Shown here: positions 1 through 64,000 of the stretch, piece by piece
Layout of the letters: each line of letters begins with the position of its first letter
How positions within the stretch are numbered: the stretch's first letter is position 1
From: a virus
Direction: 5' to 3' (one strand)
Virus record (IMG/VR): IMGVR_UViG_3300032288_002265
Span: 9,328 to 73,327 of that record
Length of the DNA stretch: 64,000 nucleotides
Translations under genes and position numbers: made by a program
The notes under the pieces: model-generated
Database searches by the model: none
What the model saw: the letters and a program-made list of their open reading frames with translations, nothing else
What the model was told of the DNA's origin: nothing

Positions 1-1
1 C

Positions 2-1240
2 AAGGCTCCCGTCGCAGAACTGCGGAAGTCCGTTGAGGACAAGAAGGTCCAGGAGCAGATCGACGCCAAGCAGAAGGCGGTCACTGCAGAGGAGGATTTC
101 CAGACGGGCCGTCTCGCCACTGATGCGGGCAAGGGGGCGCTCACGCAGTACAACCAGCTTCGCCAGGAGAAGGCTGACCTGCTTCGGAAGATGGTATCCA
201 TGTCAGGCGCACCTGATGATGTGTTAGTCGACAAGGCTGCTGTCGGCGCTCGAATGATCCAGCTGATGGGCGAAGGCGACATCAGCATGGCCCCTGATGA
301 GATCGAGATCGGCAAGAAGCTGTACGACCTGATGACCGATCCGAGGAACACGGCTCTCAAGACTTCTATCCTGGATGTGATCCGCGCTGGTGATCGTCCG
401 TCGATGGAGGCACTGAGCAAAATCCCCGGCCTCACTCCTCGCGATCAGGCTTTCCTTATCGGGCTAAACGCTCGTGCGATTTCTGACGTGACCAGGCAGG
501 ATCCTAAGATGATCACCGCTCTCGCTGCGGCTGATCGCAACTCGATCTACAGCCAGAAGTACTTCATCGCTGAGCAGCTGAAGTCGATCGACACGGAGAT
601 GAACCGGATGACCTCAGAGTTTCCTGCTCTGCGGAAGATCCCGACGATCGACATGGAGCACCTTACGTCGCCGAAGCCCCCGGCCCAGCCGAGCGGTGGC
701 GTGCCTGGTGGCCCTCCTGTTAGCGCGTTCCCGGCTACTGGGGCCACTGCTAGCCAAGCATCCCTCGGCTCTGTTGGAGGTGTGTCGGTCAACGGAATGC
801 CGCCGATGCCTCCTGCTCCTATGAGCGTGGAGCAGGTGCGTGCTAATCGTGGGGCAGTGCCAGAGCAGTTCGGGCCTCCTGGACCGCGTGACGCCTTCAT
901 CCAAGAGGGAATCCGTCTGGGTCAACTCGCGGCTCGTGGTGGCGCGAACACTGCAGGTATGCAGGCGGATCTCACCACGCCGTTCTACGAGAACGTGGCG
1001 TCTACGCTCGGCATCAAGCCGCAGCAGGTCGGCGCGAGCGTCTTCGAGAAACGTCCTCGCAGCATCGTCGCAGACAACTTCCCGAACGATCAGTTCAACG
1101 CTCTACCCGAGGATGTGAAGAACAAACTGTACCTCGACGCTCTTGCTGCTGCAGCGAACACGCCGAAGCAGCCGTATTCAATTTTCGGTAGGAAGTCGAA
1201 CGAACTCCCCTTCTTGGACTGGGCCGTCAACCGCGAGTAA
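2..1240 (+). CDS. 5'-truncated virion protein, probably internal/ejection protein
   Basis: The frame of ORF 191..1240 stays open back to base 2 (KAPVAELRKSVEDKK...). Helical with a Pro/Gly linker; lies directly upstream of the giant ejection-type gene. Confidence 0.55.
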   Translation, partial: KAPVAELRKSVEDKKVQEQIDAKQKAVTAEEDFQTGRLATDAGKGALTQYNQLRQEKADLLRKMVSMSGAPDDVLVDKAAVGARMIQLMGEGDISMAPDEIEIGKKLYDLMTDPRNTALKTSILDVIRAGDRPSMEALSKIPGLTPRDQAFLIGLNARAISDVTRQDPKMITALAAADRNSIYSQKYFIAEQLKSIDTEMNRMTSEFPALRKIPTIDMEHLTSPKPPAQPSGGVPGGPPVSAFPATGATASQASLGSVGGVSVNGMPPMPPAPMSVEQVRANRGAVPEQFGPPGPRDAFIQEGIRLGQLAARGGANTAGMQADLTTPFYENVASTLGIKPQQVGASVFEKRPRSIVADNFPNDQFNALPEDVKNKLYLDALAAAANTPKQPYSIFGRKSNELPFLDWAVNRE

Positions 1241-1246
1241 CCCAAA

Positions 1247-4200
1247 ATGCCTAACCAGCTTGTTGAGTGGTGGCGCACACAGCGCCCCGAGGATGCCTCT
1301 TTGTCGGACGACAGTCTGACGATGAAGATCGCGTCGATGGCCCCGGACTACAAAGCCCAGGGCAAGGACATCTTCGCCGACTACCCAGACTTCACGGCCG
1401 ACTACAACTCGCTGCTCGAGCGGGCTGGCAAGGAGTACCGCCGTGGCACCGCGACGCTCGGCAACGAGGTTAGCCGTGGCTTGCAGCGTGGCATCAGCGG
1501 TCTGAAGTCGACGGCCTACGGTGCTGCGGCTCTGGCGGCTGACGCCATTCCTGGCACGTTCGCTGATCCTGCTCGAGATGCCCTGCTGCGGAAGTACAAG
1601 ACTGCACAGGAGGATGCGTCTCAGGAGGATGTCACCCCGGCAGTTGGGTCGTACAAGGAGGTTGGAGATCTGCGAGATGCTGGTCAGTACGTCGCCGGCC
1701 TCGTTGGTGAAGGTCTACCGTCCGTCGCCGAGTCCATGGTTACTGGTGCCATTGGTGCTGCGGCTGGCAGCGAGGTGCCCGTGGCCGGCAACATTGCTGG
1801 CGGTATCGCCGGCATCGTCGGAAAGCAGGCGGCGAAGCGGCTCATCGCCAAGAAGATCGCTGGCTTCACGGCCCAGGAGATCGAGGAGGCCGCGCTCAAG
1901 GGCGTCGGATCCGAGGCGCTGAAGCAGCTGGTGCGTGCCGAGACCAAGGCGATCACGTCCACTGCAGGCGCTGCGCTCGCCAGCACGCTCAACAGCTACG
2001 GCTTGAGCGCGGGTGAGATCTACGGCGAGCTCGCGACCAACCCGAACGTCAAGCCTGAGGACGCCCTGGGCATCGCTGTTGCCGCTGCGATCCCGGCTGC
2101 GATCGCCGACACGGCTCTGCCCGGGTACGTGATCAACAAGTCGGGCGTGCTGCGCCGGCTCGCTGGTCAGATCGAGAACTTTGGTGAGACCGAGAAGCGT
2201 GGGTTCTTTGGGTACATCACCAGGCTTGCTGCCGAGGTTCCCAAGGTCTCGACCATGGAGGCTGGCACCGAGGCGTTCCAGGAGCTCGTCAACATCGCCG
2301 CGACCAAGTACGGCGAGACGGGCAAGTTCGACCTATCACTGACTGAGGCCGAGAAGGAACGGATCATCAACTCCGGTATCGGTGGCGCTGTCGCTGCCAC
2401 CACCACCGCCCCGCTCGCTGCCGCCCGCTTCGACAAGACGGAGCAGGAGGCTACCGCCCAGGCACCGGCTGCTGCTGCTCCTGCCCAGGCGCAACCTGGC
2501 TCTCCAGCCGCGCCCGCCGCACAGGCAGCGCCTGCTGATCCCACTGCTCCTGCTGCTCAACAGAACCAGCCAGACACCGCCACGGACGTGCTCGAGGCTG
2601 GGTACGACACGAACATCGACGGCATCAAGGATCTCGCCCGCAGAAAGCTGGCTGGTGATGACGTGTCTGCCGAGGAGGCTGCACTGAAGCCTGATGCCGC
2701 TCGCCGCTACCAGCGCGAGGTGATCGCTGCGTCCGAGGCGAAGGCTGCTGCTGAAGCTACTGCTCCTACCGAGACGGCTGCGACTGCCACGGAAGAGAAG
2801 AAGACTGAACCTGAATCGAAGAGCGCCCTCACTGCTGAAGCGCAAGATCTCCTGAGGAATGTGGATGCCGGCGGCGTTCCTGTATTCATCACCGCAAACC
2901 TCAAGCGGATTGCGTCTGAGAACGGCGTCACGATCGAGGGATCTGACACTTCGAACAGCGTGATTGAGAAGCTGCGGAAGAAGGGTGCGGAGACCGATCC
3001 TGCTCCGGATTCGACATCTACTGATGCTGGTGGCGAGGAGAAGAAGTCGACGATCAACCTCACCCCGATCGATTACACCGACAACCCGTCCTGGGATGCG
3101 GCCACCAGGACGTTGAACCGCACGAGCGGATCGGCCCGCGTCATAGATTACTCCGACCGGAAGATCGTCCTGGTCAACGTGAACGGGCTCAACATTCCGT
3201 TTTACCTATCTACCGGACAGGCTAAAAAAAAGGAGGTCGCTGCCGGCAAGTGGTACCCGATCTTTGGCATCTCCTCGGATGGGTGGCTCAACAAGGGTTC
3301 CCAGAAGGAAATCAACAACTTCTACGGGAGCGAGGAGCTTAAGAGGATCGCCCAGCAGTTGGACGCTGAGCTTGGTAAGGATGTCAAAGCGGACATTAAA
3401 GTGTCCAACAGCGCGGTGTTTTCCTCGGTCAACGGGTTCCTAAAGGAGCTCGGGCTACAGCCTGTCGAGAACGAGCTCAGCACCACGGTCGATGATCTCA
3501 AGAAGAACATCTCAGCAGTCATCGCTGAGATTGAGCGTCGCAAGGCTTCTGCCTCCGAGCCCACTCCTGCTCCCACTCCCGCACCGGCTGCTGATGCTGC
3601 ACCGACCAACGTCGACGCCGATCCTGTCGACCAGGCTGAAGAGGGTGAAGACTTGCAGCTTTCTACGGAGGACTCTGCGGCGAAGCAGTCCATGTCGAAG
3701 GACGCCAAGGCTGCTCAGAGCCAGGTCGAACTGCTCAAGAAGAAGATCGCCGCGATCGAAAAGCTGACGGAGCAGCGATCGAAGGAGATCGAGCCGGCCC
3801 AGTCGTTGATGGATCGGTACATCGCCGCCGATGCGATCACCAACAAAGAGGAGCGGGCGGACGCTCTCAAGGCGCTCGAGGGTGAGCTCAAGAAGTACGG
3901 CGGCGTCGAAGGCCTGCAGAGCCGGCTCCAGACCCTGAATGTCCTGGAGACCGACAAGAACGGGAAGCCGAAGCTGCTGCTGAAGCCGGTCAGTGACGAC
4001 CCGCGCAAGACAGTGTCGACGCGGCTGAACTACTACGCCAAGAAGCTGAACGAAGCGCAGTCGAAGTTGATGATGATCAACGACGACATCGACACGCTGA
4101 TGATGTCTGCCGCTCCGTCCGAGCGCAGCCGGATGCCGGCGTACTACGAGTCCGGTGACGAGTCGGAGCAGTCTGGTGAGCTTATGCGCCTGTACGGCGA

Positions 4201-7200
4201 GTCGCTCAAGGCCAAGGGACTTGCCAGGCAGACCGCGCTGAACGAGCTCGGTTACACCCTGACCGCCGACGCTCGTGGCAAGGATTCCAACCAGCGCCAT
4301 AGCCGACGCCTCACCGCCTGGGTGAAGCGCAGCGAGGCTGGCAATCCGACCGAGATCATCGTCACCACCTCGCACCGCGAGCCGATCCCTAAGAAGTCGA
4401 AGAGCGAGTTCAATCCGGTCGACCGGTACGTCTTCGCTGTCTCCAACACCGAGTACCTGCAGGGCGGTAACAAGAAGAAGGTGACCGAGAAGAAGGCTGA
4501 TGTCCGCACGATCACCCAGATGATCGACGACGGCTTCATGCCGTACTCCTCGATCCTGCTGGGCTCTGCGCGTCACCGTAGCGTCGAGCGGTTTGTCTTT
4601 CAGGAGGGAGGTAAAACCGCGCTCGCGCAGTACAACGAGATGTTCGGCGAGGCCAAGCAGGCTGCTGCCGCCGGGAAGCCAATCGAGACTGGGTTCGGTA
4701 AGAACGAGGACGAGATCATCAACGAGGCCGCGAAGACCGCTGCCGAGGAGTTGTCCGATGTTGAGCTCGAGTACGCCAACAGGTTCTTCCAGTACATCCG
4801 CGACCAGTTCCTAGAGCAGTCGGCTGAGCTCCTGGACAAGGGTCGCTTCTCTGAGGCGCTCGAGCAGAGCTTGCTCGGCAAGATGATCGGCGTGTACGAC
4901 GAGATGGTTTCCAAGAACGCCTCGGAGACCGACATCTCGAATACGTTTTCCAGGTCGTTCAAGAGCGAGATCGAGGGATTCCTCAAGCAGGAGAAGAAGT
5001 TCGCTTCCGCCCGTGACATGGCGGTCATTGCTGAGACCCTGCCGTCCTACTTCGCTGGATCAGCCTTGAGAGCGACGATGTCCGCTCGTGCCGATGCACT
5101 GAAGCAGACGTATCAGGACATCAAGCTCAACGCCCTCAAGAAGGCGATCGGGGAGAAGAACAATGAGAACAATCAAAGTACCTCAGGAACTAAGGCAGTC
5201 AGTCCCACCGGAGCAGCTGGTAAAGCTGATCGAAATGGTGGCGGTGACGGCAAAGGCAATCGGGTCGTCTCGAAAAAAGATGCTCAAGCAAAGGTCGCCA
5301 AAGCAGGCAAGGCCGCAGCAGGTAGCGTCGCGTCCAAGAAGCGTACCGCCTCCCGAGCAGATGTAGCCAAGGCCACCGCTGCGAAAGCGGACAAGCCCAA
5401 GCGCACTGACGCTGCCTCCAAGGCCAAGAAGCAGGCAGCGAAGAGCGAGGTCGTCAAGCGGGAGACCAAGTACGTCTTCAATCCGAAGACCGGACGGGCC
5501 GAGCAGGTCTCGAACAAGATCATCGAGGCCGGCACGCCTGCGCCTGTCGCGAAGCCTAAGAAGGCTGGCACCAAGAAGGAGGCCGCTCCGAAGAAGGGCA
5601 CGAAGCCTGCCGCTCCAGAGCAGCCCAAGCCCGAGGCCAAGCCCGAGCCGACGATCGAGCAGCGGAAGGAGGCCGCGCTTGAGGCTGTCGCCAAGCTGCT
5701 CGCCGCGAAGCTGATCAAGCGCAAGGAGTACAACGGCCTGATCGACGCGATCAACGCCGGCACGATTGCTCAGATCCAGGAGATCCTGGACAAGTCCCAG
5801 GCTGCGGAGAGCTCGGCCAAGGACAGTAATTCGGTGGTCGCGCTGAAGGAGACCGTGCTCAACCTCGAGGAGCAGGGCCTGATCGACAAGGTTGTCAGGA
5901 AGGCGATGCTCAAGAAGATCGACCAGAACGCCTCCAATCAGGAGGCCTTGGCGAAGTTCGAGCAGGAGCTCAAGGACTACAGCGACCGCGAGGCGAAGAA
6001 GACCCGCAAGCGCCTGTCCCAGGCTGACCCTGAGGCCATCGAGTCGGTCGACCTGCAGAGCGGGCGTATCACCCCGGTCGAGCTCGTGCCCAACTCGATC
6101 GAGAACATCGAGCACAACATCCGCCGCTTCAGTCAGCCGGCCAGGAGCCTGCTCACCCAGAGCATGGACGCCGAGTCGGTCTCGCAGAAGTACCCCAACC
6201 TGATCACCGCGCTGCGTCGCATCGCCATCGAGGCTGCGACGGACTCCAGCCCGATGAGTGTGATCCGCGCCACGATCGCCAAAGCGATGATGGACCGCGT
6301 GGCTAATACCGGTGCCAAGCTGATCTTCGTCGATCAGTCGATCACCCCTGGCGTGCTTGGAAAGTTCGACCTCCGGAACAACGAGATCGTCATCTACACC
6401 GGGGCGCACTCGACCGACCTGGACCTGCAGGCCACGATCCTGGAGGAGACGCTGCACGCCTTCACCTCGAAGACGCGCCTGGCTTTCGACACCAACCCTG
6501 AGTCGCTGAGCCTCGCCCTGCGCGATGCTATCACCGGACTGAACAGCCTGATCGAGGCCGCGAAGAAGGCGGGGCTGAAGTGGCAGGAGAGCGACAGTGC
6601 GGATGCCGCCGTGGCGTTCGACGAGTTCGTGGCTGCTGCCGTTCGTGACGACCAGTTCAAGGCCCAGTTGGCCAAGATCCCGTTCAACAAGGACTTCGGC
6701 ATCAAGAAGGCGACGACTCTGCTCGAGGCGATCAAGCTGCAGTTCTCGAAGATCCTCGAGGCGATCGTCAGCGCGTTCCCGATCTTCGGCAGTGGAGGCA
6801 AGACCGGCGGGATGACCGCCCTCGATGCCAGCGCAGCGTTCATCAACGCGATGGTGACCAACCACCAGAAGGTGGCCAACGAGCAGGGTGGCAAGGAGCA
6901 GCGAAACCGCTACGTCGAGGGCACGCTCGGGACCGGTGCCGACATCACGGTCGATGGCAGTCAGTTCTCGGCCGACGCGACCGCCGAGGCCAAGCGGCTT
7001 ATGGCGCTGCAGAACCTGATCCAGGATGCCGCCACCCGCATGGTCGATATGTGGAACCGGAAGGGGAACAACCGTTCCTCGCAGGGCACCCAGCTTCTGA
7101 GCAATGACCAGGCGATCAAGAACATGATCCTGGACATGATCAGCAACTCGATGCCGCTGCCGTCCGACGCCAAGCAGGCGATCAACAAGGCGCTCTCAGA

Positions 7201-10200
7201 CCAGGGTGCCAGCACGATCTCCGACGCCATCACCATGGGCGACCTGGAGCAGAAGAGCGATGCGCCCAAGGTGGCTCGCGACGGACTCAATGCGCTGAAC
7301 ACCGTGCTCTTCAACCTGAAGAGAATGCGGGCCGAGGCAGAGGAACTGTTCGGCAAGAAGAACATCCTCCAGAAGATCGCCGACTCGAGCTTCGAGATCA
7401 GCGAGCTCACCAAGAAGTTCGAGGACATGAACTTCATCGGGAAGGAGTTCGTGAAGGAGCTTCGCCGCTCGATCGATGAGAGCGAGGACGTTGGCGCTGG
7501 CTCGATCGCCAAGGCGATGGGCATGACGACCGGACGTAAAGCCTCGTTGCAGAACGCCGCGACCTGGATCCAGGCGAACCTCAACGCCTACACCGACGCC
7601 CTCGTGGCCTTGTCCGAGTTGGGCGTGGACTTCAAGAACACCCCGCCTGCTGACATCCTCAAGACCGTCAACGCCGCCGCAGCGACCGACGCGAGGCTGG
7701 TGCCCATGCAGGACATTGGTCGGCTCGCCATGGCCGGTCAGTTCGCCCGCCGTCGCCCGATGGTGATGGACTTTCTGGCCACCCGCAGCAGCGGTGAGGC
7801 CGGTGCCCTGCGCTCGATCATTGCGATGGCCACCAGCAGCCGTGCCGACGCCATCGAAATGGCCAAGCGCGACCTGTCGAAGCTGAAGCGGATCGGTGGA
7901 ATCGCTGCCCGCATCATCGATCAGTTGTCGGAGATGAAGGCCGAGCACCGTAAGATGCTTGACCAGGCCAAGCTGCACGCTGAGCGCGAGCAGTTCGCCG
8001 TGGATGCCGAGGCCGCGCTCACCGAGCGGATCAAGTACCTGGATCGAATGCTGCAGGTTGAGGACACCTCCGGTAACAAGCTGTGGCAACCGCACCACAA
8101 CGCCACCTACTTCGTACCGACCTCTCCGAACCAGTCGGAGGAGTCGCTCTTCGAGGACAACCCGACCTCCCAGTCGTTCCGGAAACTCCGGTTCGGCCAG
8201 GACTTCGACGGTGCCAAGGTCCGCAGCGAGCTCGCCCTGATGAAGGGATGGCTCGACGCCAACCAGAACCTGCGCGGCACCTCGAAGTACAACCTGATGA
8301 AGCGTCAGATCGACGGACTCACCAAGATGTATGCCGAGGAGGTCGACGCCAACGTGCGCCGTGGACCGTTCGGGTTCCTGGTGCGAGCCCTGGGATCCAG
8401 CGCCGACCGCCTTGAGCAGCTTGGCCTGCTGTCTGCCAAGGAGGCCGCGACAATGATCCGCCGGTACGTAGCGTCGTTTGAGCAGTCGCTGAAGTCGGTC
8501 GATGCGAAGTCGTTCCACGAATACGATGCGCTGATGCGGAAGGGAACTGAGCTCAGCGGCTTGCACCCGCTCGAGTTCAAGCGCCAGTACTACAACCGTG
8601 CGCTCGGCTACCTCGAGACCCGTCAGGATCTCCTGAATCCCACTCTCACGCAGCAGGCTCAGGAGGATCTGCTGGTGCGCGAGGCGATCCGTTTCATGGA
8701 CCAGTCGACTCCGATGAGCGACGAGTTGAAGACCACCGTGGGGAACCTGCTCCGCACGGCCGGTCGAAACGGCGAGATCATCATCGGCCGCAACCGCGTG
8801 AACTTCGGTCTGAAGGTGGCCGACGTGATGAAGGATGGTCGAGTCTACCTCCGTGAGCCCATCGGACATCCGCTGTCCACCGCCGCCCGCAGCTTGGACG
8901 AGAGTGTTCGAGTGTTGGCCAACAAGATGGAGGCTGCGTGGAAAGAGACATTCACTGCCAACGGCGAGCCTGATACTAAGCTCAAGCCGGCTACCGTCTC
9001 GGGCCTGTACACCACGGACGTGAACGCGCTGCGCTCTATCCTGGCCGGCCGGTTCACCGAGGAGGTGATGTCGAAGTTCGTGAAGCCGCTGGTCAGCAAG
9101 ACCGGCAAGACTAACTTCAAGGGGCCTGAAAGCCTTGGTGTGGTCGACATGGCCAAGCGGGAGAACCTCATCGAGGCCTACCGGCTGGCTGGTGGCGACA
9201 TCATCAAGTTCGCCGAGGAGCTTCACCGACTCGAGGGCGGCGACCCTGCCACGCTCGCTGACTTCGTTGGCGAGACGATTGGCACGCTCCAGAAGTACGC
9301 CTCGACCCTGTTCCAGGTGGCGGACACTGCCGGAAAGAACGCGGACGAGGATGCCGACCCTGGCCTGAACTTCCTGAACGCTCGCCAGGGCGAAGACTTC
9401 CCGTGGGAGTGGCTCGACTACAAGGAGTACGGCTACAAGAACCGGACTCGATACCTCCGTGTGATGGCTCAGCAGTTTGCATTCGGCGACAACCAGGATG
9501 GATTCAATCGCCTGGTCGAGGAGTCCCGCCGGCAGCTGATGAAGTTCAAGGACGAGTACGAGGATGCTCACAAGAAGCTCAACGCTGGCGACCGTGCCGG
9601 CTACGAGAAGGCCCTGAACGAGGGCGGCAACCGGATCGCCCGCCAGAACGCCCAGGCAAACGTCCTGGAGTTGAACGCCGCCGAGAAGCACCACTCCGCG
9701 CTGATGAGCGAGCTCAACGGCAACAAGCAGTCAGCCGGTGTGTTCTCCGAGATCCTGGGAGTCATCTCAGGCATGACCGTGCAGGGTCTGGCGACGGCCG
9801 CGACCGACTCGGTCACGCTGTTCGAGGCTCCGTTGCGGAAGTTCGGCTTCTCCAAAGAGGCCATCCAATTCATCGCCGGAACCTGGAAGGCGCTGGGCAC
9901 CGAGATTGCCGGCACACTGGCTCAGGCGTTCGGGATGCAGTTCCACCAGGACACCGCCACATCCCGTGAGACCGACATCCTGAACCGCAACGGCCTGGCT
10001 GACAGCGACAGTATCACCTCCAGCCGTGGCTTTGCGGCCTTGCACGAGCGGTACATCCAGGAGCTTGCCGAGGAACTGACCTTCTCGGCGATCACCGATC
10101 GGTACAAGAACGAGCGTATCACGATGGCCAAGGAGCTCGCTTCGGGCGCGGTCAAGCGCGTGGCGAAGGCTGGCAAGGTGTTCCTCGAGTCCGGTATCGG

Positions 10201-11650
10201 CCAGGCCAAGGACGACAGCCAGGCGTTCGCCTCGTTGAAGCTGCTCAATCCGTTCACCCAGGCGTCGATCTGGATGCACCGCGCTGCCGCCCGCCAGTGG
10301 CTGCGGACGATCAACAACGCCGTCCTGAAGGCCGAGGTCTACTTCAAGGCCCACCCTCAGGCTGAGTCGGATCCGAACTTCCGCTTCACCGCCAAGGAGC
10401 TTGGCTACTCGGGCAAGACCCTGACCGGCATGAAGCTGGACAATCGGGCCTGGGAGTTCCTGAGCGAGAAGCTGGCTCAGTCTGGCATCAGCCTCGAGGA
10501 CGCAGCCCGCAAGAAGCTGCGCGGCCAGGATCCGCTGGACTTCAACCAGATCCAGTCGGCCTTGTCCCTGGCGCAGACCGAGATCCTGCTCAACACCAGC
10601 CCTGTCACCCGACCGGCTTGGTCCCAGGACACGATGCTCGGCCGTCTGTCCACCCCGCTGGTGGGCTGGGCGCTATACAAGAGTGCGGACGTGGCCAAGA
10701 CCGCTGCCGGTCCCAAGTCCAAGGGCGACCTCAAGGCGTTCGCCAGCTTCATGGAGGCGATGCTGCTTGGTGTGCTGCCGATCTCGCTCGCCTACGCCAT
10801 GCTGCGTGACGAGTACGAGGAGGAGGTTCTGAAGAAGAAGCAGAACGTCATGCCCCTGCGGGCGGACGCCACGCTGCCGGCTGCGATCCTCGATGCCACG
10901 TCCCGCCTGGGTATGCTTGGCATCGTCGGTGAGATCCCGAACTCGATCGCCAACCAGTCGACGCAGCGCGAGGTCTCGGTCGACAGCCGCGTGTTTGCCG
11001 TGAGCTCCGCGCTTTCGTTGATGCGTGCGATTTCGACCGCGTACAACCAGGGCACAGTGACCTACCAGTCGGTGGTTCGGCCGATGATGCAGGCGGTGGG
11101 TGGCTCAGGTTATCTGCAGAACTTCGATGCGATCAACGGCCTGGCTGGGCTGGACAATGTCGAGTCCCGGCTGGCCAAGCGTGTGAACGTCGGCAACCAA
11201 CTGCGAGTCGCCGGCCGGATGAACGACATGGAGATCCGTGGAGGCAAGGGCATGGCGACCACCGCCAATCCGGTGAAGCCGCACGTGGTAAACATGGCCC
11301 TGGCTGCGTACGCCAACGACTCGATGGCGTTCCGTCAGGCGTACCAGAAGGCGCTGCAGGCGGCGATCAAGACCTTCCCGGACTCGGATCCGTACGAGAA
11401 GGTGGCATCGGCGTTCGAGTCTCAGCACCCGCTGAAGTCGATCTTTGCCACCCGCCCAACCACGGCCGACTACCAGAAGATGCTCCGGTCACTCGGGGAC
11501 GAGGCTTCGGAGGTCAGCGCGGCGATCCGCAACCTGAATGCCTACGGTGCCCAGGTGCTCACCAAGCGCGGCGGCTCAGGCATCAAGCCGTTCTACGGAA
11601 CCGAGACCAGCAGCAGGTCCACGGACTACCGCAGTATGCTCACGAGGTAA
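1247..11650 (+). CDS. Giant (3467 aa) polyvalent internal virion/ejection protein
   Basis: N-terminal Gly/Ala-rich hydrophobic segments, Ala/Pro and Lys/Ala linkers, a zincin-like segment (EETLH...DEFVA) and a long helical C-terminus. Strong GC3 bias in this frame. Architecture and position typical of podovirus ejected proteins. Confidence 0.8.
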   Translation: MPNQLVEWWRTQRPEDASLSDDSLTMKIASMAPDYKAQGKDIFADYPDFTADYNSLLERAGKEYRRGTATLGNEVSRGLQRGISGLKSTAYGAAALAADAIPGTFADPARDALLRKYKTAQEDASQEDVTPAVGSYKEVGDLRDAGQYVAGLVGEGLPSVAESMVTGAIGAAAGSEVPVAGNIAGGIAGIVGKQAAKRLIAKKIAGFTAQEIEEAALKGVGSEALKQLVRAETKAITSTAGAALASTLNSYGLSAGEIYGELATNPNVKPEDALGIAVAAAIPAAIADTALPGYVINKSGVLRRLAGQIENFGETEKRGFFGYITRLAAEVPKVSTMEAGTEAFQELVNIAATKYGETGKFDLSLTEAEKERIINSGIGGAVAATTTAPLAAARFDKTEQEATAQAPAAAAPAQAQPGSPAAPAAQAAPADPTAPAAQQNQPDTATDVLEAGYDTNIDGIKDLARRKLAGDDVSAEEAALKPDAARRYQREVIAASEAKAAAEATAPTETAATATEEKKTEPESKSALTAEAQDLLRNVDAGGVPVFITANLKRIASENGVTIEGSDTSNSVIEKLRKKGAETDPAPDSTSTDAGGEEKKSTINLTPIDYTDNPSWDAATRTLNRTSGSARVIDYSDRKIVLVNVNGLNIPFYLSTGQAKKKEVAAGKWYPIFGISSDGWLNKGSQKEINNFYGSEELKRIAQQLDAELGKDVKADIKVSNSAVFSSVNGFLKELGLQPVENELSTTVDDLKKNISAVIAEIERRKASASEPTPAPTPAPAADAAPTNVDADPVDQAEEGEDLQLSTEDSAAKQSMSKDAKAAQSQVELLKKKIAAIEKLTEQRSKEIEPAQSLMDRYIAADAITNKEERADALKALEGELKKYGGVEGLQSRLQTLNVLETDKNGKPKLLLKPVSDDPRKTVSTRLNYYAKKLNEAQSKLMMINDDIDTLMMSAAPSERSRMPAYYESGDESEQSGELMRLYGESLKAKGLARQTALNELGYTLTADARGKDSNQRHSRRLTAWVKRSEAGNPTEIIVTTSHREPIPKKSKSEFNPVDRYVFAVSNTEYLQGGNKKKVTEKKADVRTITQMIDDGFMPYSSILLGSARHRSVERFVFQEGGKTALAQYNEMFGEAKQAAAAGKPIETGFGKNEDEIINEAAKTAAEELSDVELEYANRFFQYIRDQFLEQSAELLDKGRFSEALEQSLLGKMIGVYDEMVSKNASETDISNTFSRSFKSEIEGFLKQEKKFASARDMAVIAETLPSYFAGSALRATMSARADALKQTYQDIKLNALKKAIGEKNNENNQSTSGTKAVSPTGAAGKADRNGGGDGKGNRVVSKKDAQAKVAKAGKAAAGSVASKKRTASRADVAKATAAKADKPKRTDAASKAKKQAAKSEVVKRETKYVFNPKTGRAEQVSNKIIEAGTPAPVAKPKKAGTKKEAAPKKGTKPAAPEQPKPEAKPEPTIEQRKEAALEAVAKLLAAKLIKRKEYNGLIDAINAGTIAQIQEILDKSQAAESSAKDSNSVVALKETVLNLEEQGLIDKVVRKAMLKKIDQNASNQEALAKFEQELKDYSDREAKKTRKRLSQADPEAIESVDLQSGRITPVELVPNSIENIEHNIRRFSQPARSLLTQSMDAESVSQKYPNLITALRRIAIEAATDSSPMSVIRATIAKAMMDRVANTGAKLIFVDQSITPGVLGKFDLRNNEIVIYTGAHSTDLDLQATILEETLHAFTSKTRLAFDTNPESLSLALRDAITGLNSLIEAAKKAGLKWQESDSADAAVAFDEFVAAAVRDDQFKAQLAKIPFNKDFGIKKATTLLEAIKLQFSKILEAIVSAFPIFGSGGKTGGMTALDASAAFINAMVTNHQKVANEQGGKEQRNRYVEGTLGTGADITVDGSQFSADATAEAKRLMALQNLIQDAATRMVDMWNRKGNNRSSQGTQLLSNDQAIKNMILDMISNSMPLPSDAKQAINKALSDQGASTISDAITMGDLEQKSDAPKVARDGLNALNTVLFNLKRMRAEAEELFGKKNILQKIADSSFEISELTKKFEDMNFIGKEFVKELRRSIDESEDVGAGSIAKAMGMTTGRKASLQNAATWIQANLNAYTDALVALSELGVDFKNTPPADILKTVNAAAATDARLVPMQDIGRLAMAGQFARRRPMVMDFLATRSSGEAGALRSIIAMATSSRADAIEMAKRDLSKLKRIGGIAARIIDQLSEMKAEHRKMLDQAKLHAEREQFAVDAEAALTERIKYLDRMLQVEDTSGNKLWQPHHNATYFVPTSPNQSEESLFEDNPTSQSFRKLRFGQDFDGAKVRSELALMKGWLDANQNLRGTSKYNLMKRQIDGLTKMYAEEVDANVRRGPFGFLVRALGSSADRLEQLGLLSAKEAATMIRRYVASFEQSLKSVDAKSFHEYDALMRKGTELSGLHPLEFKRQYYNRALGYLETRQDLLNPTLTQQAQEDLLVREAIRFMDQSTPMSDELKTTVGNLLRTAGRNGEIIIGRNRVNFGLKVADVMKDGRVYLREPIGHPLSTAARSLDESVRVLANKMEAAWKETFTANGEPDTKLKPATVSGLYTTDVNALRSILAGRFTEEVMSKFVKPLVSKTGKTNFKGPESLGVVDMAKRENLIEAYRLAGGDIIKFAEELHRLEGGDPATLADFVGETIGTLQKYASTLFQVADTAGKNADEDADPGLNFLNARQGEDFPWEWLDYKEYGYKNRTRYLRVMAQQFAFGDNQDGFNRLVEESRRQLMKFKDEYEDAHKKLNAGDRAGYEKALNEGGNRIARQNAQANVLELNAAEKHHSALMSELNGNKQSAGVFSEILGVISGMTVQGLATAATDSVTLFEAPLRKFGFSKEAIQFIAGTWKALGTEIAGTLAQAFGMQFHQDTATSRETDILNRNGLADSDSITSSRGFAALHERYIQELAEELTFSAITDRYKNERITMAKELASGAVKRVAKAGKVFLESGIGQAKDDSQAFASLKLLNPFTQASIWMHRAAARQWLRTINNAVLKAEVYFKAHPQAESDPNFRFTAKELGYSGKTLTGMKLDNRAWEFLSEKLAQSGISLEDAARKKLRGQDPLDFNQIQSALSLAQTEILLNTSPVTRPAWSQDTMLGRLSTPLVGWALYKSADVAKTAAGPKSKGDLKAFASFMEAMLLGVLPISLAYAMLRDEYEEEVLKKKQNVMPLRADATLPAAILDATSRLGMLGIVGEIPNSIANQSTQREVSVDSRVFAVSSALSLMRAISTAYNQGTVTYQSVVRPMMQAVGGSGYLQNFDAINGLAGLDNVESRLAKRVNVGNQLRVAGRMNDMEIRGGKGMATTANPVKPHVVNMALAAYANDSMAFRQAYQKALQAAIKTFPDSDPYEKVASAFESQHPLKSIFATRPTTADYQKMLRSLGDEASEVSAAIRNLNAYGAQVLTKRGGSGIKPFYGTETSSRSTDYRSMLTR
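5163..5366 (+). CDS. Candidate nested 67-aa ORF in the +1 frame of the giant gene
   Basis: GGAG at 5152-5155, 7 nt before the ATG. Main-frame codons become unusually A/T-ending over much of this interval. Confidence 0.4.
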   Translation: MRTIKVPQELRQSVPPEQLVKLIEMVAVTAKAIGSSRKKMLKQRSPKQARPQQVASRPRSVPPPEQM

Positions 11651-11653
11651 CCC

Positions 11654-11914
11654 ATGATCGACAAAGACAAGAAACCCCTTGGTCAGAAGTGGCGCACTCC
11701 CGGCGAACGGAAGAAGTGGGCCGTCGTCATCAAAGATCCCAAGACCGGCAAGCGGAAGGTTGTGCGGTGGGGTGATCCGAAGATGCAGGACTTTACTCAG
11801 CACAAGGATCCTGAGCGCCGGAAGAACTTCAAATCCCGCATGAACTGCGACAGCGACCCGAAGGCCAAGGACAAGACGCGGCCCAAGTACTGGGCGTGCA
11901 ACGCAACCTGGTGA
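11654..11914 (+). CDS. Small basic protein, DUF5754-like
   Basis: WGDPKMQDFTQHKDPERRKNF...KYWA resembles, from recollection, the viral DUF5754 pattern. Confidence 0.55.
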   Translation: MIDKDKKPLGQKWRTPGERKKWAVVIKDPKTGKRKVVRWGDPKMQDFTQHKDPERRKNFKSRMNCDSDPKAKDKTRPKYWACNATW

Positions 11915-11920
11915 TGATTT

Positions 11921-12601
11921 ATGGAGAGGACACCCGAACAGATCAAACGCATCCACGTCGCGCTCGAGCAGGCTGGCAACATCTCTGGCGCGGCGTCGCT
12001 GCTGAACGTCAGCGCCGACTCCCTCAAGAAGGTGATCAGGGACCACCCTGAGCTACGCTCTTACCTGCCTGGCACAACCGCACCGACAGAGCAGGAGGTC
12101 ATCGGGCGCAAGCCACTTGCCTTGGTGTCTGTTGCCGAGTCGGACATTGTCAAGGCGGTGAAGGATGCGGACGAGCAGGTTCGATCTGGCTTCGAGGCGA
12201 TCGGTGTGTCAGGCGATGCGCTCAAGGAGGCTATGGCGTTCCGCGACTTCGGTCGTATGCACTTCAACGATATGCGCCACTACATCGGTGGCGGCATGGC
12301 CAAGCTCTTCGCTGACCTGATGGTCGAGGTGAAGGATGTGCGGAAAGAGATCGAAGAGGTTCACGACGTCGAGCGGGAGAAGCTCCTGCGTGAGGACCGC
12401 AGCCGCCTGGTGAAGCACTGCATCGATGTCTACGACCGAGTGCGTGAGGCTTCAGTGAGCGCGGCCGTGATCGAGGCCAAGAAGCAGGAGGCCAAAGAGA
12501 AAAAGAAGACAGGGAAAGCTGGGTTCGCCCCACTGGCCATGGAGGTCAAGGGTGACGTCCATGTCCATGAGGCGGGGAAGGTTCCGGGACCGAGTGCGTA
12601 A
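11921..12601 (+). CDS. HTH protein with helical body, possible terminase small subunit
   Basis: N-terminal Fis-like HTH (ALEQAGNISGAASLLNVSADSL) followed by coiled helices. Confidence 0.45.
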   Translation: MERTPEQIKRIHVALEQAGNISGAASLLNVSADSLKKVIRDHPELRSYLPGTTAPTEQEVIGRKPLALVSVAESDIVKAVKDADEQVRSGFEAIGVSGDALKEAMAFRDFGRMHFNDMRHYIGGGMAKLFADLMVEVKDVRKEIEEVHDVEREKLLREDRSRLVKHCIDVYDRVREASVSAAVIEAKKQEAKEKKKTGKAGFAPLAMEVKGDVHVHEAGKVPGPSA

Positions 12602-12712
12602 CACCTATGAATAAGGGCGGTCGCACTCGTGCAACAATGCCAAGCCGATTAGTCCCCACAACAAGCAAACAAGACTCCGACCACGTTGTTTATCCCGGAA
12701 CCAAAGAACAGG

Positions 12713-13801
12713 TCACTTCGCGAGTGACGGTTTTGCGGACCCGGACTTGCGGATGTAGCTCTTGGTCGAGCTCGTGCCGTTGTGTCCGAGTGCCTTGGCG
12801 ATCTCCTCGATCGTCGCCCCCTTCGCCGCCATGGTGGTTGCCATCGTGGCGCGGAGACTGTGATAGCTGTAGCCCTCAAAGCCAAGGGACTTGAACAGCC
12901 GTCCGAAGTAGACGCTCATAATCGGGCGTCGCTTGGGGTCGTTGGCGACAAGCTGCTCGGCCGGAAAGAGGAACCTCTTGTCCATCCGCTCCATGCTCCT
13001 CACCAGTCGGGCCACGCGATCCGTCATCGGGATCACCACCCGCGTGTTGGCTTTGTCGGTCCAGACTGTGACGGTGCCCTTCTCGAAGTCGAAGCACGAC
13101 CACTCAAGGTTGCACACGTCACCCAGGCGCAGTGCCAGGTCTCGACCCAGCATGATCGATGCGTGGAAGAATCCCTCGCTCATCGAGTCGGGCTCGAGGC
13201 CCTCGCAGTTGGCTAGGATGAAGTCGATCTCGTCATCCTCGAAGACCAGCTTGTGCTTGGTCTCGCGCTGCTCGTGGCTGATCACACGGTAGTCCACGGA
13301 CACCAACTGAGACGGATCACTCAGGATGTACCGCTTCACACCGCAGAAGCGCATCAGGTTCCTGATGGCCGCGAGCTTCATCGTCCTGGTCCCGAGCTTG
13401 TCGGGCCGGTTCGTGTCGTTGATCCACGCATGGATCTCATCGGCAGTCACTGTGCCGATCGTCTTCTCTTCGATGCCGGTCTGCCTGATCCACAGGCTGA
13501 TCGTGGTGGCGTTGTTGTCGCGGGTCCGTGGGGACCGCACGCCCACCTTCATCCACTCGATCCACTCAGCCAGCGCGTCACGCATCGTGATGCTCTTGTT
13601 GGCCGTGATCAGCGTGACCACATCAGCGGTCAGCCGGTGGATCTTCGCCGACCGTTCGATGTCCTTGATCTTGGACGCCTTGACCACCTCCTCGGCCTCT
13701 GCCTTGGTCTTGCAGAAGGTGGACAGTCGCTGCACACAGCCAGCCTCGGTGGTAACCTCGACGTGCCAGTGCTCCTCACTTTCTCGCTTTGATAATCTCA
13801 T
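12713..13801 (-). CDS. int: Tyrosine recombinase/integrase
   Basis: Catalytic motifs LALRLGD (R), HSLR, LGH and terminal Tyr (TKSYI). N-terminal arm/core-binding-like region. Confidence 0.92.
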   Translation of the reverse strand: MRLSKRESEEHWHVEVTTEAGCVQRLSTFCKTKAEAEEVVKASKIKDIERSAKIHRLTADVVTLITANKSITMRDALAEWIEWMKVGVRSPRTRDNNATTISLWIRQTGIEEKTIGTVTADEIHAWINDTNRPDKLGTRTMKLAAIRNLMRFCGVKRYILSDPSQLVSVDYRVISHEQRETKHKLVFEDDEIDFILANCEGLEPDSMSEGFFHASIMLGRDLALRLGDVCNLEWSCFDFEKGTVTVWTDKANTRVVIPMTDRVARLVRSMERMDKRFLFPAEQLVANDPKRRPIMSVYFGRLFKSLGFEGYSYHSLRATMATTMAAKGATIEEIAKALGHNGTSSTKSYIRKSGSAKPSLAK

Positions 13802-14102
13802 GTCTCTCCTCGTCGTCTGCCCATCGCCTCGTCTCCTGCGGCATCACTGGGACACCATGAGCCTTGGCTCTGAGCAGAAATTCTTTTCGCATATGCTCGT
13901 CGATGTCATTCGCGCACTGCTTATGGATCTGCGCTGCGCGATTCATAATCGACTGTCGGTATCGTTTGATCGCTGGATCGGTGTCGATCCGCTTCCTGAC
14001 TAGGTTCCAGAATGCCTGCTGCCGTTCGCTTCCGTTGGTCTCGAGCTTTTGCGGCTTGAGTTGGCCAAGCGGATCAACATCGGCAGGTAAGTGGTCTTCC
14101 AT
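13776..14102 (-). CDS. Hypothetical protein
   Basis: 108-aa ORF with AGGAG SD; overlaps both neighbours. Confidence 0.55.
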   Translation of the reverse strand: MEDHLPADVDPLGQLKPQKLETNGSERQQAFWNLVRKRIDTDPAIKRYRQSIMNRAAQIHKQCANDIDEHMRKEFLLRAKAHGVPVMPQETRRWADDEERHEIIKARK

Positions 14103-14413
14103 TGTGGGTTTCTCCTGAGGTACGGGAACTTGCGGTTCGGGTCTCTCGTCGATGTCTTCAGGTACATCCTGATCCGCCGCACGTCCTCCCTCGACGCGAG
14201 ATCGATTCCGACCCCGGTCATGTAGGCACGCACGGTTGGCAGATCGATGCCTCTCCAGTCTGTTGCCCAGCTGATCGCTTCGACCTGGCTGGGTGACAGA
14301 CCAGAACGGTCTGCGATCTCGATTGTTGTAAGCGGTTCGCCTCTCGGGTGCCGCGCAAGGATCCTGAGCAGCAACGGACAGAAGGCGTCGAACCTCTCCC
14401 AGTACTTCGCCAT
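14000..14413 (-). CDS. HTH DNA-binding protein, possible repressor or regulator
   Basis: LTTIEIADRSGLSPSQVEAI HTH pattern; upstream of the integrase. Confidence 0.6.
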   Translation of the reverse strand: MAKYWERFDAFCPLLLRILARHPRGEPLTTIEIADRSGLSPSQVEAISWATDWRGIDLPTVRAYMTGVGIDLASREDVRRIRMYLKTSTRDPNRKFPYLRRNPQWKTTYLPMLIRLANSSRKSSRPTEANGSRHSGT

Positions 14414-14448
14414 GACGTGATACTGTTACCCTTTTTTAAGTGAGTCAA
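14414..14448 (-). promoter_or_regulatory. Sigma70-like promoter, possibly for a leaderless mRNA
   Basis: Minus strand reads TTGACT-17 nt-CAGTAT-6 nt-ATG. Confidence 0.4.
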
Positions 14449-14713
14449 TTTCGGCGACCGACTGCTTCTTCGACTTACCTTGATAGTTCTTGATCAGGTT
14501 CCAGATCGCGCTCTCTGACCTGCCGAACTTCTTCGACAGTTCGTCCAGGCTGTAGGTTGGGTTCTTCTGTTTGAACTTGATGATTCTCTTCTTCTCCTCG
14601 TCGGTCATGCGAACCCATCCGAACTGCTTCTTCGGTGCTGCCTCAATCTTCTCAATCTTCGGCTGTGGCCCGATCAGTCGGGTGATCTGCTCTGCTGTCA
14701 GCGGTGCTTTCAT
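14426..14713 (-). CDS. HTH DNA-binding protein
   Basis: MTDEEKKRII...YSLDELSKKFGRSESAIWNLIK; ATGA overlap with the upstream gene. Confidence 0.7.
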   Translation of the reverse strand: MKAPLTAEQITRLIGPQPKIEKIEAAPKKQFGWVRMTDEEKKRIIKFKQKNPTYSLDELSKKFGRSESAIWNLIKNYQGKSKKQSVAEIDSLKKG

Positions 14714-14955
14714 TTCCTTCCTTTCTGTTTCTGTTTCATGTGCCACTTGCTCCACTTGGCGTACGCCTTCCAGACTGGATGCTTCGGCCCTGGAGTTCTC
14801 TTCCGATCTGAACCGTCACGGTTGATGAAGATGGGACCGCCGAAGCCGGTCTCTTCCCATCTCCAGAACTTGCCATTGACGATCGCGAAACCCTCCGCTT
14901 CAGGTACGGTGAGGATGCAGGGGAGTCCGTTGATCTCGGTGAATATGTCCTTCAC
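14710..14955 (-). CDS. Hypothetical protein
   Basis: 81-aa ORF with 4-nt overlaps at both ends. Confidence 0.65.
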   Translation of the reverse strand: MKDIFTEINGLPCILTVPEAEGFAIVNGKFWRWEETGFGGPIFINRDGSDRKRTPGPKHPVWKAYAKWSKWHMKQKQKGRK

Positions 14956-15263
14956 GGCTTCACCTCCTCGACTTCATTGACCTTCATCACCTGACTGATC
15001 GGGGTGACCTTGGCGAAGAACATATCCTTGGGATCATTGCAGAGCCTAACCTCAACGAACTTGAACAACACCCATGAGCTCTCGAACTCGTCGAGCAGGG
15101 TGTCGCCAACCTTTGGGCGGGATCTCTTGAATCCCATCACACTGTAGACCTCATTGTGTGCGAGCGGCCGATCAACGAACTGCATCCCATTCGGCCACCA
15201 GCGGATTGAGTTTCCCCATCCGTCGCCCATGTCGTAGTCGGCCTTGAGTTCAGGAGGCTTCAT
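14952..15263 (-). CDS. Hypothetical protein
   Basis: Start re-set to MKPPEL (ATGA overlap with upstream stop). Confidence 0.65.
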   Translation of the reverse strand: MKPPELKADYDMGDGWGNSIRWWPNGMQFVDRPLAHNEVYSVMGFKRSRPKVGDTLLDEFESSWVLFKFVEVRLCNDPKDMFFAKVTPISQVMKVNEVEEVKP

Positions 15264-15607
15264 GTATGCACCTTCTTCGCATTGTTCCAGCGAGCGACGC
15301 ACCTTGGAACCTTGCTCTTGCCGAGGCACAGTAGTTGAGCCATGTCGTTGCCAGCCACCATAAGGATTCGGATGTGCTCTCGAAGGGCGTTGATGGTAAT
15401 CACCGCATGACTCATCTTGTCTGTGCTGGACTTAATTAGTTCCAGATCCTCGTCGAGCTCCATCTGGAAGTCTGCGATGATCCTGGACAGGTCTGCGATT
15501 CTGTCTGCTGCTTCCATGACCGCAGCGTTCGCAACACCGTCCTCTGAATACATTTCTTTGGACAGTATGCGTAGCGAGGAGACCAATGTTTCAGTGGAGG
15601 TTTTCAT
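15260..15607 (-). CDS. Hypothetical coiled-coil protein
   Basis: Start re-set to MKTSTE; typical phage 'EAADRIA' helix; coupled overlaps. Confidence 0.65.
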   Translation of the reverse strand: MKTSTETLVSSLRILSKEMYSEDGVANAAVMEAADRIADLSRIIADFQMELDEDLELIKSSTDKMSHAVITINALREHIRILMVAGNDMAQLLCLGKSKVPRCVARWNNAKKVHT

Positions 15608-15924
15608 TGCCGCCCCTCCAGATCCTCGACCACGCTGATGGTCCGGTTCACGTCGGCGAGCCACCGCTGAACGTACTTCTTGCGGTAGTCGTCGCGCACA
15701 GCGTCTCTCACCACGTCTCTCGCAAGATCGACAACGGCGGTACACCATGTGCCACGCGCCACCGTCACACTTGGAGCACCCGCTGGTCGTATCTCCTCTG
15801 CCTTGGTGTATCCGCGCAGCCGGTCATCCTTAATGATCGTGTTGAACGGCTCCAGCAGCTTCTCCAGTTCGCGGTCTGCCGCAGCGTTGAGCGCGGTCTC
15901 GATGTCGGAGATGGCCTTGCTCAT
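15604..15924 (-). CDS. Hypothetical protein
   Basis: 106-aa ORF with GGAGG SD. Confidence 0.65.
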   Translation of the reverse strand: MSKAISDIETALNAAADRELEKLLEPFNTIIKDDRLRGYTKAEEIRPAGAPSVTVARGTWCTAVVDLARDVVRDAVRDDYRKKYVQRWLADVNRTISVVEDLEGRQ

Positions 15925-16106
15925 TTAACCTCCTGTCGCTTGAGGAACTCATCGATCGCCACATCGGCGATGTACTGAAGTTTGTAGCCGGTCTTCAGTG
16001 CATAATCCTTGAGACGTGTGTGAGTCTCAGGCGAAACCATCACAACCTTGTAATCGTCTCGCACACGCACGTTCTTCACGGGGGCTACTTTAGGATGGAG
16101 GCTCAC
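15921..16106 (-). CDS. Small ribbon-helix-helix-like DNA-binding protein
   Basis: KVVMVSPETHTRLKDYA...IADVAIDEFL; GTG start overlapping the upstream stop. Confidence 0.55.
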   Translation of the reverse strand: MSLHPKVAPVKNVRVRDDYKVVMVSPETHTRLKDYALKTGYKLQYIADVAIDEFLKRQEVK

Positions 16107-16993
16107 AGCTTGTCCTCCTTGGCTTTGCGCCATGCTTCGGCTAGGTGCGGCTCATTCCATCCTTCATTGACCATCCTGTCCCCCGCCTCCTCCATCCGCT
16201 TGATGCGCTTCTGTAGCCCATCAATCTCATTGATCTTCTCCATCAGCAACTTGCGGAGCTTATCACTGAGCTCAAGGCCCTTGTCGATGAACCCCTGACG
16301 GATATCGCAGGTGGCCTTCAGCGCCTTAATCGCATTGTCCTTCCGATCGCACTGCTTCTCCATCATATCGATCATGTCGCTGCGCCTATTCATCTCTCCT
16401 GACCGTTTCGCAGCGAGCTCCTCCCACTGGTCCCGCTGCTCGGTGAGTTCCTCGATCACCTTGCTCTGGGAGTCGATCTGGTCGTTGAGACGCTCGATCG
16501 TGTCCTTCTGCTCGAAGTGCGCCTTGCCGCGCTCGGCACACAGCTGGATGACATGCTTGACGTTGTCCACCAGACTGCACGGTTCCAACTGTTCAAGCCC
16601 CCAGTGCCCCAGCGCCTGGTAGATCTCGACGTTCGCTGCCACCAGTTCGTCGTTGTGCTCGCGGTAGCCCTTGTCGATCACAGCCTGTTTGTCCCAGTGC
16701 TCCATGTCCTCCGCGATCTGCTTCTGCAGCGACTGGATTTTCTGGGCTTGAGCCTTGATAATCTCCATCTGCTCTTGCGCTGCCTCTGCCTGACGCTCCT
16801 TCCACCACTCCTGCCCCAGTGGCTTCGCGGTGCTGGTGGCGCTGATCGTCACGGTCGGCTGAGGTGTAGGAACTGGACACGGCTCGGTGTCGCTGCAGGA
16901 CTGCAATAGTTCTGCGTGCGCCTTGTCGAACCGTTTTATGTCGAAAGCGTTCTCGCACATCTCACTGATCAGGTTTGCCTGTCTTTTGGTCAT
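16103..16993 (-). CDS. Coiled-coil hypothetical protein
   Basis: Start re-set to MTKRQA; long heptad-rich stretches. Confidence 0.65.
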   Translation of the reverse strand: MTKRQANLISEMCENAFDIKRFDKAHAELLQSCSDTEPCPVPTPQPTVTISATSTAKPLGQEWWKERQAEAAQEQMEIIKAQAQKIQSLQKQIAEDMEHWDKQAVIDKGYREHNDELVAANVEIYQALGHWGLEQLEPCSLVDNVKHVIQLCAERGKAHFEQKDTIERLNDQIDSQSKVIEELTEQRDQWEELAAKRSGEMNRRSDMIDMMEKQCDRKDNAIKALKATCDIRQGFIDKGLELSDKLRKLLMEKINEIDGLQKRIKRMEEAGDRMVNEGWNEPHLAEAWRKAKEDKL

Positions 16994-17148
16994 TGGGTCT
17001 TCCTTCTCTTCTTGCGGTTGTTGATGTTGATGTCGTTCTTGAGTTTGTATTTCTTCACTGCACGTGCGATCTCGCCGACCTCGCCTCGCTTGAGTGGGGT
17101 GGCGTTGTGCCCATGCTTCAGGAAGTTTTGGGCTCTGGTGAATGTCAT
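16990..17148 (-). CDS. Small basic hypothetical protein (52 aa, absent from the ORF track)
   Basis: Reads MTFTRAQNFLKHGHNATPLKRGEVGEIARAVKKYK...KKRRKTQ; its stop overlaps the next ATG (ATGA). Confidence 0.5.
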   Translation of the reverse strand: MTFTRAQNFLKHGHNATPLKRGEVGEIARAVKKYKLKNDININNRKKRRKTQ

Positions 17149-17160
17149 TGGGAAACGGGG

Positions 17161-17188
17161 ATGATCCCGAAACGAATTTCGGGATCAT
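17161..17188 (-). other. Perfect 12-bp hairpin with UUCG loop
   Basis: Minus strand ATGATCCCGAAA-TTCG-TTTCGGGATCAT; intergenic; no U-tract. Confidence 0.7.
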
Positions 17189-17192
17189 GGGG

Positions 17193-18185
17193 TTAGGCGA
17201 CAATCTCTTCGAGTTCACGCAGAGTGATGCGGAACCCACACGCGCCCTTGTGGCCACCACCGCCGTACTCCACGGCGATCTTGCTCAGGTCGTGGTGCTC
17301 CTTACCCGCAATGTGGTAGAGGCTCACCATGACCCTGTTGTCTTTGCCGGTGTACCGCCACGCGAAACACGCATCATGCTCGGGTCTGATACCTCCCTTG
17401 AGCAGGTCGCTGTTGCCGCGCTGTCCGACGTTCAAGGCGCAGAAGGTCAGTCCCTCCCACTCGATGGTGTGGCTGTAGGTCGCGCTGTACTCGTCGTTCT
17501 GCTTGTCGCAGTAGGACTTGATTGCACGGCCTTGGGTGATTACGTCGTCCAGCTTGACGCCGGTCGGCTCGCCGCTGAACTGGTTCTCCACCAAGCGCCC
17601 GAGGTCGGTCTCGCTCAAGGCTCTCAGCCCGAACTGGAGCACCTTGGCATCCGGGTCGCGGTGGTCCCAAATGTCGTACTCCCCGGCGAGTCGAATCAGT
17701 CGCGGCTCCTTGATTTCGCGATCAACGAACACCGACTTGGTCAGCGGCCAGAGATGCTCTTGACCCACGTCCCAAGTGAACCACGCCCAGCACAGGCGGC
17801 ACGCGGCAACGCCGTCAATGCGGATGCCTCGGAACAACTCGTTTGGTTGAGGCGTGGGTGTTGGGGCGTCCCACTTCTCGATGGCCGACTTGTGGTGGTC
17901 GATCCACACGATCTTGTCGCAAAGCTCAGGCCGAGCCATGAGCTCGTCCACGCTCAGGTCCACGATGTAGATCGCGTCGTACAGAGACCATTCGTTGCTG
18001 AACTGGTCTCCAAGTTGCGGGTCGAACCACGCATGTAAAGGAACTGGAACCGGACGACCATAGTCCCACCCGTAAGAGTGGACAGCGGCGTCTGGGTGGA
18101 GGCGCTTCAGGTGGAAGCGGCACGTCTCGTTCGACAGCTTCCCGTCGAAGTCTGCGTCGTGATAGATGATCGCGATGTTGTTCAT
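17193..18185 (-). CDS. DHH/DHHA1 phosphoesterase (NrnB-like oligoribonuclease)
   Basis: YHDADFDG, IVDLS, WIDHH and GGGGHKGACGF motifs. Confidence 0.9.
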   Translation of the reverse strand: MNNIAIIYHDADFDGKLSNETCRFHLKRLHPDAAVHSYGWDYGRPVPVPLHAWFDPQLGDQFSNEWSLYDAIYIVDLSVDELMARPELCDKIVWIDHHKSAIEKWDAPTPTPQPNELFRGIRIDGVAACRLCWAWFTWDVGQEHLWPLTKSVFVDREIKEPRLIRLAGEYDIWDHRDPDAKVLQFGLRALSETDLGRLVENQFSGEPTGVKLDDVITQGRAIKSYCDKQNDEYSATYSHTIEWEGLTFCALNVGQRGNSDLLKGGIRPEHDACFAWRYTGKDNRVMVSLYHIAGKEHHDLSKIAVEYGGGGHKGACGFRITLRELEEIVA

Positions 18186-18931
18186 TTCGTTTCTCCTTTC
18201 AGTTGGTTGATTTCCGTCTTGAGGCGTTCGATCTCTGACTTGAGCGAGTCCACCTCGCTCTTCCGTAGGGCCATCGCCTCGACGACCGTGGGAAAGTGTG
18301 TTGCGAACTCAGCGCGGATCGCATGAGCAACCTCGCGGTGCTCCTTCTGTGCGTGCGATGACTCGCGCTGATCGAGGTAGTGGATCCATGTCCTCGCGCT
18401 GCCCTTCATGTAGAGCTTGGTCTTGGCGCAGGTAGGCAGGACGAAGCGTGCGCTCTCGGGGGCGATGCCTGCCTCGATCAGGGTGATGTAGGTGTCGACC
18501 GAATTCCGCACCGTCGCGTTGAAGTGCGTCTGCCTCCAGTCGTTGGAAGCGATGTCGTTGCCGCTCCCTTGCCGGTTCCCGCCCACAGCCTTCTCGCGCA
18601 GGACGATCGGCTCGATGACGGTGCCCAGCTTGGTGACCTCGGCATACCTGGCACTGAACTGCTGAAACTTCGCGGACCAGTGACGCAGGATCTGCATCGA
18701 TATCGCGAGGCTGGTCTCGATCTCAACCGTCAGGTCGGCCTGGTCGAATACGGACCAGTGACCCTCCCTCATGCAGAAGTTCAACAGCCCTGGGCCGGTG
18801 AGGTGGTTCTGCTGGTTGCTCGGGTTGCTGACCCTGGCGGTGTAAACCAGGTGCTGATCTGGTGTGAGGTGCTGTTGTGTGGCGGAGTCGAAGACAAGGC
18901 TCGACGTGACTGCAACGGATGTGACTTTCAT
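18182..18931 (-). CDS. thyX: Flavin-dependent thymidylate synthase
   Basis: ARVS, GHWSVFD, RHWSAKFQQFSARY (ThyX motif), PESARFVLP, HAQKEHR. Confidence 0.93.
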   Translation of the reverse strand: MKVTSVAVTSSLVFDSATQQHLTPDQHLVYTARVSNPSNQQNHLTGPGLLNFCMREGHWSVFDQADLTVEIETSLAISMQILRHWSAKFQQFSARYAEVTKLGTVIEPIVLREKAVGGNRQGSGNDIASNDWRQTHFNATVRNSVDTYITLIEAGIAPESARFVLPTCAKTKLYMKGSARTWIHYLDQRESSHAQKEHREVAHAIRAEFATHFPTVVEAMALRKSEVDSLKSEIERLKTEINQLKGETK

Positions 18932-19070
18932 AGTGGTTCTCCTCGGCGTGATTGCCGACCAAGCGGCATCAGTTTCCCGATGCCGCTGGATCAGATATCG
19001 CCCCCTCTCCATGGGAGCAGACTGAACACAGTCTGTGTGACGGGAAGGGCGCGAGGTGTACAGGACAAAC

Positions 19071-19784
19071 TCAGTTGTTGATGACGAAGCTCGTCGCGAT
19101 CTTGCGAGCCTTGCCCTTGGCCTTGAGGCCGACGATCACGCTGTGAGGATCGAGGAAGCGGAGATCGTGGTCGTCGCCACGGATGACGCGGACACCGTCC
19201 CACTCGGCGGGTGGCTCGTGAAGGAAGACGACGGAGACGTTGCCGCCACGGGAGATCACCTCTTTAACCACTCGGTCGTTGTCACCTGAACGGCTGAAGG
19301 TGAGGTGGTAGTTGGATGGCATCTCGCCGTTGAGGAACCGCTTCATGCGGAGTGGAACCTTGGTGTAGTCGTAGAACTGGACGTTGCTGAAGATGTCCAT
19401 GATCGCCTTACCCTTGTGCTTGATGTTTTCCCACGGCAGATCACTCGTGCCGTTGGGTCGGATGCACGGGGTGAGTCCGAGGCGATCGGCCTTGCGGATG
19501 GTGGCCTCGATGTCGCGCACCAGGGTGTCGATGAACGCAGCCTGGTCTCGGTGGAACCATTGAGTCTTGAGGATGCGTGACTGCTGGATCTGAGTGAAGA
19601 TCCCTCGGCCTGCAGTGTTGAGGCAGGTCTCGGCGCAGGTGCTCCACTTGGCGTGGGAGCAGACGTTGATCCCGCTCAGCTTGAACGGGGCGAGGTACAG
19701 GACCGAGGTGAGAAAGCCCTTGGCTTCTCCCTTCACGGTCTTGGCGTCGTTGGATGTACAGAGTACGTGCTTGTTGTGATTCAT
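19071..19784 (-). CDS. Gp88-family phage protein (Cys-triad, radical-SAM-related fold)
   Basis: CSHAKWSTCAETC, RPNGTSD, FYDYTK, YHLTFS, GDDHDLRFLD, GLKAKG. Confidence 0.75.
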   Translation of the reverse strand: MNHNKHVLCTSNDAKTVKGEAKGFLTSVLYLAPFKLSGINVCSHAKWSTCAETCLNTAGRGIFTQIQQSRILKTQWFHRDQAAFIDTLVRDIEATIRKADRLGLTPCIRPNGTSDLPWENIKHKGKAIMDIFSNVQFYDYTKVPLRMKRFLNGEMPSNYHLTFSRSGDNDRVVKEVISRGGNVSVVFLHEPPAEWDGVRVIRGDDHDLRFLDPHSVIVGLKAKGKARKIATSFVINN

Positions 19785-19856
19785 GGTGGATTGTTTGCGG
19801 TGACGTGATTGACACCGCCCACTGCGCCCGACTTGCGCCAGACGCAGGGAGCGAGG

Positions 19857-20072
19857 TCAGGAAATGGTGGCGTGTCCTCGAGCGATCTCGATGGACTGCG
19901 CCTTTCCTGCGAGGACTACGTGCGGCTGCATCCGTCTGATCCTGGTGAACGTGGGCACCTGGATCTTCATGGACTTGACCGTGAAGGACTGTCCCATCCA
20001 GTGGATGGTCAGGCGTGGAGCCTTAGCCTTGAGTGAGGCTGGCTTGTTGTAGTGGAACCAGAAGGGACTCAT
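19857..20072 (-). CDS. Hypothetical protein
   Basis: Start re-set to MSPFWFHYNK. Confidence 0.6.
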   Translation of the reverse strand: MSPFWFHYNKPASLKAKAPRLTIHWMGQSFTVKSMKIQVPTFTRIRRMQPHVVLAGKAQSIEIARGHATIS

Positions 20073-20161
20073 GGTTTGGTTGCGTGTACAGCCAATGCGG
20101 TAGCTGCCCGAAGATCGGGAAGCTGCTGGCTGAAATTGGGGGAGCTTGCAGTCCGGTCGGA

Positions 20162-20368
20162 CTACGCGATGAAGAAGTCTTCCACCTTGTAGGAAGACGT
20201 GACGCCGTCGGCCCAGAAGAGCGAGGCCCAGTCGTTGTTGATGATGCAGTGGACGAACCACTTGCCGTGCTTGTCCTGCTTCAACTGGTAGGCACCAGTC
20301 TTCCAGTAAACACGATGACCGCTCTTCACTGAATCAACAGCATCGGCGATGGTGCGGAACTGACTCAT
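20162..20368 (-). CDS. Hypothetical protein
   Basis: 68-aa ORF with AAGGAG SD. Confidence 0.65.
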   Translation of the reverse strand: MSQFRTIADAVDSVKSGHRVYWKTGAYQLKQDKHGKWFVHCIINNDWASLFWADGVTSSYKVEDFFIA

Positions 20369-20499
20369 GGTTTCTCCTTCTGTGCTGCAGCGATTGCCTT
20401 GGCCATGATGCGAACTACCTCGGTCAGCGACTTGCGCTGGCGTGGCGTGAGCATCCGGTCGAGTGGCTTCGGCACGATGAGTTTGTTCTTTTGAATCAC
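20365..20499 (-). CDS. Small hypothetical protein (44 aa, absent from the ORF track)
   Basis: GTG start and TGA stop both form 4-nt overlaps with neighbours; reads MIQKNKLIVPKPLDRMLTPRQRK... Confidence 0.55.
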   Translation of the reverse strand: MIQKNKLIVPKPLDRMLTPRQRKSLTEVVRIMAKAIAAAQKEKP

Positions 20500-20822
20500 T
20501 CCTTCTCCTCGGTTAGCGATTCGTAGTAGTGGCCGTGGTACTCGATGCGTCCCGGCGTGGCTGAGAATCCGTACTGCGAGTTGATGAAGTCGGCGACGTT
20601 GTTGGCGTCACCCTCCATGATGCCTAGCTTTTCCTTAACGTAGGCTGGGTGCGCTCGGAACGGGCCGAACGTGTAGCACCCCTTGCCGATGATCCCGATG
20701 AACAGGTACGGAGCAGACCGCATGATCGCGATCTCGAACTGCGTTGCATTGCCGAGCGCGACTTGATGTATCCCGTCTTTGAGTACAGGGAACACGCCTT
20801 TGGATGTGGGTCGAATAGTCAT
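20496..20822 (-). CDS. Hypothetical protein
   Basis: 108-aa ORF in the early operon. Confidence 0.65.
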   Translation of the reverse strand: MTIRPTSKGVFPVLKDGIHQVALGNATQFEIAIMRSAPYLFIGIIGKGCYTFGPFRAHPAYVKEKLGIMEGDANNVADFINSQYGFSATPGRIEYHGHYYESLTEEKE

Positions 20823-20842
20823 GGTTGCAGTGTTGTTCGTGG

Positions 20843-21328
20843 TTACTTGTTTGCTTCCCTCTCAACTGTGATGGACAGATTGAACAGCCAGTTGCTTATC
20901 CTGGTCAGTAGGCGGCGGATCAGGCTAGGCTTTGGATTCCCGAGCTTGGGCGTTGGGACCGGAGACTCGATGATGATGATCGGAGGGTATGTTGCCTCAG
21001 GCAGCTGCGGGCTACGGTGATGCAACTCGACGTGCAACTTACCGAAAGCACCTTTGATGAATCGACCATGCTTCAGGTGCTTGGGTGCATACCGGAGACG
21101 AGCGTTGGCGACTGCGCTTGGCGTTGCGATCATCTGGTTGCCGATCTCAAAGTTCGGCTTGCTCCAGTCGACGCCACGCCAGTTGATCGTCCACTCGCCG
21201 CGCTCGTGCCGGCGGTGGTGCATATTGCGGCGGTGGTAACTTACTGTGGCGATGGACACACCAAGCTCTTTGGCCAGAGCAGATGTCTTCTTGTTCCAGT
21301 CTACGTTGTTCCAGTTGATCTCTTTCAT
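20843..21328 (-). CDS. Protein with tandem HTH-like repeats
   Basis: Two units of the form INWxxVDWxK...A..LG......V...R. Confidence 0.6.
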   Translation of the reverse strand: MKEINWNNVDWNKKTSALAKELGVSIATVSYHRRNMHHRRHERGEWTINWRGVDWSKPNFEIGNQMIATPSAVANARLRYAPKHLKHGRFIKGAFGKLHVELHHRSPQLPEATYPPIIIIESPVPTPKLGNPKPSLIRRLLTRISNWLFNLSITVEREANK

Positions 21329-21355
21329 AGTGTATGTGTGTGTTTAGGTGATGGG

Positions 21356-21982
21356 TCAGAGTGAATCGACGGCGGCTTGGAAGGCGTCCCTGATCTTGTT
21401 GGTCAACTCGCTTTCGAGTTCATCGTCATCCAAGCGATCGTCGATCTCGGACTTAACGAAGGCTCTCAGTCCTACGATGTCGTCTGCATTGAGTGGGGCT
21501 TGGTTCTGCACCGCTTCATCGACTGCCTCGCTGAAGCCGGTGATGTTGTCAGCGGTGATGCTCTTGATGACCGCTTCAATCTTCTCGTCCACCGCATCGA
21601 GCAAGTTGGCCTTGATCACCTCAATCTTGACGGTGTCGAGAACCTCCTTAACAACGTCTTGCTTCACCGCTGCCATTGAGATGTTGACAGCGTTGTTGAC
21701 GTGACCATTGAGACTGATCCCGATGATGTCATACAACTCATGGTTCTGTTGCTCCAGTCTAACAATGCGTTCGACCAGTGGGTTGGTTGACTTCTCCGCC
21801 ATCTGCGGAGTGTATGTGAAAATGACTGTGTTGAGGGCGGTATTCAGTGTCACTACCTCCCGCTCCAGTTTATCGATGCGTTCGACCAGTGGTTTGGTCG
21901 CTTGCTCCACGACCTGCTGCGTGAAGATCGTGATGACTGCGTTGATAGCTGCGAGCACCTGGTTGTTCTGTTGTGTTTCCAT
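21356..21982 (-). CDS. Acidic coiled-coil hypothetical protein
   Basis: Internal repeat T(K/N)PLVERIxxLE; helical, acidic C-terminus. Confidence 0.7.
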   Translation of the reverse strand: METQQNNQVLAAINAVITIFTQQVVEQATKPLVERIDKLEREVVTLNTALNTVIFTYTPQMAEKSTNPLVERIVRLEQQNHELYDIIGISLNGHVNNAVNISMAAVKQDVVKEVLDTVKIEVIKANLLDAVDEKIEAVIKSITADNITGFSEAVDEAVQNQAPLNADDIVGLRAFVKSEIDDRLDDDELESELTNKIRDAFQAAVDSL

Positions 21983-22070
21983 ATCTGCTTGTTGTTGATG
22001 TTCCTTGGATCTACCGCCACGTTGTGTGGAAGCAGACCAAAGGAGCCGGGTTTCACCCCGGCTGTGTGGT

Positions 22071-22086
22071 TAGGGACTGGTCCCTA
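22071..22086. repeat. Palindrome TAGGGAC-TG-GTCCCTA, prototype of a dispersed family
   Basis: Related copies at 23239, 23769, 25205, 25918, 26657, 27360, 27479, 27724 and 28350. Confidence 0.75.
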
Positions 22087-22093
22087 GTAGATC

Positions 22094-22309
22094 TTAATCA
22101 TAGATGTCTTCGTCCTGAGGAACGGACGCTTCGACTACGCGGTAGCCACTGCCGTCTTCCTCACCGTGAATGAAGTCGGCCATCTGAGATAGGGCCTCTT
22201 CTCTAGTGTCGTAGTGGTCGTCGACGTAAGGGCCTCCATCGAATGACGTTTTGATGTCTGCCCAACCACGATAGAGTGCCGTCTGGATCTTCCACTTGGT
22301 GGCACTCAC
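22094..22309 (-). CDS. Hypothetical acidic protein
   Basis: GGAGGT SD, GTG start. Confidence 0.65.
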   Translation of the reverse strand: MSATKWKIQTALYRGWADIKTSFDGGPYVDDHYDTREEALSQMADFIHGEEDGSGYRVVEASVPQDEDIYD

Positions 22310-22320
22310 TTCGCACCTCC
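22305..22320 (-). repeat. 16-bp gene-junction repeat GGAGGTGCGAAGTGAG
   Basis: Exact copies at 22305-22320, 24930-24945 and 26261-26276; variant at 25965-25980. Confidence 0.85.
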
Positions 22321-22590
22321 CACGAAGATGTGAGCGTAGGTTCCGTCAGGCAGACCGCCTGTCACGAACGGCCTTGCCCATACGTTTTGAGATGAGTGTT
22401 TGCATATACCATCCTCCTCATCCTCCTTGATGAACCGCGCAACCAACTGGCGCACAGCCTCGCGATGAACCTCGTCGCCGCTCAGGTCGAACGGATACGA
22501 GATGGTGATTGAACCGCGCTCGCACCTTGCTTTGATGAGTGAACCACATTTGTCGGTGCGTGGTATGTACTTTGTGTGGACAGCTTGCAT
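22306..22590 (-). CDS. Hypothetical protein
   Basis: Common phage-type start MQAVHTKY..T...GS.IKA; ends GGAK. Confidence 0.7.
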   Translation of the reverse strand: MQAVHTKYIPRTDKCGSLIKARCERGSITISYPFDLSGDEVHREAVRQLVARFIKEDEEDGICKHSSQNVWARPFVTGGLPDGTYAHIFVGGAK

Positions 22591-22594
22591 GTGA

Positions 22595-23356
22595 TTACTT
22601 GGTTTTGAGTTGAAGGTTGCGGATCTGACTGACGAGAGTGCATTGCATCGAGACGGCTAGGTCTGCGATGTGTGATGAGTTCATACAAGCGCACAGCTTG
22701 CGGATGTCGGTATCGACGCGCTCCTTCCAGAGGCGGGAGTCGATCATCTCTACCACCTCCTCCACGTTGACGTGGTTGAGCACACCGACGGTGTTGAATG
22801 ACGGCCCGTCACTGTGGTGTTCACAAATCCAGTTGGCCTTGTCCGCTGCGTTGTGCCAGAGGCAGTCAATGTCCTCATCGGTGAGCAGGTGGAAGGCATC
22901 GTCGATTTCCTCGGGCTTGAACCCATGCTCGGTGACTCCACTCCACTCGTGCTCGACCTCGCGCTTGAGAGCACGTGAGAAATCGCTGCGACCCCACGAT
23001 ACCCACGCATCGTTCTCGGCATCGTTCTCCCGCTTGGACAGGTCTTCCTCATTCAGCACTGGGTAGTCATCGAGCGATGCCTCCATCGTTTCTGCCTCGG
23101 CAACGATGCGTTCTTCCTTCGGGTTTATGATGATGATCTCGTACCAGCCCGGCCCCCAATGGCCGAAGCGGTGAACCTCTACGTTGTCCCCCTCACCGCC
23201 AAGCCCTTCGAGGAAGGCGTGGAAGTTGGACTCTTCCATAGGGCCTGAGTCCCTAGTGCGGGTGACGGGACAGACCAGCCAGTCTTGCCGGTCGTCGTCG
23301 AGGAATGCGCCGGCACGGTCGAACTGTGTCGGACGGTGATGCTTGTATGGTGTCAT
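22595..23356 (-). CDS. Hypothetical protein
   Basis: Start re-set to MTPYKH; conserved-looking RDS..EESNF...RFGHWGPGWYE...LDDYPVLNE. Confidence 0.7.
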   Translation of the reverse strand: MTPYKHHRPTQFDRAGAFLDDDRQDWLVCPVTRTRDSGPMEESNFHAFLEGLGGEGDNVEVHRFGHWGPGWYEIIIINPKEERIVAEAETMEASLDDYPVLNEEDLSKRENDAENDAWVSWGRSDFSRALKREVEHEWSGVTEHGFKPEEIDDAFHLLTDEDIDCLWHNAADKANWICEHHSDGPSFNTVGVLNHVNVEEVVEMIDSRLWKERVDTDIRKLCACMNSSHIADLAVSMQCTLVSQIRNLQLKTK

Positions 23357-23360
23357 TGAT

Positions 23361-23714
23361 TCAGTGGCTGAGGTGGTTGTTGAGCTTCTCCTGAAGGGCC
23401 TTGAGTTTATCGTCGGATATGTCGAGTGAATCAGCGATCCCATCGAACAGTTCGGAATCAGCGAGGGTGATGCGTGCTGCCTCCAACAGGGTGATGAGTT
23501 CGCCCTGGTCGAACGGGTGGATGTGGACTGGCTTGTCATCATCCACAGTGACGAGAGACTTGAAGTAGCCGTCGTCGTCAGTCGTTGACAGTTTGAGTTC
23601 CGTCGCACCGGAGTGGATGTCTTCAATAACGTCGGAGCTCCAGTCTCGGTCGTCTTCCATCACGATCAGTGTGTGGATTGCGAATTGGATGAGACGGTGT
23701 TGCTGCTGTGTCAT
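23361..23714 (-). CDS. Hypothetical acidic protein
   Basis: Start re-set to MTQQQH. Confidence 0.6.
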   Translation of the reverse strand: MTQQQHRLIQFAIHTLIVMEDDRDWSSDVIEDIHSGATELKLSTTDDDGYFKSLVTVDDDKPVHIHPFDQGELITLLEAARITLADSELFDGIADSLDISDDKLKALQEKLNNHLSH

Positions 23715-23820
23715 GGTGTGATTCAGTGAAGAACGCCGGCAACTTGATGCGCGTGCCGGCTTTGCGCTTAGGGACTGATCCCTAGTGACGCCACCGCTGC
23801 GACGATGGCGTCGGTAGGAG

Positions 23821-24108
23821 TCAGAGGACTTCAGTGGTGTCGAAGCCCAACTCTTGCAGGTATTCGATCGCTTCCTTGGGTAGCTCGAACACTCCGTCGT
23901 AACCGATGACGCGCCGACCTCGAAGCTGGATGCCGATGTGGACAACCTCGCAGTCGGTGTGCTGGCCAACCGGCCAGTAGCACCACTCGATCAGTGCGCC
24001 ACGTCCATCATGCGGGAACCACTCCATCGTGTTCTCGTGAAGCCCGATGTCGATTGGCCGAGAACAGTTGGCGTGCTCAACCTGTAGCCGTGATGTAAAT
24101 GACTTCAT
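23821..24108 (-). CDS. Hypothetical protein
   Basis: GGAGG SD, ATGA overlap. Confidence 0.65.
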   Translation of the reverse strand: MKSFTSRLQVEHANCSRPIDIGLHENTMEWFPHDGRGALIEWCYWPVGQHTDCEVVHIGIQLRGRRVIGYDGVFELPKEAIEYLQELGFDTTEVL

Positions 24109-24635
24109 TCAACCTCCATGGCTGCGGTGATGGTCTCGGACAACGCCCTGTGCTGGGTGAGCAGGCGATTGGCGGCACCTATTGCTTCTTTCTTGCAGTA
24201 GTCGAAGCCGTAGAAGCCCCAGCACGAGTCGATCATCTCGTTGTCCTCATCGGTGATCTCGTAGCCGTAGACATCACCTCCGATGTATTGCGAGAACGCT
24301 TCGACGTGGGACTTGGCGGCTTCGCGAGCCTCTTCCTCTGAGTCCACCTGATCCTTGTCCACCGTCACGGTGCCGCTGCGCCCGCTGTCCCACGGGCAAG
24401 TGAACGGGGTGAGCGAGAGCGCAGAGGTGCCGTGAACCAAGGCGTAGACAGGAAACCTATAAACGTCCTCGTCCTGCCCCAGATTGAAGAGCGTTGTGTC
24501 TGACACCCGCTTATCGCCCAGCGTGTAGCGGGACTTGTCGCGGTAGTAGATGGTGACGCCGTGACTGAACGGTGCCTCTGCATCTGTGTCCTGCTTGATG
24601 GTGACCGTGAGGTGTCCGACTTTGAATGTATTCAT
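24105..24635 (-). CDS. Hypothetical phage protein
   Basis: Conserved-looking CPWDSG...YIGGDVYGYEI...DSCWGFYG motifs. Confidence 0.75.
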   Translation of the reverse strand: MNTFKVGHLTVTIKQDTDAEAPFSHGVTIYYRDKSRYTLGDKRVSDTTLFNLGQDEDVYRFPVYALVHGTSALSLTPFTCPWDSGRSGTVTVDKDQVDSEEEAREAAKSHVEAFSQYIGGDVYGYEITDEDNEMIDSCWGFYGFDYCKKEAIGAANRLLTQHRALSETITAAMEVE

Positions 24636-24934
24636 TGTGTGATGTTGAGGTGTTGCTTGTGATTGTTGTAAGGGCAGAACTCTGCTCCTCCTTCGTCTGT
24701 CTGTGTCAGGTATCCCTTGATCCTTTTACCTTTGTATCGGGTAACGGCAGGGATTGAGAAGTAGGTGTTGGCGTAACCTGTGGCATAGCACGTCAGGCGC
24801 AGATCGGTGCCGTGGATCGGGCAGTTGTTCACCTTGGCCCAAGGTCCGAGGCAATCGAAGGGACCTCCGGGTCTCCACCCAATGGCTCCGTTCGAGAACT
24901 CGAATCGTTCACGAGCGATAAAGACTTGGCTCAC
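24632..24934 (-). CDS. Hypothetical protein
   Basis: GTG start within the junction repeat. Confidence 0.65.
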   Translation of the reverse strand: MSQVFIARERFEFSNGAIGWRPGGPFDCLGPWAKVNNCPIHGTDLRLTCYATGYANTYFSIPAVTRYKGKRIKGYLTQTDEGGAEFCPYNNHKQHLNITQ

Positions 24935-25191
24935 TTCGCACCTCCATCCTGTATTGCCTTGCCGGCGGGATACTCGAAGACAACGGCGTCATCGATGATC
25001 TCGTGCTTCACCTTGCCGGTGAGCAGGTCGACGGCGCACCGCTTGGTGAGCATGTAGCCGCTTGTCAGCAGCTTGATCGACCATGATTTGTTGAATGAGT
25101 ATTGGTTGATCGCCATCGCGATAATCCCGGGGGTGTGGATCATGCTGTCGGAACTGAGCCTGATCGTGTCTGTCTGTGTGGTTGCGTTCAT
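24931..25191 (-). CDS. Hypothetical protein
   Basis: Ends GGAK in the junction repeat. Confidence 0.65.
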   Translation of the reverse strand: MNATTQTDTIRLSSDSMIHTPGIIAMAINQYSFNKSWSIKLLTSGYMLTKRCAVDLLTGKVKHEIIDDAVVFEYPAGKAIQDGGAK

Positions 25192-25514
25192 GGTTGTGTT
25201 TCGTTAGGGACTGAGTCTTTAAGCTCTGCCTCGATGAAGAACTCCGACCCGTCAGGCAGAATGACGGACGGAACATAGGGGATGACGCCCATCTCTCGTT
25301 TGTCGTAGAGGCACGACGCGAGCATGGGCCTGTGTTTCTTTTCCATAGGCCACGGGATTTCGTCCCAGTCTCCTTCTGGATACTGAAACAAGATGACCGG
25401 GTCGGATGAAAACCATGCCTTCATCAGGGCGTCGACGATGTCGCTGTGCTTGGTGTGAAGACGGCCGTGTTCGACGACCAGTGTGACTTGTGCTGTGTGT
25501 TGTATTGCTTTCAT
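25188..25514 (-). CDS. Hypothetical protein
   Basis: 4-nt overlaps at both ends. Confidence 0.65.
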   Translation of the reverse strand: MKAIQHTAQVTLVVEHGRLHTKHSDIVDALMKAWFSSDPVILFQYPEGDWDEIPWPMEKKHRPMLASCLYDKREMGVIPYVPSVILPDGSEFFIEAELKDSVPNETQP

Positions 25515-25969
25515 AGGTTGTAGAGGTATCCGAGTTCTCGGAGGCTGACGTGCTTTTCGGCACCGATAATTACGCTGTCGTTGACGTTGATCCTGAGAAT
25601 CTGTCCTCCCTTCTGGAGTTCGCGGCTGATCCTGATGTCAGCCTCGGATGGGGTCGGGTCTCCGCTTGGGTGATTGTGAACCACCACAAGGGAGTGCGCT
25701 GCATTGATGATCGCAGCACGGAAGACTTCCCGTGAATGGACCACGACCTGATCTAGCGTTCCGAGTGCGACCAAGACGTGGCCAGTGATCCTGCATCGAG
25801 TGTTGAGCAGGATCGCAACAAAGGATTCCTGATCCGGCGAGAACCAGGAAGCTGACGGGATGTTCTGCCTCCAGTAGGAGACGATGCGTGATGGGCAGTC
25901 ACCCATGACTGCTTCGCTAGGTCCGCAGTCCCTAAGCCGCATGACCTTGAATTCTGCGGGCGGTCTCAA
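25511..25969 (-). CDS. radC: RadC-like JAB-domain protein
   Basis: QESF..ILLN, GTLD..VVHSREVF, HNHPSGDPTPSEAD. TTG start overlaps the upstream stop. Confidence 0.9.
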   Translation of the reverse strand: MRPPAEFKVMRLRDCGPSEAVMGDCPSRIVSYWRQNIPSASWFSPDQESFVAILLNTRCRITGHVLVALGTLDQVVVHSREVFRAAIINAAHSLVVVHNHPSGDPTPSEADIRISRELQKGGQILRINVNDSVIIGAEKHVSLRELGYLYNL

Positions 25970-26265
25970 TTGGCACCTCCAGTTGCTTTGGATACGGCTT
26001 CCTGTGCCCATCGTGCTATGGCGAGGAAGTCACCCCTCCCCGGCGCATTTGGGAACGTAGTGGCGGAAAAATCCGCTTGTGTCTTGATTGCAACGAGCGC
26101 GGCCAGCAACTCGGGGGAGGATGCGATGAGACGGGCGTTGGCACCCTCATTCATGTGCATGACAGCGATGACACCATCTTCTCGATCACGCACCTTGGTG
26201 TAGGTGCAGAACTGGCCGGGAACTGTGTTCCTGGTGATGTGCCAAGGGCCTGGGGTGTGGCTCAC
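25966..26265 (-). CDS. Conserved phage hypothetical protein
   Basis: HTPGPW...ANARLIASSPELLAAL pattern. Confidence 0.75.
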   Translation of the reverse strand: MSHTPGPWHITRNTVPGQFCTYTKVRDREDGVIAVMHMNEGANARLIASSPELLAALVAIKTQADFSATTFPNAPGRGDFLAIARWAQEAVSKATGGAN

Positions 26266-26621
26266 TTCGCACCTCCCTTCTGCTGCTGAAGCACGCGGTT
26301 CACGCGGATCCAGTACCGATCCGTGGCGGACTTTGTCGGACCCTTGGGGCCACCGTTCCAGATTCTTGCGGCGTATTCCTGATCGCGACCCTCGGCGTAC
26401 CTCTTGAGGTAGAGGGCGCACACCTTGCGGGCGGCGACCCTGTTGGTCATCGACTTCCAAGTGTATGACGTGCCGGCGAACCGGTTCACGTCTTCGACCA
26501 CGCCACGGTGGATCTGGAGCGGGCCAACGGCCAAGCCTCCGTCACCGATTGCTGAGTCGCGACCGTTGCTCTCGACAATGATCAATGCCGAGACGAGTTG
26601 TGTGAGTTGTGCTGCATCCAT
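26262..26621 (-). CDS. Lysozyme-superfamily protein (SLT / i-type lysozyme-like)
   Basis: IIVES (catalytic Glu), GDGGLAVGPLQI, ARIWNGGPKG. Confidence 0.75.
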   Translation of the reverse strand: MDAAQLTQLVSALIIVESNGRDSAIGDGGLAVGPLQIHRGVVEDVNRFAGTSYTWKSMTNRVAARKVCALYLKRYAEGRDQEYAARIWNGGPKGPTKSATDRYWIRVNRVLQQQKGGAK

Positions 26622-26663
26622 AGTTGTGTTGTGTGTTCCGGTTCAGCCGGATCTGCTAGGGAC

Positions 26664-27032
26664 TCATTCCCTAACATCCGCAGCACTACGTCTGATCTCT
26701 GGAGCATTTCGCTGAATGATCGGGCGCAGCCTGCGGAGGTTAAGAAACGCTGCTCTTTGGCCTCCTTTGCCATTCGATGGGCGGCTCGTTTCGTTGCCGT
26801 TCCAAAGGGATCTGTTCGTCGCGGAGTGAATCCAACTCCGGGCAGTATTTGCGCCTTTCCACGCATCGGATCTCAGCGTCGCCCGCAACTTCCGATTGGC
26901 CATCTCTGGAGCATTACGCTGAATGATGGGAACCCTCTTTTGGTTGCGGCCTGAGTCGATGCGCCAGTGATGCGCCTGACTTGCCTTCATCTTACGTCTG
27001 ACTGTGATCACCCTGTCCCGTGGTGTCGCCAC
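26664..27032 (-). CDS. Possible Arg-rich hypothetical protein
   Basis: Contains the in-frame repeat PIIQRNAPE twice; coding status uncertain. Confidence 0.3.
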   Translation of the reverse strand: MATPRDRVITVRRKMKASQAHHWRIDSGRNQKRVPIIQRNAPEMANRKLRATLRSDAWKGANTARSWIHSATNRSLWNGNETSRPSNGKGGQRAAFLNLRRLRPIIQRNAPEIRRSAADVRE

Positions 27033-27034
27033 GG

Positions 27035-27319
27035 TTAGGACTGACGGCGATGGAACATTTTACCCACGGAGGGGACCATCAAACGCGAGCCCAAGGCTTC
27101 TTCGATCTCCCGCAGGGTTCCCCCCACGAGCAGTCTTTCTTGCAAGGCCTGTGATTCGCACAGGAACGGTTGGTGTTGTAGGTTTATCCGTTTCAATCCG
27201 CCACGGATCACAGCAGCCCGGAGGATTGCAGCCTCGGGGTATCTCCGCAGTTTACGAGTTGCTCGCCGCACACCGATCTCCTTGGCCTCGACGGCTGGGT
27301 GTCTGTTGGGTCTTGGCAT
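27035..27319 (-). CDS. Possible hypothetical basic protein
   Basis: 94-aa ORF co-oriented with the early operon. Confidence 0.4.
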   Translation of the reverse strand: MPRPNRHPAVEAKEIGVRRATRKLRRYPEAAILRAAVIRGGLKRINLQHQPFLCESQALQERLLVGGTLREIEEALGSRLMVPSVGKMFHRRQS

Positions 27320-27389
27320 TCTGCGCTCGACGGTCTCTATCCAGCTGACCGTTGCTTGCTAGGGACTTGGGGACTAGTGCCGCTGACTA

Positions 27390-27496
27390 GGAAGGGACGA
27401 ACCCTCCGGTCAGACCCACGCCGAAGCATGGGGCTGAACGGAAAGCCCGAGGGGCCGAAGCCCACCGGGAAAGAGACAAGGGACGCTGGTCCCTAG
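27390..27496 (-). ncRNA. Candidate structured RNA: tandem UUCG hairpins
   Basis: CCGTTCAGCCCCATGC-TTCG-GCGTGGGTCTGACCGG, CCCGGTGGGC-TTCG-GCCCCTCGGG, a GGAGGG/CCCTTCC stem and an AGGGAC/GTCCCT stem. Confidence 0.4.
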
Positions 27497-27737
27497 AGTA
27501 GGCCAGCCACAAGGAAGGCGCAGATGGCGACAACGCCCACGGACTCGCCCTCCTCGACAATCAGCCGAGCCTCACGAGGCCCAAGCCTGACAATGTGGTG
27601 GACAGCACGGGGCCAAGCGCGGCGTTCATAGCCAAAGCCGAAAAGGACGGGGCGGGATTCAAGGATCATGGGAATGGGATGAATGGGTTGAAGGCCGGGG
27701 CAGATTGCGCCACCCCGGCCCACTAGGGACGCCGTCC

Positions 27738-28298
27738 TTATTCGGCGGACTCGTCGTCGGCGGACTCGTCGGTGTCGTCCATGTCGCCAGCCTCGATCAT
27801 GGCGATGGCCGCTTTCAGCATTTCCACGGCATCGTCGGCATCTTCATCGGCGAAGGCCCAAGCCCGCTTGGCGAGACGCTCCACGGCGTCGGTGTCGTCG
27901 GCTTCACCCTTGGCCTTGGCCTTGCCCTTGGCCTTCCCAGCCTGAATCAGGGCATCGAGGATCGACACGGCATCGCGAGCCTTCCCGGCATCGGAGCGCA
28001 AGGCACGCTGGCGCAGGCCGGCCGCACGCAAGGCCTTGTTCACAGAGTTGCTCTTTTGTGCCCGAGCATAGACCGCTTTGATTCGGCCCGTGATGGCATC
28101 ATCATCGAGACCGAGTGACTTGTACTTGGCGACGGCTTCCTTGACGGCTTGGGTCAGATTGGCTGCAGCAATCACGGCCGTTTCAACGATGGCCTGCAGG
28201 GCGGTGTCGATGGCGACGGCCGAGGCTTCAATGGCCTTGGCATCGGGCTTGGCGGACTTGGTGGCGGGCTTGGCTGACTTGTTGTTGTTGGTGCTCAT
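27738..28298 (-). CDS. Ala/Lys-rich protein with acidic tail; first gene of the early operon
   Basis: 186 aa, strong GC3 bias, AC-rich leader. Confidence 0.75.
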   Translation of the reverse strand: MSTNNNKSAKPATKSAKPDAKAIEASAVAIDTALQAIVETAVIAAANLTQAVKEAVAKYKSLGLDDDAITGRIKAVYARAQKSNSVNKALRAAGLRQRALRSDAGKARDAVSILDALIQAGKAKGKAKAKGEADDTDAVERLAKRAWAFADEDADDAVEMLKAAIAMIEAGDMDDTDESADDESAE

Positions 28299-28570
28299 GT
28301 TGTGTCGTTGTTGTGTGGTGGGCGTTGCTGCCCGTTGTTGTTATTGAATAAGGGACGCACGTCCCTTGTACACATAGGGTTTATGGCGATAAACGGTTGA
28401 TACCCTTACTATCAAAGGTAACAAACGGCCTCGGGGGTGGGGGGAGGGTGGGAACGCTCTGGGCTGGCTGTGGACACATACCCCCCTTTTCTCAACTTTC
28501 TGACTTTGGCAGTATTGAACGGTCCCGCACTCGTCCAGTAACAGTGATAGACGCTGTACTACTACAACGA

Positions 28571-28653
28571 TTGTGCTCTTGCTGGCACTTACTGGATCGT
28601 GCGGGCACTTGCTGGCACTTGCTCCGGGCGGTGGGAGGCACTGGCCGGCACGT
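28571..28653 (+). repeat. Degenerate decamer tandem array, consensus GCTGGCACTT
   Basis: Exact at 28581 and 28611, one mismatch at 28601, degenerate at 28571, 28591, 28634 and 28644. Confidence 0.7.
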
Positions 28654-28915
28654 GCGGGGGTGGGGCGGGGCGACGAAGCCTCCCAGGGGAGATGGGTAGG
28701 TTGGAGCGTGGGGGTCTCCTGTGTCAGCCTCGGGCGATGGTCGCCTTGTCCTACCCTGGCCTGCTACGTGGGCCTGCTGACGCCTTCTCCAGATCACCTG
28801 GAGCGCATTAAGCGGCGAGGGGTTCTGCCCCATTCCGCTCCATCCCTTCACTCGTGGACCGCCTTACGCGATTTCCAGGAGCTACACGGCCGTTCCTCTT
28901 GGGTTCGGCGTGCTC

Positions 28916-28978
28916 GTGTTACCCCTGTAGCGGTGTAGCGTCAAGGGTGTTGACGTTTCTGTGGGTGGCGGGAATCCT
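28916..28978. promoter_or_regulatory. Back-to-back sigma70-like promoters
   Basis: CGTCAA-GGGTG-TTGACG. Minus: TTGACG-17-TAACAC. Plus: TTGACG-17-AATCCT, then ATG 8 nt later. Confidence 0.5.
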
Positions 28979-28986
28979 CTGGAGCA

Positions 28987-29253
28987 ATGAAATCGACGTT
29001 TACCTCGACGACTGCAGCTGTGATTGCCCCAGCCAATGTCTACCGCAAGCACCTGATCATCCACAATGAGAGCGGTGGTCATCTGCACGTGCTTTTGGGG
29101 TCTCGGACGACCGTTTCCACCACCAACTACACTGTCGACATCTCTAACGGACAGGTGTGGCAGGTGCCTGCTGGGTTCATTGGCGTTGTCCAGGGCATCT
29201 ATGCAGCCTCTGGAAGCGCCCAGGTGACCGAGGTCAACGAGACCGACCACTGA
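28987..29253 (+). CDS. Small beta-rich protein, virion-associated-like
   Basis: PANVYRKHLIIHNESG..LHVLLG...AQVTE pattern; the only plus-strand gene in this region. Confidence 0.65.
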   Translation: MKSTFTSTTAAVIAPANVYRKHLIIHNESGGHLHVLLGSRTTVSTTNYTVDISNGQVWQVPAGFIGVVQGIYAASGSAQVTEVNETDH

Positions 29254-29276
29254 TCTTCGGGAATGGAGGGTCTTGG

Positions 29277-30170
29277 CTACGAGGCAACCTTGAACTCGGC
29301 CTTGATGACTCTCTCGTTCATTCCGGTAGAGTAAACCAGGTCCATCCAGACGCTTCCAAGCGGCTTCGGAGGCATCCCACGCTCCACAGCCCAGCCATGG
29401 GAGCCATCACCGTAGTCGTCCTTGTAGCCTGGGGTGCGTATGAAGACCTGCGAGTCCATGGAGACGTGGCTGTTTTTCAGGCGCTCCCGTGCCAGGGTGG
29501 CCATCCATGAGTCATGGGTGTGCCCATTGAGTATCACGTCGGCATCGGGTAGGAACGATGCCTGGCGACGGGTCGAGAGCACACCATGGGTCATCATTCC
29601 ACCGCCTCCAGATCCGTGGAAATACTTCAGTTTCATTGTAACCGAAGCACCTCCTCGCTGGTCCGGCTTGTACTCCCGGTCAGCACCACGGAACTTCACC
29701 CAGCCACCGTAGCCACCAAGTCGAATGCCGTGTCCCTTGGAGCGCATCAGGGCCACCACACGCTCGCTCATGTTGATCTCGTGGCGCTTGAGGACCGAGG
29801 TCTCGTGGTTGCCCATGGCTAGTAGTGCCACAGGGTACTGCATCAGGAACTCGACCGTGTCATCGATGACGGAGTCAAAGTAGGCACCGGAACGGTACTC
29901 GGGTCGAAGCTCGTCCTTGGAGCCTCGAGGATCCCACTTCCCCTGCATGGCGTCGAACCAGTCGCCTGCAATGATGATGACAGCATTCTGTTGGAGAGCT
30001 TCATCGAAGTGGCGTTTGAGCATCTTGCGGTCGCACTTCATGGAGTCGAAGTGGACATCGCTCGTCAGGAGCACCTTCAGTTTCGATCCACGACCAAACG
30101 GAATTAGTATGGAGTGGACGTTACGTGAGAGCTCGGAGACTTCAACGGAGAGAGGATTGATAGACTTCAT
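29277..30170 (-). CDS. Calcineurin-like metallophosphoesterase
   Basis: SDVHFD, GDWFD, GNHE, FHG and GHTH motifs. Confidence 0.88.
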   Translation of the reverse strand: MKSINPLSVEVSELSRNVHSILIPFGRGSKLKVLLTSDVHFDSMKCDRKMLKRHFDEALQQNAVIIIAGDWFDAMQGKWDPRGSKDELRPEYRSGAYFDSVIDDTVEFLMQYPVALLAMGNHETSVLKRHEINMSERVVALMRSKGHGIRLGGYGGWVKFRGADREYKPDQRGGASVTMKLKYFHGSGGGGMMTHGVLSTRRQASFLPDADVILNGHTHDSWMATLARERLKNSHVSMDSQVFIRTPGYKDDYGDGSHGWAVERGMPPKPLGSVWMDLVYSTGMNERVIKAEFKVAS

Positions 30171-30226
30171 GGGAGGAGGAGGAAAACCCTTGACCTCTCC
30201 ATCAAGCGCAATCCTGTAAGTGAGTG

Positions 30227-30532
30227 TCAAGATATGGCGCTGGGCACAAACGGCTCACCAGGGCAACGTTGGGCGTGCTCTGCGAAGCCGGCGTAGGCTC
30301 GGAGATCGACGTAGTTGTCCTCGTGGAAGACCCGCATCGATCGCTGCAGCTTGAACTGGCACATCATCAGTTCAACGACGTGGGATGGCAGGGTGTGAGG
30401 CAGGCGGATGCCGTAGTGCTGCTGGATGGCGGCGGTCCAGCATAGGCCGATGTTATCGTGCGATAGGTGGGGCTCACCGTACACGCTGCCGCGTTGCTGG
30501 ATTGTCTCGCTGACCTTGGATTCGGCGCTCAT
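30227..30532 (-). CDS. DUF6378-like protein (nucleotide diphosphohydrolase-related)
   Basis: QRGSVYG...IGLCW...VELMM..K..R...EDNYVDL.AYA. Confidence 0.7.
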   Translation of the reverse strand: MSAESKVSETIQQRGSVYGEPHLSHDNIGLCWTAAIQQHYGIRLPHTLPSHVVELMMCQFKLQRSMRVFHEDNYVDLRAYAGFAEHAQRCPGEPFVPSAIS

Positions 30533-30773
30533 TTGAAAGTTCGATTGATACGTCGCGCCCCTTGATCGAGACCGACTCTACGGCCTCGCGCTTCAGGAGC
30601 TCTTCGGCCAGTTCGTTGTTCCCTTTCCAGGAATGGCAGACGCAGGCCATGGTGATGTCGTGGTTGTCGGGCTTCGTTGATTTCTTCTTCTTCTCGCCGT
30701 CCGCCTTGAGCTCGCCGCGCACCACCGTGACGACGCGCCCACCTGACAGGGAGACTTGGATTATTGCACTCAT
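30474..30773 (-). CDS. Hypothetical protein
   Basis: Start re-set to MSAIIQ. Confidence 0.55.
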   Translation of the reverse strand: MSAIIQVSLSGGRVVTVVRGELKADGEKKKKSTKPDNHDITMACVCHSWKGNNELAEELLKREAVESVSIKGRDVSIELSNERRIQGQRDNPATRQRVR

Positions 30774-30781
30774 CGTGGAGT

Positions 30782-30818
30782 GCGGTATCCGGCACACAAG
30801 TCAAGCACCGGATACCGC
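30782..30818. repeat. 11-bp perfect inverted repeat
   Basis: GCGGTATCCGG...CCGGATACCGC, intergenic, interleaved with two minus-strand TTGAC boxes. Confidence 0.65.
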
Positions 30819-30841
30819 GTCAATCTTGTTGCGTTTGGGTG

Positions 30842-30943
30842 TTACTTGCCACCTTTGACAGCCTTACCACCCTTGCCGCCCTTGGGCGGAAACGGGAACG
30901 GCTTGCCACCCTTGGTGGACTTGGAATCCTTGGATCCTTTCAT
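30842..30943 (-). CDS. 33-aa Lys/Gly-rich peptide (absent from the ORF track)
   Basis: MKGSKDSKSTKGGKPFPFPPKGGKGGKAVKGGK; GGAGGT SD and ATGA overlap with the methyltransferase stop. Confidence 0.65.
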   Translation of the reverse strand: MKGSKDSKSTKGGKPFPFPPKGGKGGKAVKGGK

Positions 30944-31599
30944 TTCAATTCACCTCCTTTCCTTTTGCGTATCTCCGCAAAAACCAGATTTCCGTCCATG
31001 ATGCGTACAGTGCAATCAGCGACGTGTTTGACCTTGTGGGTCACGTTGTAGAATTGGCCCTTGTTCCACAGCACCAGGTCGTCCCCTGACGTGTCGAAGT
31101 TCCACCCGTGCATCCCCTGATACTTCTGCTTCTCACCCTCGTTGCGGTGGTGGAGCAGCGTTACCCAGCCTCCTGGCTTGGTCACTGCGATCATCTCGAG
31201 GATGACCGTCATCGGGTATTGGCTGTGGTCGACGCTGTTCTGGGCGTTGACCAGATCGAAGTAATCGGCTCCGAACTGCTCGTAGAGCCCCTCGCCAAAG
31301 CCCAGGATGGTCCTGACAGGGGGAACGATGCCATGCTTCTCCAGCAGGCGGTTGTAGCCCTCGGCCAGAGGGTCCACAGCGGTGACAATGATGCGGTCTT
31401 CGCCACAACGCTTGCCGAACGTGGTCAGCGGGCCAGCGCCCACATCGAGCACATGGGCGTTGGCAAAGAGTTTTCCGCGCATGAAGTCGGCAACTTGGGA
31501 ATCGGGGTCAAGGCGGTTCTGGAAATCTCCAGGCCACTGACCTCCCTTGGTCTCCAGAATGGAGTCCCAGAAATTGAGCTCGTGTGAAGTTTCACTCAT
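30940..31599 (-). CDS. Class I SAM-dependent methyltransferase
   Basis: VLDVGAGP, AVDPLA, FDLV..QNSVDH, TKPGG. Confidence 0.88.
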   Translation of the reverse strand: MSETSHELNFWDSILETKGGQWPGDFQNRLDPDSQVADFMRGKLFANAHVLDVGAGPLTTFGKRCGEDRIIVTAVDPLAEGYNRLLEKHGIVPPVRTILGFGEGLYEQFGADYFDLVNAQNSVDHSQYPMTVILEMIAVTKPGGWVTLLHHRNEGEKQKYQGMHGWNFDTSGDDLVLWNKGQFYNVTHKVKHVADCTVRIMDGNLVFAEIRKRKGGELK

Positions 31600-31900
31600 G
31601 CCAACCAACGTCTTGCGGCTGTCCTGTCTCCCTTGCCCAACATCCCCCTCCAAAGCGGATCTTGGTAGGCATATGGCATCCGCACCCATAAGGCGCATTC
31701 TGCCATGGCCTGCATCTGTGGAGATCCCTCCCGTACAACGGACACCGAGCACACTGACGAAGTAGCGCGAGCGTAGTACGACGCGATCTCCATCGCCAAG
31801 GGGAAAGAAGGAATCGGAGCATCCAAATTCCTGGATCCTTCCCCTCGGCGTGGAGAACAGCGATCCACTCACGCAGCCTGCGAAACTTAACAAACCTCAT
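31592..31900 (-). CDS. Cys-rich, probably Zn-binding protein
   Basis: CARCP...C...GCGC...K......CW. Confidence 0.6.
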   Translation of the reverse strand: MRFVKFRRLREWIAVLHAEGKDPGIWMLRFLLSPWRWRSRRTTLALLRQCARCPLYGRDLHRCRPWQNAPYGCGCHMPTKIRFGGGCWARETGQPQDVGWHE

Positions 31901-32138
31901 GCCACAGTTTGTGTACTTTCTGTGGGGTGGTTGGCACGGCCTTTGCCTTGAACAGGTCAAACTGGCCTGAGATGGCATCGGCGAGCACATCACCGCTGAT
32001 GCTGCGCTTGAGCCTGGTGTGTTTCTGCCAGCCCTGAAGCAACTGCTTCTTGGGATCCCAGCGGAACACCCAGACCTTCCCCTGCGCCATTGCCTCGAAC
32101 TTGCAGCGGCGCACCCTCGTTTTCTTCGTTGGATTCAT
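31887..32138 (-). CDS. Hypothetical basic protein
   Basis: Start MNPTKK in an ATGA overlap. Confidence 0.6.
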   Translation of the reverse strand: MNPTKKTRVRRCKFEAMAQGKVWVFRWDPKKQLLQGWQKHTRLKRSISGDVLADAISGQFDLFKAKAVPTTPQKVHKLWHEVC

Positions 32139-33115
32139 AGTCTCGTGACGATTTCTCCCGGCCCGAACCACTCACCCTGGCGCGACCAACGAACAGCGTC
32201 GGTATTGCCATCGATGACCCGGATGGTCGGGAGATTGAGCTTGTTGGCGATGGCACGGACGATCGACTCATCGTTCGTCCCTTCCACGATGTTCCAGATC
32301 TCGTCCATCACCCACGAGAGGTACACCTCGCGGGCTCTGCCGTGCTTCGCGTAGAACCGCTTCGAGTTCCAGAGGTGGAACGCAGTCTTGTTCTTCACGG
32401 GATGATCAGCGGCAATGTCGAGCGTGGTGATCTTACCCACGCGCTTTTTCATCACTGCGGCGAGCATTGGGAGCGAATACTGCTCGGCAAACACCATCTC
32501 GGTGATCGGCAGGTCGCGGCCTGATCCCTTGATCAGAACCTTGTGCGCGGCTGTCACCCCCTTGATTGACCCACGGATCATCAGGGACTCCGCAAGGTGG
32601 CGGTATTCCTCCAGGATCTCCTGGTCGTTGAAGCCCAGTATCGCCGTGTTGAGCGGTGAGACGCATGGAAGTTCTGTAGTCTTGATGATGTCTTCAGCTT
32701 CAGACCATAGGCTATTCCAGGCATATACTTCCCAGTGGCGCGGCTCGTCATGCAGCACGTTCACGTCGTTCCACGTCGACGGCCGCTTCCACAGCACTGC
32801 ATCGAGATCGACGAGGATGCACGGAGCCTTGAGCAGGTTGAGTGCGGCGATCTTACCAGCGGCCCAGTAGGTGTCCTGATTGATCTTTGGATCGATCCGG
32901 AGTCGCAGCACCCCGTCGTAGAGCTTGCTGATGCCGGTCGATTCAGCGAACTCCTGGCCGAGCTCATCGCAGCACAGCATGATGGGTCCGATCATGTCTC
33001 GATACGCCAGTGCGCTGAGCATCATCGTGGCGATCTCGAAGTCCTCGAGGGGCTTCTTGTAGACCAGGGCGTGTGCCCCGATTGGGTCTTGGATGTACAG
33101 GCTTAATCTATTCAT
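32135..33115 (-). CDS. DUF6734-like GT-A-fold nucleotide-sugar transferase
   Basis: WAAGKI...PCILVDLD (DxD), NTAILG, FAEQY, FHLW. Confidence 0.65.
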   Translation of the reverse strand: MNRLSLYIQDPIGAHALVYKKPLEDFEIATMMLSALAYRDMIGPIMLCCDELGQEFAESTGISKLYDGVLRLRIDPKINQDTYWAAGKIAALNLLKAPCILVDLDAVLWKRPSTWNDVNVLHDEPRHWEVYAWNSLWSEAEDIIKTTELPCVSPLNTAILGFNDQEILEEYRHLAESLMIRGSIKGVTAAHKVLIKGSGRDLPITEMVFAEQYSLPMLAAVMKKRVGKITTLDIAADHPVKNKTAFHLWNSKRFYAKHGRAREVYLSWVMDEIWNIVEGTNDESIVRAIANKLNLPTIRVIDGNTDAVRWSRQGEWFGPGEIVTRL

Positions 33116-33543
33116 TGGAACGAGTTTGGTTTTTCTTTTGCGAGGCGGACGAGATGCGGTTTGAGGCCTGGAGATGGTTTGATCTTCAGCACGAACTGCG
33201 GGGGCTGAAACACCTTGAACTCTCCGACTCCTTGTCGCCCTGCGCGGAAAGTTGCGTGAATGGTGCCGATTCCAGGGAGCGCGACTCGCTCTCCGTTGGC
33301 GATCTTCGAGAAGATCCAGGCGATGTAAGCCCGGGTGATCTTCGCAGGCTTGTTGCATGGGCTTTTCTTGGCGTACCCGTAGACCTCGTGCGCGAAGTCA
33401 GTGTGGGTGTTGAGCCGATTGTTGTAGGAACCTTTCCGCAGCAGCCGCTTGGGATAGGCACTGCGAGCAGACGAACTGGTTGAGCTCGGAGTCGAACCAC
33501 TTGTGGGGTCCGTCGGATTCACAGAGGTAGCATCGTTGTTCAT
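33112..33543 (-). CDS. HU/IHF-like DNA-binding protein
   Basis: GERVALPGIGTI...R.GR...KIKPSPGLK. Confidence 0.75.
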   Translation of the reverse strand: MNNDATSVNPTDPTSGSTPSSTSSSARSAYPKRLLRKGSYNNRLNTHTDFAHEVYGYAKKSPCNKPAKITRAYIAWIFSKIANGERVALPGIGTIHATFRAGRQGVGEFKVFQPPQFVLKIKPSPGLKPHLVRLAKEKPNSFQ

Positions 33544-33589
33544 TCCTGTTTTTGGGTGGGACGTATCTGATGGAAGTCTTCGGTTTCAT
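33398..33589 (-). CDS. Small zinc-finger protein overlapping the HU-like gene
   Basis: CYLC...CSQC; ATGA coupling to the dnaB stop. Confidence 0.55.
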   Translation of the reverse strand: MKPKTSIRYVPPKNRNEQRCYLCESDGPHKWFDSELNQFVCSQCLSQAAAAERFLQQSAQHPH

Positions 33590-34899
33590 TCGTCGATGGG
33601 ACTGATTCCCGTGAATCTACAGAACTGGCCCTCGTACCAGAGCTTCACGATTCCGCACTCACCGTCGCGTTGCTTCGCGATGATGAGCTTCGCCTCCCCT
33701 CGAGGCTCTCCCCGGTTCCTGTCGAGTAGGCACACAGTGTCGGCATCGCGCTCGATCTGTCCGGATTCGGCCAGGTCGCTGAGCTTCGGGGTGCGGTTTT
33801 TCTCCTTTTCCGATTCGCGGTTGATCTGCGCGAGGCAGACCATCGCCACATTCGAGGCGACCGCGCAACCCTTCAGCTTGGTCGACACCTCGCCGACCTC
33901 GTAGGTGCGCTTCTCGTGCTTACCAGAGGCTTGGATCTTCTGGAGGTAGTCGATGATCACCAACTTCACCTTGTGCCGCCGCACAGCCCTGCGGATCGAC
34001 GCGGTGATGGTTGAGACCGTCCCGCCCGATGACACGTCGAGGAAGTGCAGCGGGGCTCTGGAGATCTTCACGCCGGCCGCTCCGATCTTCTTGAAGTCGC
34101 CCTCATCGAGGTCGGCCGTCTTGATCGTCTGCATGGGCACGCCGGCCACGGTCGACACCAGTCGGCGCATGAGGGCCTTCTCGCTCATCTCGGCCGTCAC
34201 GAAGAGCGTGGGGACGCCCTCGTTGACGCACGCCACCTGGGTGATCGACACACCCATCGCGGTCTTGCCGATGCTGGGACGAGCAGCGACGAGGAAGAGC
34301 TCGCCGAACTGGATGCCGTCCGTCATGCGGTCGAGCATCTGGATCCCGGAGGTCACGCCGCTCAGCTTCCCGCGAGTGGCCCAGCGATCCTGGAGCGCAT
34401 CGAGGAATCCGGAGACGACCGTCTTCGAGTTCGCGGTCGCCGGCATGACCTCCTGCTCCATCGAGATGCCAGCCTCGAGTTGAGAGATCGCAGCGTCGAC
34501 CGGCGTCGATGAGTTTCCTGAGTCGGTCACTAGCCGCTGGCCAGCTTCACGCAGCCTGCGACGAGTGAACGCTTCGCGAACCCCCTGGACGTGGTAGCTC
34601 AGGTTGTGCTCCGAGGGACAGGAGTCCATCGCCTTGCTCCACACCTCGATCGGCATGGGCTTCTTCGAGTACACCTTCTTCCATGCTCGGCCCAGCGTGT
34701 CCATGCCTGGCTTGCCGCCTTCCTTGAGGATCGCATCAACCAGGTCGAGCGACTCCCTGACCGTGTCGTTTGTCAGCAGGCCTGCGTGCATCTGGGCGAC
34801 GGCATCGGCCGCTGTCTCGGTCGATCCGATCAGGCAGGCTCCAAGGATCCCGAGCTCGTCGGACTCCGAGAAATACACATCTGTGTTTTCTAAACTCAC
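33586..34899 (-). CDS. dnaB: Replicative DNA helicase
   Basis: AARPSIGKT, EMS, IIDYLQ, LAQINR, DLAESGQIERDAD, AKQRDG. Confidence 0.95.
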   Translation of the reverse strand: MSLENTDVYFSESDELGILGACLIGSTETAADAVAQMHAGLLTNDTVRESLDLVDAILKEGGKPGMDTLGRAWKKVYSKKPMPIEVWSKAMDSCPSEHNLSYHVQGVREAFTRRRLREAGQRLVTDSGNSSTPVDAAISQLEAGISMEQEVMPATANSKTVVSGFLDALQDRWATRGKLSGVTSGIQMLDRMTDGIQFGELFLVAARPSIGKTAMGVSITQVACVNEGVPTLFVTAEMSEKALMRRLVSTVAGVPMQTIKTADLDEGDFKKIGAAGVKISRAPLHFLDVSSGGTVSTITASIRRAVRRHKVKLVIIDYLQKIQASGKHEKRTYEVGEVSTKLKGCAVASNVAMVCLAQINRESEKEKNRTPKLSDLAESGQIERDADTVCLLDRNRGEPRGEAKLIIAKQRDGECGIVKLWYEGQFCRFTGISPIDE

Positions 34900-35657
34900 A
34901 GCGAGTGTCTCCAGTCGGTTGGATCATTACGCCACTCTTGGCCTGGAGTAATAGGCGGTGGCGGAACCTTTTTATCGTTGTCTGGATGAATGCCTGCCCA
35001 GTTATTGGCCATAGCACGCTCGATCGCTTTTGGTAATTCGCTGGGGCCGTATTCAGTTTCCCACTTCTTTAGTGCCGCTGTGAGTCCTGTGACCTTGTAG
35101 GACTGACCTTTCTCCTTCTTGTGCTTCAGCCACAGCTTCACTGCAGCAAGGCATTCGATCGTTCGTAGTGCTTCCGGAAGCTCAACTCCATGAGCAACGA
35201 ACCAAGGCGAAGGAGGGAGCGAAGCGTCAGCGGAGCCCTGTTCCTTCTTCTCTATCTTCTCTATCTTCTCTTCTCTATCGGTTAGCCGGTCGGATACCGG
35301 AGGGTTAACCGGTCGGTTTCCCTTCGGTTTCTTACCACTCGGTCTACCGCCCTTTTTGCCGTTGTTCCATGCTGAAATCAGCGAGGCGTTGACCTCTGCC
35401 CACCCCCTGGCAACGACGGCATCTCCGTCCACTTCGAGGTATGTTTCGAGCATCGCATCCCACAGGGTTTGTGGGTCGGTTTCCCACCGGCAAACCGAGG
35501 CTAAAACGGTCGGTTTCCATCCGGTAAACCGGTCGGTTTTGCGAGCCTGGCAGTGAGCCCAGAGTCGGAGTACGTAGATCGGTGCGACCTCAGTTCCGAG
35601 TAGGCGTACAAGAAGCCTGGTTTTCCAGTGATCTAAAAAGTCTGGTTCTACAATCAT
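34896..35657 (-). CDS. Phage replication initiator-like protein
   Basis: FLDHWKT N-terminal domain, NGKKGGRP linker, C-terminal AIERAMANNWAGI; upstream of dnaB; internal repeats. Confidence 0.75.
   Translation of the reverse strand: MIVEPDFLDHWKTRLLVRLLGTEVAPIYVLRLWAHCQARKTDRFTGWKPTVLASVCRWETDPQTLWDAMLETYLEVDGDAVVARGWAEVNASLISAWNNGKKGGRPSGKKPKGNRPVNPPVSDRLTDREEKIEKIEKKEQGSADASLPPSPWFVAHGVELPEALRTIECLAAVKLWLKHKKEKGQSYKVTGLTAALKKWETEYGPSELPKAIERAMANNWAGIHPDNDKKVPPPPITPGQEWRNDPTDWRHSL
35280..35538 (+). repeat. Iteron-like repeats, consensus GGTTAACCGGTCGGTT
   Basis: Copies at 35280, 35303, 35466, 35500 and 35523; two pairs are spaced 23 bp apart. Confidence 0.6.
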
Positions 35658-35724
35658 TCCTCTCCTCCCCCTTTATAAAAAGGGATCCACAGTATTAACT
35701 CCGTGGACCCCTATTGTATTACCA

Positions 35725-36261
35725 CTAGACTGACAGCGCCTGTCGCTCAGAGGCGAGGTCGCGGGTGTCGGCCTTGTGGTCCGAGTACTTCTCCGGGTAT
35801 CGCACTCGCAGCTTTCGGATGTTGGCTGCAAGTACGTTCGTGAACTGGATACCAGAAATGTTGCAAATGCTATTAACAAGCTCGAGCATGAGCTGGCAGG
35901 TCTGCAAGAAGGCCACTTTGTCGATCTGGCGACCGTAGAAGACGTTCTTCTTGGTCATGTCCAAAAGGTAGGAGGACTGCTCACAGAGGTTGCAGATGAT
36001 AACTTCCCGGCCTAGGTGGTTAAAAGACCTGTTGCTGACCGGCTGGAAGTCGACCGGCTCAATGGTGTCCATCGCAATCGCGATGTACCAGCAGATGTCC
36101 CCGAGTTCCTCGGTGAGGTTGCTTTGGTCGGTGAACCCCATGAGCTCGACGGATTCCGTCATCGCGCCCATCGCGGCGTGCAGCAGTCGATTCTGCTCGC
36201 TGCAGGACGACCGAGGAGACTCGGTGCGAACCGCCAGCGGGATGTACTGATTAAACGTCAT
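35725..36261 (-). CDS. MazG-like nucleotide pyrophosphohydrolase
   Basis: LLHAAMG..TES.E, EELGDICWY, NIRKLRVRYP. Confidence 0.85.
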   Translation of the reverse strand: MTFNQYIPLAVRTESPRSSCSEQNRLLHAAMGAMTESVELMGFTDQSNLTEELGDICWYIAIAMDTIEPVDFQPVSNRSFNHLGREVIICNLCEQSSYLLDMTKKNVFYGRQIDKVAFLQTCQLMLELVNSICNISGIQFTNVLAANIRKLRVRYPEKYSDHKADTRDLASERQALSV

Positions 36262-36263
36262 AC

Positions 36264-36818
36264 TCAAAAAGGTACATCGTCCGAACTGGCGTCGACTTCC
36301 TGCGTCACGGTGTTGCCGGACACGGTCCTCGTGCCGCCGGCCTGGACGCCGCTGGCAACCGGGGTCGCCTTGGCGATGGCCTTGGCCTTCGGACCGAGGC
36401 GTGATAGTAGGCTCGAGAGCTTCGAGGCCTCCATCGGCGCAGCGCCACCGCCGCCACCACCGGGAGGATTCAGCCACGCCACCTTGCACATGGCCTTGCC
36501 CTGGTAGGTCTCCATCTCGGTCTGGATGTTGCAGGGGCGACCGAGGAACGTGGTCTTGCCCGCGAACAGAGCGTTGAGGTCTCCGTCGAATCCGAACACC
36601 TCCTTGAGGCGGCGGATGGTGTTGTCGAACGCGCTGTCCGACAGCCACGCCCGATAGACGGCGATCTTGCCCTTGTCGACGCCCTCGGACACACGCACTG
36701 GGATGCGGATGAACGGGGTCTTTTTCTCTCCGCTCTCGCCGAACCATCCCGTTTCACCGGGGTCTTCGACGATGCACTCGTAGGAACCTGCGTGTTCGAT
36801 GTATTTGTTGCTGCTCAT
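36264..36818 (-). CDS. Phage ssDNA-binding protein (DUF669-like)
   Basis: Beta-rich N-terminus, Gly linker, acidic DDVPF tail. Confidence 0.75.
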   Translation of the reverse strand: MSSNKYIEHAGSYECIVEDPGETGWFGESGEKKTPFIRIPVRVSEGVDKGKIAVYRAWLSDSAFDNTIRRLKEVFGFDGDLNALFAGKTTFLGRPCNIQTEMETYQGKAMCKVAWLNPPGGGGGGAAPMEASKLSSLLSRLGPKAKAIAKATPVASGVQAGGTRTVSGNTVTQEVDASSDDVPF

Positions 36819-36824
36819 GTTGGT

Positions 36825-37709
36825 TTACTGAAGGGTTTCGAGTTTCTGCACAGCGGCCTTGAGGCGGTCAGGAGGGAGCGTGCCGATCAGAGGCATGGTC
36901 TTCTCCCACTGAGCCTTGGCAGCGTCGCTGAGCTTGGCGGTGGCGTACAGCGCGGTGATGCGCTCGCGGAGGGCGGACGGGCTGTTGGCCTTGATCTCAC
37001 CGGACAGGCTCTCCCAGTTGAGCGGGATGCTGTCTGGCAGGTTGAGACGGTTCTTCGCGTCCCACGCGGGGCTCCACTGGGTGTGCAGCACGCGGTCGCC
37101 GCCGATGGTCTTCTCTTTCATCGCGCCCTTCTCCTTGGTCTTGAAGACCTCGAAGACGGCGAACAGGCAGGCGTCGGGCCACTCGCGGAAGATGCCGGTG
37201 AACTTCTTGTTCCCCTTCATCTCGTAGCGATCCCACGAGTCGCCACGGGGATCCTGAAACGTGCGGATCTGGACGTGCGACAGGATGATGATCCACAGGC
37301 GCTGGGCGTGGCGGATCTGGTCGAGCTTGGCGAGCACCGACACGAGCTCCTGCTCGGCGATGGTGTAGCCCTTCCCGTATCCGTAGTCCTCGATGTTGGC
37401 CTTGCCGTCCCGTTTGCAGATGCCGTCGTAGATCATCCGCTCGAGCCAGTCGGCGGTGTCGATGACCAGCGACTTGTACTCGCCGGGGTTGGTCGCCAAC
37501 TCATCGAGGAGGGCGTTGAGCTCCTGAAGGGAGCTTGGGGAGAATCGAGCGACGTGCTCGAGACCGGTCAGACCGTCCTCGCTGCAAACGAACAGCGGGT
37601 TCGGAGCCTGGGATGCGATCGTCGACTTACCGATACCTTCGGGTCCGGCGATCAGGATGCGGGGAGGGAGCTCGGCGTCGCCGCGCTTCACTTTAGCTAG
37701 GATACTCAT
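36825..37709 (-). CDS. Sak4-like AAA ATPase / single-strand annealing protein
   Basis: GPEGIGKST, LVIDTADW, GYGKGY, DAKNR. Confidence 0.88.
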   Translation of the reverse strand: MSILAKVKRGDAELPPRILIAGPEGIGKSTIASQAPNPLFVCSEDGLTGLEHVARFSPSSLQELNALLDELATNPGEYKSLVIDTADWLERMIYDGICKRDGKANIEDYGYGKGYTIAEQELVSVLAKLDQIRHAQRLWIIILSHVQIRTFQDPRGDSWDRYEMKGNKKFTGIFREWPDACLFAVFEVFKTKEKGAMKEKTIGGDRVLHTQWSPAWDAKNRLNLPDSIPLNWESLSGEIKANSPSALRERITALYATAKLSDAAKAQWEKTMPLIGTLPPDRLKAAVQKLETLQ

Positions 37710-37710
37710 T

Positions 37711-38778
37711 TCAGTTCTGTGTGTTTTTGAGGTGGTTGAAGTAGGCCTCAAGCCCGAGGTGAACCAACGTGCCCAGACGGAGAGCCTCGGACGCCTCATC
37801 GTCTTGGATTTTGCGGACCTGCTCTTCGTAGTGCAGGAAATGGTGGCGGGCGCATCGACGAAGCGACGACGACCGCGAATTGGTCAGAAGCTGGCGTTCG
37901 CCGTCTGACTGGATCTTGAGCTCGTTGTGAGCGGACTTGGTCTTGGCAAACCGGATGCCATCGACCGAGGCGCGGCCCGAGCAGAGATCGAAGAACTCGC
38001 ACGTGCGGTTGTAGGCGTTGCACGCATTCGGATTGCGCGGCCACAACTGCTGCTTGCGGAAGTAGAGGATCTGCTGGCTCAACTGCCAGGCGTCGCTCAT
38101 GTACTCCAAGATGTCGGAGTCGAGGCGGGCGATCTCCTTCTGGGCATAGAAGTTGAACGGGTTCTCGCGCAGGACTCCCAGCACGCGGGTCTCGAACTCC
38201 TCCGGGGTCTCCGGTCGAGTCTGGACGACGTAGCCGGCCTCGGTGTCACCGGTCTCGCGCCACTTCTTGCCGTCCTTCGTCCGCACACGGTTGCCGTTCG
38301 CATCGAGTACGATCTTGGAGCCGGCCTCGTCACGCAGCGGGATCTGCGCCTGGCGTTGACCAGGCTTGCCCATCACGTCGTAGATGACGCCACCCACGTC
38401 CTGGCCGGTCTGCAACGCGCCCAGGAAGTACTTCGAGACCTGCGTGTCCATGCGAAGCCGGTCCCAGTAGTTGGACTCCGGAGCCACGTCATCGCTGGTG
38501 GTCTTGTGCTCAAGGACGATCAGCTTGCCGTCGGAGCGACGACGAAGCAGGGCGTCCATCTTGCCGGCCTCAGAGAACGAGCGGCTCGTGCCTTCGGTCT
38601 CCGGGTTCAGCAGCGGGAACGCGAACTCGCGCTCTACGTCGACGACCTGGTAGGCGCTCCAGTTGTTGCACCACACCGCGTCGTAGACGGTGACCATCGC
38701 TCGGGCCTTGGCGACCGAGAACAGATCGTCACTCTTGATTGCGGTCAGTGCGACCGCCAGTTCCTCTCTCATGCTCAT
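37711..38778 (-). CDS. PD-(D/E)XK exonuclease, circularly permuted
   Basis: VEREF...GKMD...LEHKTT, Q...Y, CNAY...CEF..LC. The usual N-terminal TNS...C.R...GTLVH.GLE block sits at the C-terminus. Confidence 0.85.
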   Translation of the reverse strand: MSMREELAVALTAIKSDDLFSVAKARAMVTVYDAVWCNNWSAYQVVDVEREFAFPLLNPETEGTSRSFSEAGKMDALLRRRSDGKLIVLEHKTTSDDVAPESNYWDRLRMDTQVSKYFLGALQTGQDVGGVIYDVMGKPGQRQAQIPLRDEAGSKIVLDANGNRVRTKDGKKWRETGDTEAGYVVQTRPETPEEFETRVLGVLRENPFNFYAQKEIARLDSDILEYMSDAWQLSQQILYFRKQQLWPRNPNACNAYNRTCEFFDLCSGRASVDGIRFAKTKSAHNELKIQSDGERQLLTNSRSSSLRRCARHHFLHYEEQVRKIQDDEASEALRLGTLVHLGLEAYFNHLKNTQN

Positions 38779-39128
38779 GGTAGTATTTCGATTACCGTTT
38801 CTTCTTGGTCTTTTTTGCTGACCTTTTCTTGTCGAATTTCGAGCTCGATAAGGTCTGGAGAATCATCCCGCAGTACGCCCCCATATCGAAGGAGGTCGAT
38901 GACGTACTTGGGGCAGACGTTGTCGGGGTCGAGGAGCCGGCAGCGCCTGCTCGTAACCACGACTCGAATGCGCGTTTTGCCTCCTTCTTTTCTCGGTGCC
39001 GCTGCCAGTGGTTCATTCCAAACAGCCGGTTGAGGCTGGGCAGTCGGTACTTGAGTGTGATCCTGAGTCCCCCTGGTGGAATGCCGTTGAAGGAACTCGG
39101 CGAGTTGCTCTTCATTCCAGCGGGGCAT
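38775..39128 (-). CDS. RusA-like Holliday junction resolvase, catalytic half
   Basis: RIRVVVTSRRCRLLDPDN..PKYVIDLL..GG.L.DDS. Confidence 0.75.
   Translation of the reverse strand: MPRWNEEQLAEFLQRHSTRGTQDHTQVPTAQPQPAVWNEPLAAAPRKEGGKTRIRVVVTSRRCRLLDPDNVCPKYVIDLLRYGGVLRDDSPDLIELEIRQEKVSKKDQEETVIEILP
38792..39115 (-). CDS. Overlapping ORF carrying a RusA-like N-terminal strand and helix
   Basis: LRITLKYRLPSLNRLFGMNHWQRHREKKEAKRAFESWL; ATG overlaps the upstream stop. Confidence 0.55.
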   Translation of the reverse strand: MKSNSPSSFNGIPPGGLRITLKYRLPSLNRLFGMNHWQRHREKKEAKRAFESWLRAGAAGSSTPTTSAPSTSSTSFDMGAYCGMILQTLSSSKFDKKRSAKKTKKKR

Positions 39129-39315
39129 TGGTGAGTTTGGATAGGACGCTCGGCCAGTGGAATCTGAGGTCTCGGTTGTTGAGCCTGACAACAGGTATCT
39201 TACCCAAGGCTGCGTACTTCCTGACACGTCTCGCGCTGTATCCGATCTTCTCAGAAAGCTCGGATACCGTAATCAACCTTTCGGAATCCAGTGGATGTTC
39301 AGAGGTTTTTTTCAT
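39112..39315 (-). CDS. Excisionase/AlpA-like winged-helix protein
   Basis: LITVSELSEKIGYSARRVRKYA..GKIP.......LRF.W. Confidence 0.8.
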   Translation of the reverse strand: MKKTSEHPLDSERLITVSELSEKIGYSARRVRKYAALGKIPVVRLNNRDLRFHWPSVLSKLTNAPLE

Positions 39316-39325
39316 GCAGCAAATA

Positions 39326-39367
39326 TGCACTCAATGTGCTCTCAAGCTGCACTCAAGGTGCGTTCAG
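39326..39367 (+). promoter_or_regulatory. Four 9-bp direct repeats at 11-bp period (operator)
   Basis: TGCACTCAA / TGCTCTCAA / TGCACTCAA / TGCGTTCAG at 39326, 39337, 39348 and 39359. Confidence 0.7.
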
Positions 39368-39394
39368 GGTCAAATGAAATTTCAAAAAAAAAGA

Positions 39395-40942
39395 TTACGC
39401 CGCGTGGATTGCTGAAACCGGTGCCGATCCAAAATCGGTCGATTTTCCGCCCGAAAGCTCGTGTCGAAGCATTGGATACGTCATCGCATCAAAAACGTGG
39501 ATGAGGCCACGCGCAGTCTTCTTCGGCTTGAGAGGCTCGTCCTTGCGCCCCTCGAGCATTAGGAGCGTCTCCTGAGCCCACGGGCACTGGGCTGACACCA
39601 AAATCGTGTCCTGGTGCAGCTTGCTCTGCATCATGCGAACGCGGGCCTCGATCGATCCCGCGCCCTTCGGACAGCCGATCATCTTCATCTGAGGCAGATG
39701 GTGGAGCAGGCCGGCGCGGTTGAACTCCTTCTCGAAGTCCCAGGCGTCGTAGCTGCCACCGCCGCCAGGACGCCACTGGTTCACCGCGCTGTCGTCGGCG
39801 ATGTGCTCCCAGGCCATCTTCCGACCGACGGCCTTGTTCCAGGCCAGGATCCGATCGACGATCTCGTTGGCCATGTTCTTGTAGAGGATCTTCTCGTTCA
39901 GGTGGCAGATCTCGTCGAACACGATCCAGATCGGCTCATTCTCGAGTGGAACCAACTGCATGAACACGGCGGTCGAGTACACCTGGCCAAGGTCGTAGCC
40001 GATCGCACACGGAGCCCAGGGCACCGGAGTTAGTCCGGTTCCGAGCCTGAGGTCTCCGACGATGTGTCGCTCTGCGGAGTAGTGCTGCTTGAAAAGGGCT
40101 TCTCCTGTGGGTCTTTCGATCCACTTGCCTTCGATGAGGCGAGCCCTTTCGATCGGGTCTCCCTTGACAGCCCTTTCGAGTGTTTCCAGGTAGCTGGCCA
40201 TCTCGGGCCGATGCGCGTTTTCTCGGAATGGGACATGGTAGACTGAGAAACTCTTGTCTCGTTCTCCGGTTTCGTGGTTGAAGGGCTCCTCAAAGAACAC
40301 CTGGTACACCCAGTTGCTCGGACCCTTGGGATTGCAGGTCGCCACGTACTGCTGCGGGCCTTGGATGTGGCGGCGTCGGTTCAGCTGCGCGGCGATCAGG
40401 GTGAAGTAGTCACGCCCCTCACAGTCGGTCAACTCGTCGGGCAGGATGAACGACGGGTGAATACCCTTGATGCGTCCAGCGATCGCCTCGGCGTACGGAA
40501 TGGCGATCTGGAGGATCGTCGACCATCCACCGTGCCGGTTACCCACCTTAAGGATTCGGTCCTTTGTGTTCGGGTCCAGCTTCGAGGGGATCCACTCCAT
40601 TCCGATACCTTCCTCCCAGGCTGGCAGGATCAGTGTCTCCAGGTCATGGATCACACCGAACTTACCGGTACGGATGGATGGGGTGACGATCAGACCGAGG
40701 GCATCCCAGTTCTCGTAGACGTGCCGCACCATCTTGTGCTCGGCACCGATGGACTTGCCTGAGCCCTTCTCGCCGTAGGCCAGAATGAACGGCGCGGCGT
40801 CGTTGAAGATCTTCAACTGTGTCGGGTTGAGATCAGGCATCCACACCTTGGTGGAGGCGGGGCGGGGCTTGTGGTCTGGATTAAAGTCCAGCTCCAGCGA
40901 GGCAAGGGCCTCCAGTTCTTCGTCGCTTGTCCTAGACGGCAT
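39395..40942 (-). CDS. terL: Terminase large subunit
   Basis: LNPTQ, Walker A GEKGSGKS, Walker B ILPDE, TCNP motif, RNase H-like GYDLG...HVFDAMTY. Confidence 0.9.
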   Translation of the reverse strand: MPSRTSDEELEALASLELDFNPDHKPRPASTKVWMPDLNPTQLKIFNDAAPFILAYGEKGSGKSIGAEHKMVRHVYENWDALGLIVTPSIRTGKFGVIHDLETLILPAWEEGIGMEWIPSKLDPNTKDRILKVGNRHGGWSTILQIAIPYAEAIAGRIKGIHPSFILPDELTDCEGRDYFTLIAAQLNRRRHIQGPQQYVATCNPKGPSNWVYQVFFEEPFNHETGERDKSFSVYHVPFRENAHRPEMASYLETLERAVKGDPIERARLIEGKWIERPTGEALFKQHYSAERHIVGDLRLGTGLTPVPWAPCAIGYDLGQVYSTAVFMQLVPLENEPIWIVFDEICHLNEKILYKNMANEIVDRILAWNKAVGRKMAWEHIADDSAVNQWRPGGGGSYDAWDFEKEFNRAGLLHHLPQMKMIGCPKGAGSIEARVRMMQSKLHQDTILVSAQCPWAQETLLMLEGRKDEPLKPKKTARGLIHVFDAMTYPMLRHELSGGKSTDFGSAPVSAIHAA

Positions 40943-40944
40943 CG

Positions 40945-40973
40945 TTGACTCTCCTGTTCAGTTACCTTATTCC
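40945..40973 (+). promoter_or_regulatory. Candidate promoter of the structural operon
   Basis: TTGACT-17 nt-TATTCC in the 66-bp divergent gap. Confidence 0.45.
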
Positions 40974-41008
40974 AAGGCCAACAGATCAAGCAAGGAGCCA
41001 GGAAAAAT

Positions 41009-41287
41009 ATGAGCCCCAATAAAATGGTCATTTCCCTTGAGGGGAACGACGAACTCAAGGAGTACCTCTCGAAGAAATCGCCTGGTGATACCTGCGAGTT
41101 CGAGGTCACCGCGTCGATGGACGAGATGACTCCCGATCAAGCCACCTTCTCCGTGAAGAGCGCCGAAGCCTACTCCGACGAGGAAGAGGCTCCCATGACT
41201 GAGGAGGCTTACACGGGGGAAGGCGAAGCGGCCGTACCAGAAAAGGGACCGGCCGCAGTGATGATCGCCTTCGGAAAAAAGAAGTAG
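41009..41287 (+). CDS. Small acidic protein ending in an A_AAA_AAG slippery site
   Basis: 92 aa; ends GGA AAA AAG AAG TAG. Confidence 0.75.
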   Translation: MSPNKMVISLEGNDELKEYLSKKSPGDTCEFEVTASMDEMTPDQATFSVKSAEAYSDEEEAPMTEEAYTGEGEAAVPEKGPAAVMIAFGKKK

Positions 41288-41556
41288 GCCACCCCCAGGA
41301 AACCGACAACCCACTTACCTACCGTGCGGTAAAGCGATATCAACAAATTGGGGTATGGGACGGATGGGGCATCGAGCGTTTCAAGAAGGCGTGCCGCTTG
41401 CTCGGCGAGACGCCAGAGGAGCTCGCCGTCTCATGCGCTATTACCATCCGTCAGCTTCGTCTCTGGATGAAGCAGGGATTGTTCCCAGGTCACGCTGCAC
41501 TGCTGTTTCACCTGCGTGAGCAGGATTGGTTTCGAGCCCAAGGACTCAAGAAATAA
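41275..41556 (+). CDS. Start-less HTH-like reading frame, probable -1 frameshift extension
   Basis: ...WDGWGIERFKKACRLLGETPEELAVSCAITIRQLRLWMKQG...; its TAA overlaps the portal ATG (TAATG). Confidence 0.6.
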   Translation, partial: KKEVGHPQETDNPLTYRAVKRYQQIGVWDGWGIERFKKACRLLGETPEELAVSCAITIRQLRLWMKQGLFPGHAALLFHLREQDWFRAQGLKK

Positions 41557-43787
41557 TGCCACTCAACTACAAGCTGCTCACCAAGTTCGGGACTCACGAA
41601 GATCGCCTCAAGGAGATCTTCACTGCGGCTCCGGAGCGGCTTCCTGCCGATGCTCCCGAGGAGTTGAAGAAGAACGTCCTCGCCGACTACCGCGTGCGGC
41701 AGAAGATCGAGGAGACCATCGAGAACCGGATCGACGAAGCCATCCTGCAGACGCTGCGGACCAGCCACCTGTACGCCGCCGTTGACCTGGCCTGGGACTC
41801 ATCGACGATCACACGTCGCACGATCCCGCTCGTTCTCTACGCCCAGAAGCGTATCGACATGGAGCGCTGTGTGACGCAGTTGAAGGATCTCAGTTGTGCT
41901 GACCAGTTCGTCAAATACTCCGGAGGCAAGCCCAAGTCGATCGATCTACCCAAGTTCACCGAGGTCAGCATCAACCTGCTGCGGTCGATCATCAGCCGCC
42001 GCGTGGCCGCACAGAGCGCCCGCTTCACCAACCTCTACCCGTTCTTCAAGTTTGAGCCCCGTGGCACCTCCGAGGCCGACAAGCTGCGGGCAGACATTCT
42101 CTCGCAGCGGATCGACATCATGGCCGACCAGTACGGCTACCGCGCTTCCCAGATCCAGTGGATCCGCGATATGCTTCTCTATCCTCACGTAGTCGCATTC
42201 CCTGCGGCGAAATGGGATCGCGAGATCGAGTGGTACGACGAGAACGATGAAAAGGCGGACGAGTTCCAGGACAAAGAGGTCAAGCCTAAGAGCCGCGTGA
42301 AGCGGGAGGGTGTTCCCCTGATCACCCCTCACCCGAGCCGAGTGTTCTACGATGTGGCTCACCCGATCCAGTCGATCAACAGCGACAGTGGGTGCGAATG
42401 GTTCGGTTTTTGGGACATCTTCCGGTACTCGCAGATCCTGGACAATCCGAGCTACTTCAATCGTCAGGACATCACGTACTCGCCAGACGCCACGTCCTGG
42501 TTCCAGTCGTACTCGAGCTACTTCAGCCAGTACTACACGAAGATCTCGCCCCCGGTGAATGGTGAGGACATCGCCTCGCACAACGACCGTAAGGCGCAGA
42601 TGGACCGATACACGTCGCAGATGCGCGATTCTTCGGTCTACGTCACGCACCTGTACTGGAAGATCAAGCCGAACGAGTGGCGCATGGGAGACTACCCGCA
42701 CGCCGTCTGGCTCCACCTGGTGGTAGCGAACTCGAAGAACGTCATCGCCGCCGAGATCATGCCCGACTGCCCTGGATTCGTGTTCTCGTTCAACACGAGC
42801 CAGCAGCGCCTGGTGAACCTCTCGATGGCGCACGAGCTCCTGCCGTTCCAGGACCAGCTGTCGAACCTCTTCAGCCAGCTGCTGGAGTGTGCGAAGCGGG
42901 ATCTGTTTGGCATCGCGATGTTGAACCTTGATGCGTTCCCTGTGGAGAACGAGACCGCCAAGCAGGCGCTCGATGCATTCCGCGAGGCGATGAAGAACGA
43001 GAACTTCTTCGCGCAGACCTCCGTCCTGGAGGTGTCGGTCACGAAGATGCGCGAGCTTGGTGTCGACCTGGATAACGTCTTCAAGATCATCCGCCAGCCG
43101 CCAAATACTAATCTCAACACGATTATCAACTCGATCAGCCAGACCATTATGATGGCCGAGCGGGTGATGGCGCTGTCACCCCAGGAGCAAGGTCAGCAGA
43201 GCCCACGTGAGACCTCTGCGACGGAGGTGCAGATCATCGCCGGCACGACGGAGAACATCTACCAGTTCATCTCCGACGCCGTCGACGAGGGTCGTTCTGC
43301 GGTGAAGAGGTATCTCTACAACGCTCTGATCAGCCTGGGCACCGAGGATATCTACCTGCCGGTGGTGAACCGTTATCGCCGAGACGTGGCCGAGAAGGCT
43401 GGCTTCACCATCACGGACGACGAGGGTGCCGAGATGATGCCTGGTCCGAACCCAATCCAGTTCTCGGTGATCGGCACCAAGAAGAACCTGGTCGCGGAAT
43501 ACATCTTCAACAGCCGCGACGGTGCCGAGCGTGCGTCGAACATCCAGGGCGCTCAGACCCTGACTCAGATGCTCGGTGTGCTGATGCAGCCTGCTGTGCT
43601 CTCAATGCTGACAAAGGAGAAGCTCGCTGACATCATCAACACGATCATCCGGCAGTCTGGCGCTGGAGTAGACGTGACGGTTGAGCCTCCTCCTGGTGAG
43701 GGTGCCCAACCTGTCATGGGTGCTCAGCAACAGATGCCGTCAGCGATTCCGAGTGAGACACTGCAATCGCAGCTTCCGACCTCGTGA
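41556..43787 (+). CDS. Portal protein
   Basis: About 743 aa; first large head gene; TSATEV motif and Q-rich C-terminus typical of podovirus portals. Confidence 0.8.
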   Translation: MPLNYKLLTKFGTHEDRLKEIFTAAPERLPADAPEELKKNVLADYRVRQKIEETIENRIDEAILQTLRTSHLYAAVDLAWDSSTITRRTIPLVLYAQKRIDMERCVTQLKDLSCADQFVKYSGGKPKSIDLPKFTEVSINLLRSIISRRVAAQSARFTNLYPFFKFEPRGTSEADKLRADILSQRIDIMADQYGYRASQIQWIRDMLLYPHVVAFPAAKWDREIEWYDENDEKADEFQDKEVKPKSRVKREGVPLITPHPSRVFYDVAHPIQSINSDSGCEWFGFWDIFRYSQILDNPSYFNRQDITYSPDATSWFQSYSSYFSQYYTKISPPVNGEDIASHNDRKAQMDRYTSQMRDSSVYVTHLYWKIKPNEWRMGDYPHAVWLHLVVANSKNVIAAEIMPDCPGFVFSFNTSQQRLVNLSMAHELLPFQDQLSNLFSQLLECAKRDLFGIAMLNLDAFPVENETAKQALDAFREAMKNENFFAQTSVLEVSVTKMRELGVDLDNVFKIIRQPPNTNLNTIINSISQTIMMAERVMALSPQEQGQQSPRETSATEVQIIAGTTENIYQFISDAVDEGRSAVKRYLYNALISLGTEDIYLPVVNRYRRDVAEKAGFTITDDEGAEMMPGPNPIQFSVIGTKKNLVAEYIFNSRDGAERASNIQGAQTLTQMLGVLMQPAVLSMLTKEKLADIINTIIRQSGAGVDVTVEPPPGEGAQPVMGAQQQMPSAIPSETLQSQLPTS

Positions 43788-43804
43788 CACTCAAGGAGAG
43801 GACA

Positions 43805-45118
43805 ATGGACAAAGATCAGACATCCACCCAAGGCGACCAAACACAAACGCAACCCCGCATCATCGACGACCCTCTGCTGGCATCACTCGCAGAGGATCTG
43901 TCGATCCTGGCAAATACCGAGCAGGCTGTTCAGCAGAACCAGCCGCCCGAAATCAAGCCTGTCGACGAGAAGAAACCTGATGAGGCCAAGCCGGCCGAAA
44001 CGAAGCCGGCCGAGACCAAGCCCGCCACTGTCAAGGCTGGTGTCAAGCAGCGCCCCGACATCAAGAAGGAGCTCGACGACGCACTGACACGCCACCTGGC
44101 TGACATCAAGCCGCAGGCGCAGACTCATCCCGCCCTGCCTGATCCAAAGAAGGCTGACGAGCTCGACATGGCCGGCCTTGTTGATGAGCAGATCGACGAG
44201 ATTGAGGACGCGAGGTATCTCGAGCAGAAAGATCCCACTCAAAAGGGATACGCCAAGAAGCTGCTCGACTTCTACAAGGCGGTCGACAAGTGGGTCGATG
44301 ACCATAAGGACGACTCAGATCGCACGTTCGACGAGAACGACGAGGAGTTCACCTCGTTCATCCAGGAGAACAAGCCGAAGTGGGCTCCTGGTCAGCGCGA
44401 CAAGATCCGCAAGGCCCGCCTCATTGACGAGGCTAAGCGTGAGGCTCTCAAGGATCTGCAGCCTGAGATCGATGCCGCGAAGCGCGAGGCACGCGAAGCC
44501 CGTGTCACGCCCGTCATGGATCGCAAGGTCAATCAGTTCACCGAGGCTTTCGACAAGGCTGCGACCTCAGACGATCCGCTCGAGAAGGATGTCTTCGGCC
44601 GCTACAAGGACAGTGCTGTTGCCCTAGCTTCCGACTGGGTGCGCCTGGCCGAGGGAGTTGACGACATCACCAAGCCGAAGAACCAGGAGCAGGCTGGCCG
44701 ACACAAGTGGCTTATGGAGTTCATCGGCCACCAGTCGTCTGTGTTCGATGCCCAAGGCGGCGATAACAAGATCCGCGATGGCCGTCAGTTCGTCACGCCG
44801 GTCAAGTTCGCTGAGCTTGCGTCCTCTGGGAAGGACACCTCGAAGGTGTGGACGTTCAACAACGACGACGTGCTCACCATGCTGCAGACGCACATGATCG
44901 AGTCCGCAAAATCCCAGGTGAAAGCCGAGGAAGAAGTGGCTGTGAAGCGCGGTTTCGTAAGGCAGCGCCCTCAGGCCGCGTCCAAACCGGCAGAAGAACC
45001 GAAGCCGGTAACCGGAGTCCGTGCGTCGGCCTCTGCCGCTCCAGGCGCTGTCCCGTCGAATCAGACTGATGATACTCCGCACCCTGGCAAGGAGGTCATC
45101 TCGATCCTCGGTCTGTAA
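43805..45118 (+). CDS. Scaffolding-like protein
   Basis: Between portal and capsid; charged and helical; KPAET repeats; AAGGAG SD. Confidence 0.6.
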   Translation: MDKDQTSTQGDQTQTQPRIIDDPLLASLAEDLSILANTEQAVQQNQPPEIKPVDEKKPDEAKPAETKPAETKPATVKAGVKQRPDIKKELDDALTRHLADIKPQAQTHPALPDPKKADELDMAGLVDEQIDEIEDARYLEQKDPTQKGYAKKLLDFYKAVDKWVDDHKDDSDRTFDENDEEFTSFIQENKPKWAPGQRDKIRKARLIDEAKREALKDLQPEIDAAKREAREARVTPVMDRKVNQFTEAFDKAATSDDPLEKDVFGRYKDSAVALASDWVRLAEGVDDITKPKNQEQAGRHKWLMEFIGHQSSVFDAQGGDNKIRDGRQFVTPVKFAELASSGKDTSKVWTFNNDDVLTMLQTHMIESAKSQVKAEEEVAVKRGFVRQRPQAASKPAEEPKPVTGVRASASAAPGAVPSNQTDDTPHPGKEVISILGL

Positions 45119-45138
45119 CACTTAGGAAAATCCGTAAT

Positions 45139-45186
45139 CCCCGCAGTGATTCCCGGCAAAAGTCGGGCGCTGCGGGGCTTTTCTTT
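45139..45186 (+). terminator. Rho-independent terminator
   Basis: CCCCGCAG...CTGCGGGG stem followed by CTTTTCTTT. Confidence 0.6.
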
Positions 45187-45235
45187 GTACCAGGGTATCA
45201 GCGAGGGACGATGAGTGGCGAAAAGGACATAACCT

Positions 45236-47035
45236 ATGCCCGCACAAACCACGTTCCCCGGCTTCAACGCCAATAACTGCACTCCGCTGTTCTTCGACGT
45301 TGATGGCTCCACCGGATGCTCCCTCACCCGGGCCGACATTCGTCCGTTTACCAAGGACGACTTCGCTGCCCAGGGTTTCAAGGAGGTCGGGATGGATCGC
45401 ATCATCGCCCAGACTAAGGAGGCCCGCCTCGTCGGCGTCCCGCAGCGTTCGCTGATGGACCTGATCCTCTCCCGCCACGCCCCCATCAAGGAGGGTTCTC
45501 CCGGCAAGGATCAGTCGATCATTGCTCCGTACCGTCTGGTGCCTCGCCGCCACATGGTCAACATCAACTACTTCCTGATCAGCGCGGGCTCCGCGAGCGC
45601 CCCGAACGATCCGGCTTCCGCGTTCCCGACCGGACTCCCGGCTACGGCCTGGTATCTGACCGTGACCGCTTCGACCGGCGGCTTCGGCAGCGCGATCAAG
45701 AACATCGAGAAGTACTTCCTCCCCGGAATGTACCTCTCGGTTGAGACGACCGCTCGTCACGTTGGCGCTGCCTGGCAGACCTTCGTTGGTGGTGGCAACA
45801 TCGACCAGGGTCTGATGAACCAGTACCGCGTCGTCGGTGCTGTCGGTAAGACTGGCGACTCGAACACCGCCTACGTCATCGTTGCCCCGACCGAGTTCCA
45901 GTCCTACGAGGCTTCCGCTTCTTCGTGGGCTACGTTCAAGGCGAACACCAGTGGTTCTCCGTCTCCTCAGGCTCGTGCTGCTTCTGTCGAGGTCACCAAG
46001 GGCACCGCCTTGATTATGACCAACTCGGTCAGCGACAAGGAGGCCTGGTGCTACCAGCAGCCGGCGATCAACAATCTCGGACTCATTGAGTACTGGCGTC
46101 AGACCTACCGTTGGACGCATCAGTACAACGACGAGTACCTCAAGGCGCTTGAGGCCCCGCTCACCAGCGAGTTCTTCAAGAAGTTCCGCACCCTCCCGAT
46201 CGCCGAGCAGCGCCGGCAGCAGGAGATGATGATGCAGAAGTGGTACTTCAACACCGTGTTCTACGGTCAGCGCATCAGCGACAAGCAGACTCTGTCCACC
46301 TGGACCGACCTGCCGACCATCGATGACGTGACCAACCCGGGGTGCCCGCTCGAGTACAAGTCGAACACCCTCGGCATCCGGACCCAGCTGGGCGAGTGCG
46401 GCAAGGTGCTCGACCTCAACGGTGGTGCGCTCAACGTCGACACCCTCATGGAGCTCGCCTACAACCTGAAGCGCGAGCGCGGAAACGATGGCTCCTCGAT
46501 CGAGACCATTGACCTCATGGGTGATCGTTTCACTAAGGCCAAACTGCGCGATCTGATGATCCGCTACTACAAGGCCAAGTACGGCGCTGCGGACATCAGC
46601 ATCAACCTCCAGACCAACCAGAAGATCGTCGACAACATGACGAACCGGTTCGTCTTCGAGTACGACAAGTACGACCTGCCCGACCAGGGTGTCAGCATCG
46701 CGTTCTTCACCGACACGTTCTTCGACGATCGCATCGCGGCGTCGCAGAGCCTCGGTGCTGGCTCTGGTACCAAGAACCGCGCTCGTCAGCTGTGGGCGGT
46801 CGATTGGTCCGACATCCTGGTCGGCGTTCTCGGATCCCGGTCTGTCACCCGCCAGACCAACACGTCCGACAACCTCTACAACTGCGTGATTGATCCGAAC
46901 ATCAATCATTACAAGCTGAACTCTCGCACCATCGAGGTTCAGGTCGGCAACGCCAACCGCCACACGGTGATCGAGAACTTCAGCGATGCTTGCCCGAGCG
47001 TCACTGTCTCGCAGTGCTCTCCAACCGTCGCCTAA
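45236..47035 (+). CDS. Major capsid protein (599 aa)
   Basis: Follows the scaffold; strongest codon bias in the region; LGIRTQL motif; flanked by hairpins. Confidence 0.72.
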   Translation: MPAQTTFPGFNANNCTPLFFDVDGSTGCSLTRADIRPFTKDDFAAQGFKEVGMDRIIAQTKEARLVGVPQRSLMDLILSRHAPIKEGSPGKDQSIIAPYRLVPRRHMVNINYFLISAGSASAPNDPASAFPTGLPATAWYLTVTASTGGFGSAIKNIEKYFLPGMYLSVETTARHVGAAWQTFVGGGNIDQGLMNQYRVVGAVGKTGDSNTAYVIVAPTEFQSYEASASSWATFKANTSGSPSPQARAASVEVTKGTALIMTNSVSDKEAWCYQQPAINNLGLIEYWRQTYRWTHQYNDEYLKALEAPLTSEFFKKFRTLPIAEQRRQQEMMMQKWYFNTVFYGQRISDKQTLSTWTDLPTIDDVTNPGCPLEYKSNTLGIRTQLGECGKVLDLNGGALNVDTLMELAYNLKRERGNDGSSIETIDLMGDRFTKAKLRDLMIRYYKAKYGAADISINLQTNQKIVDNMTNRFVFEYDKYDLPDQGVSIAFFTDTFFDDRIAASQSLGAGSGTKNRARQLWAVDWSDILVGVLGSRSVTRQTNTSDNLYNCVIDPNINHYKLNSRTIEVQVGNANRHTVIENFSDACPSVTVSQCSPTVA

Positions 47036-47045
47036 CCAACCAATT

Positions 47046-47083
47046 GGGTGAGGTCATCGGAGGCCCCGGTGGCCTCACCCTTT
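47046..47083 (+). terminator. Hairpin or weak terminator after the capsid gene
   Basis: GGGTGAGGTCATCGG-AGGCC-CCGGTGGCCTCACCC-TTT. Confidence 0.6.
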
Positions 47084-47104
47084 CAACTCTCACTTCCTTG
47101 ATTT

Positions 47105-47530
47105 ATGGCTAACTCCCAAGTCCCTTCTTCCCAGACTGGCGTCACCCAGGTTCCTGCCTTGCGTGAGGCTGGTCGCCGTACGTTTGCCGCCGAGGTTATC
47201 TTCGAGCGGTCTGCATCCCACGCTGCACCGTCCATCCGATCGATTGCTTCGCTGGCTTCTGCCGGAAGCACTCAGGCTGATGCTGGTGCCGTGTCGGGCG
47301 CTGTCCCGGTCTACAATGTCTCCGGTGGCGACGGCACCAAGGGTGTTGTTCTCCCGGTGGCTGTGGCCGGCACTGAGCTCGCCATCTACAACGCTGGTGC
47401 TGGTGCGCTGAAGGTCTATCCCGCTTCCGGCGGATCGATCAACGGTGGTTCCGCCAACGCTGCGCTGAGCGTGACCTCGAAGACTGTGGCCCGCCTCGTC
47501 AACCTGGACGGCACCAACTGGGCCGCGTAA
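47105..47530 (+). CDS. Capsid decoration/fibre-like protein
   Basis: Small Ala/Gly beta-rich protein (GVVLP...IYNAGAGALKVYP..GGSING) right after the capsid gene. Confidence 0.6.
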   Translation: MANSQVPSSQTGVTQVPALREAGRRTFAAEVIFERSASHAAPSIRSIASLASAGSTQADAGAVSGAVPVYNVSGGDGTKGVVLPVAVAGTELAIYNAGAGALKVYPASGGSINGGSANAALSVTSKTVARLVNLDGTNWAA

Positions 47531-47581
47531 CCACACCCCCCCCCTCTCGGGTGCTGTCCCTCTCCCGGCACCCAGACGCCG

Positions 47582-47619
47582 GCCCCCATCACAGCGCAAT
47601 GTTGTGGTGGGGGCTTTTT
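47582..47619 (+). terminator. Rho-independent terminator
   Basis: GCCCCCATCACAGC-GCAAT-GTTGTGGTGGGGGC-TTTTT. Confidence 0.8.
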
Positions 47620-47622
47620 CAC

Positions 47623-48417
47623 ATGAAGACCATCATCTCAATACTGATTCTGGCCACGCTCTGTGGGTGTATCCTCACGAAGCCGGCAACGTCCAAACAA
47701 GCTGCCAATACGGTCGCCATTGAGAAGGTCGAGGAGAAGCTCGTCGAGGAGTCGAAGGCTCTGACGACCGGTGCGCTGGATGCGCTGTCGTTCGCCCCCA
47801 CCAACAAGCCGACCGACCTGGCCAAGAAGTTTCTGCAGCGAGACCAGCAGATCGAGGGAATGCCCGCCGAGCGCATCGATGTCGCCGGGATCCTCGCCAC
47901 CAACAAGGCCGCGATCGATGCCCTGGAGCGTCGCATGGAACTCCAGCAGGAGTGGCTTCAGGAGCGTGTAAAGCTGGAGGTGGAGCTCCACCAGGCCAAC
48001 ACCAAGCTGCTCGAGCTTGGTCGGCTGTACGAGCAGGAGAAGGCTAAGTCCACCTGGAAGCGTATCTGGGCTTGGACGATGAGCACCTTCGGCATCGGCG
48101 GTCTCGTCGCCCTGGTCATCTTCTGTCCTGCGGTCCTCCCGGTCTTTGGAGCTATCGCCTCGTTCCTGATCTCGAAGATTCCTGCACTGACCAATCTCCT
48201 GGGCCTAGTCGGCAAGTCCGCGTTCGATGCGGCGGTGAAGGGCGTGGGTAATACCAGGAAGCGGCTGAAGCTCTCGGCCGAGGAGAGTCCGCAGCGCACC
48301 TTTTCCGCAAAGGAGGTTCTCAACATTCTCGACGGTGAACTGAAGGATGCCACCGAGGTAGGTGACGCCAACTTCAAGAGTCTGATCGAGGCACGCAGAA
48401 AACGACTCAACGTATGA
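47623..48417 (+). CDS. Lipoprotein with coiled coil and C-proximal TM segments (spanin-like)
   Basis: Signal/lipobox MKTIISILILATLCGC, heptad region, hydrophobic FGIGGLVALVIFCPAVLPVFGAI. Confidence 0.6.
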   Translation: MKTIISILILATLCGCILTKPATSKQAANTVAIEKVEEKLVEESKALTTGALDALSFAPTNKPTDLAKKFLQRDQQIEGMPAERIDVAGILATNKAAIDALERRMELQQEWLQERVKLEVELHQANTKLLELGRLYEQEKAKSTWKRIWAWTMSTFGIGGLVALVIFCPAVLPVFGAIASFLISKIPALTNLLGLVGKSAFDAAVKGVGNTRKRLKLSAEESPQRTFSAKEVLNILDGELKDATEVGDANFKSLIEARRKRLNV

Positions 48418-48710
48418 TTCGATCGATGATGAACGCACTGTTCTCGGCAGAGAACGGAGGTGACGACGCAACCCGTGTGATCTCGAAGGGGGTTCTAGGC
48501 TTTGTGGCCTCGATATTTCCGATCGCCGCATCCAAGTCAGGGATGTTCCACGCCGTGTTTGAGACGGCTGCACTGTGCCTCGGCGTGGTGGTGTCGTTCC
48601 TCACAGCTGTGTCGCTGGCGTTCACGGTCGAGCGAAAGATCCGAGCCCGCATCGAAGAGTGGAAGAATCCGGGTGCAGCCAAGAAGCGTGAAGACAGCCT
48701 TCGTGATTGA
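48414..48710 (+). CDS. Holin-like membrane protein
   Basis: Two hydrophobic segments, charged C-tail, several N-terminal Met. Confidence 0.55.
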   Translation: MIRSMMNALFSAENGGDDATRVISKGVLGFVASIFPIAASKSGMFHAVFETAALCLGVVVSFLTAVSLAFTVERKIRARIEEWKNPGAAKKREDSLRD

Positions 48711-48742
48711 CCACCCGTTACCCTCATACAAGGATAACTGCC

Positions 48743-49075
48743 ATGGAGAAGAAGTACTTTTTCGTGATGGCCTCAGACGGTGCCATCGATTTCCAGCCCA
48801 CCGGTCAGTACAACCACAAGTTCTACGGCGTCACCGAGGTTGACAGCCAGGAGGAGTACGACCGGCTCAAGGCTCGTGGGTGTCGAGAGATTTCCAAGGA
48901 GGAGTACGCCGAGGAGTTCAAAAAAAAAGCGGGGCTGCAGGGGCTCTTGGACGAGTATCGTCCAATAACGGAGGTGCGGCGTGTGCAACTTGCGGAAAGA
49001 AAGCCCTCCGTTGAGGTCAAAGTCACAACGCTCGAGTCTGTGAAGACCGCAGCGCCCGTCCCAACCAAGAAGTAA
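48743..49075 (+). CDS. Hypothetical protein containing an A9 run
   Basis: Start re-set to MEKKYF; TTGACC-17-AAGGAT-7 nt-ATG upstream. Confidence 0.6.
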   Translation: MEKKYFFVMASDGAIDFQPTGQYNHKFYGVTEVDSQEEYDRLKARGCREISKEEYAEEFKKKAGLQGLLDEYRPITEVRRVQLAERKPSVEVKVTTLESVKTAAPVPTKK

Positions 49076-49081
49076 CACACC

Positions 49082-50752
49082 ATGACGTGGTCCGAGTTTA
49101 AGGCTGCCGTCGATGAGCTACTCACAATTGAGCGGCGACGACTCGGCGTGCAGCCGTTCATTGACCGCCAGGTGCGGCTGGCAGTCGGAGACGTTCAGCG
49201 TCTCATCGACTACTACCGCAAGGGCATCGTGACGACACTGGATCACGACGACGTGATTCGAGAGGGGTTTACCTCCAAGGCGCAGCTGCCTAATGGTGCG
49301 AGCCTCCGCGAGCTCTATCACATCAGGACCGGCAGCATCTCTGCCAGCCGGCCGCTGTACGAGATACCGTTCTCGAACAAGCGCGAGCTCGTCGGTGGCG
49401 TCATCAACATCGGCTGCAGCGGTAGTCACTTCCGCTACTGCATCGACCACCGCGACGCCGCCCGGGACATCTACGTCTATCCGGCGCTCACACCAGGCTA
49501 CGCGATCCAGATCGTATGGGACGCTGTAGTCGGCCGTGGTGCTGATGGCGACTTCGCTGAGACGGATGTCGTTCCGTTCGATGAGCCGGTGGTCACCCTG
49601 GTCCATGAGTACGTGAAGATGAAGCTGGCCCGCGAAGTGGAGCGGGATCTGGCACTCGCCAAGGACTACGAGCGGACCTACCGCGTCGGCATCGCTTCGC
49701 TATACTCTGAGGTTCAGGAGCGTCTACGACTCAAGCGTGCCAAGAGCGAGGCTGATTGCGCTCCTCCGACAGCGTGCAACAACGACATCCTGGTGCTCGA
49801 CAACGTCATCCCAGGTGGATGCGGCACGGTCTCTCCGGAAGCTCTCACCGGTTCGTGCGAGAGCCTGGCGATCACGTCCCCCATGATCGAGTGGGTGATG
49901 TTCGGAGACAGCGGCGAGCAGGCGACACTTGCTGACACCATCGAGGTGGCTCGTGCGGTGCGGGCGCTGAATCCGCAGTTCGTCGTCCACATGGGCGATG
50001 CTGCGTACGGCACTGGCGGACTGAACGGTGGCAATCGAGCATTGGTTCGAGACCTCTTCACCAAGCACTACTGGAACTTCATTCGAGAGAACCGGATGCA
50101 CTTCGCCTTTGGTAACCACGATCTCGAGACCAACTACGGCGCAGCGTTCTTCGAGGAGATCCCGATCCTCAAGACCGTCATCGGATCGAACCAGTCGCTC
50201 AACAAGTATTGGTACGAGTTCGCCCAGGGGCCGATCCGCTTCTTCGTCCTGAACAGCGGATCCGACGACTCCGACCCGAACATCTTCTTTGCCGAGCAAA
50301 AGGCCTGGCTGTGGCAGCGAGCCTGCACTGCCAAGGAGCAGTGGCTCGTGGCCGTCTACCACCGGCCTGCTTACACCAGTGATGCGAATCACGCTCCGGG
50401 CAGTCTACTCATGCGGGATCTCAACCTGCACGAGATGGGCTTCGACCTGGTGGTCAACGCGCACGCCCACAACTACGAGCGCATCCTCGACCAGCACGGC
50501 CTGATGCACGTCATCTGCGGCCTGGGTGGTGCCACGAAGCGCGGCAAGCTCAACGCTGGCTCTCCCTACGTGCCGACCGGATCCCAAATGTTCTTCAGCA
50601 GCAATAACGGGTTCCTCCGGTTCAGCGCCAACGAGGCTGAGATGCAGTTCGAGATGGTCACCGTGGAGAACGAGGTCGTCGACCGCGTGACTCTCCAGAA
50701 GCTGCATCCACGATACGTTGATTGCGACGGCTACGGGTATGCCAACGCATAA
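49082..50752 (+). CDS. Head-tail adaptor-like domain fused to a purple-acid-phosphatase domain
   Basis: N-terminal MTWSEFKAAVDELL...IYVYP...helical end; C-terminal FGDSG, GDAAY, GNHD, VYHRP, AHAHNYER. Confidence 0.8.
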   Translation: MTWSEFKAAVDELLTIERRRLGVQPFIDRQVRLAVGDVQRLIDYYRKGIVTTLDHDDVIREGFTSKAQLPNGASLRELYHIRTGSISASRPLYEIPFSNKRELVGGVINIGCSGSHFRYCIDHRDAARDIYVYPALTPGYAIQIVWDAVVGRGADGDFAETDVVPFDEPVVTLVHEYVKMKLAREVERDLALAKDYERTYRVGIASLYSEVQERLRLKRAKSEADCAPPTACNNDILVLDNVIPGGCGTVSPEALTGSCESLAITSPMIEWVMFGDSGEQATLADTIEVARAVRALNPQFVVHMGDAAYGTGGLNGGNRALVRDLFTKHYWNFIRENRMHFAFGNHDLETNYGAAFFEEIPILKTVIGSNQSLNKYWYEFAQGPIRFFVLNSGSDDSDPNIFFAEQKAWLWQRACTAKEQWLVAVYHRPAYTSDANHAPGSLLMRDLNLHEMGFDLVVNAHAHNYERILDQHGLMHVICGLGGATKRGKLNAGSPYVPTGSQMFFSSNNGFLRFSANEAEMQFEMVTVENEVVDRVTLQKLHPRYVDCDGYGYANA

Positions 50753-51341
50753 GCGGGTCATCGCGCAGGCTTACGATGAGAAACACATCGAGCTTGCTCG
50801 TTACTTCATTCCAAGGATGGCGAGGTGGTGCGAGGCCAACGGCTGGCGTCACATCGTCCGCCACGTCCATTCGACTCACCACGATTACGATCACAACTAC
50901 CGGAAGTACCCGCTCGTCCGGGAATTGATCTATGACCACGACGTGGTGGTCTGGGCTGACACGGATGTGATCCCGGTGTCTGGCAAAGACTTCATCATTC
51001 CCGACGGCGACATCCACTTCTCCTGGGACCGCCACGGGCTCTGCGCTGGATTCGTGGCGTACAGGTCATGCCAGTGGACGGCGGACTTCGTGGAGGGGCT
51101 GACAGCGATCATTCCCAAGCGGGGGCTGCACCACACCCACGAGCAGGAATGCCTCAAGGCGATCACGCTGATCGGCGACTGTGTCCACCACATCCGAATG
51201 CTCCCGGAGACGATCGTGGCGAATCCGCACTTACCGCACTGGGAGACTCCTCCTACCTTCTTCCACGCCTGGTCGAACGGTGGTGTGGCCGACGCGATCA
51301 ACAGGGCTGATGCGATATGCAACTCCACCACAGCTTCCTAG
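50739..51341 (+). CDS. GT-A glycosyltransferase (GT34-like)
   Basis: RWCEANGW, RKYPLV, VVWADTD (DxD), LCAGF, HEQ, FFHAW. Confidence 0.75.
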   Translation: MPTHKRVIAQAYDEKHIELARYFIPRMARWCEANGWRHIVRHVHSTHHDYDHNYRKYPLVRELIYDHDVVVWADTDVIPVSGKDFIIPDGDIHFSWDRHGLCAGFVAYRSCQWTADFVEGLTAIIPKRGLHHTHEQECLKAITLIGDCVHHIRMLPETIVANPHLPHWETPPTFFHAWSNGGVADAINRADAICNSTTAS

Positions 51342-52327
51342 AGACTAGGTGTGGTCAATGGCTTTCGAGAGAATTGGCTGGAGACATCAAGGATGCGCTG
51401 GCCAGTAACCGGCCGAGGCCAGAGCAGTTCTGGATCGTCGACAACTCGGCGATGAACACGCCTGGATACAGGGCTTACAACCCAACCATCATCCGCAGCG
51501 GTGACAAGACTCTGATGGCATTCCGCCGCCACGGACTGGGCGACCACTCCGATCAGGCAATGGGCGTGGACTCCCACATCGTGGTCTGCGAGCTCGACCA
51601 GGATCTCCGCAGGGCCTCGAACCACCGGATCATCTCCAGCCTGGTCGGGCCGAACTCTGAGGATCCGCGCCTGTTCCACCACCGGGACGCTGTCCACCTC
51701 TCGTACACCTCTGCTGCGTACACTCCAGGCAACGTCTGGGATTGCATGATGCAGTGCGCTCAGCTGAACCAGGACTCGGGATCCGCGCTGCTCCACTACG
51801 ACAATCGGTTCGGCGTGAATGGTGCGTCCCACGAGAAGAACTGGACCTACTTCAGCGACGGCGGAATGCTGCGGTTCGTCTACAACATCGAGCCGCTGAT
51901 TGTCTTTGAGGTCGAGACCAGGAAGATATGGTATCACCGGCATCGCGGAGAGTGGGTGTTCGGCATCCCTCACGGCGGCACACCTCCGGTCAAGGTGGGC
52001 GACCTGTGGATCTCGTTTTTCCACTCGTACCGCAAGCATCCGATCTACAAGCGGCAGTACTTCGTCGGGGCGTACGCTTTCGACGAGACGATGAAGGTGC
52101 GGATGTTCACCCCCTGGCCGATCTTTGCGGGTGACGCCTCAGATGGGTACTGCTTCGACACAAGCCGATCGAACTGGACGCCGATCGTGGCGCTTCCGTG
52201 CGGGGCGATATTCGACGGGGATGATTGGACAGTGTCGCTCGGTATCAACGATTCCTACTGCGGCATCTTCAAGATTCCTCACAGAGCACTGATGTCTGAT
52301 CACCTCAAGGAGGTTGTAACTTCTTGA
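51317..52327 (+). CDS. GH130-like five-bladed beta-propeller glycosidase/phosphorylase
   Basis: YNPTI, EDPRL, EKNW, HGGTPP, FFHS, LPCGA, GINDS. Confidence 0.78.
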   Translation: MQLHHSFLETRCGQWLSRELAGDIKDALASNRPRPEQFWIVDNSAMNTPGYRAYNPTIIRSGDKTLMAFRRHGLGDHSDQAMGVDSHIVVCELDQDLRRASNHRIISSLVGPNSEDPRLFHHRDAVHLSYTSAAYTPGNVWDCMMQCAQLNQDSGSALLHYDNRFGVNGASHEKNWTYFSDGGMLRFVYNIEPLIVFEVETRKIWYHRHRGEWVFGIPHGGTPPVKVGDLWISFFHSYRKHPIYKRQYFVGAYAFDETMKVRMFTPWPIFAGDASDGYCFDTSRSNWTPIVALPCGAIFDGDDWTVSLGINDSYCGIFKIPHRALMSDHLKEVVTS

Positions 52328-52358
52328 AGAAACCTCTTTGCGAGGGTAACAGACTGGC

Positions 52359-54788
52359 ATGGCGCAACTAACGGTCAAACCTGCGGATGGAGGCACCTTG
52401 ATCACAAGGGCCGCATCTGCTGACGTTGGGGCGCAACGGTACACCGCCAAGGTGAACTGGCGGCGCGACCTGACCGACGAGATGACCCGTGAGGGTTGGG
52501 ACTACTTCAACCCGCTCCCAGACGAGGTTGACTTCCAGACGTTCCCGTTCCCTGGATCCTCCTTTCCGATCAACCTGATCCACCACGTCCGCCGTCCAAA
52601 CGGCGAGAGTGCGGTCGTGGTCGGCAACGCAACGACGCTGTACCGGTTCAATACCGTGCTCGAGGGATACACCACGGCCGACTACGCCGACGGTGTGCTG
52701 GACAGTCCTGCTGGCGCACTGCTGCAACCGTACTTTGCCACGCCCACCCGCTGGCAGATCATCGGCTCTGGATTCGATCCGGATGGCCGGCGCTGGGAGG
52801 CTGAGAACGTCAACGGATCAACCGTGTTTTCCAACGGGGTCGATCTCCCGGTCGAGTACCGCGTCGAGTACTGGGAGACCAAGCCGCTCTACGAGCTCCG
52901 CGAGCAGGGTGTTATCTGCCTTGGCACCATCGGCGAAGATGCGTCGATACTGATGGGTGGTGATGTCACTGAGATTGACTCCACAGACATCGATACTGTC
53001 CTTGGCCTGATCACCTCCGGATCGATCACTGTCTCACAGGTTGGGTTTACCCGGAATCGGAACGTCAGTGCGACCAGCACCGGCACCGTGGTCACGACGA
53101 ACACGGCGTTCTTCCAGTCCACCGACGTTGGCCGTGTGCTCGTCTGGTCGAACGGCAAACGTCAGACGATCACCGCCCGCAACAGCGCGACCGAGATCGT
53201 GGTGTCCTCTGGAGATGCGGTGCCGCTCGGCCGCACGTTCCACATCACTGACTCGCAGCAGATCTCCACGAGTAATGCTTTCAAGATCACCGCGTCTGCA
53301 TCGTTCTTTACGAGCGAGATGGACGGCAAGGTTCTGTCCTGGCCAGACGGTTCCGTCCGCACGATTGTCGAGGTCGTCAGCCCGACGGTTGCCATCGTGG
53401 ACTCGGACTGGCCGATCCAGGCCGGCGTGGTGAAGTACGACAATCCGAAGGCGTACCTCGGCCTTGAGGATCTTAAGACGGCCGTCAACCTTTCGCGTCC
53501 GAACACTCCGCTGGGCTACAGCCAGCGCCAGTATCGCGCACTCTGGTCGGAACTAGAGCAGCCCACCCGCTTCGCCGTCCGCATTCCATGCACGTTCGAG
53601 GCTCGATCTGGAGTCATCGCTGTCACCCGCACAAACCGATCGATCAAGACCGGCGACGTGGTTGCCATCGAGGGCGCAGGGGAGTCGGGTGGAACTCTTC
53701 AGACTACCGTCACCGGCACTGGCCCTGGTGTGATCACGATCAAGGACAAGACGTTGGTGTCCGGTTCTGGGTCGGTGACTCGGTTCTCGTCGATCGGCGG
53801 CACCGCTGGGTATGAGGATCTCCAGGACGATGGTTCAGCCATCCTGAAGATCGCCCGCCTCCAGGGGCGCGTCATCCTCTACAAGGACTCAAACATCTTC
53901 GTGGGACGATACACTGGGTCCGCTGAGCGCCCGTTCGAGTTCGAGCGCATCGTCGCGTCCCACGGTCGCAGCCTGTACTTCCGGAACACGCTGGTCTCGA
54001 TCAACAACCGGACGCACTTCTACGCAGGTAGGAACCGGTTCTACCAGTTCGACCTAGTGACCCGCGTCCCTACGCCGATCGAGTCGGCCGACTACGTATC
54101 GAACCTATTCTTCGACACGGCCGACATCGCCGACACCGAGGAGATCTACGCTGCCGACAACCACCTCACCCAGGAGGTGTGGATCACGTGCCCGTCGTCG
54201 CCGACGAAGACGCTCTGCTTCGACCACGTCTACAGCACCTTCTCGACGATCGACTTCGCGTTCACTGCTGCGGCCCCGGTCAAGGATCCTTCCGCGCCAC
54301 TGGTGAAGGAGACCTCGAACTGGTTCCTCATGGGCACCTCGAACGGTGTGCTCGTGCAGTACGGCCTGTCCGACAAGCCGAACGACGCCTGGGAGGACAA
54401 GAAGTCGATCTGGTATCGGCGCAACGCCAGGCCTTACAACGCCACCAAGGCATCGTACCAAGCGACGCTCTCCAGCGGCCTGATCCACTTCGGTGATCCG
54501 TACAACGAGAAGCGCGTCACCTCGTACAACCTCCAGTTCTCTAGCCAGCAGGTTGATGGACCGGTGGCCGAGGTCGCGTTCTACTCCGCGCTCAACCAGG
54601 AGTCCGACGAGTTCGCTCTGGGTACCATGGCGATCTCGAGCGTCGGAAGCCGTGGCCTGGTCCCGCTGCACACCATCGCCCACTACATCCGCGACGAGGT
54701 GCGAACCTACGTCCAGAAGCCGATCCGACTCCACCAGCGCACCTGGGAGTTCGGCCAGGTCGCCAGCAAGAGCTACCACCGGAAATGA
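52359..54788 (+). CDS. Tail nozzle / tail tubular protein B-like
   Basis: 809-aa beta-rich, propeller-like protein after the adaptor; podovirus gene order. Confidence 0.65.
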   Translation: MAQLTVKPADGGTLITRAASADVGAQRYTAKVNWRRDLTDEMTREGWDYFNPLPDEVDFQTFPFPGSSFPINLIHHVRRPNGESAVVVGNATTLYRFNTVLEGYTTADYADGVLDSPAGALLQPYFATPTRWQIIGSGFDPDGRRWEAENVNGSTVFSNGVDLPVEYRVEYWETKPLYELREQGVICLGTIGEDASILMGGDVTEIDSTDIDTVLGLITSGSITVSQVGFTRNRNVSATSTGTVVTTNTAFFQSTDVGRVLVWSNGKRQTITARNSATEIVVSSGDAVPLGRTFHITDSQQISTSNAFKITASASFFTSEMDGKVLSWPDGSVRTIVEVVSPTVAIVDSDWPIQAGVVKYDNPKAYLGLEDLKTAVNLSRPNTPLGYSQRQYRALWSELEQPTRFAVRIPCTFEARSGVIAVTRTNRSIKTGDVVAIEGAGESGGTLQTTVTGTGPGVITIKDKTLVSGSGSVTRFSSIGGTAGYEDLQDDGSAILKIARLQGRVILYKDSNIFVGRYTGSAERPFEFERIVASHGRSLYFRNTLVSINNRTHFYAGRNRFYQFDLVTRVPTPIESADYVSNLFFDTADIADTEEIYAADNHLTQEVWITCPSSPTKTLCFDHVYSTFSTIDFAFTAAAPVKDPSAPLVKETSNWFLMGTSNGVLVQYGLSDKPNDAWEDKKSIWYRRNARPYNATKASYQATLSSGLIHFGDPYNEKRVTSYNLQFSSQQVDGPVAEVAFYSALNQESDEFALGTMAISSVGSRGLVPLHTIAHYIRDEVRTYVQKPIRLHQRTWEFGQVASKSYHRK

Positions 54789-55294
54789 GCTTCATCCGCA
54801 AATCGAATCCGGACACGGCAGACCGGCAGCTGCTCATGCTGCCCGATGTGCCCGTGCTGGACGGCTTGTCCAAGGCAGGCCAGGCGGCGTTCACCGACTG
54901 GTGGTCTCGTGTGCGCGAGGCCCTGAAGCGGGAGGATGACATACTGCGTGCCCTCATCGGAGAGGTTCGCGAGTCAATCCCGGCGCAACCCGCCGAGGAG
55001 CCTGACACCACCATCGTGCAGATCGGAGGGAGCGGATCAGGCGTCAGCCGGGAGGAGGTCGAGCAGATCGTCACCGAGTCGGTCGCGAACGCCGTGTCCA
55101 ACGCGAGGTACACGCACTTACAAGGGGTGCCTGCTACCGAGTGGCTCATTGTCCACAATCTCGGGTGGAAGCCGTCCGCTACCGTCATCGACTCGTTCGG
55201 AAACGAGGTCTGCGGTGATGTGAAGCATGACTCCATCACGCAGCTTCGGATCAGCTTTACCAACGCCTTCAGCGGAAACGCCTACCTAACCTAG
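54785..55294 (+). CDS. Tail-associated protein
   Basis: C-terminal W.IVHNLG..P.ATVID..G..V.G module common in tail proteins. Confidence 0.65.
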   Translation: MSFIRKSNPDTADRQLLMLPDVPVLDGLSKAGQAAFTDWWSRVREALKREDDILRALIGEVRESIPAQPAEEPDTTIVQIGGSGSGVSREEVEQIVTESVANAVSNARYTHLQGVPATEWLIVHNLGWKPSATVIDSFGNEVCGDVKHDSITQLRISFTNAFSGNAYLT

Positions 55295-55306
55295 CCCAGC
55301 ACCGAT

Positions 55307-57136
55307 ATGCCCAAGTTTCTCACGCCGATCAATCTCAGCAACCTGGAGCTCCAGAACGTCCTGCTCCAGAACACGCCCACCTCGAGCCTGCCGGTGACGC
55401 TCCGTGCTGGTCAGATCCTTTACGACTCCACGGTTCATCGTCCTGTGTGGAGCAACGGGTCTCTGTGGAACTACATCTACAGAGCTTCGACCACGCACGT
55501 GGACAGTGAGATCACTACGGTGATCCGAGACACCAGCGGCAACTTCTCTGCTGGCACGATCACGGCCGCGCTGTCGGGCAACGCCACCACGGCGACCACG
55601 CTCCAGACTGCCCGCAACATTGGTATCTCGGGAACCAAGGTCACCGCGACGGCGGCGAGCTTCAATGGTTCGACCGACGTGAACATCAACATCACCGCGC
55701 TGTCGGTGGTGCCTGGTGACATCGCGCTGGCCAACGGATCGTTCATTGTCGGCAACGGATCGACCGTCGGAGCTGCGACAGCAAAGAACCTGATCCCGAT
55801 CTCCGGGTTCGGTGCTGCGACCGCCAACGTGTCGATGGGCGACAGCTACCGGATCACGAACCTCGCTGATCCCCAGAACCCTCAGGACGCTGCCACCAAG
55901 GCTTACGTCGACACCTTCTCCCAGGGACTGGACCCCAAGGAGTCCTGTCATCTGGCGACCGCAGTCAACCTCGCTGCCACGTACACCTCGGGTAACCAGC
56001 GCCTGACTGGTACGGTGAACGGTGGTCTGACTGTGGACAGCGTGCCTGTAGTTGCCGGCGATCGCATCCTCGTGCGGAGCCAGACCACGGCGACCCAGAA
56101 CGGCATCTACGTCGTCACCCAGGCTGGTGATGCGTACACCCCGTTCATCCTGACCCGCGCTGCGGACTTCAACACCTCGGCCAAGGCGAGCCCTGGATCG
56201 TTCGTCTTCATCGAGAATGGCTCCGTCTATGCCGACACCGGCTGGGTGATGTCCTCTGACGCGGTGGTCACCCTCGACACCAGCAACATCAACTGGGTGC
56301 AGTTCTCGGGCGCTGGCTCGTACGCCGCCGGCCGAGGCCTGGTGCAGGTCGGTTCGCAGTTCCACTTCGCTCAGAGCACGGCCTACGCGGTCGGCGACAT
56401 CTTCTACGCGAGTGGTGCCTCGTCGATCACCCCGCTGGCTGCAGCCGCCACGAACAACGCGCTCATCTCGAACGGTGCTGGTGTGGCTCCCTCCTGGGGC
56501 AAGATCAGCACGGCCACGCTCGCTCAGATCGCCGGCCTCTCGATCCTGGGCAACACGGCCAACTCCACCGCGAACGTCGACCAAATCACCGGTACGGCGA
56601 ACCAGGTGCTGCGCGTGAATGCTGCCGGAAACGCCCTCGGATTCGGCTCGATCAACCTGGCTAATGCGGCTGCTGTCACCGGCATCCTCCCGATCGACAA
56701 CGGCGGTACTGGCCTGAACGCGGTTGGTGCCCAGTACACCGTCCTGTCGAGCAACGGTTCAGCCGCCAGCTGGACCTCGGTCAACCTAAACAACATGACC
56801 TCCGGAACGCTGCCTGTGGCCAAGGGTGGCACTGGGAGCACGTTCTTCACGGTGGCTGGACCGACGGCGACCAGGACGTTCACGTTCAAGGACCAGAACG
56901 CGACGGTTCCTACTTTCTTTGCAACTACGATCACGGGAGACAACTCAACCGTGGCGTTCACGGTGACGCACAACCTCAACACCCGCGACGTGATCATCGC
57001 CGTCAACGAGAGTGCGACTCCATGGGCGCGGGTCTACACGGACGACGAGGCGACCTCGACGACCACGGCCACGGTCAAGTTTGCAGTTGCCCCTCCGACT
57101 GGAACAAACTACCGAGTCGTCGTCGTTGGCTTCTAA
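55307..57136 (+). CDS. Tail fibre protein 1
   Basis: ITNLADP..PQDAATKAYVD, GDRILV..QT...QNGIYVV, LP..GGTG repeats, THNLNTRDV C-terminal domain. Confidence 0.85.
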   Translation: MPKFLTPINLSNLELQNVLLQNTPTSSLPVTLRAGQILYDSTVHRPVWSNGSLWNYIYRASTTHVDSEITTVIRDTSGNFSAGTITAALSGNATTATTLQTARNIGISGTKVTATAASFNGSTDVNINITALSVVPGDIALANGSFIVGNGSTVGAATAKNLIPISGFGAATANVSMGDSYRITNLADPQNPQDAATKAYVDTFSQGLDPKESCHLATAVNLAATYTSGNQRLTGTVNGGLTVDSVPVVAGDRILVRSQTTATQNGIYVVTQAGDAYTPFILTRAADFNTSAKASPGSFVFIENGSVYADTGWVMSSDAVVTLDTSNINWVQFSGAGSYAAGRGLVQVGSQFHFAQSTAYAVGDIFYASGASSITPLAAAATNNALISNGAGVAPSWGKISTATLAQIAGLSILGNTANSTANVDQITGTANQVLRVNAAGNALGFGSINLANAAAVTGILPIDNGGTGLNAVGAQYTVLSSNGSAASWTSVNLNNMTSGTLPVAKGGTGSTFFTVAGPTATRTFTFKDQNATVPTFFATTITGDNSTVAFTVTHNLNTRDVIIAVNESATPWARVYTDDEATSTTTATVKFAVAPPTGTNYRVVVVGF

Positions 57137-57163
57137 GCAGCAACTGGAGAGGTGCCCTGAGTC

Positions 57164-60100
57164 ATGCCCAAATTCCTTAACCCGATCACCATAACCACCC
57201 CGGGTGGTTCCGCGCCACTGATCGTCAACAGTTCGACGCTGGTGACGAATCTAAACGCCGACCTGCTAGATGGGCAGCACGGTTCGTTTTACCAGAACGC
57301 TGGAAACCTAAATGCTGGCACTCTACAGGCAGCACGCCTACCAGCGTTTTCTGGCGGCGATGTCACATCCACTGCAGGAACTGTTGCTCTTACACTTGCC
57401 AACAGCGGTGTGACGGCTGGCACGTACACCAAGGTCACTGTCGATGCTAAAGGCCGAGTAACCACGGGCGCACTGCTGGCATCTGCAGACTTGCCTACCT
57501 ACACCGGAACGATCACGTCCGGTCAGGTGACGACGGCGCTTGGTTTCACGCCGTACAACGCGACGAATCCGAGTGGGTACATTACCAGTACAGCGTCGAT
57601 CACTGGATACTCTGGTGGCATCTCGGTTTCAGACTCGCGAGCCGTAGTTACCACACCCCAGAGCATTAACATGGGTGTGGTGTTTGACTTTAAGCAGAAC
57701 ACCACGGACGGGCTTTCAGACGGAGGGACGTACTTCGGAGAGATGACGTTTCGCCAGTACGGTTCAACGACCGACTGGAGTGGAGGGTTGTCACATCAGC
57801 TTGGATTCACAGACAACGGAAACATCTGGCAGCGCAGCGGAAGCAATACCACTTGGGGCGCTTGGAAGAAGCTGCTTGATACAAGCAACTTCTCATCGCA
57901 CGCATTGCCTCTCAGTGGCGGAACGCTCACGGGACAGCTGTTTTCAAACTCCAAGATCGAGACCACAGGAGTAGTCACTGGATCGAGCTTCAGTGGAGCG
58001 GGGACTGGACTAACCGGAACTGCAGCATCACTTACCGCTGGCGCTGTACCGTGGACCGGAGTCACTGGGAAACCGACAACCCTTGCAGGATACGGCATCA
58101 CCGATGCACTACCGTTGGCTGGAGGCACTCTTTCAGGACTGCTGACAGCAAGCGCGGGTATCACGATGACCGGGGGAAGGCTTTACGTCTCTTCTGCTGC
58201 GTCCGGCCAGACTTATGGCGGCACCGTCCACATCCGTGACGGTGAAGCCACTGGGGCTAACAACTCGTTTGCTGGCATCGCGTTCTCATCAGCGCCTGGA
58301 GCCGACTTCGTAATTGGCAAGTACAGCAACGCGGGTGTTGGAAGGCTGCAAATACGAAACCATCAGGCCACCGTTCTAGCTACGATTGAGGCAGACGGCA
58401 GTGCATCATTTGCAGGCGGACTGACGGCCACCAATTTTACCGGCCCAGGAACTGGCCTGACTGGCACTGCAGCCGGACTGAGCATCGGTGGTAGTGCGGT
58501 GCAGCTAAACGGACAAGCCGCGAGCTTCTACCAGAACGCTGGAAACCTAAATGCGGGCACACTCCTTGCAGCGCGGATGCCGGCGTTTACGGGAGGCGAT
58601 GTCACGTCCACTGCGGGAACTGTCGCTCTGACACTCGCGAACAGTGGCGTCACTGCCGGCACTTATCGCTCGGTCACCACTGACGCTAAAGGAAGGGTCA
58701 CCGCAGGGACTAACCCGACCACGCTCGCCGGCTACGGAATCACTGATGCTCTCCCTCTCACAGGCGGCACGTTGACAGGTGGATTGACCGGAACCACTGC
58801 GTCGTTTTCAGGGGCTGTTTCAGCCCCTCAATATGCTTGGGCGTCGAGCAAGGGGTACGAGACAAGCAACAGTGAGTACTCTGGTCCAAGAACTCTGTTT
58901 GAACTGGCATACGCACTTGCTCAAGCACACGGATCGAACGACAGCTTTAGATACAAAACCGTTCTAAATCGCCAGTCATGGAATGGTTCCGCGTGGATCA
59001 CCGACAATTCAACGGCATGGACCAACGCGCTGACTCCTGATGGCGGTGGAACGACAGTAATCACTCAGGCCGAGTACGCTGCAGGCACAACAAAGAAGCG
59101 TTTCACGATCGACGTTGGCGGCGATTGGCAAAGAGCTAACCTGATATTTGTCCAGCGCGGATGGAATCAGTCTGACTGGGCGTTCTCACTAGAGGTTGAG
59201 CGGAGCACCGACAACGTCAACTGGACCTCTGACGGCGTCCAGAGTGTCCCCAATGGCCCTGGGTTAGCGTACTTCTCACAAGCTGACACAGGTCAGACGA
59301 GATGGTTTCGGATCACTGTAGCAGCCACACAGGTGATTACAGCGGGTGGTCTAACAATCATTCGTGTAATGGCGCTGGGGCCTCGATACGCGACTGTTCA
59401 CCCGTTCACAGTTGACTACAGTAGGAACGTCTCGTTTGCCGCTGGAATCACGCTCGCGAACCCGATCACCAGCACGGTCGCAACAGGCACCGCTCCGTTC
59501 GTTGTCGCCAGCACAACTCAGGTCAACAACCTCAATGCCCAGTTGCTTGGTGGCCAGCTTAGTACGTACTACGCCGCCGCGTCGTCCCTGACGAACTATC
59601 TGCCGAAGTCTGGAGGAGCGATGACAGGTGCGTTGGCGCTGCACTCGACGGGGACCAACGGGTTCTACAACGGCACTGGGGACGCGGCCACTTACGCCCT
59701 CTACAACTTCAAGCTAGGCGGGTGGAACGGCATGGCGCTCGAGAACCTGGCACCTGGAGGCACATACCCGTCCCAGGTGGTCGGCGTCATCAACTTCCGG
59801 GAAGGCACGATCGACATGAAGGGGGGCTTCAAGGTGAACGGGGCTTCCGTCATCACTGAGAACCAGAGCATTACGATCAGTGGCGATGCGAGCGGTACTG
59901 GAAAAACGGCGATCAACCTGACTCTTTTGAGCGTTGGTACTGCTGGTACGTACCGATCAGTAACGACTGATTCCAAGGGCCGCGTCACTGCAGGTACCAA
60001 TCCGACCACACTGGCTGGTTACGGGATCACTGATGCATTGCCGATCACTGGTGGTGCGCTTACCGGCACGATCTCGATCGACACCTCAGGATCTACCGCT

Positions 60101-63100
60101 CTTGTTAGCTCAGTCGTCATCAAGCGCAGCGGGCAGTCCTCCGTCAACTTTGGTCAGTACCCTGGTGCATGGCGCTCGGCTCTTCAGATTCAGAGCAACG
60201 CGAGCGACCGCCTATTGTTCCTCGCCCCGCCTGAGGCTGACTACCAGTTTGGTATGCTCCGTTCCGCGAATGGCGGACTAAAGATCGATGTCGGAGGCAC
60301 TACAGCCAACCAAGGCACCAACGCAGTCACGATCGACACTGCAGGAACGGCCAACTTCCCGGTCGGCTTACAGCAGAACGGAAGCGCGGTTCTCACTGCT
60401 GCAAGCACCAGTGCACCGAACTTAAGCGTCGGTGGAAGTGCAGGTTCAGTTGCATGGACAGGAGTCACTGGGAAACCGACAACCCTTGCCGGCTATGGGA
60501 TCACCGACGCCCTACCACTGACTGGGGGGACGCTCACTGGACAGTTGAATGCCAATAGCGGTCTAAGTATTAGCGGTTCACTATTTCAAGGAGACTACAC
60601 TCGTCGGCAGATTGCACTGAGTGGTCCTGGCACAGCTAACTTTGGGAACTGGAAGCAGTTCATCCGGCTGTGGGCTGCAACGGGCTCAGGGAGCAACCTC
60701 TTCACGCTGAAGGTGTCTGTGCGCGGACAATGGAACTGGTCAGCAGTATTCGGAACAGTTGAGGCATACTACTCTCTTTACCTTCCGGCCGACAGCACGA
60801 TCAGTTCACTTAGAGACTTCAGGATCACTCACGTTTCTGGGCCGGCCACTGACAATATCCGCCTTGGTGATGCGGTGATTGAGAACGGTTTCGTTTCAAT
60901 CCCAGTGTGGTGCGCGAACACCAACGGATTAGAGGCAACCGTTGAGCAGTGGACCGGGGCCAAAATACTCGGGACTGTAACAACAGCAGTATCAGAGGCT
61001 CTCCCGGCATTTATCGCTCCAAGTTTCAGGGGTGGGCTCACTTCAAATGGTCCGTTGATCATCACTGACTCAAACAGCGGCGTGTTTTTGCCGTCTACAA
61101 ACGACGCTCGTTTCAACATTCAATCCGGCACCGCTGGAGCGTGGCTTGACATCCGCAGCGAAACCCTCGGCTACGCGGCTGTAAACCTCTACGGAAGCAC
61201 GGTAGCTACTGGCCGATGGTCCGCTGGCATGACTGGCGGCAACTCGAACTACCGCATCACCTCTGGAGCCCAAGGCGCTGGAACTGTGTTCATGGAGATG
61301 AACAGTTCGACCAACGCCACCAACTTTCCAAACGCTCTGCAGCAGGGCGGAAACCAAGTTGTTCACTCTGGTAACGTCGCAAGCTACGCCCTGCCAATCG
61401 GTGGTGGTACTGTCACGGGACAGGTTCTGATTGGCTCGTACATGAGCCTCAACTCTTCCGCCTCGATCATGGGAATGGTTGGGTTCAATCGGAATGCTGC
61501 GACAGGGGCGATCTTCAACGCATCCTACGGTGCGTACCAACTTCACAACAACACCGGCACACTTGAGCTTCAGGTCTATAATTCGGCTGGTGGTTTTGTT
61601 GGAGCACACACGTTCAACAACAGTGGAAACGTAGCGTTCTTGACCGGCACGGTAACGGCCGGTGGGAATCAGGTCGTACACGCTGGCAACGTCTCTACCT
61701 ACGCTCTTCCTATTGGAGGTGGAACGCTGAACGGAAACCTGACAATGGGTTCTGGTTACCAGCACCGCGCTTCTGATGGGTCTGCATCTGCTCCTGGGTA
61801 TTCGTTCAGTGCGGAGACCAGCACCGGCATATATCGGTCTGGCACGAACACGTTGGCGTTCTCCACTGGAGGAACTCAGCGGGTCACGATCAATGGTGTT
61901 GGGGCGATGAATGTGACCGGTGCTATCACTCAGGCTGGAAACCAAGTCCTCCACGCGGGCAACTACAACTCCTACGCGGTGGACAACACCAAGCGGGTGA
62001 AGCAGTTCTTCTGGGACAGCCTAGGCGCATCCACCACTCAGGCGCGTCGATTTGAGATCGCACGTATCGCGATCGACATCGTCAACTGGAACCAGGTCGG
62101 CACGTTCGAGATTGAACTGCACGAGCAGTACTACAGCAAGGGCATCAAGAAGCGATACGCCGTCCGGTACGGGTATTCAGGCACTCGCCCTGGATTGACG
62201 CTGGTTGAAATGACTGGCGCTGGTGACAACAACTTCCAGGTTGTGCTCGGTTCCGAGCAATTAGTCAGCGGAAACCACTACTACCTGCCGATCTACGTCG
62301 ATGTGCGCTACTACTCGTTCGTGGACGTGCGCGTCACCACGTCGCGCCAGATCACGACGAACAGCACGCCGCCGGTCGGGTACACCTACATCAACAGCAG
62401 CCCGACTCCGACCAACATCACCGACTTCACCGCTGATAGTACGGTTGACATCTCGAACGCGGCGACAGCGTGGCAAGCTGGTGGCAACGTGATACTCCAC
62501 GCCGGGAACTACAACAGCTACGCGCTTCCTCTCACGGGCGGCACGCTTACAGGAGGACTGTCTGGCACGACTGGATCGTTCAGCGGAGAAGTGACGTGGT
62601 CTGGTTGGAACTCTGGAAACGCTCGTGCCGTCCGCATCGGTTACTCTGGGGGCAATTACGGAGGTATTGGGTACGGCATCAACTACACATCCACATCTGG
62701 ATCACACACATACGCATTCGCCGATGCTGTAACTCGCATCGATCTTGCGGACGGTATTCAGGTCTACAGCGCAGCTGCTGGAACAGCTGGTGCCGCTGTG
62801 TCGTGGACGACACTATTGGAGGCGACACGAGGAAACGGAAACCTGAGGTGGAAGGGGAACACGGTCCTCGACAGCAACAACTACAACAGCTTCGCGCTGC
62901 CGCTTAGTGGTGGCACGATGACTGGAAACATCATCCTTCCCGCAACTGGCTACGTCGGTTTGAACGGTGGGTCTACTTACGGAATTGGAACACTTGCAAC
63001 AAACCGTAACAGCGGTGTTTTTGACACGGTTGAGTCAACTGGAACAGACCCTCTTGAACTGAACTACTATCAGGGCGGTGCGGTTAAGATTGGTTCAGGT

Positions 63101-64000
63101 ACTTACGGAAGCAAGTCACTGTACGCAGCGGGTATATTCGATGGGGGAAACCAAGTAGTACACGCTGGCAACGTCTCGTCCTACGCACTTCCGATCGGTG
63201 GTGGAACTGTTACCGGAACGCTCGTAATAAATGGCGGCGACTGCCTCCGCGTCTTTAAGGGTGGAGCGTCGTCGGTCACATCTCACATCTACTGGGCCAA
63301 CACCGGGAACACTATCGCCTACAACTGGCAGATTGATGAAAACAACAACGCCGCCATGTGGGGATACGGCGGCACCGCATGGGCGAAGCTGTTGACTGTC
63401 ACGGCAGCGGGTGCTCTCACTGCAGCGGGTTCGGTCACCGCAACCAGCTTCTCTGGTGCTGGTACAGGGCTCACGGGCACTGCCGCGAGCTTGAGCATAG
63501 GAGGCAGCGCAGCCCAGCTGAACGGCCAGGCTGCTTCGTACTACGAGAACCGCGACACGACTGCCGTGGGGTTCTCTGGTGGTACGCTGACGCTGACCCG
63601 CGCTGCAGGAAACCTCACGACCAGCCTCGACGGACGCTACCTCCCATTGACGGGCGGCACACTGACCGGTGAACTCACGATTGCCACTGGCGCTGCAACT
63701 GGACTCCGCGTCAATTCCCCAGCCGGTACCCAAGGCTTCTGGCTCCGTGTCGGTTACGACACTAATGGAACAGCGACACCTGTTGCATCGGCACTCAACA
63801 CAATGCTCCAGTCAAGCGGAAGCTCGGCTGGGACGTTCACGATCGTTTGCGGAAACGACAGGGTAGCAACGCTTTCAAATGCTGCTGCGAACTTTGCGGT
63901 CGCTCTGCAGCAGAACGGCAATCAAGTCCTACACGCTGGGAATTACAACAGCTACGCAATGCTCACATCGGGCATTCCAAGCGGAAGCGATCAATACGTC
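57164..64000 (+). CDS. Very long modular tail fibre (at least 2279 aa), 3'-truncated; absent from the ORF track because it has no stop in the window
   Basis: ATG at 57164 (MPKFLNPI...NLNADLLDG); gpH-like AGTY..VT.DAKGRVT and PTTLAGYGITDA repeats; GNQV.HAGN repeats; frame reaches the window end. Confidence 0.88.
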   Translation, partial: MPKFLNPITITTPGGSAPLIVNSSTLVTNLNADLLDGQHGSFYQNAGNLNAGTLQAARLPAFSGGDVTSTAGTVALTLANSGVTAGTYTKVTVDAKGRVTTGALLASADLPTYTGTITSGQVTTALGFTPYNATNPSGYITSTASITGYSGGISVSDSRAVVTTPQSINMGVVFDFKQNTTDGLSDGGTYFGEMTFRQYGSTTDWSGGLSHQLGFTDNGNIWQRSGSNTTWGAWKKLLDTSNFSSHALPLSGGTLTGQLFSNSKIETTGVVTGSSFSGAGTGLTGTAASLTAGAVPWTGVTGKPTTLAGYGITDALPLAGGTLSGLLTASAGITMTGGRLYVSSAASGQTYGGTVHIRDGEATGANNSFAGIAFSSAPGADFVIGKYSNAGVGRLQIRNHQATVLATIEADGSASFAGGLTATNFTGPGTGLTGTAAGLSIGGSAVQLNGQAASFYQNAGNLNAGTLLAARMPAFTGGDVTSTAGTVALTLANSGVTAGTYRSVTTDAKGRVTAGTNPTTLAGYGITDALPLTGGTLTGGLTGTTASFSGAVSAPQYAWASSKGYETSNSEYSGPRTLFELAYALAQAHGSNDSFRYKTVLNRQSWNGSAWITDNSTAWTNALTPDGGGTTVITQAEYAAGTTKKRFTIDVGGDWQRANLIFVQRGWNQSDWAFSLEVERSTDNVNWTSDGVQSVPNGPGLAYFSQADTGQTRWFRITVAATQVITAGGLTIIRVMALGPRYATVHPFTVDYSRNVSFAAGITLANPITSTVATGTAPFVVASTTQVNNLNAQLLGGQLSTYYAAASSLTNYLPKSGGAMTGALALHSTGTNGFYNGTGDAATYALYNFKLGGWNGMALENLAPGGTYPSQVVGVINFREGTIDMKGGFKVNGASVITENQSITISGDASGTGKTAINLTLLSVGTAGTYRSVTTDSKGRVTAGTNPTTLAGYGITDALPITGGALTGTISIDTSGSTALVSSVVIKRSGQSSVNFGQYPGAWRSALQIQSNASDRLLFLAPPEADYQFGMLRSANGGLKIDVGGTTANQGTNAVTIDTAGTANFPVGLQQNGSAVLTAASTSAPNLSVGGSAGSVAWTGVTGKPTTLAGYGITDALPLTGGTLTGQLNANSGLSISGSLFQGDYTRRQIALSGPGTANFGNWKQFIRLWAATGSGSNLFTLKVSVRGQWNWSAVFGTVEAYYSLYLPADSTISSLRDFRITHVSGPATDNIRLGDAVIENGFVSIPVWCANTNGLEATVEQWTGAKILGTVTTAVSEALPAFIAPSFRGGLTSNGPLIITDSNSGVFLPSTNDARFNIQSGTAGAWLDIRSETLGYAAVNLYGSTVATGRWSAGMTGGNSNYRITSGAQGAGTVFMEMNSSTNATNFPNALQQGGNQVVHSGNVASYALPIGGGTVTGQVLIGSYMSLNSSASIMGMVGFNRNAATGAIFNASYGAYQLHNNTGTLELQVYNSAGGFVGAHTFNNSGNVAFLTGTVTAGGNQVVHAGNVSTYALPIGGGTLNGNLTMGSGYQHRASDGSASAPGYSFSAETSTGIYRSGTNTLAFSTGGTQRVTINGVGAMNVTGAITQAGNQVLHAGNYNSYAVDNTKRVKQFFWDSLGASTTQARRFEIARIAIDIVNWNQVGTFEIELHEQYYSKGIKKRYAVRYGYSGTRPGLTLVEMTGAGDNNFQVVLGSEQLVSGNHYYLPIYVDVRYYSFVDVRVTTSRQITTNSTPPVGYTYINSSPTPTNITDFTADSTVDISNAATAWQAGGNVILHAGNYNSYALPLTGGTLTGGLSGTTGSFSGEVTWSGWNSGNARAVRIGYSGGNYGGIGYGINYTSTSGSHTYAFADAVTRIDLADGIQVYSAAAGTAGAAVSWTTLLEATRGNGNLRWKGNTVLDSNNYNSFALPLSGGTMTGNIILPATGYVGLNGGSTYGIGTLATNRNSGVFDTVESTGTDPLELNYYQGGAVKIGSGTYGSKSLYAAGIFDGGNQVVHAGNVSSYALPIGGGTVTGTLVINGGDCLRVFKGGASSVTSHIYWANTGNTIAYNWQIDENNNAAMWGYGGTAWAKLLTVTAAGALTAAGSVTATSFSGAGTGLTGTAASLSIGGSAAQLNGQAASYYENRDTTAVGFSGGTLTLTRAAGNLTTSLDGRYLPLTGGTLTGELTIATGAATGLRVNSPAGTQGFWLRVGYDTNGTATPVASALNTMLQSSGSSAGTFTIVCGNDRVATLSNAAANFAVALQQNGNQVLHAGNYNSYAMLTSGIPSGSDQYV

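Follow-up and report, generated by a model that had tools for sequence, protein, structure and literature searches.

A putative RusA-type resolvase of phages split across two almost fully overlapping reading frames

RusA (Pfam PF05866; E. coli RusA, PDB 1q8r) is a Mg-dependent Holliday junction resolvase in which a single polypeptide, with a four-stranded mixed sheet flanked by two helices, forms a homodimer. Its elements follow the order strand-P.S.N-helix-strand-basic run-D.DN..K...D-helix-DD-two strands, and in the E. coli enzyme the catalytic residues are D70, D72, D91 and K76, with N73 and S13 at the DNA (PMC1636454). Two other kinds of system are relevant here. Genes with programmed -1 ribosomal frameshifting (dnaX, the phage tail chaperone G/GT and IS3 orfAB) have two same-strand overlapping frames related by -1, with related functional parts in each. 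Overprinted phage gene pairs, of which lambda Rz/Rz1 seems to be an example, produce two proteins from the same DNA in different frames, both needed for one function and expected to bind each other. We analyzed a stretch of 64,000 nucleotides (here, the window) from the virus record IMGVR_UViG_3300032288_002265 (positions 9,328 to 73,327), in which a RusA-like resolvase had been predicted to be divided between two overlapping frames. Both open reading frames, A and B, were confirmed and are located on the minus strand, which the original prediction did not state (Table 1). B is the -1 frame of A. The element order is that of RusA, but the two halves are in different frames with separate starts, the helix-strand loop is gone, each chain carries a long extra segment that is the out-of-frame reading of the other half, and B has an added N-terminal motif. 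In contrast to the frameshifting genes, the overlap spans almost the whole gene rather than a short stretch, the downstream frame has its own conserved start and N terminus, and the two functional segments overlap on the same bases. Compared with overprinted pairs such as Rz/Rz1, the two products appear to be halves of one ancestral domain rather than a new protein written over an old one, and the overlap is reciprocal, each functional half lying over the spacer or tail of the other.

Table 1. Coordinates of the features of the locus within the window (rel 0 is the first Asp of DPDN, at 38930)
Coordinates	Strand	Feature	Remarks
39112..39330	-	Upstream neighbor	72-aa HTH protein (excisionase- or small-terminase-like)
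39112..39128	-	Shared initiation region	B's ATG (39126-39128); A's ATG (39113-39115) 13 nt downstream; TGA of the upstream gene (39112-39114) forming ATGA with A's start
38792..39115	-	Frame A ORF	107 aa plus stop; 16-aa leader, RusA-like N-terminal half, basic S/T/K/R-rich tail
38954..39070	-	A core (rel -140 to -24)	Strand beta1 (LRITLKY), PSLN, HW, Arg, Lys and helix alpha1 ending in AFESWL
38795..38953	-	A tail	Out-of-frame reading of B's core
38775..39128	-	Frame B ORF	117 aa plus stop
39084..39128	-	B N-terminal motif	MPRWNEEQLAEFLQR; family pattern M(P)RWT.EQL..Y..R
38976..39083	-	B spacer	Out-of-frame reading of A's core
38987..38990	-	A_AAG in frame A	Possible -1 slip site in this copy
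38778..38975	-	B core	Strand beta2 (RIRVVVTS), RR.R, LLDPDN..K...D, helix, DD and two strands; RusA-like C-terminal half with the catalytic-type acidic residues
38954..38972	-	Dual-coded stretch	Frame A: A-F-E-S-W-L (family [A/D]F.SAL, end of the helix); frame B: R-I-R-V-V-V (family R[VIF].[VI].[VI], start of the strand)
38775..38778	-	ATGA overlap	B's stop with the start of the downstream nuclease gene (ATG 38776-38778); A's stop (38792-38794) lies 14 nt upstream
37711..38778	-	Downstream neighbor	PD-(D/E)XK nuclease
36825..37799		AAA_24 ATPase	Same recombination module as the nuclease

The layout is not restricted to this virus. Using frame B as the query, 12 viral loci and 147 metagenome relatives were found, of which the best 80 were kept. 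In the 63 non-redundant loci (below 90% nucleotide identity), the layout recurs without indels, and PSxN lies exactly 110 nt before DxDN in the +1 frame relative to B (P in 62/63, S in 63/63, N in 63/63 and W in 59/63). It was also present in 3 of 3 Verrucomicrobia genome loci, and a diverged GenBank phage (BK063671.1) keeps it with one codon less between the motifs. A tblastn match to a Vibrio phage lay on the strand opposite the annotated genes and was discounted as chance. Splitting one domain over two frames is what a frameshift error looks like, and one database protein (P0003, from a 924-nt contig), which reads A fused to B, shows that contigs with different frames exist. However, a sequencing artifact or a recently broken RusA pseudogene is contradicted by the comparative data, as the same layout recurs at 40 to 50% protein identity, with purifying selection in both halves. 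Contigs of two other DNA runs cover the locus without insertions or deletions, although one of them is near-identical and may be the source sample, and 14 DNA runs hold at least 0.87 of the sampled words.

Variability by codon position indicated that selection is frame specific in each half. Across rel -138 to -61, mean entropy was 1.47, 1.20 and 0.90 bits for frame A codon positions 3, 1 and 2, respectively, while across rel 0 to +131 it was 1.04, 0.87 and 1.48 bits for frame B positions 1, 2 and 3. From rel 0 onward, the second position of frame A is the most variable, i.e., the tail of A shows no amino acid selection, and neither does the spacer of B in frame B. In the A core, Ser (-107) is found in 63/63 loci and uses both AGY and TCN codons, with K and L in 61/63 each; Arg (A, -71), Arg (B, -42) and Ser (B, -21) also use two codon families. 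Frame A is under selection down to the Leu at rel -26 (38954-38956) and frame B from the Arg at rel -42 (38970-38972), and thus about six codons serve both proteins. Within this stretch, where mean variability is lowest, B(-42) is Arg in 54/63 loci (CGN and AGA codons) and B(-33) is V/I/L in 63/63. The third base of the B(-27) codon is T in 62/63, with GTT in 32 of 32 Val, whereas Val at -33 uses GTT in only 3 of 49; this gives Leu in frame A in 61/63. The claim of the original prediction that the helix of A and the following strand of B are encoded by the same bases therefore holds. Both frames are also kept open far more often than synonymous resampling predicts. B is open in 62/63 loci (40.7 expected) and A, across rel +1 to +133, in 53/63 (27.6 expected; the other 10 loci stop earlier), while the third frame is open in only 3 to 4 of 63. 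Why A remains open for about 45 codons beyond its selected part is unclear.

Assignment to RusA rests on remote similarity. Pfam RusA matched neither frame in the window, nor any of the 63 segments of A or of B, and a six-frame search of the virus record gave no match. PDB sequence-profile searches with the A and B profiles retrieved no RusA at E<=10. Nevertheless, B segments matched two PHROG RusA-like families, phrog_34 in 43/63 members (best 1.1e-7; this copy 1.7e-3) and phrog_1682 in 39/63. A single-frame protein (L099) passes Pfam RusA (26.2 bits, cutoff 22.8) and aligns to E. coli RusA 1q8r at residues 5-116 (E 0.069). By hhalign, the A profile aligns to residues 16-51 of this protein (E 1.7e-4, probability 49%) and the B profile to residues 61-125 (E 3.3e-8, probability 95%), i.e., the matching segments lie one after the other. 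It should be noted that the link of A to RusA is weak taken alone, since the hhalign match covers 35 columns and only 1/63 A segments matched PHROG (E 0.049). The DxDN of B aligns with the DPDN of L099 and the DLDN of 1q8r. Both Asp and the Asn are conserved in 63/63 loci, K in 61/63 (one residue further along than in E. coli RusA) and the D of the DD pair in 61/63.

AF2 modeled B alone as strand-helix-strand-strand, with a helix at residues 6-17 and no secondary structure, at low confidence, for residues 18-53, and A as a long helix (residues 36-60). Residues 51-117 of the B model superposed (VIA-align) on 1q8r_A residues 52-116 (Z 4.3, rmsd 2.8, 63 aligned), but this structure ranked only fifth, tied with unrelated beta-alpha-beta folds (4-OT/MIF), and Foldseek of the B model against the PDB found nothing at E<=1e-3. 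A complex model of the A core with the B core scored 0.65, against a best of 0.02 among three controls, a mark reached by 58 of 80 solved complexes and 2 of 110 mismatched pairs; our own alignments were used, so these counts hold only roughly. The runs agreed in at least 98% of contacts, the partner's pLDDT was at least 83, and A residues 1-16 touch B residues 62-68. However, the result may reflect the model's memory of single-chain RusA structures rather than real binding of two chains.

Each frame has its own ATG. In the 18 loci of the subgroup where both ATGs could be assigned, that of A lies 13 to 37 nt after that of B in 17 and 97 nt in one, and in four loci (L006, L008, L010 and L013) A's start follows directly on the stop of the upstream gene. 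The N-terminal motif of B is conserved at the amino acid level in 16 diverged loci, with the third position of frame B the most variable, while frame A carries stops here in many loci; two 117-aa homologs (P0001 and P0002) start with the same MPRWNE. No clear Shine-Dalgarno motif precedes either start in this copy, and a scan of the 18 loci was inconsistent (7/18 for B and 4/18 for A), which gives no help either way.

The original prediction offered two readings, a two-chain resolvase from overprinted genes or unusual recoding, and the first is the better supported. With moderate confidence, we propose that the locus encodes a RusA-type resolvase as two separately initiated chains made from one initiation region that associate noncovalently, with the beta1 strand of A pairing with the last strand of B and the helix of A packing on the sheet of B. 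By analogy with RusA, the rebuilt fold would then dimerize (A2B2) to cut junctions. Separate translation, assembly, stoichiometry and nuclease activity are all inferred, in the absence of expression, protein-level or activity data. RNA-library contigs cover 39121-39324, 38500-38694, 38511-38669 and 38808-38968, not the candidate slip region, and show neither transcription for certain, nor frame, nor slippage.

A single chain produced by recoding, in which ribosomes start in frame A and shift -1 into frame B (or RNA polymerase adds a base) near rel -60 to -45, perhaps at low efficiency to limit nuclease output and alongside the unshifted products, appears unlikely, although it is not excluded. 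The A_AAG site of this copy could allow such a shift, AAAG or AAAA sits at this position (-59) in 20/63 loci, and the region is Lys/purine rich in many of them. In addition, P0003 reads HWQR fused to TPRKEGG..., as if one base had been added, but it carries a second shift that runs into the next gene (and so lacks the last strand), which suggests contig errors. An X_XXY_YYZ heptamer between rel -74 and -24 was found in only 7/63 loci, at four different positions, and RNAalifold predicted 0 pairs across rel -90 to +29, pseudoknots and regions further downstream not being considered. Furthermore, frame A is still under selection 20 to 35 nt downstream of any such site and frame B upstream of rel -26, so that a fusion loses either the end of the helix or the start of the strand, and no single frameshift can deliver both segments. 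The start and N-terminal motif of B, and its frame being kept open through A's core, also argue against recoding. A ribosome that translates frame A to about rel -24, moves back about 19 to 22 nt and continues in frame B would yield a full-length RusA with a complete helix and strand. However, such a mechanism appears to be without precedent, no conserved take-off or landing sequence or RNA structure was found in the regions examined, and it explains neither the start and N-terminal motif of B nor the long open tails, making this possibility very remote.

It is also doubtful that B alone is the working nuclease, with its N-terminal helix standing in for the missing parts and A being a separate small protein, such as a regulator or inhibitor, that happens to retain RusA-like motifs. 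All the catalytic-type residues do lie in B, which has an extra conserved helix, and the similarity of A to RusA is weak by itself. However, B lacks the equivalents of RusA residues 1-51, the part in which DNA contacts are placed around S13 (PMC1636454), and A keeps exactly those motifs under strong selection. The complex model places the strand and helix of A against the sheet of B with high confidence, while in the AF2 model of B the N-terminal helix is joined to the core by a low-confidence spacer.

None of the 149 best representatives (out of 2891 with E<=1e-3) carried PSxN..W in frame with B, although more distant single-chain forms, such as L099, surely exist. All 17 sequences fetched with the A profile in a search for longer proteins were A-frame ORFs with out-of-frame tails. 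It seems slightly more likely than not that this is an obligately two-chain resolvase, in which one ancestral domain was split at the helix-strand loop, and that the arrangement is fixed across a family of more than a thousand protein clusters in phages of Verrucomicrobia-like hosts, with gene callers always missing one half. The route to the overlap would then be a frameshift in an existing gene rescued by fragment complementation. Our full-text searches found no report of such an arrangement for RusA or any resolvase, and the only hit linking RusA to frameshifting cites a ruvC gene product paper. Annotation pipelines call only A or only B, as "hypothetical," and a widespread phage resolvase (2891 representative clusters at E<=1e-3 and 1189 at E<=1e-10) would therefore be invisible. 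Two cultured Verrucomicrobium isolates carry the locus. As for the genomic context, the locus sits in a phage recombination/replication module. The upstream gene product gave MerR/HTH_17 matches below the Pfam cutoffs and matched phrog_66 (excisionase, 1.1e-4) and phrog_57 (small terminase, 7.5e-4), while the downstream genes matched PDDEXK_1 (7.8e-11) and AAA_24 (6.6e-42).

This locus lies on the minus strand of a 73-kb virus record from IMG/VR, with an estimated completeness of 69%, inside a block of recombination and packaging genes that includes an AAA_24 ATPase, a PD-(D/E)XK nuclease, a 72-aa HTH protein and the large terminase. The original prediction, that a RusA-like resolvase is apparently split between two overlapping reading frames, was correct in all its coordinates and motifs. 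Frame A (107 aa) reads a 16-aa leader, then LRITLKY-RLPSLN-RLFGMN-HWQRHREKKEAKRAFESWLRAG, and ends in an S/T/K/R-rich tail. Frame B (117 aa), which is the -1 frame of A, reads MPRWNEEQLAEFLQR, followed by a Pro/Gln/Ala-rich stretch and then RIRVVVTSRRCRLLDPDNVCPKYVIDLLRYGGVLRDDSPDLIELEIRQEKV...ETVIEILP. The ATG of A forms an ATGA with the stop of the HTH gene, and the stop of B forms an ATGA with the start of the nuclease gene. Hereafter, relative positions (rel) are counted from the first Asp codon of DPDN, i.e., rel 0 is window position 38930, and rel x is 38930 minus x.

Coordinates of the split locus and its neighborhood (window positions)
Feature	Position	Strand	Size
Protein without Pfam or PHROG hit	36264-36818	-	184 aa
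AAA_24 ATPase	36825-37799		
PD-(D/E)XK nuclease	37711-38778		
Frame B	ATG at 39128, stop at 38775	-	117 aa
Frame A	38792-39115	-	107 aa
Stretch read in both frames under selection	38954-38972	-	about six codons
AAAG/AAAA-type 4-nt site (rel -59)	38987-38990	-	4 nt
HTH protein	39112-39330		72 aa
Large terminase	39395-40942		

This organization is a family trait, and an artifact appears extremely unlikely. Frame B, used as a query, recovered database proteins that start with the same MPRWNE (P0001 and P0002). An alignment of frame B retrieved 12 viral loci and 147 metagenome relatives, of which the best 80 were kept. In essentially all of the 92 loci, the +1 frame relative to B is open and encodes M-(strand)-[VL]PS[LW]N-..-[HP]W.R...K......AF.SAL.A. 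After removing loci without enough flank, duplicates, one locus with one extra codon (L012) and sequences at 90% nucleotide identity or more, 63 loci remained, in which PSxN starts exactly 110 nt, and Trp 77 nt, before DxDN, with no indels. The same layout was found in 3 of 3 genome loci, belonging to Verrucomicrobium sp. BvORR034 and BvORR106 and to a subdivision-3 MAG, and, with one codon less spacing, in the GenBank phage BK063671.1 (12539-12826). In the latter record, only the A-frame ORF is annotated, as a hypothetical protein, while the B frame (MRWTEEQYQDFLRRR...RLADSDG...DD) is unannotated. Incidentally, the host of this phage is labeled as Methanomicrobiales, whereas the genome loci found here are from Verrucomicrobia. 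The virus is widespread. Fourteen DNA runs, mostly labeled freshwater, lake or estuary metagenomes, contain at least 0.87 of the words sampled at window positions 38500-39500, and five RNA-library runs hold parts of it. Contigs of two DNA runs, one of which may be the source sample, cover the locus with no insertion or deletion.

The per-site entropy of the ungapped alignment of the 63 loci switches phase along the locus. Between rel -138 and -61, the values are 1.47, 1.20 and 0.90 for frame-A codon positions 3, 1 and 2 (frame-B positions 1, 2 and 3), respectively, indicating coding in A, while between rel 0 and +131 the values for the same positions are 1.04, 0.87 and 1.48, indicating coding in B. 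The flanks, with ca. 1.9 at every position, are unconstrained. Selection at the amino acid level is shown by residues that are kept through two codon families. In A, these are the Ser of PSxN, present in 63/63 loci (AGY in 46 and TCN in 17), and the Arg at -71, in 59/63 (CGN and AGR). In B, they are the Arg at -42, in 54/63 plus 6 Lys (CGN in 48 and AGA in 5), and the Ser at -21, in 58/63 (AGY in 46 and TCN in 12). Frame-A selection continues to the Leu at -26 (61/63). To give that Leu, the overlapping B codon at -27 has T in its third position in 62/63 loci and is GTT in 32 of 32 Val codons, in contrast to the Val at -33, which uses GTT in only 3 of 49. Frame-B selection begins at the Arg at -42 and the V/I/L at -33 (63/63). 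So, about six codons are read in both frames under selection, as the end of the helix in A ([A/D]F.SAL) and as the start of the strand in B (R[VIF].[VI].[VI]), and a single -1 shift anywhere would lose one of the two.

Outside their selected parts, each frame shows no amino acid constraint but is kept open. B is open across rel -141 to -43 in 62 of the 63 loci, against 40.7 expected by synonymous resampling, and A is open across rel +1 to +133 in 53, against 27.6 expected, while the third frame is open in 3-4 in either span. One RNA-library contig (X16), which has a depth of only 3.6 and may therefore contain an error, differs at window position 38937 by C>T on the plus strand, a change that is synonymous in frame B (CGG to CGA) and Gly to Asp in the tail of A, which fits with B alone being constrained there. 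Some A chains among the database proteins (P0010, P0011, P0017, P0019, P0020 and P0022) carry an insertion of 15 to 20 residues between strand beta1 and PSWN (for example, ...IPSFLSKSKDDEKLLPCVPSWN), a structured-looking addition in frame A that simply lengthens the spacer of B.

The relation to RusA is remote. The Pfam RusA model matches neither half, and searches against PDB sequence profiles found nothing. However, PHROG RusA-like families match 43/63 and 39/63 of the B segments (best E value, 1.1e-7; this copy, 1.7e-3), although only 1/63 of the A segments. We also found a single-frame protein that acts as a bridge (L099, 128 aa, from GenBank MT838627.1), which passes Pfam RusA at 26.2 bits (cutoff, 22.8) and aligns to Escherichia coli RusA (1q8r) at residues 5-116 with an E value of 0.069. 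By hhalign, the A profile aligns to residues 16-51 of this protein (E value, 1.7e-4; probability, 49%) and the B profile to residues 61-125 (E value, 3.3e-8; probability, 95%). In L099, the Asn of PSLN and the Asp of DPDN are 50 residues apart by our count, while here they are separated by 101 nt, about 34 codons. The split family is therefore about 16 codons shorter on the DNA, which we infer is roughly what a lost loop plus a shared stretch of 6 to 8 codons would remove.

The structure models are consistent with this picture. The AF2 model of full B (mean pLDDT, 74.7) has a helix at residues 6-17, no structure over residues 18-53, and then strand-helix-strand-strand. VIA-align places B residues 51-117 on residues 52-116 of 1q8r_A (Z, 4.3; rmsd, 2.8; 63 residues aligned), although only at rank 5 and tied with other beta-alpha-beta folds. 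The AF2 model of A (mean pLDDT, 71.9) gives a confident helix over residues 36-60, covering HW through the dual-coded stretch. The catalytic-type residues lie in B, with D, D and N in 63/63 loci, K in 61/63 and the D of the DD pair in 61/63, while the Ser that contacts DNA in E. coli RusA (PMC1636454) has its counterpart in A. That B acts alone, with A as an accessory protein, seems doubtful.

Both frames have ATGs close together, 13 nt apart here and 13 to 37 nt apart in 17 of the 18 loci where both could be assigned. The N-terminal motif of B (M(P)RWT.EQL..Y..R in this subgroup, with FPNAS- and GY...G.W-type motifs in others) shows frame-B codon-position selection and lies where frame A often has stops. 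In four of the related loci (L006, L008, L010 and L013), the start of A follows directly on the stop of the upstream gene. A fusion of both parts by frameshift or slippage, although possible in this copy, is not supported as the mechanism of the family and seems unlikely. A canonical slippery heptamer occurs in only 7/63 loci, at four different positions, and the best 4-nt site (AAAG/AAAA at rel -59, present in this copy) occurs in 20/63, while RNAalifold finds no conserved pair within rel -90 to +29. Re-reading of the shared bases would be a remote possibility. One 128-aa database protein (P0003, from a 924-nt metagenome contig) does read A fused to B, at HWQR/TPRKEGG, but then it shifts again and runs into the downstream nuclease gene, i.e., it is either a contig with two indel errors or a natural variant. 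Different apparent fusions can be expected from gene callers, since a small downstream gene (MTR..LI.AYW..C..SWNR.AFDVF...LRQYI.MGTT) is in frame with B, with no intervening stop, in loci L034/L037, while it is in frame with A in L043, L044, L046, L048, L076 and L078. No close single-chain form turned up, since all 17 sequences retrieved from a search for longer proteins with the A profile are A-frame ORFs with out-of-frame tails, and none of the best 149 of 2891 representatives of the B family has PSxN..W in frame.

A model of the A core with the B core scored 0.65 in the median run, against a best of 0.02 among 3 controls. That mark was reached by 58 of 80 solved complexes and 2 of 110 mismatched pairs, although these counts hold only roughly because our own alignments were used. 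The runs agree in at least 98% of contacts, and the pLDDT of the partner is at least 83. In the model, A residues 1-16 pair with the last strand of B, and the helix of A, including the Phe at rel -38, touches B. It should be noted that, because single-chain RusA structures are solved, this result may reflect likeness to them rather than real binding. Most likely, although with only moderate confidence, the enzyme is assembled from two separately initiated chains that together rebuild a RusA-like fold. We found no report of such an arrangement in four literature searches, and a remark in the PRFect paper that RusA/RuvC is “known to contain a frameshift” cites a 1991 paper on the ruvC gene product.

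In a subset of the relatives (loci L083, L086, L087, L091 and L093, at rel about +172 to +178, and the database proteins P0010 and P0019), frame A runs a few codons past the stop of B and ends in PPF, VPF, LPF or APF. This looks like an SSB-tip-like C-terminal motif that, if real, would give the long tail of A a purpose as a tether to a terminal peptide, although the copy studied here lacks it. Finally, the 184-aa protein beside the AAA_24 ATPase ends in ...SSDDVPF, which seems to resemble the acidic C-terminal tip of bacterial SSB, so it may be the single-strand DNA-binding protein of the phage.
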